This document shows, in pieces, positions 1 through 32,000 of a stretch of DNA of 32,000 nt. Positions within the stretch are counted from its first letter, which is position 1; each line of letters starts with the position of its first letter. The notes beneath the pieces were generated by a model, which ran no database searches, was not told the DNA's origin, and was given only the letters and a program-made list of their open reading frames with translations. Made by a program: the position numbers and the translations under genes. Source of the DNA: an uncultured archaeon (GTDB taxonomy: Archaea > Iainarchaeota > Iainarchaeia > Iainarchaeales > JAAZKV01); the NCBI GenBank assembly GCA_964551375.1, contig CAZKBG010000001.1:150001-182000 (forward strand), given 5' to 3'.

Positions 1-2
1 CA

Positions 3-1865
3 ATTGAATACGCTTACAAAGACATTGATTCAATAGTGGTTGATTATAATGGCTCAACACAAGTATTCATTCCAAATTCAATAAGCTATGACGACTCTCT
101 AATTCCAATGAAAAGCATTTCACAAAAATACATTGATGATGCAAAAACCGCTGTTGATGAAGCAAAGAAAGCGCTTGAACAAAGCACTCTTCCTGAAACA
201 ATTCTGGGCGATTTTTATCAAAGTTATGCCTCAACAAAACGCGGAGTTGAAATGGCTCAGAGATTCCACGACCAAAATTATCTTTATTCAGCAGCAAATT
301 ATGCGTTTAATGCAAGAGTATTAGCAGGAACTATAAAAGAAATAGCTGATAATCCTTCCCTGTTGTTAAGCGATTCTGTTTTGCTTCAATCAAAAATATC
401 CGTTCTTAGAAAAGAAATAGACTCTATAAAGCAAAAAGCAGCATATATTCCGCTTGACTCATTTGAATGGGTAATAGGCGCGCAGCAGAGAATTGCTTAT
501 GCTGATCATGCGCTTTTAAAAATTGAAAACACTGAAGTAGTAACAATTGACGCGCCTAACGCTTCAACTGACCAGAAGCAGAAAGCCGAACAGGCAATAA
601 TGTACGGGCAGGTTTATGATTATGTTTCAGCAGAAGCATGGACAAGCGTTGCGCAGGACTTTTTAAAATTAGCCCAAAAAAGCAAGCAGAAAAAGATTCC
701 AGTTTATACAAAAGATTTTGTGACAATGGTTTCTAATGAAATAATAAAAGCAGACACTCTTATTGCTGATTCAAATATCTCGCAGGCTTCACTTGCAGAA
801 GCAAAGAGAAGATTGAGCTCGGCAAAGTATTCATTTGACAATAATTTTATTTTTGCCGCGCTTTATGACTCCTACTTTGCGCAGTCATTTGTAGAATCCG
901 AGCTTGACAGACAAAACATGGATGTTGATGTATTATTCAATTCAGTAGAAACTGATATTAACAGAGGGACATCAAGCGACTCAATTTGGGCAAATATGTT
1001 CTTTGACCACGCAAAGTTTTATTATGAAAATGCGGTTTTTAATAAAAAACTTGACCGAAAGGACGAGGTAGCTCAAAGCCTTGAAACAAGCTATGACTTG
1101 ATTTATTTAAGCAAGAAATTAAACAAAGCAAAAACTGCTGTCGAGGAATATGTTGCATTTACCCAAATGACTCCTTTTGTTGACACCGAGCCAGTTGTTG
1201 AAATTAAATATACAAAAAAGCCTGCAGATAATTTTGTTTATCTTGGAACAGTAATGCTGGTGTTAGCGCTACTACTTGTAGTAATAATAATTGTAATAGG
1301 AGTGCTTGTGAAATCAAAAAGGCCAAGCTTTTCTTACATTGGGGATTCAAGGCGCGAGAAATTAAAAGTTGTATTAAACAATCTTGAATCCGCTCTCACT
1401 CAGAAAAAGATTTCAGATGCTGAATATTTCTTTATGAAAAAGCAGTACGAAAAAGAGCTTCAGCACAAAAATTTAGTAGGCGAGCAGAGAAAACGCTTGA
1501 ATTTAAGCATTGATGATTTGAGAGCAAAGCAGAGAGCGCTTGAAAGAGGATTAATTGACTTAAGAAGGCACCACAAAGACGGATTAATACTTCCTGAAGA
1601 CTTTGAAAGAAATTACAAGCAGGCGCAGGATGAAATTCACGAGATTAGGGATGAAATTAAGATTACCCAGCGCGAAAAAATTGCAGCAGGAAGGGAAAAA
1701 TCTCCCATAACTGGATTTTTCAAGAAACTTTCAAAAAAAGAGCCGAAATTAAAAGGCACTGAAGAAATTGCTCATGAAGAGGCGGAAGAAGAGACAAAGG
1801 AAAGGGCAAAGAGAAAAAAAATGATTAGAAGATTTGCTTACAGAAACGGCAAGCAGAAAAAATAA
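3..1865 (+). CDS. Membrane-anchored protein, 5' end probably cut by the window edge. It has a large helical N-terminal (likely extracytoplasmic) domain, one TM helix and a charged coiled-coil tail with SHOCT-like motifs
   Basis: The frame is open from nt 3, with no in-frame stop upstream of the GTG at 36 that the ORF track uses. TM helix FVYLGTVMLVLALLLVVIIIVIGVLV lies at ~nt 1232-1312. The tail is K/E/R-rich and carries KKISDAEYFFMKKQYEKEL and GLILPEDFERNYKQAQDEI, which resemble SHOCT motifs. Confidence 0.6.
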   Translation: MEYAYKDIDSIVVDYNGSTQVFIPNSISYDDSLIPMKSISQKYIDDAKTAVDEAKKALEQSTLPETILGDFYQSYASTKRGVEMAQRFHDQNYLYSAANYAFNARVLAGTIKEIADNPSLLLSDSVLLQSKISVLRKEIDSIKQKAAYIPLDSFEWVIGAQQRIAYADHALLKIENTEVVTIDAPNASTDQKQKAEQAIMYGQVYDYVSAEAWTSVAQDFLKLAQKSKQKKIPVYTKDFVTMVSNEIIKADTLIADSNISQASLAEAKRRLSSAKYSFDNNFIFAALYDSYFAQSFVESELDRQNMDVDVLFNSVETDINRGTSSDSIWANMFFDHAKFYYENAVFNKKLDRKDEVAQSLETSYDLIYLSKKLNKAKTAVEEYVAFTQMTPFVDTEPVVEIKYTKKPADNFVYLGTVMLVLALLLVVIIIVIGVLVKSKRPSFSYIGDSRREKLKVVLNNLESALTQKKISDAEYFFMKKQYEKELQHKNLVGEQRKRLNLSIDDLRAKQRALERGLIDLRRHHKDGLILPEDFERNYKQAQDEIHEIRDEIKITQREKIAAGREKSPITGFFKKLSKKEPKLKGTEEIAHEEAEEETKERAKRKKMIRRFAYRNGKQKK

Positions 1866-1910
1866 TAATTAATAAATTCTATTGGTAAAATTTGGCGATT
1901 TGTTAAATGT

Positions 1911-4900
1911 TTAAGATGCTTCTTCTTCATTATCGCTCAAATCTTCCACTGTTACATTTGATTTAGCGTGTTTTATTTCTTCATCAGCATCGCTTTTTAA
2001 TTTAAGTCCAATAACAGAACTGTCATCTCTTCCTCTTGCCACTCCAATTATTTGATGCGCTTTCTTTGTAATAACATCATTGTGGGTGATTGCAATGAAC
2101 TGGCTCTTTTCAGCGATTTTTTCAATTAAGTTGCTCATCTTTAATGAATTTTCTTTATCAAGCGCCGCATCAGCTTCATCAAATGCGTAAAACGGAGCAG
2201 GGTGGTATAATTGTATTGCGAACATGAAAGCAAGCGCTGTGAGGGTTTTTTCTCCCCCGCTCATTGAATCAATGTTTTGAAGTTTTCCTGCCTTGTGCTT
2301 TGCGTCAATCATTAATCCTGAATCAAGAGGCTTTTCTCCGTCAGCAAGGCGAAGGTCGCCTTCTCCGTTAAAGAATTTAAAGAAAATCTCTTTGAAGTTT
2401 TTGTTAATTTCATTAAAGCAATCCATGAAAACGCTTGTTCTCTTTACTTCAATTTTATCAATCATATCAAGAACTGCCATTCTTTCTTCGCCAAGTTTAG
2501 TTGCTTTTTGCTGTATATCATCAACTTCTTTCTTTAATTCATTAAAATTATCCACTGCCTTGAAGTTAACTGCTCCAATATCGTTGAGTCTTTTTTCAAT
2601 AAAAGCAAGTCTTTCTTTACATTCATCAAGGCTCTTTGAAGCATAAGGCTCAATTCCCTCAAACTCTTTCTTTTCTTCAGACAAATCCGCCTGTCTTACT
2701 CCAAGTTTGCTTTTTTCAATATTAAATTCCCCAGTTCTTACTTCAATCTTTCTTACCTTTCCAGATTCAGTTATTATTTCCTTCTCAAATTTATCAATTT
2801 TCTTATCAGAATAATCTTTTTCTTCAGCCAAAATTGCATTCTTTTTCTTTGCCTCGTGAAGTTGCTTTTCTTTAGCCATCACTTCTTCTTTAATTTCCAT
2901 CAAAAGCTTTTCTTTTTCCATTATTTCCTTTCTTAGCTGCTGGGTCTCGGCAGTAAGCGCGTTATTTTCAATTTCAGCATCCTCGTGCCTTATTGAAAGC
3001 GAGTCAAATCTTACTTTTAATTCATTAAATGCAGTTTCAACAACCCTTCGCTTATGTATAAGTTCTTCTGTTGTTTTGTTTGCTTTTGAATATTCTTCAA
3101 AAATATCCTGCTTTCTTGTGGAAGTAACAGAATCTTTCTGCTTTTCTTTCTCTTCAAGCAGTTGTTTTATTTTCTCATTGAGTTTATTTCTCTTTGACAT
3201 CTGAACGTCAAACTCTTTATTATCAACATCCTTCTTTGTTAGTTCAATTTTCTTCTTTAATTCCTCAAGCTTAGAATGAAGGCTCTTCTCATGAGCAGTT
3301 TCAGCGCTCAGTTTAGCAATAAGCATGATTCTTTCCTTTTCTTCATCAATCCTTTTCTTAATGTCGCTGATTTTAGCCGCGTGCTCTGACTCCATTGATG
3401 AATATTCTCTAATTAGCTTCTCTTTTTGTGCAAGAAGCAGCGCTTTTTTATCTTCTTTTAATGAAGAATCGCAAGTAGGGCACTGCGAAGCAGCTTTTTT
3501 TAGCTCATTAATAGCTTTTTCTTCCTGAAGTTTCTTTGATAAAAACAAATTCTTTGCCTCAAAAATTTCGGACAAATGCTTTTCAAAATCAGCCAGGTTT
3601 TTGTGAGGTTCTTTCTTCAAATGCTCCTCAATATGCTTCTTTTTTTTCTCAATTTCATTAAATTCTCCCTCTAATGCCTTCTCTTCTCCCTGCATTTCAA
3701 TTAATTTCCTTTCAGCAAATGATTTTTGCTTTTCCCAGTTTCTTGCAAGCACCTCAAGATCAAATACTTCCTTTCTGGCTTCTTCAATTTGCTTGTTTAA
3801 TTCTTCAAGTTTAGTCTCTTCTTTTGCTAGTTCAGCATTTTTTGATTTAACAATTCCTTCGAGCTGGGATTTCTTTTTGGAAGCTTCCTCAATCTGCCTT
3901 TCAAATTCTTTTAATTCCCCTTCCATTCTCTTTTGCTTCTCTTCAAGCTCCTTTCTTTCCTTCTCCCCATGCTTTACCGCGCTGGTATTAGTCTCAATTT
4001 TTTCAGTATTTTTTGCAATCTGCTCATTCTTCATGTCAATTTTGCCCTGCTCAAGAAGAAGCTTGGCTTTCTTTTCCTCATACTCTCTTCCAATTGTCGA
4101 GTAAGTTACTTCGCTTGCCTTAATCATCTGCCTTGATAAATCATCAGACTTCTTTTTTGATTCTTCAAGCTCTTTTCTAATTCCAAAAACCCTTTCTTCA
4201 ATAATTCGCTTCTGCTTGTCAAGCTCGCTGATTTCATTATCTGCATCAAGAATTTTTTTCTCAATTGTGTAAAGCTCTTTTGCAATAACAGTTGATTTAG
4301 TCCGCTTTCTTTCATCATCAAGCTCTTTTACTTCCTTAGCCGCCTTCATTTCCTGCTCCAGTTCTGAAAGGAAAGCATTTCGTTCGTTCATAATAATAGT
4401 TGCTTCCTTAATTTTTGAATCAACCTTATCAAGCTCTTTAATTGCCTCGTCCTTTTTTTGATCAAACTCGCTAAGTCCCGCAATATTATCAATAACCTCT
4501 CTTCGCTCAATAGGAGACATTTCAATAATTTTAGTAATATCCCCTTGCGTTACAATATTGTGCCCGTTAACATCAATTCCAAGCTCTGTTAACAGCGAGC
4601 TGATTTCGTTTAGGGTAGTTCTCTTTCCATCAAGGCGGTAAACACTCTTTCCCTGCTTGTCAATCATTCTGCTGATTTCATATTGTTTCTCATCATCTTT
4701 AAGCGTTAAATCAACTTTTCCGTAATTTTCTTTAGCGTCATTATTAACTAAGTCCGTCAGCTTGCCCGCTCTTAATGCTTTAAGCGAAGTGATTCCAAGA
4801 ACAAATAATAAAGCGTCTAAAACATTGCTCTTTCCGGAGCCGTTGCTTCCAACAATAGCAGAGAAGCCCTTGCTAATGGGAACTTCAGCCTTCTTAAACG

Positions 4901-4940
4901 ACTTAAAGTTTTTTAGAGTAAGTTTTATCAGCCTAGTCAT
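1911..4940 (-). CDS. smc: SMC-family chromosome-organisation ATPase, atypical: SMC-type heads, continuous coiled coil, central CPTC instead of a hinge
   Basis: N-terminal LKNFKSFKK...GFSAIVGSNGSGKSNVLDALLFVLG (Walker A at nt 4827-4850) and NIVTQGDITKIIEMSPIERREVIDNIAGLSEFD. C-terminal signature plus Walker B MSGGEKTLTALAFMFAIQLYHPAPFYAFDEADAALD. About 650 aa of K/E/L-rich coiled coil lies between the heads. CPTC at aa 487-490 (nt 3471-3482) out of 1009 aa. Confidence 0.85.
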   Translation of the reverse strand: MTRLIKLTLKNFKSFKKAEVPISKGFSAIVGSNGSGKSNVLDALLFVLGITSLKALRAGKLTDLVNNDAKENYGKVDLTLKDDEKQYEISRMIDKQGKSVYRLDGKRTTLNEISSLLTELGIDVNGHNIVTQGDITKIIEMSPIERREVIDNIAGLSEFDQKKDEAIKELDKVDSKIKEATIIMNERNAFLSELEQEMKAAKEVKELDDERKRTKSTVIAKELYTIEKKILDADNEISELDKQKRIIEERVFGIRKELEESKKKSDDLSRQMIKASEVTYSTIGREYEEKKAKLLLEQGKIDMKNEQIAKNTEKIETNTSAVKHGEKERKELEEKQKRMEGELKEFERQIEEASKKKSQLEGIVKSKNAELAKEETKLEELNKQIEEARKEVFDLEVLARNWEKQKSFAERKLIEMQGEEKALEGEFNEIEKKKKHIEEHLKKEPHKNLADFEKHLSEIFEAKNLFLSKKLQEEKAINELKKAASQCPTCDSSLKEDKKALLLAQKEKLIREYSSMESEHAAKISDIKKRIDEEKERIMLIAKLSAETAHEKSLHSKLEELKKKIELTKKDVDNKEFDVQMSKRNKLNEKIKQLLEEKEKQKDSVTSTRKQDIFEEYSKANKTTEELIHKRRVVETAFNELKVRFDSLSIRHEDAEIENNALTAETQQLRKEIMEKEKLLMEIKEEVMAKEKQLHEAKKKNAILAEEKDYSDKKIDKFEKEIITESGKVRKIEVRTGEFNIEKSKLGVRQADLSEEKKEFEGIEPYASKSLDECKERLAFIEKRLNDIGAVNFKAVDNFNELKKEVDDIQQKATKLGEERMAVLDMIDKIEVKRTSVFMDCFNEINKNFKEIFFKFFNGEGDLRLADGEKPLDSGLMIDAKHKAGKLQNIDSMSGGEKTLTALAFMFAIQLYHPAPFYAFDEADAALDKENSLKMSNLIEKIAEKSQFIAITHNDVITKKAHQIIGVARGRDDSSVIGLKLKSDADEEIKHAKSNVTVEDLSDNEEEAS

Positions 4941-4948
4941 TTAATTCA

Positions 4949-5719
4949 CTACTTTGCTTTCGCGTAAAAGAAATTCGTAATAGCAGCAATAAAATAAGTT
5001 ACTCCAATTGCCTGCCCGATTATTGCAAGAGGAACCTCAAATGCTTCGCCAAGAACTATTCCAATTTGAGTTACTATTAAAGTTAAAAGAATCATAATAA
5101 GTCCCGCAATTATTATCAATGCAAGGCTTGACCAAAATCTTGAATTAGTGAATTTCCAGCTTTCTTCAAGAGCTTTCTTTAATTCCCTTTCAGTAAGCGC
5201 AGGGATTGCAAAAGCAAGTTTCACAAGCGCAATAAAACAAATTATTGAAATAATTATTGCAATAACTATCCCAACCCATGAATTAACCAAAGACATTATT
5301 TCAGAATTAACCCAAAATACCGCAAATACCAGCACTGCCGCGGCCAAAAGAATTAAAGTAAATCCAAAAGATTTTCTCAACTGCAGTACAGAATCATTAA
5401 CCGCTTCAATAAACTTCTGCCCCTGTGAAATTGACGCAATTGTTTCAAAAACAATAACCCAAATCATGAAAAGAACAAAACCAATTATTAAAGTTCCAAC
5501 TACTGTTAAAGGGTAATTGAAAAGAATGAATCCAATAAGATTGCTTGACTGATTAAAGATTCCAGGATTAAGAATAATATCAAGCATTGGGCCTTCAAGG
5601 AAAAAATCCCCCAAAATTCCAAAAACAGTTGATGCTAAAAGCGCAATAATTGCGGGAAGCAAAATATAAGGCTTAAATATTATCTGCTTAAATGACTCAA
5701 TCAAACTTCCAAAGAGCAT
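4949..5719 (-). CDS. Polytopic membrane protein (about 6 TM helices), function unknown; probably co-transcribed with the SMC-like gene
   Basis: 256-aa ORF with repeated long hydrophobic segments. Its stop lies only 8 nt before the SMC-like ATG on the same strand. Confidence 0.7.
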   Translation of the reverse strand: MLFGSLIESFKQIIFKPYILLPAIIALLASTVFGILGDFFLEGPMLDIILNPGIFNQSSNLIGFILFNYPLTVVGTLIIGFVLFMIWVIVFETIASISQGQKFIEAVNDSVLQLRKSFGFTLILLAAAVLVFAVFWVNSEIMSLVNSWVGIVIAIIISIICFIALVKLAFAIPALTERELKKALEESWKFTNSRFWSSLALIIIAGLIMILLTLIVTQIGIVLGEAFEVPLAIIGQAIGVTYFIAAITNFFYAKAK

Positions 5720-5900
5720 CCAACCACCAACTTAATGCTATAATTAAGTGCTTGAGGTTTAAATTAGTTGTGTTAAGCATTAATTACTCATCTTTCTTAA
5801 AGTGCTTCAATTTGGCAATCCTTCCACGATTTTGACTTTTGACTTTTGGGAACCTTTTAAAAGCTTTCCTTGCACTTTTTCTCTATACTTGGTGAGTTAA

Positions 5901-6179
5901 ATGAAAGTTCCTAAAGAAAAGAAAATTTATTGCGCAAAATGCAAAAAGCACACTAAACATAAACTAAAAGAATTCAAATCAGGCGCTGCACGCTCAATGG
6001 CTGCAGGAGCAAGAAGACACGAAAGGAACACAAAGCACGGTTACATGGGAAAATATAAGTACACTGTTTTAGTTAAGAAGCAGAATAAGAAACCAACATT
6101 CGTATGCGAATGCTCTGAATGCAAGAAGAAGATTCCTTATTCACTTGGAAAGAGAATGAAGAAAGTTACACAGCAGTAA
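5901..6179 (+). CDS. rpl44e: 50S ribosomal protein L44e (eL42)
   Basis: 92-aa basic protein with the zinc-ribbon pattern CAKC...CSEC and the start MKVPKEKKIYCAKCKKHTKHK typical of archaeal L44e. GGTGA Shine-Dalgarno just upstream, and a TATA-like CTTTTAAAAG ~45 nt upstream. Confidence 0.9.
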   Translation: MKVPKEKKIYCAKCKKHTKHKLKEFKSGAARSMAAGARRHERNTKHGYMGKYKYTVLVKKQNKKPTFVCECSECKKKIPYSLGKRMKKVTQQ

Positions 6180-6198
6180 AATTCTTCATCTTTAACTT

Positions 6199-6229
6199 TT
6201 TTTAGCCGAACTCTTATTTTGGCTAAAAA
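6199..6229 (+). terminator. Hairpin downstream of rpl44e
   Basis: TTTTTAGCC (6199-6207) pairs with GGCTAAAAA (6221-6229), a 9-bp stem with a 13-nt loop. It starts 20 nt after the stop codon and is followed by a T-rich stretch. Confidence 0.4.
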
Positions 6230-6274
6230 CCCTATTTTCATTAAAAATATAAACAATAAGCCGCTAATTTAGTC

Positions 6275-7129
6275 ATGACATTCAATAATTCAGTTCTGAT
6301 GATAGTAAAGCAAACTCCTGGAATTGAATATAACGATTTATTGTCAAAAATTTCTCAAAGATACAAAAATCCCGCTTCGGCAAAATCATCCTTGGCTCGG
6401 GCGCTAAAAGACATGGCCTCATTTGGGCTGATAAAAAGAGAAGGAACAAGGCTTTTTGTGACGGATAAAGGGCTTGCTTCAATGAGCATAGAAATGAAAG
6501 ATAAATTAGTTTTAAGATTAAATGAAGAAATGAAGCGCCCTCTTGGAAGCTTGAATGACATTGTCCGTTTGTTGATTGTTTTATCCCAGCGAGGGAGCCA
6601 GGATAAGGATTTGTTAAATAATGCAAAAGAAAATGCTTCCTTCTCAATTGAAGATATAGAAGAACTAAGAAGAAAAATCCGCGCTGAAAGAAAACACTTA
6701 AAGAAAATGAGCCTTCTTCTTGAACAGCAGGCAACAAAACTTCGCGAACTTGACTTTAATGATACTGCAAAAATTCCATTTGATGAGCAGGTGGCTTCAA
6801 AGATAGGATTATTTTGCAAAGGACAGAAAATAATAGTTGAAACAAAGGATAATGATATTCTATCAAAAATTCCTGAACATTGGAAAAAGCAGGGAATTAT
6901 TTCAGTTGAGGGGGAAAATATTCCATTACTTACACAACTCCTTGCTTCAATGCTCTCAATTAAAGCAACGCTCTACTTGCCTGGAATTAAAGTTATTCTA
7001 ATGGCGGGAAATGCAACACTTTTTGGCGCGCACAAAGCTTTGAAGAGTTTTATTGATATGAAAGTGGCTGATGAAGTGAAGAGCCAGCTTAAAGAAAGCC
7101 AAACACAAGTTCAGCCTAAATTAAATTAG
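6275..7129 (+). CDS. Hypothetical protein with an N-terminal winged-helix-like DNA-binding domain
   Basis: 284-aa ORF. The N-terminal ~70 aa (IEYNDLLSKISQRYKNPASAKSSLARALKDMASFGLIKREGTRLFVTDKG) has the helix-turn-helix-plus-wing pattern of MarR/PadR-like wHTH proteins. The rest is unrecognised. Confidence 0.6.
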   Translation: MTFNNSVLMIVKQTPGIEYNDLLSKISQRYKNPASAKSSLARALKDMASFGLIKREGTRLFVTDKGLASMSIEMKDKLVLRLNEEMKRPLGSLNDIVRLLIVLSQRGSQDKDLLNNAKENASFSIEDIEELRRKIRAERKHLKKMSLLLEQQATKLRELDFNDTAKIPFDEQVASKIGLFCKGQKIIVETKDNDILSKIPEHWKKQGIISVEGENIPLLTQLLASMLSIKATLYLPGIKVILMAGNATLFGAHKALKSFIDMKVADEVKSQLKESQTQVQPKLN

Positions 7130-7155
7130 CACGGATTAAATTTGTTTAGATTCAA

Positions 7156-10100
7156 TCAATCAAGATTGATTTGCTTTCCGTTAATTGCATCAATCATTAC
7201 TACTCTTTCTTCACCAGTTCGTTTCTTTAAAACGCCTTCCCAAACTGGAAGGAATAAGTGAGTAACTTCTTTGACGCTAACATTTCCCCATAGTTTGTTT
7301 AGTAAAGCAGGCAAATCGCGTTCGTTTAAAGCAGGAGCAATTACAGCAGCTGATTCAATTTCAGTAATAGCTTTCTTTCCAATGCTTGAAAGCATTTCAT
7401 GTAATGGTGTTGGAGGAAGCTCAATTTCAATTCTTCCTGGCGCGTATACTGGATTTCCCTTGCTATCCGCTTGGATTTGAAGAAGCCCTTTCTTTGTTAG
7501 TGAATCAAGCACTCTTTTTGCATTTCCTTCTTCCATCTTCATTAAAACCGCAGCGTCTTTTGGAGTTCTCTTCTTTTCAGCCACAAGCTTAAACATAGTT
7601 GATTCGGATTCGTTTAAATCCATAAAAATTGGAAGACCTTTGCTTTCTACTAAAGCTCCTCTATCATCATGGATGAATTCTCCAGTTAGTGAATTAATGT
7701 AAGCTTCTCCAACTTGGAAAGCATCTTTGTGATTGAAGTACTTGTATTTTACTTTGTATAATTGAGCGTGCTTTAATACAACCCTGTCAAGTATTTCATC
7801 AGGGAATAAGAATTTTTTAGCAGCAAACCCTGCCAAAGATTTTCTTGCTCTCTGTTCATCAATCACAGGCCTTAATGCAGTAAGCTCAACTTTTTCATCA
7901 AACTCATGCAATTGTTCTCCAAACTTTTCAACATCCTTTGGAAGCTTCTTTGGCTTTAACATCTGCGCTCCGTAACCTTCTTCAGTATTTTCATTCTCAA
8001 GCGCTTCCTCTTCCTCAGCTTTAAGTGCTTCTTCTTCCTCTTTCTCCGCTTCCATTTCTTCAAGAACGCCTTTAGCGTAAACGGAATCATCTTTTACATT
8101 AAGCCCCTTCTTTTCAAGCTCTTTTAATATTTTATCAATTGAAACATTCTTTTTGTAAGTGTTATTTAAAGTGTCAAGAGTTTCCTTAATGCTGTCAATT
8201 CTAATGCTTGGATCTTTTTTCAATTGGTTTAATGCAATATTAACCGCGAGCACTTCAACTTGTTCAGTTTCAAGCTCCTGCTTTTCGTCAGTAGTCTCTG
8301 CATCTCTTCCTTCGTGCTGGCTCATTCTTGGGCGGATGCTCATCACAAATGCTCTGCTTGTAGTTTCGCTTCTGTCTCCGGTTAACGCAATTCCAACAGG
8401 CATTGTTTTAATGAAATTAGATTTCTTATAAGCAAAAGGAACAATAGTTGGAGTTCTTTTGTAAATACTCTTAATATCATCATCAAAAACTAATTTATGC
8501 GCCATGATAATATCTAATTGGCTTAAAACTTTGGAATCAATAGCGCTTGGCTGCTGAGTTGCAAATACTAAAGAACATCCAGGCCTTCTTCCCTGCTTAA
8601 CATACTCAACTAAAGCGCTGCTTGCAGGAGTTTTTTGATTTCCCCCAGGGATTAAAGTGTGCGCTTCATCAATGAAAAGCCAAGTTGGAGGAATGTTTAA
8701 TTCAACAATATCCTCCATCGCAGTATTATCATCAAATTTACCCGCAGCTTCTCTTCTTGTTCCTAATTTTCTTGCTGAGAGTAATCTTCTTGCAATAATT
8801 CCAACAACTAACGCGCTAACATTATCTTCCAAAAAACTTGTGTCAAGAATTGTCATTTGTCCCGCTCTTGAAAGAAGTCCAAGTGAAGTTCCTTTCTCAT
8901 CAAAAATTCCCCAATGCTTTGCAGCGTCAAAACGGCTTACTAAAGCTCTAATTGAATCAGCTTTGTAACCTTTTTCCCTATCATTTAATTCAGCATCAAA
9001 TTCAAAGCACTTTGCTAAATCATCAAGCGAGAAAGTATTTTGCTTTCCTCTAACTTCCTTTCCTTCCTCAGTAGAATAACCGCTTTTTACTTTTGCAATT
9101 CCTTTCTCCATCAACAGTCCAGTTGGAGAAAATCTGTCAATTCCAAAAGTCAAGCACCAATCTTCAGCAGTTAGTAAAGAAGGCTGGATTGAGAACACCG
9201 CATCATAAGTGCTTTTAGGAACTGAATCCTTCATTCCAACAGGGATGAAAACTTTAATGTTGTTTAGCCCTTTTGGCATTATTCCCCATTTAGCAAGTGC
9301 TTCAAGTTCTTTTTCTTCTTTATTTGGGTGCTTCATTGACCAAAATACTCCAATAGGGTCAACAACTACAATTCCAACATTTTTATTTTTTAATGCAAGC
9401 TCTTCTGCAACAACACCTAAAACATAGGATTTACCAGAGCCTCTTGCCCCGCAAACAAATACAACGTGAGGATTTAATCCGTCAAGATAAACATCAGTTC
9501 CTTCTTTGTCTTTTTCATTAACTCTTCCGACAAATAGTCCCGCTTCTTCACCGTATTTGTTTAATACGCTCTTTTTTCTTCCAATGTATGCATGTCCTTT
9601 TTCGCTCATTAAGAATTCAAGCTCGGGTTTTATTACGCCGTCTTTACCGTCTTCAGTTTCGTCCTCTTCAACTAAATTAGCTTTAGGCATTTTTGATTTA
9701 GGCGCGTTTTCGTCAGCATCCTCTTCTGAATCCACTTCGTCTTCAATTCCTTCTTCTTTAATTCCGTCTTCTCTCATTAAATCATCAGCCATTTCGTCAT
9801 GATCTTCATCCTGCTTTCTAGACGTGATAGAATCGTCATTAATCTTAACGCCTTTGTTAATTTTAACCTCTCCTTGAGCCGCCATCATAGCTTTATTCCT
9901 TATAACGCTCTTAATTATGGCTCTTTCAACAGGATGAGCTTTTGTAACCTCTTCTTCCTCATCCTCTTCATGAGTGACTTTTAAATCTAACTTGCCGCCG
10001 TAACCATTGCTCTTCTTTTTACCGTTTTCAGCTATATTTTCCTTTCCATTAGCGCCAGAATTAGATTTGTTTAAGGAATTATTAAGTTTTTCATTTATAA

Positions 10101-10686
10101 TATCATCAAAGTTATTGTTTGAGTTCTTCTTTTTCTTTCCGCCAGCGTCCACCGCGTCAAAAGCATCATCCTTAGTTTCAAATTCCTCTTCCTCTTTAGC
10201 ATCTTTAACTTCGCCAAAAATAACCGGCTCAGCAGAGTCCTCTTCATCTTCTTCTAAAACTTCATCTTCGTCATCATCTTCTGAATCATCGCTTTTCTTA
10301 TCAGATTTTTTATCATTTATCACAGTTTTGTTGCCTTTAATTTCAGCATCATCATCAGAGTCTTCTTCCCCTTCATCATCTTCGGAATTATCTTCTTCAT
10401 CGTCCTCGGCTTTATCTGCTTTAGCTTCTTTTTCTTCTTCAGTGTCAGTATTTTCTTCTTCACTTTTTTTTGCTTTCAATTCTCTTGCTTCTTTTGAATT
10501 TCTTTTTTGCTTTAAGATATTGGCTTTTTCAGCCATTCTTTTCTTAGCTTCTTTTTCCTCGTCATCTTCTCCAAAAACATCATCAAACAAATCATGGTCT
10601 TCAGTTTCGATAGTTGCCTCTACCCTGTCTGAACTATTCATTAAAGCTTCGCCCACGTTGCTCTTTGATTCAATTTCTTCTTCCAC
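7156..10686 (-). CDS. HerA/COG0433 (DUF87) FtsK-HerA superfamily ATPase with a polyacidic N-terminal region and a large C-terminal extension containing a wHTH-like segment
   Basis: Walker A VFVCGARGSGKSYVLG (nt 9427-9450), Walker B WLFIDEAHTLIP (~nt 8658-8681) and GRRPGCSLVFATQQPSAIDSKVLSQLDIIMAHKL, typical of COG0433. The first ~360 aa are D/E/K low complexity. The C-terminal ~400 aa include MFKLVAEKKRTPKDAAVLMKMEEGNAKRVLDSLTKKGLLQIQ. GTG start with GGAGA ~14 nt upstream. Confidence 0.8.
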   Translation of the reverse strand: MEEEIESKSNVGEALMNSSDRVEATIETEDHDLFDDVFGEDDEEKEAKKRMAEKANILKQKRNSKEARELKAKKSEEENTDTEEEKEAKADKAEDDEEDNSEDDEGEEDSDDDAEIKGNKTVINDKKSDKKSDDSEDDDEDEVLEEDEEDSAEPVIFGEVKDAKEEEEFETKDDAFDAVDAGGKKKKNSNNNFDDIINEKLNNSLNKSNSGANGKENIAENGKKKSNGYGGKLDLKVTHEEDEEEEVTKAHPVERAIIKSVIRNKAMMAAQGEVKINKGVKINDDSITSRKQDEDHDEMADDLMREDGIKEEGIEDEVDSEEDADENAPKSKMPKANLVEEDETEDGKDGVIKPELEFLMSEKGHAYIGRKKSVLNKYGEEAGLFVGRVNEKDKEGTDVYLDGLNPHVVFVCGARGSGKSYVLGVVAEELALKNKNVGIVVVDPIGVFWSMKHPNKEEKELEALAKWGIMPKGLNNIKVFIPVGMKDSVPKSTYDAVFSIQPSLLTAEDWCLTFGIDRFSPTGLLMEKGIAKVKSGYSTEEGKEVRGKQNTFSLDDLAKCFEFDAELNDREKGYKADSIRALVSRFDAAKHWGIFDEKGTSLGLLSRAGQMTILDTSFLEDNVSALVVGIIARRLLSARKLGTRREAAGKFDDNTAMEDIVELNIPPTWLFIDEAHTLIPGGNQKTPASSALVEYVKQGRRPGCSLVFATQQPSAIDSKVLSQLDIIMAHKLVFDDDIKSIYKRTPTIVPFAYKKSNFIKTMPVGIALTGDRSETTSRAFVMSIRPRMSQHEGRDAETTDEKQELETEQVEVLAVNIALNQLKKDPSIRIDSIKETLDTLNNTYKKNVSIDKILKELEKKGLNVKDDSVYAKGVLEEMEAEKEEEEALKAEEEEALENENTEEGYGAQMLKPKKLPKDVEKFGEQLHEFDEKVELTALRPVIDEQRARKSLAGFAAKKFLFPDEILDRVVLKHAQLYKVKYKYFNHKDAFQVGEAYINSLTGEFIHDDRGALVESKGLPIFMDLNESESTMFKLVAEKKRTPKDAAVLMKMEEGNAKRVLDSLTKKGLLQIQADSKGNPVYAPGRIEIELPPTPLHEMLSSIGKKAITEIESAAVIAPALNERDLPALLNKLWGNVSVKEVTHLFLPVWEGVLKKRTGEERVVMIDAINGKQINLD

Positions 10687-10871
10687 TTTTAGCTCACTTT
10701 CTCCTTAGATTAGCTACTCTGGGTATAAATACCTTATTCTTTTGAAGAATTTTTCATAACTTAAATGAGTTATTTCTTTTTTTATGAACTCAAACAGCGT
10801 GTTGTCCAAAATATGCAAAATTAATTCCAACTTATTGTGTAAGAATTTGTTTTTCGGATTTTTTAGTAAGG

Positions 10872-10879
10872 TATTTAAA
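10872..10879 (+). promoter_or_regulatory. TATA-box-like element (TATTTAAA) upstream of a GC-rich non-coding island
   Basis: TATTTAAA lies ~25-30 nt upstream of the point where the sequence turns GC-richer and hairpin-rich (~10903). Confidence 0.25.
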
Positions 10880-10902
10880 CTAAATTATAGTAAGATTAAT
10901 CG

Positions 10903-11045
10903 TGTTGGGAGTTACATTGTGAAAGTTGAAACTTTTGCAATGCGCTTAATTGCAGATCTATAGGTTTGCAAAGCGGAGGAGGCAAACCATACCGCTGGTC
11001 GGATCCCTGGTTTGTCCCTTTACATTTACTTAATTTACTCTTTTT
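10903..11045 (+). ncRNA. Candidate small structured RNA of unknown class
   Basis: No ORF. Three consecutive hairpins: AAAGTT/AACTTT (10922-10936), TGCAAT/ATTGCA (10936-10954) and GGTTTGC/GCAAACC (10963-10988). The 3' part (10963-11018) is locally ~50% GC, against a ~33% background. T-rich tract with T5 at 11041-11045. The boundaries are guesses. Confidence 0.25.
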
Positions 11046-11121
11046 CTAAAGTTTTCCAATTAATAATTTTGGGAAAAATGCCTTAAAGCAACCTTTAAAA
11101 ACAAACTTCGCACCAAATTAC

Positions 11122-11247
11122 TTATTCAATTGACTTAATGCCTGGCGAAGTCAAGCATTAATTATTACCGTAATTGCATGGCAACTGCGAAGCCAGTGGA
11201 GCACATAAGTGCGACACACTCGCCCGCAAGCCGGCGTGACGGCTTAT
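11122..11247 (+). other. Long, partly GC-rich putative 5' leader of tRNA-Ser(UGA)
   Basis: TATA-like CTTTAAAAA at ~11092-11100. Hairpin TTAATGC/GCATTAA at 11135-11161. A ~57% GC stretch at 11178-11247 contains the hairpin GCCG-GCGTGA-CGGC and abuts the tRNA directly. Confidence 0.3.
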
Positions 11248-11331
11248 GCAGAGGTGGCAGAGTGGTCAAATGCGCTCGGCTTGAGACCGAGTTCCCGAAA
11301 GGGAGCGGGGGTTCAAATCCCTTCCTCTGCG
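11248..11331 (+). tRNA. tRNA-Ser (anticodon UGA), class II with a long variable arm, no intron
   Basis: Acceptor GCAGAGG/CCTCTGC plus discriminator G. Anticodon arm CTCGG-CTTGAGA-CCGAG. Variable arm TCCC-GAAA-GGGA. T arm GGGGG-TTCAAAT-CCCTT. Confidence 0.9.
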
Positions 11332-11344
11332 TTAATCAGAAACT

Positions 11345-11500
11345 TCAAATCCCGTACTGTGCTGCAAAGAATAGAATTCCTATCATGAGTAAGTAAAGAC
11401 CGACAGCATAATTGAGTATTTTTGGGAATATTAGAATTATTATGCCCATGATTATCGATATTATTGCGCTTAGAACTCCACTCACTAAAAATGTTACCAT
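11345..11500 (-). CDS. Small two-TM membrane protein, DUF308/HdeD-like
   Basis: I prefer the internal ATG at 11498-11500, which is preceded by GGAGGTGAAAAA, giving 51 aa: MVTFLVSGVLSAIISIIMGIIILIFPKILNYAVGLYLLMIGILFFAAQYGI. The ORF track extends to 11590, but that start has no ribosome-binding site. Confidence 0.55.
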   Translation of the reverse strand: MVTFLVSGVLSAIISIIMGIIILIFPKILNYAVGLYLLMIGILFFAAQYGI

Positions 11501-11659
11501 TTTTTCACCTCCAAAATTTTTAAAGTATCTTACTATTGTGTACACAGGATTTTTTAATAATATTGTAATAAGTGTTTTTGGTCTCTGCAATGGCGATTAT
11601 CTGCCTGAGTGAAATCAGTTTATATGCAATTCAATAGGATAATAAAATTAGAATTTGAA

Positions 11660-12322
11660 TTAATTTTTCTGTCTCTTATAAATAGAATTAAGGAACAGCT
11701 GGTATTCTTTTTTGTATCCTTTTGATACCATGAATTTGTCTATTTGTTTGGCATTCTCTTGGGTTTCTATAATGATGAATTCTGGTCTGTATTTCTTCCA
11801 GTCGTTGGATTTGAGGACATCAAGGTCTCTTCCTTCTACATCTACGCTCATGACGTCAATGTTTTGCCCTGGTTTTAAGTGAGTGTCAAAGATGATTTTT
11901 AGGGTTGTGATTGGAACGCTAACTTTAATGAATTCAGCTGAGTGCTTCTGCACCCATTCTTTATCCATGCTTGAGACTCCGCCTTTCCATTTTGAGCCTG
12001 GCTTGCCTTCATAAAAATCAACTGTTCCAGTTGTAGTTCCAACAGCGGTGTTGAGGTTAATATCTCTTTTTCTGTCTTTAACAAATCTCGCAAAGTTTTT
12101 CTTCTGAGGCTCAACGTTAATTCCGCGCCATCCTAATTGGTAAAAGTAAGCAGTGTTTGACATTTTCTTTGGGTGATATGCTCCAACATCAACATAGAAT
12201 CCGTCTGGCTTATCTCTATAATAATTTGCTAAAATTAAGTCTTCTCCTGCCTGTGCATAAGTGACTTTATTTGTAGTAAAATCCATGCTTCGTTTTACTT
12301 TTCTAATAGCTTCTTTTAACAT
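11660..12322 (-). CDS. FkbM-family (Methyltransf_21) SAM-dependent methyltransferase
   Basis: 220 aa. GFYVDVGAYHPKKMSNTAYFYQLGWRGINVEPQKKNF...NTAVGTTTGTVDFYE matches the FkbM-type pattern (fYvDVGA...G...v.EP......l..N.). Confidence 0.65.
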   Translation of the reverse strand: MLKEAIRKVKRSMDFTTNKVTYAQAGEDLILANYYRDKPDGFYVDVGAYHPKKMSNTAYFYQLGWRGINVEPQKKNFARFVKDRKRDINLNTAVGTTTGTVDFYEGKPGSKWKGGVSSMDKEWVQKHSAEFIKVSVPITTLKIIFDTHLKPGQNIDVMSVDVEGRDLDVLKSNDWKKYRPEFIIIETQENAKQIDKFMVSKGYKKEYQLFLNSIYKRQKN

Positions 12323-12390
12323 TTTATCACTAATTTGATTGTTTTTTAGATTATTATAGTTAATGTTTAAAGATAAGCTGGGGTTTTTGA

Positions 12391-13326
12391 TTAAACCTGT
12401 TTTATTTCCGAATAATCAGGCGCAGGGGGAACATATTTTGGCTCGGATGCTTTCATGTTCAGGTTTTGCATTATCTCGGCTGCAAAGAGAGTGATTATGA
12501 TTACCCAAGTTACTCCGATTATGTTTGTAGCAAGCATGATTGTGAAAAATGCAGCAAAAATTATGATAGTAAGAGCCGCAACCATTTTTGAAATGTCTTT
12601 ATCGATGTATAACTTCTCATTTCCTGAAAAGTAATTATTAATTCTTTGAGCATATCGCCATGTCGGTTCGTGCTTTTCAGGGAATAATGATAATGCAACT
12701 GCTCCATTTGCAAGGATTGAAACTCCCATAAATCCGATAAAGAGTCCGTTAATTATTGTCTCATAAATTCCAATTGCTGCGTTTGGATTGAGGTAAGGGT
12801 AAATTATGATTATTGCGCAGATAAGTTCAACAACTAAGTGCCAGAAAAACAGCCAGGCCATTGTCCAAATCCCGGGGCGAAAGCTTGAGAATGAAACCCG
12901 TAAAATAGTTCCAATGTGGAACAGGATTAATCCGAAAACTACTATTCCAGGAATACTGAAAAAGAAGAAATTGCCCGTTCTTGTGATGGCTATCGCGTAT
13001 ATTAGTAAAAATAATAATAGTCCAAGTTCAATTAGCGCTCTTCCTTCAGTAAGTCTTGTAACAAGCGCAACTCTGTTAATTACGCAAAAAAACATTGCCC
13101 AAATTATTCCCATTGAAAAAAACAGAGTTCTAATTCCTTCAATTGTGAGCACTCCGCTCCATGGTTTATATAAGAGTCCAATTATTATAAAAGCGGCAGA
13201 AATTACTAATATTCCGATTGTTGCATAAAGCGTCCATTTGTTAAAAATCTTTGTTCCTGCTTTTCTAAATGCTTGAAGAAGAAATCCGATTAGAACTGTT
13301 ATAAATAGAACTTCTATGAAAGCCAT
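12391..13326 (-). CDS. Polytopic membrane protein (about 9 TM helices), function unknown
   Basis: 311-aa ORF that is hydrophobic throughout. No motif recognised. Confidence 0.65.
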   Translation of the reverse strand: MAFIEVLFITVLIGFLLQAFRKAGTKIFNKWTLYATIGILVISAAFIIIGLLYKPWSGVLTIEGIRTLFFSMGIIWAMFFCVINRVALVTRLTEGRALIELGLLLFLLIYAIAITRTGNFFFFSIPGIVVFGLILFHIGTILRVSFSSFRPGIWTMAWLFFWHLVVELICAIIIIYPYLNPNAAIGIYETIINGLFIGFMGVSILANGAVALSLFPEKHEPTWRYAQRINNYFSGNEKLYIDKDISKMVAALTIIIFAAFFTIMLATNIIGVTWVIIITLFAAEIMQNLNMKASEPKYVPPAPDYSEIKQV

Positions 13327-13364
13327 TTTTTCACTGTCCTTTATTATCTGACTTTGTTAGTTTA

Positions 13365-13562
13365 TTATTTTGCCCCGCGTTTTAATCTTCCTCTTAATGA
13401 GTTTAATCTCTGTTCTCTTAAGTTAAGCCTTGCCTGTGTTTTTTGAAGCTCTTTTAGTCTTTGAAGAGCTCTTGGATTAGCAGCTTTTCTTTCAAGTTGT
13501 TTAATTCGCCCTGACAAGTGGTGCGCTGCTTTTTGCAAACTATTTTGTCTGATTTTAGGCAT
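13365..13562 (-). CDS. Small basic coiled-coil protein (65 aa), probably translated from a leaderless mRNA
   Basis: R/K/L/Q-rich helical sequence. On the coding strand, TTTAATATAA lies ~23-32 nt upstream of the ATG and there is no SD. This is typical archaeal leaderless geometry. Confidence 0.45.
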   Translation of the reverse strand: MPKIRQNSLQKAAHHLSGRIKQLERKAANPRALQRLKELQKTQARLNLREQRLNSLRGRLKRGAK

Positions 13563-13589
13563 ACTAATAGATTTGAGGAATCAATTATA

Positions 13590-13790
13590 TTAAAGCTTTT
13601 GTATGCCGTCGCACATCGGGTAAGCAGTGCATCCCCAAAACTTTCCATATCTTCCTTCTCTAAGACTCATTGGCATTTTACACTCGGGGCACTTTGGAGC
13701 GCTCAATTTATCCTTTGAGTGCTTTGAACAAGTAGGTATTCCTTCTTTATTGTAAATAGTTGCGTGATTGCCGCATTTAGCACATTTCAT
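13590..13790 (-). CDS. Stand-alone zinc-ribbon protein with a topoisomerase-type C4 zinc finger
   Basis: 66 aa. N-terminal CAKC...CSKH, then CPECKMPMSLREGRYGKFWGCTAYPMCDG, which matches the zf-C4_Topoisom pattern (CPxC..l..R.G..G.F.GCs.YP.C). Confidence 0.7.
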   Translation of the reverse strand: MKCAKCGNHATIYNKEGIPTCSKHSKDKLSAPKCPECKMPMSLREGRYGKFWGCTAYPMCDGIQKL

Positions 13791-13830
13791 TAAACCACCA
13801 GAACTTTAGAGTATAATTAAGTTCTGGAGT

Positions 13831-16023
13831 TTAAAATCTTTTTCTTCTGCCGTAATTATTTTTCATGTACTTTGCTTTGTGAGGTCTGCTTGTGTGCCGA
13901 GGCATCGAAAATGATTCGTCATCTCTATCAGAATCGCTTTTGTGTCCGTATTCTCGTTTATTTCCAAAATCTTTTCGTGGAGCAAAATCTCCTCTTGCTC
14001 CAGAATCTCTTCTTGGTTTAAAATCTCTTTTAGGTCCAGAGTGGCTCCCCTGAGCCCCTCTATCAAAGCTTCTTCTATTATCAGAACCTGTTCTTCTTGG
14101 TCCTCGGTCAAATCCTCTTCTCTCTCCATCCGTTCTTCGTGGGGCAAAGTCTCTTTTTGGACCGTCCCTTGAATGCCCGCTTCTTGCTGGATACCTTGGC
14201 CTGTCTTCAAAAGAAGGTTTAGCTTCAGGAGTAATCATTACATTAGCTCCTTCCATGTCCGTTCCAGTTTGTTTCTTAAATCTCCTTTCTTCGTGAGACT
14301 TGTGTTTTCTTCCGAACTTATCAAATCCTTTTACTCTTTCAGTTCTTTTCAAAGCTGCTTTATTTTTTTGGTGTTCTGGGTGGTAGTGTGAAGTCGGGAA
14401 TAAAGGCTCGTGAGTTCTTGGAGTTCTTTCATACCCTCCTTGAATTTCTGGCTCAGTTGTTTTAGTTTTGTTTTCTGCTACCCAAGCGTGTTCGATTGGC
14501 TTAGCATGTGATTCGTGTTTTTCTTTTCCAAAAGTTCTTGGAGAAGTTCCCTTATCAACGCTTTTGTTAAAGTGCCATTCATCTTTTTGCCCTGGCTTTG
14601 CTAAATGGCTTTTTTCAAAGTGCCTTGGGGCGCTGTCAAATCTTCTAGAACCTTGTCCAGCATTTTGGTAGTCATTTCTTCTTCGGTCAGAGTGTCTTGG
14701 AAAATTTGAGCTTGAGCCATAATCGCTTCCTTCTCTTCTTGGAGCAAACGAATCATTTCGGTCTTTTCCTCTTCCATGTCCGCCAAAGTCCCTGTCTCTT
14801 CCTCTTGAGCCAAAGCTTCTTTCTCTTCCAAATCTGCTTCTCTGAGCAGGGTAGCTTTCGCCGCCATCTCTTGAACCAAATCTGTTAGTTCCAAAGTCAT
14901 GCTTCTTTGTTTCAATCATTTCAAAGTCAGGAACATGCTCTTGCTTTATGTCCATCTTGCTGTATCTCAAAATCTTTTGGAAGTTATCATAATCTCTTGC
15001 TGAGAGTAATGTTACTGCGTCTCCTTTCTTTCCAGCTCTTGCAGTTCTTCCAATTCTGTGCGTGTATTCTTCAGCAGTTCTTGGAACATCATAGTTGTAA
15101 ACGTGAGTTACATCCTTGATATCAAGTCCTCTTGCCGCAACATCAGTTGCTACAAGCACATCAATTTTAGCTGCCTTAAATGAAGTAACAGCGTGCTGTC
15201 TTTTAGTCTGAGCCAAATCCCCATGAACCGGCATTACAAAAAGCCCAAGTTTTTTTAAGTTGTGAGCAACTCTATCAACTTCTCTTTTTGTTCCGCAGAA
15301 CACAATAGCAGGTCCTGGAGTTTTTTGCTTTAGTAAATGAACTAAAAGAGAGAATTTTGCTTCTCTTCTAATATCATAATACACTTGAGTTAGTAGACTT
15401 CTATCAACATGCAGTTGTTCTTTTACAAAAATAGGCGATTTTAGATATTTTTGAATAATATTCTGCGCAGCTCTTGGCATTGTAGCGCTGAACATTACAG
15501 TCTGTCTCTCTTTAGGAGTTCGTCTTAGTATCTTGTCAACGTCTTCTTCAAACCCCATTTCAAACATCTTATCCGCTTCATCAAGAACAACGTACTTGAT
15601 TGCGTTGAATTTGATATTTCCTCGATTAATATGATCAAGCAGTCTTCCGGGAGTTGCTACAACTATTTCAGCGATTTTAATATCTTCAATCTGCTGATAA
15701 AATCCAACTCCTCCAAAAATGCTTACAACGTTTATCGGCAAAAATTTGCCCATTGTTTCCATATTGTCTCGAACTTGCGCGCAAAGTTCTCGCGTTGGAG
15801 TAAGAATTAATGCTTGTATTCCCGCTCCTGGCACAATTTTTTCAAGTATCGGCAGTCCAAACGCCGCAGTTTTTCCAGAGCCAGTCAATGACTGCCCAAC
15901 AACATCCTTTCCTGCTTTAATTTCAGGAATGCATTTTTCTTGAATTGGTGTTGTCTCTTTAAACCCCATTAATTCGATTCCGTCAAGGAGTTTTTTGTCT
16001 ATATGTAGTTTACTGAATTCCAT
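13831..16023 (-). CDS. DEAD-box RNA helicase with a ~355-aa R/G/D/S/F-rich basic C-terminal tail
   Basis: Q motif region FKETTPIQ, motif I TGSGKTAAF, Ia PTRELC, II VLDEAD (DEAD at nt 15571-15582), III SAT, VI HRIGRTARAGKKG. The tail (nt ~13834-14901) carries repeated GPKRDF(A/K)PRR / RGFDRGPRR-type motifs. Confidence 0.9.
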   Translation of the reverse strand: MEFSKLHIDKKLLDGIELMGFKETTPIQEKCIPEIKAGKDVVGQSLTGSGKTAAFGLPILEKIVPGAGIQALILTPTRELCAQVRDNMETMGKFLPINVVSIFGGVGFYQQIEDIKIAEIVVATPGRLLDHINRGNIKFNAIKYVVLDEADKMFEMGFEEDVDKILRRTPKERQTVMFSATMPRAAQNIIQKYLKSPIFVKEQLHVDRSLLTQVYYDIRREAKFSLLVHLLKQKTPGPAIVFCGTKREVDRVAHNLKKLGLFVMPVHGDLAQTKRQHAVTSFKAAKIDVLVATDVAARGLDIKDVTHVYNYDVPRTAEEYTHRIGRTARAGKKGDAVTLLSARDYDNFQKILRYSKMDIKQEHVPDFEMIETKKHDFGTNRFGSRDGGESYPAQRSRFGRERSFGSRGRDRDFGGHGRGKDRNDSFAPRREGSDYGSSSNFPRHSDRRRNDYQNAGQGSRRFDSAPRHFEKSHLAKPGQKDEWHFNKSVDKGTSPRTFGKEKHESHAKPIEHAWVAENKTKTTEPEIQGGYERTPRTHEPLFPTSHYHPEHQKNKAALKRTERVKGFDKFGRKHKSHEERRFKKQTGTDMEGANVMITPEAKPSFEDRPRYPARSGHSRDGPKRDFAPRRTDGERRGFDRGPRRTGSDNRRSFDRGAQGSHSGPKRDFKPRRDSGARGDFAPRKDFGNKREYGHKSDSDRDDESFSMPRHTSRPHKAKYMKNNYGRRKRF

Positions 16024-16190
16024 TTATATCATCTCATTTTTTCGAATATTATCTATTCGTCCATTTTAAATTATATACAGTAAAATTCCCTAAAAGTAAG
16101 TATAAGTTAACCAAAGGCAATTTATTATGTATTAAATAATTATCAATACGATGGTTTATTAAGCTCGCTAAAATGCGTTTTATTTGATTT

Positions 16191-16502
16191 CTAAGCCAAA
16201 GTAAGCAAGAAAGAGAGGTTAGTTTTGGCATATAACGAATGAATTGCATTTTTTTTCATAAAAATAAGCACTCCTTGCTTCATTTTTATCTTCTTTCCTT
16301 CAAGAGTGAATTCTCCAGTTCCTTCAATTACCTGCACAGTTCCTTCCATTGTTGAAGTATGCTCATCCATTTTTGAGCCCGCGCTCATGCAAAACAAAGT
16401 TATGTTTAACTTTTCAGGAGAAAAAAGTTTTTTGCTTAGAATTCCGCTTTTTGTATATTCTATTTTTAATTTTGGCTCAATAAAGTTTTTTTCTGTTTTC
16501 AT
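16191..16502 (-). CDS. Cupin-domain protein
   Basis: 103 aa. The pattern ...MDEHTSTMEGTVQVIEGTGEFTLEGKKIKMKQGVLIFMKKNAIHSL resembles a cupin_2 beta-barrel. It starts 6 nt after the upstream gene's stop. Confidence 0.6.
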   Translation of the reverse strand: MKTEKNFIEPKLKIEYTKSGILSKKLFSPEKLNITLFCMSAGSKMDEHTSTMEGTVQVIEGTGEFTLEGKKIKMKQGVLIFMKKNAIHSLYAKTNLSFLLTLA

Positions 16503-16508
16503 TTTAAC

Positions 16509-17048
16509 TCACTTTGATTTCCACTTGTCAAGTTCATCCGCAAGCGCAATATATTTCTCTTTTGTTCCTTTTGGAAACTTTTTTTCTTCAGCTTTATTAA
16601 ACTGGATAAGCATTTTTTCCTGTGTTTTCTTTGTAATTGCCTTATCAGCCATTGGGAACATAATATTATCTTCTTTGTAAATGTGTTCTTTTAGAAGCTC
16701 TGCATATCCGAGAGCATTTTTAGCGGTGTTTTCTTTATCCCCTTCTTTAACAGCTTTTTCAAGATTTTTTATGAAGTGTCTTCCTTCATCATGTTCATAA
16801 AGCATTTGCGTGGTGGGGTTACAATGTGCTTTATGCTCATTTTTGCAGAATTCTTCAAATAAAATATCTTCTTCTTTTGCATGGTGGAAGCCGTCGGCGT
16901 AGTTTCTTACAAAATCAATTGCCCCCGCATAAAATTCTTTGTCAATTTTTCCGCCTTTTGAGACTTTTTTAGCCTCTCTTTCAAGTGCGTTAACCACTTT
17001 GATTATATTTTTGTGCTCATCAATCAATATTTTTGTCGCGAGTTCCAT
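16509..17048 (-). CDS. Hemerythrin-like (HHE cation-binding) domain protein
   Basis: ILIDEHKNIIKVVNALE...FHHAKEEDILF...HDEGRHF...HIYKEDNIMFP gives the repeated H/E metal-ligand pattern of hemerythrin-like proteins. I prefer the ATG at 17046-17048 (MELATK), preceded by GGTGAATTA. The ORF track start at 17078 is also possible. Confidence 0.65.
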   Translation of the reverse strand: MELATKILIDEHKNIIKVVNALEREAKKVSKGGKIDKEFYAGAIDFVRNYADGFHHAKEEDILFEEFCKNEHKAHCNPTTQMLYEHDEGRHFIKNLEKAVKEGDKENTAKNALGYAELLKEHIYKEDNIMFPMADKAITKKTQEKMLIQFNKAEEKKFPKGTKEKYIALADELDKWKSK

Positions 17049-17175
17049 TAATTCACCAACACATGAAATATAATTCATGCGTATATTTAAACCTTCTGTT
17101 TTAGGGCTTAATTTTGCTTCGTGAAGGTTTTAATCCTTTTGAAGCTTATCTTTTAGATAAAACTGAGCGGTTAAT

Positions 17176-19320
17176 ATGTGCGGAATTGCAGGGCTTGTGG
17201 GATATGACTCGGGCGAATCTGTGCTCCGAGCGGCGCTTAGAGTAATTGATTACCGCGGAATGGACGCAAGCGCAATTGAAACAATTGATAACATTTCAAT
17301 AGGGCATAATCTGCACTCAATTGTAGGATTTCTAAAACAGCCTTTAGTAAATGACAAGAGCATATTTTCAGCAAACTGCGAAATATATAATTGGGAAAAA
17401 ATTGCCAAATCAAAATCAATCACTGCCTTAAACGACGCTGATTTAGTGCATAAGCTTCTTGACAATTCGCTGGCAAATGTATCAAAGAATTTGATTTTGA
17501 AAGTTTCAAAGAAAAGAATTCTTGAACTCGTGGAGTTATTTGACGGGGATTTTGCGTTTTCTTATTACTTAAAAGAACACCAACTTCTTTTCTTGGCAAA
17601 GGATATCGCTGGAGTAAAACCTCTTGTCTATCACTTTGATTCCGCCGGGAAGAAATTTGCTTTTGCGTCAGAAAAGAAAGCATTGGAATTTATTGGAGTA
17701 AAAGATTCAATCCACTTAAATCCAAGAAAAATACTCTGCTTTGACATAAAAGCAAACAAAGTTTCATTTATTTCAAGAAAAATTATTTCAAAAAAGCAAA
17801 AAGATCCAATTAACGCGCTTCACAAATCAATAGTGTCTTCAGTTGAAAAGAGAGTTCCTTTGGTTAAAAGCGCAGTTCTCCTTTCAGGAGGGCTTGACTC
17901 GGCAATTATTGCAAAATTATTAACTCACTTTTCAAAAGTTGACGCATATTTTTCTGGAGTAGTTGATGAGAAAAACCACCTATTTGAACCAAAAGACTTG
18001 GCTAACGCAATAAGCGCGGCGGATGAACTTGGATTAAAATTAACCATTGCAAAAGTATCCCTTTTGGAATTTGAAAACGAGCTTCCACAAATTATTTCTC
18101 TAATTGAATCAGTTGATCCAATTCGAGTGGGTGTTGCTTCAACTTTATACTTTGCCGCAAGAGAAATAGCAAAATCAAACGCAAAAGTAGTGTTTTCTGG
18201 GCTTGGCGCTGATGAATTATTTGCAGGGTATAACAGATTCAAAAACTCAAATGATATTAACAAAGACGCTTACAGCTATTTCATAAAATTGTACGAAAAT
18301 GACCTGTACTATCAGGATATTGTGTGCATGAATCACAAGCTTGAATTAAGAGTTCCATTTTTAGATAAAGAAGTAATTTCGCAGGCGCTTATACTTGGCT
18401 CCGAGCACAAAATTGACAAAAAAACCGGTGTGAACAAAAAAGTACTTAGAAGTATTGCTCTAAATTTAGGCTTAAGCTCTGAAATTGCTCTGCGCCCAAA
18501 AAAAGCCGCTCAATACGGAAGCAATTTTGACAAAGCTCTTGAAATACTCGCAAAAAATAATGGATTTAAATCAAAAGCTGATTATTTGAATTCAATTGCA
18601 AAAGGCAAATCAGCTTCAAATACAATTTCAAAAAATATTCCAATTGCAGCGCTTCTTTCAACAGGAAAGGATTCAATTTATGCAATTCATTTAATGCAAA
18701 AACAAGGATATCCAATTAAGTGTCTTATTACAATTGATTCGCATAACAAGGACTCATTTATGTTTCACACTCCGACAGTAGAGCTTGCGCATTTGCAGGC
18801 AAAAGCAATGGGAATTCCACTTATAATAGTAAAAACAAAGGGAGTTAAGGAAAAAGAATTGATTGATTTAAAGAAAGCAATAAGCGGGGCTGTTAAGAAG
18901 TACAAAATTGAAGGGGTTTGTTCAGGCGCATTGTTTTCCAACTACCAGCGAGAAAGAATTGAAACAATATGCGAAGAGATTGGGATAAGGGCTTTTGCTC
19001 CACTTTGGCACATGAATCAGGGAACTTATTTAACAAATTTAGTAAATCAGGGATTTAGAGCAATAATTACGAAGGTTGCATGCTTTGGATTAAACGAAAA
19101 GTGGGTGGGAAGAGAAATTAACTCAACTGCAGTAGATGAATTAAACGCGCTTGAAGAAAAATACGGGATTAATGTTGCTGGGGAGGGCGGAGAATACGAA
19201 TCCTTTGTCCTTGATGCTCCGTTTTTTAAAAAGAAAATTGAAGTTTCAGGAATAAAAAAAATGCAGAATGAATTCACAGGCGAGTATGTAATAATTGGGA
19301 GTGGAATTGCTGAAAAGTAA
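17176..19320 (+). CDS. Fusion protein: class-II glutamine amidotransferase plus asparagine-synthase-type PP-loop synthetase (AsnB-like), joined to a C-terminal Dph6/MJ0570-like ATP-pyrophosphatase (diphthine-ammonia-ligase family) domain
   Basis: N-terminal MCGIAG (catalytic Cys2), NCEIYNW, DGDFAF and KDIAGVKPLVYH. First PP-loop LLSGGLDS (SGGLDS at nt 17884-17901) and SGLGADELFAGYNRF. Second PP-loop ALLSTGKDS (STGKDS at nt 18658-18675), followed by FHTP...EGVCSGALFSNYQRERIE...APLW...GEGGEYESFVLDAPFF, characteristic of the Diphthami_syn_2 family. Confidence 0.85.
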   Translation: MCGIAGLVGYDSGESVLRAALRVIDYRGMDASAIETIDNISIGHNLHSIVGFLKQPLVNDKSIFSANCEIYNWEKIAKSKSITALNDADLVHKLLDNSLANVSKNLILKVSKKRILELVELFDGDFAFSYYLKEHQLLFLAKDIAGVKPLVYHFDSAGKKFAFASEKKALEFIGVKDSIHLNPRKILCFDIKANKVSFISRKIISKKQKDPINALHKSIVSSVEKRVPLVKSAVLLSGGLDSAIIAKLLTHFSKVDAYFSGVVDEKNHLFEPKDLANAISAADELGLKLTIAKVSLLEFENELPQIISLIESVDPIRVGVASTLYFAAREIAKSNAKVVFSGLGADELFAGYNRFKNSNDINKDAYSYFIKLYENDLYYQDIVCMNHKLELRVPFLDKEVISQALILGSEHKIDKKTGVNKKVLRSIALNLGLSSEIALRPKKAAQYGSNFDKALEILAKNNGFKSKADYLNSIAKGKSASNTISKNIPIAALLSTGKDSIYAIHLMQKQGYPIKCLITIDSHNKDSFMFHTPTVELAHLQAKAMGIPLIIVKTKGVKEKELIDLKKAISGAVKKYKIEGVCSGALFSNYQRERIETICEEIGIRAFAPLWHMNQGTYLTNLVNQGFRAIITKVACFGLNEKWVGREINSTAVDELNALEEKYGINVAGEGGEYESFVLDAPFFKKKIEVSGIKKMQNEFTGEYVIIGSGIAEK

Positions 19321-19366
19321 AAAACGAACAAGCATTAGAAGAAGCTGATTTTAAAAAAATATAAAA

Positions 19367-19387
19367 TCCATGCCAAGATGGCATGGA
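19367..19387. terminator. Perfect hairpin between two convergent genes
   Basis: TCCATGCCA-aga-TGGCATGGA forms a 9-bp stem with a 3-nt loop, flanked by A/T runs. It lies between the stops at 19320 (+) and 19407 (-). Confidence 0.5.
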
Positions 19388-19406
19388 TAATTTAATTAGA
19401 TTTTAT

Positions 19407-21725
19407 TTACTTCTTTGTCCACTTCTTTCCGGCAATTGGTTCAGTTTCTGGAGTATTTTGAATTTTAATCCAAAGTAGAGCAAGCATTAATGCTAATAAA
19501 ATTATTAGCAATGGCAATGCCCAGCTTACTGGAGTTGAACCATTTGTGTTTCCAAGGAACCCGAACAAACCAGCAGTTGGAACTGATGCAACAGGCGCAT
19601 TAGAATCGCTTGTTGATAGGTTTGTATCTTCTCCGCTTGGTGTTAACGCATTCAAATCAAACGGCGGTCTGATGTTATTTACATTCACATCATTAGCTGG
19701 CGCGTTTAAATCTGGAGTGTTTGTATTTGTGTCAACCGGCACAACAACTGGAACGTTATTGTCCACAGGTCTGTTTGTATCAGTTGGCGGGAAATAACTT
19801 CCTCCGCCTCCACCGCCAGTTGGTCCGCTTGGAGTAGGCGCATTAACAGTTAATATTGCTGTGTTTGACGCAGTAGTTCCTGCTCCTGTGAAATTAGCTG
19901 TTAGAGTGTATGTTCCAACAGTTCCTGCGTTGAATGTTAGGCTTAGCAGTCCGTTTGAATCAGTCGCAGTGCTCATTGTTCCAAGCCCGCTTGTGATTGT
20001 TATTGTTCCGCTTGGATTAGCTCTTCCAGTATTGGAAGTAACAAATCCGCTCACAGTAACATCGCTTCCCACTGTAACAGTGCTTGGATTTACTGACATG
20101 TTTAATGTGTACACATCAATAGCGTTTGTGTCTATCTGATTGTATCTTACTCCATTAGCCATATCAGTTATTTTTGCAACAACTGCAATTGGTCCGATTG
20201 GCCAGTTAATATCCGGAGTTGCAACAACTCTAAATATTCCGTCCGATACTTCCACTGCTGTGAACTTTTTGCTGAAATCGCCTTTTGCGAATTCAATTTC
20301 AATATTTTTAGTTCCGTTATTGTCTGTTACATTTAACTCAACAACAACATTTCTATCCAGCATTATTGGATTTGGAGTTATTGTCATGCTGTTGATAGTG
20401 TATATTCCATTTGTCCTTATTGTAAATGGAGGAGTTGATGTTATTACTCTTGAATAATTGTTTGCTTCATCAACGCACTTTGCTGCTACTACTTTTACTC
20501 CAAGAGTAGTGAATACTCCTGTTGTGAAGTGAGGAAGAGTTACTCCCTGCGGCGCAATTGGCGCTGTCCATCCTGCTGATGGATTTAATGAATTATAGTC
20601 AAAGTTGAACTGGCATGTGCTTACTCCTGATAAACTATCAGTTGGAGCGCTGATTGCTGCCATTATTTGGCCATAATTGAAGTCAATAGTTCTTGTTGAG
20701 AAATTTGTGAATCCCCCTAAAAAGAACATTGAGTCAACCATTGCAGGAGCAGTTTTGTCAATGGAAATCATTTTGCTGTTTACATTTCCATCTATTCCCT
20801 GTCCATTAGTTGAATTGTATCTGATGTACTTCTTTCCTTCAACGCCGAATAAAATTGGCGCTGTGTAATTAATGTTTGGAGCGCATGTATCGCTTTTGTC
20901 AATACAGTACTTGATAGCTGAGATTCCGCTTTCAAGATCGCTTGCTGTGATTGTTGCAATTACATCGGCATTGTACCATTTTTCGCCGCTTGTTGAGTTA
21001 GTGTCTATTATTAGTGTAGATATTGGGGGAGTTGTGTCGTATGCGTTTACTACATTGAATGTGAATGGGGAAGTTGATGGCGCGCTTGTGTTGTTCGCCT
21101 TATCTGTGCACTTAATTGCAATTACTTTTGTTCCATTAGTGTCGTAGTAATGCACATGGGCAGTAGTCAAATCAACATTTGTTGTAGGAGCATCCCAGCC
21201 AACTGTCGGATTCTCTGAATTATAATCAAAATTCAGTTCGCAAGTTAGAAGTCCTGAAGTGTTGTCGCTTGAAATTATTCTAAGTCTTGCAACCCCGTAG
21301 TTTATAGTAAAAGTTCTTGTTGATGGATTGTAAGTTGTTCCTTGAGTTGCGTCAAGCGAGAAGCCTAATGTGTCAGGAGCAACGCTGTCAACTTGAACAG
21401 TGTATCTTTTTTCAAGTTCAACGTTTCCGTCCATGCTTATTGCTTGATATCTAAATGTTCTTACTCCGTGTCCAAAATTCATATCGCCTGTCCAGTTAAG
21501 GTCAGGAGCTGGAGTTCTTTTTTTGTTCAAATCAAAAGTGTATTTGATAGAGTCAATTGCGCTGTCTGGATCAGCTGCGTTAATTGAAACTGTTACGCTT
21601 GGATTAAACCATCCAAGAGAGTTTGGTTCTGATGGCGTTGTGGTTAAAACCGAAGTCGGCAGAGCAAAAGCAACTGCTGAAATTGCCAAAATCACCCCTA
21701 TGAGTATCATAAGTCTTGCATTCAT
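19407..21725 (-). CDS. Large secreted, C-terminally membrane-anchored surface protein (S-layer/adhesin-like) built from Ig-like beta-sandwich modules
   Basis: I prefer the ATG at 21723-21725 (MNARLMILIGVILAISAVAFA, a signal-peptide-like start), preceded by GGGGGA; the ORF track start is 21767. WFN/WYN..V.V.I.A.D..S.I..IKY modules. P/T/N-rich stalk (PTPSGPTGGGGGGSYFPPTDTN...). C-terminal TM WALPLLIILLALMLALLWI followed by a basic tail. Many N-x-S/T sequons. Confidence 0.8.
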   Translation of the reverse strand: MNARLMILIGVILAISAVAFALPTSVLTTTPSEPNSLGWFNPSVTVSINAADPDSAIDSIKYTFDLNKKRTPAPDLNWTGDMNFGHGVRTFRYQAISMDGNVELEKRYTVQVDSVAPDTLGFSLDATQGTTYNPSTRTFTINYGVARLRIISSDNTSGLLTCELNFDYNSENPTVGWDAPTTNVDLTTAHVHYYDTNGTKVIAIKCTDKANNTSAPSTSPFTFNVVNAYDTTPPISTLIIDTNSTSGEKWYNADVIATITASDLESGISAIKYCIDKSDTCAPNINYTAPILFGVEGKKYIRYNSTNGQGIDGNVNSKMISIDKTAPAMVDSMFFLGGFTNFSTRTIDFNYGQIMAAISAPTDSLSGVSTCQFNFDYNSLNPSAGWTAPIAPQGVTLPHFTTGVFTTLGVKVVAAKCVDEANNYSRVITSTPPFTIRTNGIYTINSMTITPNPIMLDRNVVVELNVTDNNGTKNIEIEFAKGDFSKKFTAVEVSDGIFRVVATPDINWPIGPIAVVAKITDMANGVRYNQIDTNAIDVYTLNMSVNPSTVTVGSDVTVSGFVTSNTGRANPSGTITITSGLGTMSTATDSNGLLSLTFNAGTVGTYTLTANFTGAGTTASNTAILTVNAPTPSGPTGGGGGGSYFPPTDTNRPVDNNVPVVVPVDTNTNTPDLNAPANDVNVNNIRPPFDLNALTPSGEDTNLSTSDSNAPVASVPTAGLFGFLGNTNGSTPVSWALPLLIILLALMLALLWIKIQNTPETEPIAGKKWTKK
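20346..21611 (-). repeat. Tandem duplication of a ~211-aa (about 633-nt) two-domain module inside the surface-protein gene
   Basis: GWFNPSVTVSINAADPDSAIDSIKYTFD (W codon at 21609-21611) matches KWYNADVIATITASDLESGISAIKYCID (W codon at 20976-20978). CELNFDYNSENPTVGWDAP...KVIAIKCTDKANNTS matches CQFNFDYNSLNPSAGWTAP...KVVAAKCVDEANNYS. DNA-level similarity survives locally (gaattataatcaaaattcag vs gaattatagtcaaagttgaac). Confidence 0.7.
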
Positions 21726-21937
21726 ACATATTCCCCCTAAAATTCGCTTTTTGAGCGAAATCCCCATTTTTATTAATATAATTCTGCCCCAAAAAGCTTA
21801 AAAATGGATATAAGTTATTACGGTTAACAAGTTAATTTGAATATTTGGCACAATTTCTTGTTTTGGCGAATAAGTTAATTTTATTTGATTTAATGGCAAA
21901 TTTGACCTTTATTTTAGTGATTTGTCATTTTCTAAAG

Positions 21938-23161
21938 TTATTCATACCTTAAAGCATTAACAGGGTCAAGATTTGCCGCTCTAATAGCTGGAACAATTCC
22001 TGAAATCATTCCAATAAGCATTGAAAATATAAGCGCGCCAATAGTAATGTCTGCGCCAAAGTAAGCCACAAGAGTAAATCCTGATGCAGTTCCAACAATT
22101 GCAATAACGCTTGAAAGACCGTATCCGATTATTATTCCAATAATTCCGCCGATTCCCCCGATAAATGCCGCTTCAAGAACAAAAATTGTGAGAATTTTAT
22201 TATTAGAAGCTCCAAGCGCTTTCATTACCCCGATTTCTTTAGTTCTTTCCATCACAGAAGTAATCATTGCATTCATTATTCCAATTCCACCAACAATTAG
22301 AGAAATTCCTCCAACTCCTGCAAGGAAAATAGTGATTAAACTGAGTATCTGGTTAATCTGTTTTAGAATCTCGTCAGCCGAGTAAACAGTAAAGCTTTTT
22401 TCACCGTACTTCTTTTCAAGATCTGCTTTGATTTTAGCTGCTGCATCAGTAACATCTTCTTTTGTGAATGTTTTAACAAAAACAATTGACGGAGTCAGAG
22501 TAGCAGTCGGATCAAGTCGGTTAAATGCATCAAGAGACATGAACACAGAATTTCCTGTGCTTGGTCCGCCTCCAAAGCTTGAAGTCTGTTTTTTCATAAT
22601 TCCTTTAACTTCAAATTCAGCCCCGTTGATTAAAACCCTTTTTTTAGTTGCAAGGTCACGGTCAAACGTATCATGCGCCACTCCGTCTCCAATTACTACT
22701 CCGGTAGAGTCATTTTTGCTTACCATGCTTCCTTCCGCGACTTCCATAAAGCCCGTGTTTGAAAAAATACTTGCTTTGCTTGCCTCAACCGCCATGATTG
22801 AAACACTTATTTTTTGGTTATTAAATTCCAGAATTGCATTTCTTGCATAAACCGGCACGGCGCTTGAAACTCCTCGCGTTGATTCGATTTTTGAAATATC
22901 CGCTGGAGTAATTGCTGCCTTTAACCCGATATTTGATGGTCCGCTTCCAACAGAAGCGCTTCCGGGGATTACAAAAATAGTATTTGTTCCAAGCTGCTGG
23001 AACTGTTCTTCAACAGCAACGCTTAAACCCTGCCCTATTGAGAGCAAGCTAACAATTGCAGCTATTCCTATAATTACTCCAATAAGAGTAAGGTAAGTCC
23101 TGATTCCTGCTCTTCGCAGGTTCTTTGCAGAAACTTCCACTGTATCAAAATCTACAACCAT
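21938..23161 (-). CDS. ABC transporter permease, MacB/FtsX type
   Basis: 407 aa. N-terminal TM helix, a ~230-aa extracytoplasmic domain, then three C-terminal TM helices with the FtsX-like ERTKEIGVMKALGASN motif. Confidence 0.85.
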   Translation of the reverse strand: MVVDFDTVEVSAKNLRRAGIRTYLTLIGVIIGIAAIVSLLSIGQGLSVAVEEQFQQLGTNTIFVIPGSASVGSGPSNIGLKAAITPADISKIESTRGVSSAVPVYARNAILEFNNQKISVSIMAVEASKASIFSNTGFMEVAEGSMVSKNDSTGVVIGDGVAHDTFDRDLATKKRVLINGAEFEVKGIMKKQTSSFGGGPSTGNSVFMSLDAFNRLDPTATLTPSIVFVKTFTKEDVTDAAAKIKADLEKKYGEKSFTVYSADEILKQINQILSLITIFLAGVGGISLIVGGIGIMNAMITSVMERTKEIGVMKALGASNNKILTIFVLEAAFIGGIGGIIGIIIGYGLSSVIAIVGTASGFTLVAYFGADITIGALIFSMLIGMISGIVPAIRAANLDPVNALRYE

Positions 23162-23181
23162 ATTTTATCAACATCAAAATT

Positions 23182-23895
23182 TCATTCCCTTAACTGACAA
23201 ACTTTTTTATCATGCCCTGAAACAATTTTCCCGTCCCTTAAAACTATTTTTCTTTCAGCCTGCTTTCCAATACTTTCATCATGAGTTACAACAATAACTG
23301 TTCGTTTGTCTTCCTTATGGAGCTTTCTTAACAAGTCCATAACAAGAAGTCCTGATTTTGAATCAAGGTTTCCAGTAGGCTCATCAGCAACAATTATGCT
23401 TGGATTCATTGCAAGGGCTCTAGCGATAGCAACTCTCTGCCTCTGCCCGCCTGAAAGCTGATTAGGCCTGTTATTTAATCTGTCTCCAAGCCCTACTTGT
23501 TCAAGCAAATCCTTAGCCCTAGGCTCTCTTTCGTTTCTGGGCACTCCGTTAATCCAAAGAGGAGTCATTACATTCTCAAGCGCAGTAAGTTTTGGAAGCA
23601 AATTAAAAGTCTGGAAAATAAATCCAATTTTTTTGCCTCTAAATGAAGCAAGCTCTGAATTGCTTAATTGAGTAGTCGGAACTCCTTCAATAAAAACTTC
23701 CCCGCTGGTAGGCTTCATCATTGTAGTCATTATATCAAGAAGAGTAGTCTTTCCAGACCCGCTTGGACCCATGATAGAAACATACTCGTTATTGCAAATA
23801 AGCATGTCAACCGAATCAAGCGCAGTGATTTCAAACTCGCCTATTCCGTAAAGTTTTGAAACATTCTCAAGTCTCACAATTTCACTAGCCTTCAC
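23182..23895 (-). CDS. ABC transporter ATP-binding protein (MacB/LolD-like)
   Basis: Walker [12 protein letters not shown], signature [15 protein letters not shown], Walker [14 protein letters not shown]-loop VVTHD. It lies 20 nt upstream of the permease gene on the same strand. Confidence 0.9.
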
Positions 23896-24084
23896 AATAA
23901 TACCTTCAACAGACTAATTTTTGAAACTTGAATTTTTAAATATAGGTTTTTGTTGTTTTGCCGATTAATTTGATATTATTGCAAAATATTGGTAAAATTA
24001 CGACATTCGGCTTTAGCCATAGCAAAAACAAACCCTTTATTATTTTGGAAACACCTAATATGATACAATAATGGGGATGATTTA

Positions 24085-26250
24085 ATGTTACAAAAATCAG
24101 AAAAAGCGCAATCAGGAATCGCAGTGGTGACAGCAGGAGCAGTTTTGATTATCGCGGTAATTGTGGGGCTGTTCATGCTCGGAGCGCCGGTAGTTGCGCC
24201 TGAAAATACGGCAACACTTGAAAAGTTTTCAAGCTACGAATCACTCGTAGCGGCATTTGAAAAAGGAAAAAGCTACTACGGCGATTACAGCTACGGCATG
24301 CGCGACATGATGATTGCGCCTACAATGGCGGTAAATGCAGCGGCAGAAGGCGGAGCCGGAGCTCAGAAAATGGCTGCTGATGCGACAGCATCAACTTATT
24401 CAAAAACAAATATACAAGTAGAAGGCGTTGATGAAGCTGATATAATAAAAAATGACGGAAAATATATTTACGCAATCGCTAAAGGAAAAATATTCATTGT
24501 TGACGCATACCCTGCCCAGAATGCAAGGATAGTTTCAACAATACAACTAGGAAATAACATGAATCCTCAGGAAATGTTTATTTCAGACGATGGAAAGAAA
24601 CTCATGGTATTTGCTTCAAGCGGATACTACGGATACGGTTACTATGGCTATGCAAGACCAATGGTCGACGTGATGGTAAATGAAGCAGTATCGGTTCCAG
24701 GCTCAAGCGGAAGTTCAGGCTCAAGCGCTGGAAATAGCGGCAGTGCAATAGTTCCAAGCACTATGATGATGCCAATCTGGGAAAACAAAAGCTATGTCGC
24801 AGTAATAACTTATGATATAACCGACAAAGCAAATCCAAAACTTTCAAACGAAAGCGACTTTGAAGGATCATACCTAAATTCAAGACTTATAGGCGACAAA
24901 GCTTACTTTGTAATAAACTCATACCCTGACTATACAAACTACTACGGGTACGCAAAGGAAGTTTCCCCAATAACTTCAGACGAAAACAATATCATCCCAA
25001 TGATGAGAGTAAACGGCTCTGAAAAAAGAGTGGCAGTTGCAACAGATATTGCAATAATGCCAAGAGTTAGAGTGACAAACTTTGTTACAATAGCCTCCCT
25101 TGACATAAAGACGGGGGAAATGACTAAACAAACAGTTGCAGGCTCGGCAAACAACTTGTACGCATCTCAAGACAATATATTCCTTGCAGAGCAGTACTGG
25201 GAATACGCTGACTACAACGGACCAATCCCTCTTGAGGCAGGAATGCTCATGAAAAGCATTTACATGCCAAGAATGGCTACAACTGAAAAAACAGTTATTT
25301 CAAAATTCCACGTTGAGAACGGAAGCATAACCTTTGGAGGACAGGGAGTTGCTCCAGGACACATACTAAACCAGTTCAGCATGGATGAATACAATAATAA
25401 TTTTAGAATAGCAACAACAGTACAGAACTATAACGCGCAGATTGGAGAAAACGCTTCAAGCAACAACGTGTACATATTCAATAAGGACATGAATATGGAA
25501 GGAGCAATAGAAGGAATAGCTCCAAATGAAACAATCTATTCTGCAAGATTCATGGGAGACAAAGGATACCTTGTTACATTCAAAACAGTGGATCCGTTGT
25601 TTGTGCTTGACTTGTCAAACCCAAGCGACCCAAAAATCTTAGGAAAACTAAAAATTCCAGGATACTCTGACTACATGCAGCCGATTGACGAAACACACAT
25701 TTTAGGAATAGGAAAAGATGTGAATGAAGAAATCGACGCTGAAAAAGTTCACTCAGTTGGGGCGGTATACTACACAGCAATCAAAGGAATAAAGATGGCA
25801 GTGTTTGATGTATCCGACGTTGCGAATCCAAAAGAAATGTACAAAGTAGTAATCGGAGACAGAGGAACAGAATCAGAAGCTCTAAACGACCACAAAGCGC
25901 TTTTGTTTGACAAAAGCAAAAACCTCTTAGTGCTTCCTGTAACAATAGTAGAAAATGTTGCAAAAGGAGAAGCATACGGACAGCAGTCCTTCCAAGGAGC
26001 TCTTGTATACAATTTGAGCCTTGAGAACGGATTTGTTGAAAGAGGAAGAATAACACACGTGTCAAGCCAGGAAGAATTGAAGTCAGGGTATTATTACGAC
26101 TCAACTTCAATAATCAGACGCTCACTCTTCATGGATAATGTGCTGTACACATATTCAAACAAGATGATAAAAGCGAATGACTTGTCAACTCTTGCCGACA
26201 TAAAGGAAGTTCCTTTTGACGAACAAGCAGTTACACAAAACCAAAACTAA
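24085..26250 (+). CDS. Membrane-anchored extracytoplasmic beta-propeller domain protein (COG4880 / Beta_propel family)
   Basis: N-terminal TM helix IAVVTAGAVLIIAVIVGLFML. Hallmark TNIQVEGVDEADIIKNDGKYIYAI. Later ARFMGDKGYLVTFKTVDPLFVLDLSNPSDPKILGKLKIPGYSDYMQP is typical of this family. GGGGATGA SD upstream. Confidence 0.8.
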   Translation: MLQKSEKAQSGIAVVTAGAVLIIAVIVGLFMLGAPVVAPENTATLEKFSSYESLVAAFEKGKSYYGDYSYGMRDMMIAPTMAVNAAAEGGAGAQKMAADATASTYSKTNIQVEGVDEADIIKNDGKYIYAIAKGKIFIVDAYPAQNARIVSTIQLGNNMNPQEMFISDDGKKLMVFASSGYYGYGYYGYARPMVDVMVNEAVSVPGSSGSSGSSAGNSGSAIVPSTMMMPIWENKSYVAVITYDITDKANPKLSNESDFEGSYLNSRLIGDKAYFVINSYPDYTNYYGYAKEVSPITSDENNIIPMMRVNGSEKRVAVATDIAIMPRVRVTNFVTIASLDIKTGEMTKQTVAGSANNLYASQDNIFLAEQYWEYADYNGPIPLEAGMLMKSIYMPRMATTEKTVISKFHVENGSITFGGQGVAPGHILNQFSMDEYNNNFRIATTVQNYNAQIGENASSNNVYIFNKDMNMEGAIEGIAPNETIYSARFMGDKGYLVTFKTVDPLFVLDLSNPSDPKILGKLKIPGYSDYMQPIDETHILGIGKDVNEEIDAEKVHSVGAVYYTAIKGIKMAVFDVSDVANPKEMYKVVIGDRGTESEALNDHKALLFDKSKNLLVLPVTIVENVAKGEAYGQQSFQGALVYNLSLENGFVERGRITHVSSQEELKSGYYYDSTSIIRRSLFMDNVLYTYSNKMIKANDLSTLADIKEVPFDEQAVTQNQN

Positions 26251-26264
26251 AAAATAAAATCAGA

Positions 26265-26300
26265 GGCAATGGATTAGTTCCATTGCCCTAAACTTTTTTT
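26265..26300 (+). terminator. Hairpin plus T7 tract after the beta-propeller gene
   Basis: GGCAATGG (26265-26272) pairs with CCATTGCC (26280-26287) around a 7-nt loop, and TTTTTTT follows at 26294-26300. Confidence 0.55.
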
Positions 26301-26313
26301 AAATTAAAAAGAT

Positions 26314-26490
26314 TTACTTCTTTCCTGCTATATTGTTCTTCTTAACATAAGCCCAAATCTTCTTTGTCATTTCGCTTGGTGTTATGTCTCCGGATCCGAA
26401 TACTGATTCAAGAGTGTCATCGCATCCCTTAAAGCTAATACTATATCCTCCGAATGCTTTCTTCTTTGGTTTTCCACCTAATAATCCCAT
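26314..26490 (-). CDS. Small protein (58 aa) resembling the N-terminal half of a SWIB/MDM2 domain
   Basis: I prefer the ATG at 26488-26490, preceded by GGAGGAGATTGTG. LESVFGSGDITPSEMTKKIWAYVKKNNI resembles the SWIB core L..i.G....sRtEv.KklWeYIKk.nLq. The protein ends directly after this segment. Confidence 0.5.
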   Translation of the reverse strand: MGLLGGKPKKKAFGGYSISFKGCDDTLESVFGSGDITPSEMTKKIWAYVKKNNIAGKK

Positions 26491-26577
26491 CACAATCTCC
26501 TCCATGTGAAAAAGTGTTTTCGATAAATAGAAAAAGTTCAAGTATATAAATCAATATGCCTTTTTTTAAGAAAAATA

Positions 26578-26698
26578 GGAATTTTGCCTCTAAACTGCCT
26601 CTAAAATACTGTCAGTGCGCCGCATATTAAGCCGCTCTGCACTGCTCAACTAATGCCCCCACGCTTCCTGAAAATGAGGCAATTACTATATCAATTCC
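26578..26698 (+). ncRNA. Candidate structured RNA of unknown class; alternatively a 33-aa ORF on the minus strand
   Basis: TATATAAA at 26543-26550 lies ~28 nt upstream. The terminal helix pairs GGAATTTTGCCTC (26578-26590) with GAGGCAA (26676-26682) and AATTCC (26693-26698). Internal GC hairpin CAGTGC...GCACTG at 26612-26643. The region is GC-enriched and has no long ORF. Confidence 0.25.
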
Positions 26699-26830
26699 CC
26701 CAAGTTCTTCGTCCAAATAACTTTCCATATATGTATTGCCTGAGCTGAGTTTATTAAGACTTGACTAGTTTTTGCTGTGCTAAATGATACACCATAAATA
26801 TTATTAATGTAAAAATGAATTAGTAGTGTT

Positions 26831-27511
26831 ATGGCGAAGAGAAAAGTCACTCCTTCAAAAAGCAAAGAAGTTTTGAGAAATAATATTACAAAGTCAAATG
26901 AAGCAAAGTCAAATGAAGTAAAGTTTAAGGGGTTAGAATTTAAACTTGCTTTTTTGGGACTTGTTATTTTTATTATTTCAGTCGCAGTATCAATTTTACT
27001 AAGCCCTGGTTATGACTTCTTTTCCAATTACTTAAGCGAACTTGGAGTGGGAAACACAGCGCTTATTTTTAATATTGGAGTAGTTCTCACGGCAGTTTTG
27101 CTAATTCCGTTTTTTGTCACGCTTTATGAAAAAGATAAATTCCTTCCTCAATTAATTGCAATTCTTGGCGTAGTTGGAATGATTTTCTTTATTGGAGTAG
27201 GGGTATTTCCTCTAACTGCTGGGATAATACACACCTTCTCAGCGTTTCTTTTCTTTTTCACAATGACGCTTGTAATATTCTTTGTATTTGTTGAATTCTT
27301 CACAAAAGCATTTTTTAAAAATATGAAATCATGCTGCTGTGTAGTAATTTTTGCATTTGCAACCGCAAGCATTATCCCAATAGCGTTGAATATTGCGCTA
27401 CTACTTTTCCAAAACCCATTTTGGCAGAAGCTTGCAGTAATTGGAATAATAATTTGGTTCATAGCATTTTCAGTAATAAGGCAGACTAAATGGAAATGTT
27501 TGTCCTGCTAA
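26831..27511 (+). CDS. Polytopic membrane protein, DUF998-like
   Basis: 226 aa with a basic N-terminal tail and then about 6 TM helices. LSPGYDFFSNYLSELGVG resembles the DUF998 signature (..iS.LG..). Confidence 0.6.
   Translation: MAKRKVTPSKSKEVLRNNITKSNEAKSNEVKFKGLEFKLAFLGLVIFIISVAVSILLSPGYDFFSNYLSELGVGNTALIFNIGVVLTAVLLIPFFVTLYEKDKFLPQLIAILGVVGMIFFIGVGVFPLTAGIIHTFSAFLFFFTMTLVIFFVFVEFFTKAFFKNMKSCCCVVIFAFATASIIPIALNIALLLFQNPFWQKLAVIGIIIWFIAFSVIRQTKWKCLSC
26891..26920 (+). repeat. In-frame 15-nt tandem duplication
   Basis: aagtcaaatgaagca / aagtcaaatgaagta (14 of 15 identical) encodes KSNEA-KSNEV in the N-terminal tail of the DUF998-like protein. Confidence 0.8.
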
Positions 27512-27610
27512 ATTAGATGAAGTTATTAATACTTAAGTCCAATATCTCAAAAACATTTGAGAAGCTCATATTTAAGAAACTATTAAATATCCTAAAATCA
27601 TTATTAATGC

Positions 27611-28312
27611 ATGCAAAAAATCACAATCTTTTTGTTACTCTTGACAATTGTATTAATAACGGGGTTTGCAAAAGCCGACTTGATAATTCCTCCAGAGCCT
27701 GGAACACATGAGGTAAGCGAATGCGTTAAGATTGTAAACGCCGACAGTATAAATTCAGGACAATATATTATTGTTAGTTTAGAGTATAAGTTTGATAGAT
27801 CTAGGAGGAGTAATAATTTTGACGGCAAAGACAGTGATAATTATGCCAAGTTTGGGCATGAACTAAGAATTGTTTCCCCTGCTGACTGTGTTGCGAATAG
27901 AATTTTTGGAGCGACGGTTGGCATGGTGCATACGAACTACTTAATAGATAAAATCGAATTTGAATCAATTGGTGGAATTTATATGACTGATTTTAACTAT
28001 TTCAAAGACAAGCAAAACATAGAATCAATTTCAAGCCTCTACTACAGAATAGGAAGAGTAAAAGACACAAATACTCTGACTGCAATTGACTTAAACTATA
28101 CAGCTGAAGTATTTGAAAATCAGGTCGCATTTACAAAAGTGGGTGAGAAATGGACTTATTCAGACGACCTTGTTTCTCAAGTTGACAAGCCGCAGCCTGA
28201 TTTGCCTCCTATTGAAGAACCAATAGAGCCAATTTCGCAGCCTGTAAAACAAATGAATGTTTTTGAGCAAATATTCTGCTTCTTCAAATCAATCTTTACA
28301 GGAAGCTGCTAG
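27611..28312 (+). CDS. Secreted hypothetical protein
   Basis: 233 aa. Signal peptide MQKITIFLLLLTIVLITGFAKA, a P/E-rich linker (PQPDLPPIEEPIEPISQP) and a hydrophobic Cys-terminated C-terminus. No family recognised. Confidence 0.6.
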   Translation: MQKITIFLLLLTIVLITGFAKADLIIPPEPGTHEVSECVKIVNADSINSGQYIIVSLEYKFDRSRRSNNFDGKDSDNYAKFGHELRIVSPADCVANRIFGATVGMVHTNYLIDKIEFESIGGIYMTDFNYFKDKQNIESISSLYYRIGRVKDTNTLTAIDLNYTAEVFENQVAFTKVGEKWTYSDDLVSQVDKPQPDLPPIEEPIEPISQPVKQMNVFEQIFCFFKSIFTGSC

Positions 28313-28370
28313 ACAACTAAAAGTATTAAAAGACTAACAAAAACAAATTCTGTGTTATAACATATTGTAA

Positions 28371-28521
28371 GCGGAGATGGCAGAGTGGTCTAATGCACTG
28401 GTCTCGAACGGCCCCTTTTTTCTTGAAAGAAAAAAGGTGTACGGTACCCCAAAAAAGAACTTACTGGGCTAGAGTTAACCAGACCCGAAAGGGTTCGTCG
28501 GTTCAAATCCGGCTCTCCGCG
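28371..28521 (+). tRNA. tRNA-Ser (anticodon CGA) with a 68-nt intron at the canonical 37/38 position (intron 28409-28476)
   Basis: Acceptor GCGGAGA/TCTCCGC plus G. Anticodon stem CTGGT (28398-28402) / ACCAG (28478-28482) and loop CTCGAA|A. Variable arm CCC-GAAA-GGG. T arm GTCGG-TTCAAAT-CCGGC. BHB-like fold: 3-nt bulges AA|C and UU|A flank a short central helix (CUC/GAG plus G.A), with outer helix GGCCC/GGGCU. Confidence 0.85.
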
Positions 28522-28746
28522 TCTTTACTCGGGACTTGTGTCGGAAACAAAAAGTCTGTACACAGTTCAACCTTGAAACTATAGTCTACAACCACCTATA
28601 AATTAATTTCGCTAGTGTCCTGCCGTTGTTCAAAAAATGAGCTCTTTTAAAAGAAGCTTTTTGCGCGGATATTTTTCCGCGGAGTCACTGTAAAATGCTC
28701 AGATTGCTAAACTGAGATTGGCGCGAGCGCGCAGGTTTGCAGGGAA

Positions 28747-29295
28747 TTAAAGAGTTTTTTTAGTTAATTTATTAGCATACAGGAAATAGGGTATGAAGAA
28801 TCCAGCGTATAATCCTATGAAGTGTGCTGCTCCGTTTGCCATTGTATTTTGTTGTACACTTAATTGAGAAAATATTGGTAGTCCAAATAGTAAGATAGAT
28901 ATCATGACTAGCAGTATCATCATTCTTGGGTTTTTCCACAAATATGATTTTATTTGATTCTTGTTTATGTTAAGCTTTTTGGAAATAATCCAGACTGCTA
29001 TTGCGTTTATTACTATTGCTATTATTATCCAGTTTATTCCAAGTAGCCAAGAAAACCCATATAGTGTGGCAAGTGCGTCAGCTATTATTACTATTGTTGT
29101 TGAAGCTAAGTATATCATAAAGAAGAATGCAACTTTTGATTTTGAGTAGTCTAGATTGAGTTTTAGGTCTTTGTTAAGTACTTCAATTGTGAAGAAAAGT
29201 AATATGCCAAATGTGGCTGTTATTATGTCAGAAAATCCACACGAGGTTTTGAAATTGGTCATTATTATAAATCCAAGGAAGTTGGCAATTGTCAC
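28747..29295 (-). CDS. Polytopic membrane protein with an uncertain start (the frame stays open 243 nt further upstream without any ATG/GTG/TTG)
   Basis: 182-aa ORF from the GTG at 29293-29295, with about 5 TM helices. The same frame is stop-free up to 29538 and encodes membrane-like sequence (…GHLIPNIISFFVFYLLIVLITSERKDLWNQFYKIFLITFSI…). Confidence 0.55.
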   Translation of the reverse strand: MTIANFLGFIIMTNFKTSCGFSDIITATFGILLFFTIEVLNKDLKLNLDYSKSKVAFFFMIYLASTTIVIIADALATLYGFSWLLGINWIIIAIVINAIAVWIISKKLNINKNQIKSYLWKNPRMMILLVMISILLFGLPIFSQLSVQQNTMANGAAHFIGLYAGFFIPYFLYANKLTKKTL

Positions 29296-29541
29296 TATTG
29301 AAAATGTGATTAGGAAGATTTTGTAGAATTGATTCCAAAGGTCCTTTCTTTCTGAGGTAATTAATACTATTAAAAGATAAAATACAAAAAAGCTGATTAT
29401 GTTTGGAATTAGGTGTCCATCAAGGTTTTCATGAACAAATGTTGATGTAATAATTTGAACAGGGGAAAAGCTTTCTCTATTGAGCTTGAATTGGTTTTGA
29501 TCTATTGGAAGACAGAAGCATACAGGAGAAAACCAATTCTA

Positions 29542-29679
29542 ATGGACACATTAACTGCCGAGCAGAAAAAAACATTCAATCTGATAAACTCCATTTATGA
29601 AACCCAGATTGAGGCGCATCCTGCGGATTACAAAAAGTTTATTTCAATATTTGAAAAAAGCTTTAAATATTATTTATAA
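29542..29679 (+). CDS. Possible small helical protein (45 aa)
   Basis: MDTLTAEQKKTFNLINSIYETQIEAHPADYKKFISIFEKSFKYYL, with AGGAGA ~13 nt upstream of the ATG. No family recognised. The ORF track's longer version begins at an alternative start at 29455. Confidence 0.3.
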   Translation: MDTLTAEQKKTFNLINSIYETQIEAHPADYKKFISIFEKSFKYYL

Positions 29680-29747
29680 TGTTTAAATTTTCACGAATAT
29701 AATATTTGTAAAATATCTTTGCAAAGCATTGTTTTACAAAGCATCAT

Positions 29748-30329
29748 TTAACAGGTGAAGTCGCCTGTTGGATTTGCCGAGCACACTAAGGCATTATTTG
29801 AGCCTGTTATCTGTTGACCGGATTCATTTGTTGTAAATGCATTTAAGTCTCTTTGAATTTCATACCATCCTGCTGTGAAGTGCTTTACATAAATGCCGTT
29901 ATCCGCAAGAGCTTTTCCCACATGCCTTGAAAGCATGCAGTACCCGCTGTAGCAGTAAGTAATAATCGGTTTATCTTTTGGCAGAGAAGAAAATGCGTTA
30001 ATAACTTCCTGTTCGCGCATCTCAACCGCTGGAATATTAACCGCAGTAACTAAATGCCCTTTAGCATAATCAGCTGAAGCGCGCAAGTCAACAACAAGCC
30101 CGTCTACTTTTCCGTTTTTGTAGTCATAAACAAAATCGGCCGGGCTGATGCTCACTAATGATTCAGAAGTATAAAATTCTTCATAAATAGCAGCTTCGCT
30201 TTTTGGAATAAAACTAATAACTGCCGCTGAGACAATTGCGCCAATAAATGCGCTTATTATAACGCAAATAATCAGCGTTTTGTAATCAAATTTCTTTGTT
30301 TTATTTTCATTTTTGCTCATAAGAATCAA
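29748..30329 (-). CDS. Membrane-anchored rhodanese-domain (sulfurtransferase-like) protein
   Basis: N-terminal TM helix LIICVIISAFIGAIVSAAVISFI. VVDLRASADYAKGHLVTAVNIP...KPIITYCYSGYCMLSRHVGKAL..GIYVKHFTAGW is the rhodanese fold pattern, including the active-site Cys loop. Confidence 0.8.
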   Translation of the reverse strand: MILMSKNENKTKKFDYKTLIICVIISAFIGAIVSAAVISFIPKSEAAIYEEFYTSESLVSISPADFVYDYKNGKVDGLVVDLRASADYAKGHLVTAVNIPAVEMREQEVINAFSSLPKDKPIITYCYSGYCMLSRHVGKALADNGIYVKHFTAGWYEIQRDLNAFTTNESGQQITGSNNALVCSANPTGDFTC

Positions 30330-30467
30330 TAAGCTTTTTGGGCAAATTGCCTTTTATGTCTTTCTTTCAATTTGGAAACCAGTGTTTTCGAATTTCGTAA
30401 AGAAATTAATATTTTGGGATAGTGGGCATAGCTTTAAATTCAAGACAACATTAATTTTATTTTTGAT

Positions 30468-31757
30468 ATGTTAATCACACAGCAGGCGAATGAGCTAAAT
30501 AATATAATTAGTGGGTGTAATAAAACTGTTTTTGAGTTGCTTTCAAAAAAAGGAAAAGCAGCTTACTATCCAAAAGAAGGAATCTTAGCCCAATCAGCCG
30601 CTGCAAAAGGGAAAAAAATTAATGCCACAATCGGGGTTGCAATTGAAGATGACGGCTCTCCGATGAGGCTTCCTGCAATTGCCGACAAAATTCTAATTGA
30701 TCCAAAAGATGTTTTCTTATACGCTCCAAGCGAGGGGAAAAAACCATTAAGGGATGCTTGGAAGAGCGCAATGTTTGAAAAAAATCCTTCATTAAAAGAG
30801 CCAATCAGCCTTCCAGTGGTAACTCATGCGCTAACCCATGGAGCAAGCATTGTCGGGCATTTGTTTTTGGATGAAAATGATTCAATTATTACGCCTGATT
30901 TGTATTGGGGGAATTACAAACTAATTTTCACTAACGGATATGGAGCAAAAATTGAAACTTTTAACACTTTTCTTAATGGAAAATTTGACGTAAAAGCAAT
31001 GCAGGAAAAAATAATTGGAGGGGGAAAGAAAATTCTGCTTTTAAATTTCCCAAACAATCCAAGCGGATACACTCCAACAAAAACCGAAGCAAATGAAATA
31101 ATTAACACAATTAAAACCGCCGCTGAATCAGGAAGCAAAATAGCAGTAATTGTTGATGACGCTTATTTTGGATTATTTTTTGAAAATGATATTGAAAAAG
31201 AATCTCTCTTTTCAAGACTTGCGAATTTGCATGAGAATGTTCTTGCAATAAAGCTTGACGGGGCTACAAAAGAGCATTACGCGTGGGGATTAAGGGTTGG
31301 ATTTATCACTTACGGCTTCAAAGGCGCAACAAAAGAAGCTTACACCGCGCTTGAAGAAAAAACTTCAGGAGCAATAAGGGGAAGCATTTCAAACGCATCA
31401 AATTTATCAGAAAGCCTTGTGCTCTTGGCATTGACTTCTCAAACGCACAATTCTGAAAAGGAGCAGAAATTTAATATTTTAAAAGAAAGATACCAAAAAA
31501 TGAAAGAATTAATGAAACTGGAAAAATACAAGCCTGTTTTTGAATCTCTGCCTTTTAATTCAGGGTACTTTATGTGCATAAAGCCAAAGAATGCAAAAGC
31601 CGAAAACGTGCGCCTAAAATTACTGGAAAAATATGATACCGGAGTGATATCCACAAACGGACTGCTTAGAATTTCATTCTCAAGCGTTCCTGTGAAAAAC
31701 CTGCAAGAGCTTGTTGAAAATATTTATTTTGCTTGCTTGGAGTGTGAAAATAAATGA
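30468..31757 (+). CDS. Class I/II PLP-dependent aminotransferase (aspartate-aminotransferase-like)
   Basis: 429 aa. LLNFPNNPSGYTPT (the N-P-S/T-G motif), DDAYFGLFF, and the putative PLP lysine context LDGATKEHYAWGLRVGF. Confidence 0.8.
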   Translation: MLITQQANELNNIISGCNKTVFELLSKKGKAAYYPKEGILAQSAAAKGKKINATIGVAIEDDGSPMRLPAIADKILIDPKDVFLYAPSEGKKPLRDAWKSAMFEKNPSLKEPISLPVVTHALTHGASIVGHLFLDENDSIITPDLYWGNYKLIFTNGYGAKIETFNTFLNGKFDVKAMQEKIIGGGKKILLLNFPNNPSGYTPTKTEANEIINTIKTAAESGSKIAVIVDDAYFGLFFENDIEKESLFSRLANLHENVLAIKLDGATKEHYAWGLRVGFITYGFKGATKEAYTALEEKTSGAIRGSISNASNLSESLVLLALTSQTHNSEKEQKFNILKERYQKMKELMKLEKYKPVFESLPFNSGYFMCIKPKNAKAENVRLKLLEKYDTGVISTNGLLRISFSSVPVKNLQELVENIYFACLECENK

Positions 31758-32000
31758 ATTATAAGGAGCTTTTGGATAAAAAAAGCGCTGAAAAACTTAG
31801 CGCGCTAAAAAATGAAAATGTGGAAAAAATAATTGCAAAATACGCGGAACTTTGCAAGCCAAAAGCAATTTATGTATTTGATGATTCAATAGAAGACAGC
31901 AAAATCATAAGAAAAATGGCGATAGAAAGAAAGGAAGAAACTGCTCTTGCAATGAATAATCACACTGTTCATTATGACGGCTACTTTGACCAGGGAAGAG
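31754..32000 (+). CDS. 5' part of a probable GTP-type phosphoenolpyruvate carboxykinase (archaeal type); the 3' end is cut by the window
   Basis: The ATG overlaps the aminotransferase stop (ATGA), and the frame is open to the window end. MNYKELLDKKSAEKLSALKNENVEKIIAKYAELCKPKAIYVFDDSIEDSKIIRKMAIERKEETALAMNNHTVHYDGYFDQGR resembles, from memory, the N-terminus of archaeal GTP-PEPCK (..LC.P..v.vcd.s.ed......; NHTVHYD.Y.DQ.R). Confidence 0.5.
   Translation, partial: MNYKELLDKKSAEKLSALKNENVEKIIAKYAELCKPKAIYVFDDSIEDSKIIRKMAIERKEETALAMNNHTVHYDGYFDQGR

Follow-up and report, generated by a model that had tools for sequence, protein, structure and literature searches.

The conserved modification diphthamide on EF-2 preserves the fidelity of the reading frame. 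In the amidation step, Dph6 adenylates the carboxylate of diphthine on EF-2 and then amidates it. To our knowledge, it has not been settled for any organism where the ammonia of this last step comes from. The closest described relatives of the gene analyzed here are proteins of Methanohalophilus mahii, Methanosalsum zhilinae and Ca. Nanosalinarum (J07AB56) that combine GAT-II, Asn_Synthase_B_C and DUF71 domains (de Crécy-Lagard et al. 2012, PMC3541065), and glutamine-derived ammonia was already proposed for these AsnB-DUF71 fusions. In the literature, no biochemical characterization of any fused member was found, the fusion being mentioned only in this 2012 comparative-genomics paper. Which PP-loop uses the ammonia and what the AsnB-like PP-loop does are questions that date from 2012. 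Here, we analyzed a 32,000-nucleotide window from the 1.09 Mb genome of a DPANN archaeon (Iainarchaeota-like) that encodes a further member of this published class. The initial annotation of the window knew of no described AsnB-Dph6 fusion. This was wrong, as both the architecture and the same ammonia explanation were published in 2012 (PMC3541065), and the fusion is therefore not new. Earlier annotation of the architecture was among the refuting outcomes listed in the initial annotation, and it applies here to the claim of novelty.

Results and discussion

The gene (17176..19320, + strand) is a single ORF that runs stop-free across 2142 nt and encodes a 714-aa fusion of GAT-II, AsnB-like PP-loop and Dph6 domains (P0001). 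A Pfam profile search returned three families in the order GATase_7 (aa 54-170, E 1e-14; GATase_6 also matches), Asn_synthase (aa 219-362 and one further stretch, E 2e-37) and Diphthami_syn_2 (PF01902; aa 490-705, E 1e-69, 235 bits), which bears out the three modules originally assigned. All motifs quoted in the initial annotation were located in the translation, namely MCGIAG (aa 1-6), NCEIYNW (aa 67-73) and DGDFAF (aa 123-128) in the glutaminase, LLSGGLDS (aa 235-242) and SGLGADELFAGY (aa 341-352) in the middle domain and ALLSTGKDS (aa 492-500) and GEGGEYESFVLDAPFF (aa 669-684) in the Dph6 domain. The AF2 model has a mean pLDDT of 92.7 and a pTM of 0.89. According to its secondary structure, the connector between the middle and Dph6 domains (aa 451-487; 18526..18636, +) consists of two predicted helices (451-461 and 467-477, pLDDT 96 and 94), after which comes a short loop modelled with lower confidence (aa 471-490, 79 and 69). 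The connector is conserved in the family consensus (NFDKAIEKLAKKNGFK..YL), which together with the high pTM suggests a fixed domain arrangement. No solved structure of a complete fusion was found, structure matches being separate Dph6 and AsnB entries only.

The C-terminal domain (aa 488-714; 18637..19317, +) matches the NCBIfam profile Dph6_archaeal (TIGR03679) with 281 bits against an equivalog cut-off of 197, covering profile positions 1-215 of 218, and aligns with PH1257 (2D13, E 4e-62) and PF0828 (3RJZ, E 2e-56), while the paralogue families PAB0415 and TTX_0299 reach only 72 and 48 bits versus cut-offs of 250. It carries the PP-loop STGKDS (aa 495-500; 18658-18675, +) and the motif EGGEYE (19183-19200, +). 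Residues S44, E78, Y103, Q104, E183, E186 and E188 named for PF0828 (PMC3541065) correspond to S527, E561, Y590, Q591, E670, E673 and E675 and show no variation across 114 fusions. These seven signature residues and the PP-loop served as the criterion separating Dph6 from the B12-salvage DUF71 subfamily. Homology identifies this C-terminal DUF71 domain as an archaeal Dph6. The fusion gene is the sole PF01902 and the sole PF00733 locus of the genome (93% complete), and no second, separate AsnB-like gene was detected. Two further pathway genes that the initial annotation had proposed to look for, Dph2 (305 bits) and Dph5 (190 bits), are both encoded in the genome, and its aEF-2 carries HEDSIHRGPAQ with the target histidine.

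The N-terminal class-II (Ntn) glutamine amidotransferase domain spans aa 1 to about 200 (17176..17775, +; GATase_7/GATase_6 matches) and contains Cys2 (17179-17181, +), the nucleophile after Met removal, Asn67 and Glu69 (17374-17382, +) and Asp87 (17434-17436, +). Among 115 full fusions, the equivalents of Cys1 (114), Asn74 (112), Glu76 (113) and Asp98 (114; AsnB numbering) are retained almost throughout, and His47 is invariant in the alignment of fusions. Arg49 of AsnB, which binds the glutamine carboxylate, is replaced by Leu in 112 of these 115 proteins (Leu46 in the present one; 17311-17313, +). Since this arginine is absent, the amide donor is not certain, with glutamine being the most likely one.

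The middle domain (aa about 205-450; 17788..18525, +), which matches Asn_synthase and was aligned to 1CT9, contains the PP-loop SGGLDS (17884-17901), the motif SGLGADE (18196-18216), Lys421 (18436-18438) and Lys442 (18499-18501), all on the + strand. The PP-loop, Gly347, Glu352, Lys429 and Lys449 (AsnB numbering) are invariant or nearly so in the 115 fusions. Glu348 of E. coli AsnB, required for beta-aspartyl-AMP formation, is Leu in 112 of the 115 (here Leu343; 18202-18204, +). The Lys376 position holds Gly or Tyr and the Arg387 position Arg, Phe or Tyr; in the 714-aa protein both are Tyr based on the 1CT9 alignment. Further, the protein scores below both asparagine synthase thresholds (TIGR01536: 206.8 vs 267.1; PRK09431: 199.7 vs 499). 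Cys1, Asn74, the SGGxDS PP-loop, Lys429 and Lys449 of AsnB are all present, being features of the wider AsnB-like superfamily that by themselves do not demonstrate asparagine synthesis. With the aspartate-site residues replaced and the ATP-site residues all retained, we infer that the middle domain binds ATP and that its acyl substrate, if any, is other than free aspartate. The AsnB-like module is thus probably not a canonical, housekeeping asparagine synthetase. The original label of an AsnB-type synthetase holds for the PP-loop domain type but not for a synthetase with Glu348 and Arg49 or with scores above the asparagine synthase cut-offs. For annotation purposes, the N-terminal module should not be named asparagine synthase, nor should the fusion gene be taken as a sign that DPANN genomes encode asparagine biosynthesis. 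That virtually every member retains the PP-loop, Lys429 and Lys449 also counts against the middle domain being a pure conduit for ammonia and argues for its own use of ATP.

The fusion occurs in several archaeal phyla and is common in small-genome archaea. We identified 114 near-full-length homologues (660-760 aa, 43-73% identity) with identical architecture and junction, drawn from many independent assemblies (NCBI, JGI, ENA and Logan). Carriers belong to the Iainarchaeota, Woesearchaeota/Nanoarchaeota and Methanosarcinales and include cultured Methanohalophilus and Methanococcoides. All middle (SYN) domains fused to Dph6 group together in a single clade (SH-aLRT 99), separate from AsnB-like proteins of archaea and bacteria that stand alone, and within the sampled sequences this clade occurs solely fused to Dph6. 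The SYN domain of the 714-aa protein clusters with the Methanohalophilus and Methanococcoides fusions (SH-aLRT 99). At the Glu348 position, the fused clade carries Leu whereas stand-alone AsnB-like clades carry Gln. The number of homologues, their spread over several phyla, the single clade and the conserved connector argue that the fusion is maintained under selection.

Several Iainarchaeota lineages encode a derived form of about 500 aa consisting of SYN and Dph6 without the glutaminase. No separate glutaminase was found for these forms, as GATase_7 occurs in their genomes only in GlmS- or PurF-sized ORFs, and no glutaminase gene lies within ±3 kb of the approximately 500-aa genes. The fusion of middle domain and Dph6 can therefore be kept without glutamine-derived ammonia. 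In many relatives, Dph6 stands alone with a length of about 230 aa, and one family (f34) has Dph6 while lacking the AsnB-like gene, indicating that Dph6 does not need the AsnB-like module. Of 215 genomes of the phylum, 191 match the AsnB-like module, fused or not. Sister-clade AsnB-like proteins stand alone, either as GAT+SYN (about 480 aa) or as SYN alone (about 280 aa), and the stand-alone AsnB-like gene was not linked to a stand-alone Dph6 in any of eight genomes checked, the two lying on different contigs in each. Across the phylum, the fusion does not correlate with AsnRS absence, fused forms being found with and without AsnRS. The stand-alone Iainarchaeota relatives tested gave only generic NCBIfam asparagine-synthase matches under the cut-off, while a Methanoperedens stand-alone relative scored above this threshold (311.9 vs 267.1). 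As NCBIfam yields only such generic matches, assignment of the stand-alone relatives to a particular named family was rejected.

No AsnRS above cut-off was detected in the genome or its GTDB family, and absence is probable given a genome completeness of 93%. The genome encodes a bacterial-type AspRS, GatB and GatE, which points to tRNA-dependent formation of asparagine, with GatB as the one GatCAB subunit searched for. Without AsnRS and with GatB present, translation would not need free asparagine. Glutamine synthetase was not found in the 93% complete genome either. None of the neighboring genes, which encode a hemerythrin, a cupin, a DEAD-box helicase, an Ig-like surface protein, a MacB-type ABC transporter and an SMC-like ATPase, is related to diphthamide or nitrogen metabolism, giving no operon link. 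Upstream, an AT-rich TATA-like element read from the sequence (TTTTAGATAAAA; 17151..17162, +) ends 13 nt before the ATG within a 97-nt divergent intergenic region and might serve as an archaeal promoter, the transcript then having a short leader or none. Downstream, an inverted repeat, also read from the sequence (CCATGCCAAGATGGCATGG; 19368..19386), lies between the convergent stop codons of the fusion gene and the gene at 19407-21767 (-).

With moderate confidence, we consider the gene to be the diphthamide synthetase (Dph6) of this organism in its AsnB-DUF71 form, with the AsnB-like module supplying ammonia from an amide donor. The intramolecular glutamine-derived ammonia source suggested in the initial annotation is reasonable. 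The AsnB-like module would represent a specialized clade occurring only fused to Dph6, in which the Ntn glutaminase (Cys2, Asn67, Glu69, Asp87) may free ammonia from the amide donor, most likely glutamine. This ammonia would travel through an AsnB-type inter-domain tunnel and be consumed at the ATP site of the middle domain itself, at a docked Dph6 site or at both. By the established Dph6 mechanism, the Dph6 domain would adenylate the diphthine carboxylate on His615 of EF-2 and then amidate it. A more far-reaching proposal, which we regard as tentative, is that the AsnB-like module has abandoned aspartate adenylation and now works as a dedicated glutaminase with an extended hydrophobic ammonia conduit gated by ATP binding. 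In a variant of this proposal, the middle domain would carry out a second amidation on the translation apparatus.

Another possible but doubtful explanation is a bifunctional protein in which GAT-II and the AsnB-like module amidate a non-aspartate carboxylate of their own using ATP and Dph6 amidates diphthine with free ammonia, so that fusion would serve co-expression or shared localization only. The invariant ATP-site residues, the stand-alone sister-clade proteins encoded on other contigs than Dph6 in the eight genomes checked and the retention of SYN in forms without glutaminase fit such a scenario, and since most genomes of the phylum match the module, it may well have its own conserved function. 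However, the fused clade is monophyletic, was seen only with Dph6 in our sample and differs from stand-alone clades in carrying Leu instead of Gln, which points to a function specialized for the fusion. The high pTM and conserved connector likewise argue for a fixed assembly and not for beads on a string, and the gene neighborhood suggests no candidate for a second substrate. It appears improbable that the protein joins Dph6 to a genuine asparagine synthetase B, with the two N-terminal domains converting aspartate to free asparagine like E. coli AsnB. Asparagine synthases are the top-scoring named families for aa 1-450, JGI annotates many homologues as such, and Cys1, the PP-loop, Lys429 and Lys449 are conserved; yet both curated cut-offs are missed, the Glu348, Arg49, Lys376 and Arg387 positions are changed in the 714-aa protein, a genome and GTDB family with GatB in the former and AsnRS in neither would not require free asparagine for translation, and presence of the fusion does not track AsnRS across the phylum. 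Finally, the joining of two neighboring genes by a chimeric contig, a missed stop or a frameshift has a negligible probability. Apart from this being a general possibility in metagenome assemblies, nothing favors it, and the uninterrupted reading frame, the conserved connector and an identical junction in 114 homologues from independent assemblies, cultured strains included, exclude misassembly or a missed stop for practical purposes.

Conclusions

The fused enzymes represent a natural experiment on ammonia supply for diphthamide, and the single origin of the fusion, its residue pattern and the glutaminase-less derivative narrow the 2012 question to few options. If glutamine-derived ammonia does reach Dph6, this would reveal how cells unable to make glutamine or assimilate ammonia supply the step. 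Should the middle domain indeed have become a conduit, diphthamide formation would be glutamine-dependent in these archaea, and the fusion would be the first glutamine-dependent diphthamide synthetase as well as a case in which a PP-loop synthetase domain has been converted to a channel.

Compared with the fusions described in 2012, the 714-aa protein shares the domain order and the proposed role of ammonia, and its middle domain falls in the same clade as those of Methanohalophilus and Methanococcoides. It is about 40-50% identical to the Methanosarcinales fusions and differs from them in its DPANN host. The Methanococcoides copies appear to lack Cys1, Asn74 and Asp98, as judged from an alignment with provisional ORF boundaries, whereas the glutaminase residues are intact in the 714-aa protein. 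Its last 225 aa align over their full extent with PH1257 (PDB 2D13) and PF0828 (PDB 3RJZ), which like MJ0570 are stand-alone archaeal Dph6 proteins. With these it shares the PP-loop, reading STGKDS instead of SGGKDS, and the EGGExE motif. The stand-alone enzymes of about 230 aa lack an amidotransferase and would presumably draw on free ammonia. Eukaryotic Dph6 (yeast YLR143W) consists of DUF71 followed by two RidA/YjgF-like domains and, like the fusion, joins the amidating DUF71 domain to a proposed ammonia-supplying module (PMC3541065), but the yeast partner has a different fold, is C-terminal instead of N-terminal and would rely on a different ammonia-yielding chemistry. With E. coli AsnB (1CT9) and human ASNS (6GQ3), the fusion has in common the pairing of a class-II glutaminase with a PP-loop synthetase domain, including Cys1, Asn74, Glu76, Asp98, SGGxDS, Lys429 and Lys449, whereas Arg49 and Glu348 are replaced by Leu, Lys376 and Arg387 by Tyr, and about 100 C-terminal residues of AsnB are missing.

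Results

The ORF at 17176..19320 on the + strand of the window encodes 714 aa in one unbroken frame. Pfam assigned GATase_7 to aa 54-170, Asn_synthase to aa 219-362 plus a second stretch, and Diphthami_syn_2 to aa 490-705 (E 1e-69), and every motif quoted in the initial annotation was found in the translation at the residues it had named; its observation of a three-module fusion is correct. Among solved structures, PH1257 (2D13, E 4e-62) and PF0828 (3RJZ, E 2e-56) aligned end to end with the C-terminal 225 aa, E. coli AsnB (1CT9) matched residues 21-448 (E 2e-20), and none matched the whole fusion. The NCBIfam archaeal Dph6 equivalog TIGR03679 scored 281 bits (cut-off 197), and two NCBIfam asparagine synthase models stayed under their cut-offs (207 vs 267 and 200 vs 499).

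A chimeric join or missed stop is untenable as an explanation, since 114 of the best 120 matches from a large protein collection share the architecture (660-760 aa, 43-73% identity, same three families) in NCBI, JGI, ENA and Logan assemblies and the connector between AsnB-like domain and Dph6 (aa 451-487), predicted as two helices by AlphaFold2, is conserved in the family consensus. AsnB-Dph6 fusions are thus not rare; they are called 'diphthine--ammonia ligase' at NCBI and 'asparagine synthase' at JGI. The nearest named homologues belong to Ca. Iainarchaeum and Diapherotrites MAGs, and to judge by these names the organism is very probably a DPANN archaeon of the same phylum. Scanning species-representative genomes yielded full-length matches in Iainarchaeota, Woesearchaeota/Nanoarchaeota, MAGs labelled Methanosarcinales and one Halobacteriota MAG, and partial-coverage matches, from residue 63-127 onward, in cultured Methanohalophilus sp. 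RSK and Methanococcoides vulcani. For the Methanococcoides copies the tblastn match begins only at query residue ~63, and in two fetched loci (L065, M. vulcani; L085, Methanococcoides sp.; match from 3001) the Cys1/Asn74/Asp98 positions align to Gly/Asp/Asn, so the glutaminase may have degenerated there.

AlphaFold2 modeling with a 114-sequence alignment gave a mean pLDDT of 92.7 and a pTM of 0.89, with five similar models and confidence dropping only at 441-450 and 471-490. So high a pTM in a chain of three domains suggests that the model positions Dph6 relative to the AsnB-like body with confidence.

The source genome (1.09 Mb, 10 contigs, 93% complete) carries its sole PF01902 locus and its sole PF00733 locus in the fusion gene; the separate asnB-like gene that the initial annotation had thought worth seeking was not found there. 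The dph2 and dph5 genes that it had also named are both present (TIGR03682, 305 bits; TIGR00522, 190 bits), as is an aEF-2 (987 bits) with the diphthamide-site motif HEDSIHRGPAQ. Given this gene complement, the fusion protein is, on sequence grounds, the organism's diphthine-ammonia ligase; homology and context show that the C-terminal domain is Dph6 and that the pathway is complete. The PF0828 residues singled out in the 2012 analysis (S44, E78, Y103, Q104, E183, E186, E188; PMC3541065) correspond to S527, E561, Y590, Q591, E670, E673 and E675, all invariant across 114 aligned fusions.

The AsnB-like module was surveyed in 115 full-length fusions aligned with E. coli AsnB from NC_000913, whose numbering is used here. 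Glutaminase residues are retained (Cys1 114/115, Asn74 112/115, Glu76 113/115, Asp98 114/115). Arg49, the AsnB residue that binds the carboxylate of glutamine, is replaced by Leu in 112/115 and followed by an invariant His, with no gaps around the position (GHNLHSIV vs AHERLSIV in 1CT9). The PP-loop SGGxDS, Gly347, Glu352 and Lys429 are invariant, with Lys449 kept in 113/115. Glu348, needed for beta-aspartyl-AMP formation in AsnB, is likewise Leu in 112/115, again in gap-free alignment (SGLGADE vs SGEGSDE); the Lys376 position is Gly or Tyr and the Arg387 position Arg, Phe or Tyr, both being Tyr in the window's protein. That Glu348 is so consistently missing, and that the asparagine synthase models stay sub-threshold, speaks against ordinary asparagine synthesis.

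The genome lends this view independent support: at 93% completeness it yielded no AsnRS, the sole class-IIb match being a bacterial-type AspRS, whereas GatB and GatE are both present. With GatB and without AsnRS, translation needs no free asparagine, and the AspRS presumably charges tRNA-Asn too. This only AspRS (619 aa; G000:C1:322881-324740, i.e. L010:508-2367, - strand, outside the window) scores 843 bits with PRK00476 and 228 bits, under cut-off, with the archaeal non-discriminating TIGR00458; it is likely a horizontal acquisition. Across 215 phylum genomes, AsnRS exceeded the cut-off in 80, none of them from the family to which the window belongs, and fused forms occur in lineages with and without it. 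Nor did the 93%-complete genome yield a glutamine synthetase (PF00120); as an amide donor is required by GatB/GatE and by the fusion's amidotransferase alike, the cell probably relies on taking up glutamine from outside.

Scanning the phylum with PF01902 and the N-terminal 487 aa of the fusion, and inspecting fetched loci, revealed four states: (a) the full fusion of ~690-745 aa, as in the window; (b) middle domain plus Dph6 lacking the glutaminase (~500-530 aa); (c) stand-alone Dph6 (~230-270 aa) with a stand-alone glutaminase-synthetase protein (~480 aa; 30-34% identical to the window's AsnB-like module); and (d) stand-alone Dph6 with a synthetase-only protein (~280 aa). State (b) occurs in several Iainarchaeota lineages (loci L014-L019, e.g. 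L014:2748-4229 + and L016:2551-4062 -), with no glutaminase gene within ±3 kb and no dedicated GATase_7 gene elsewhere in these genomes, only GlmS- or PurF-sized ORFs. Stand-alone AsnB-like and Dph6 genes lie on different contigs in 8/8 genomes checked, and one family with very small genomes encodes Dph6 but lacks an AsnB-like gene.

A 61-row maximum-likelihood phylogeny of the middle domain, with E. coli AsnB as root, groups all Dph6-fused domains in one clade (SH-aLRT 99) that takes in Methanosarcinales, Halobacteriota and Nanoarchaeota/Woesearchaeota representatives as well as state (b). The latter is its own clade (98), sister to the Iainarchaeota full fusions, which makes its lack of the glutaminase a derived loss. 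States (c) and (d) group in a clade of their own (99), methanogen stand-alone AsnB-like proteins branch outside both, and a long, fully supported branch divides all archaeal forms from canonical bacterial AsnB. In place of Glu348, stand-alone archaeal proteins carry Gln where the fusions have Leu; most of them also lack Arg49, the ANME-1 copy and a single state-(c) sequence being the exceptions. Both canonical residues are retained in the two bacterial relatives. These clades and the Gln of stand-alone forms suggest that the fusion arose once, long ago, and then spread or was inherited across phyla; the Leu substitution marks the fused clade.

No clue to function comes from the neighbors (hemerythrin, cupin, DEAD-box helicase, large Ig-like surface protein, ABC transporter). 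Convergent with the fusion gene lies a 786-aa protein (19407-21767, -) with Big_3_5, DUF7743 and CarboxypepD_reg-like Ig-fold domains, initially annotated as a candidate S-layer protein or adhesin with internal tandem duplication; between the two stop codons, a 19-nt near-perfect palindrome (19368-19386, CCATGCCAAGATGGCATGG) is a possible shared terminator hairpin. The window further encodes a 1176-aa HerA/DUF87-type ATPase (7156-10686, -) and a 1009-aa SMC_N/AAA_15/AAA_21-type ATPase (1911-4940, -), both unusually large for a 1.09-Mb genome, a single tRNA, tRNA-Ser (anticodon TGA; 11247-11332, +), and four ORFs of 182-609 aa with no Pfam match at E <= 0.001 (36-1865, +; 6275-7129, +; 27611-28312, +; 28747-29295, -).

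Discussion

That the cell's Dph6 occurs in a known fused form whose N-terminal module is no housekeeping asparagine synthetase is highly probable, and the gene should not be read as asparagine biosynthesis. Strong constraint on its catalytic residues suggests an active Ntn glutaminase, from which ammonia would pass along an AsnB-type tunnel into the middle domain; from there it could go to the Dph6 site, to the middle domain's ATP site and another carboxylate, or to both. Delivery to Dph6 would fit a fusion that arose once and has long been maintained, an assembly predicted to be fixed, the change, specific to the fused clade, of charged aspartate-site residues to Leu and Tyr, and the dispensability of free asparagine. 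If the middle domain were purely a conduit, however, its invariant ATP-binding residues and its continued fusion to Dph6 after glutaminase loss would be hard to explain, and many relatives get by with bare Dph6. We hold it a little short of an even chance that glutamine-derived ammonia actually reaches Dph6. Combining our high confidence in fused Dph6 and a non-AsnB module with this more doubtful step, we only slightly favor the full composite reading.

Our literature search found no biochemical work on the fused form later than 2012. The initial annotation knew of no described AsnB-Dph6 fusion; de Crécy-Lagard et al. 2012 (Biol Direct 7:32, PMC3541065) had however reported COG0367/AsnB domains, split into GAT-II and Asn_Synthase_B_C, N-terminal to DUF71 in Methanohalophilus mahii, Methanosalsum zhilinae and Ca. 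Nanosalinarum. The initial annotation's idea of an intramolecular ammonia source is reasonable but not new, as the same paper proposed that NH3 from glutamine hydrolysis feeds DUF71 and the AsnB-type domain. L. Aravind, as reviewer of that paper, raised the questions of which PP-loop consumes the ammonia and what reaction the AsnB-like one catalyses. The window's locus thus adds a member to the already published AsnB-DUF71 fusion class.
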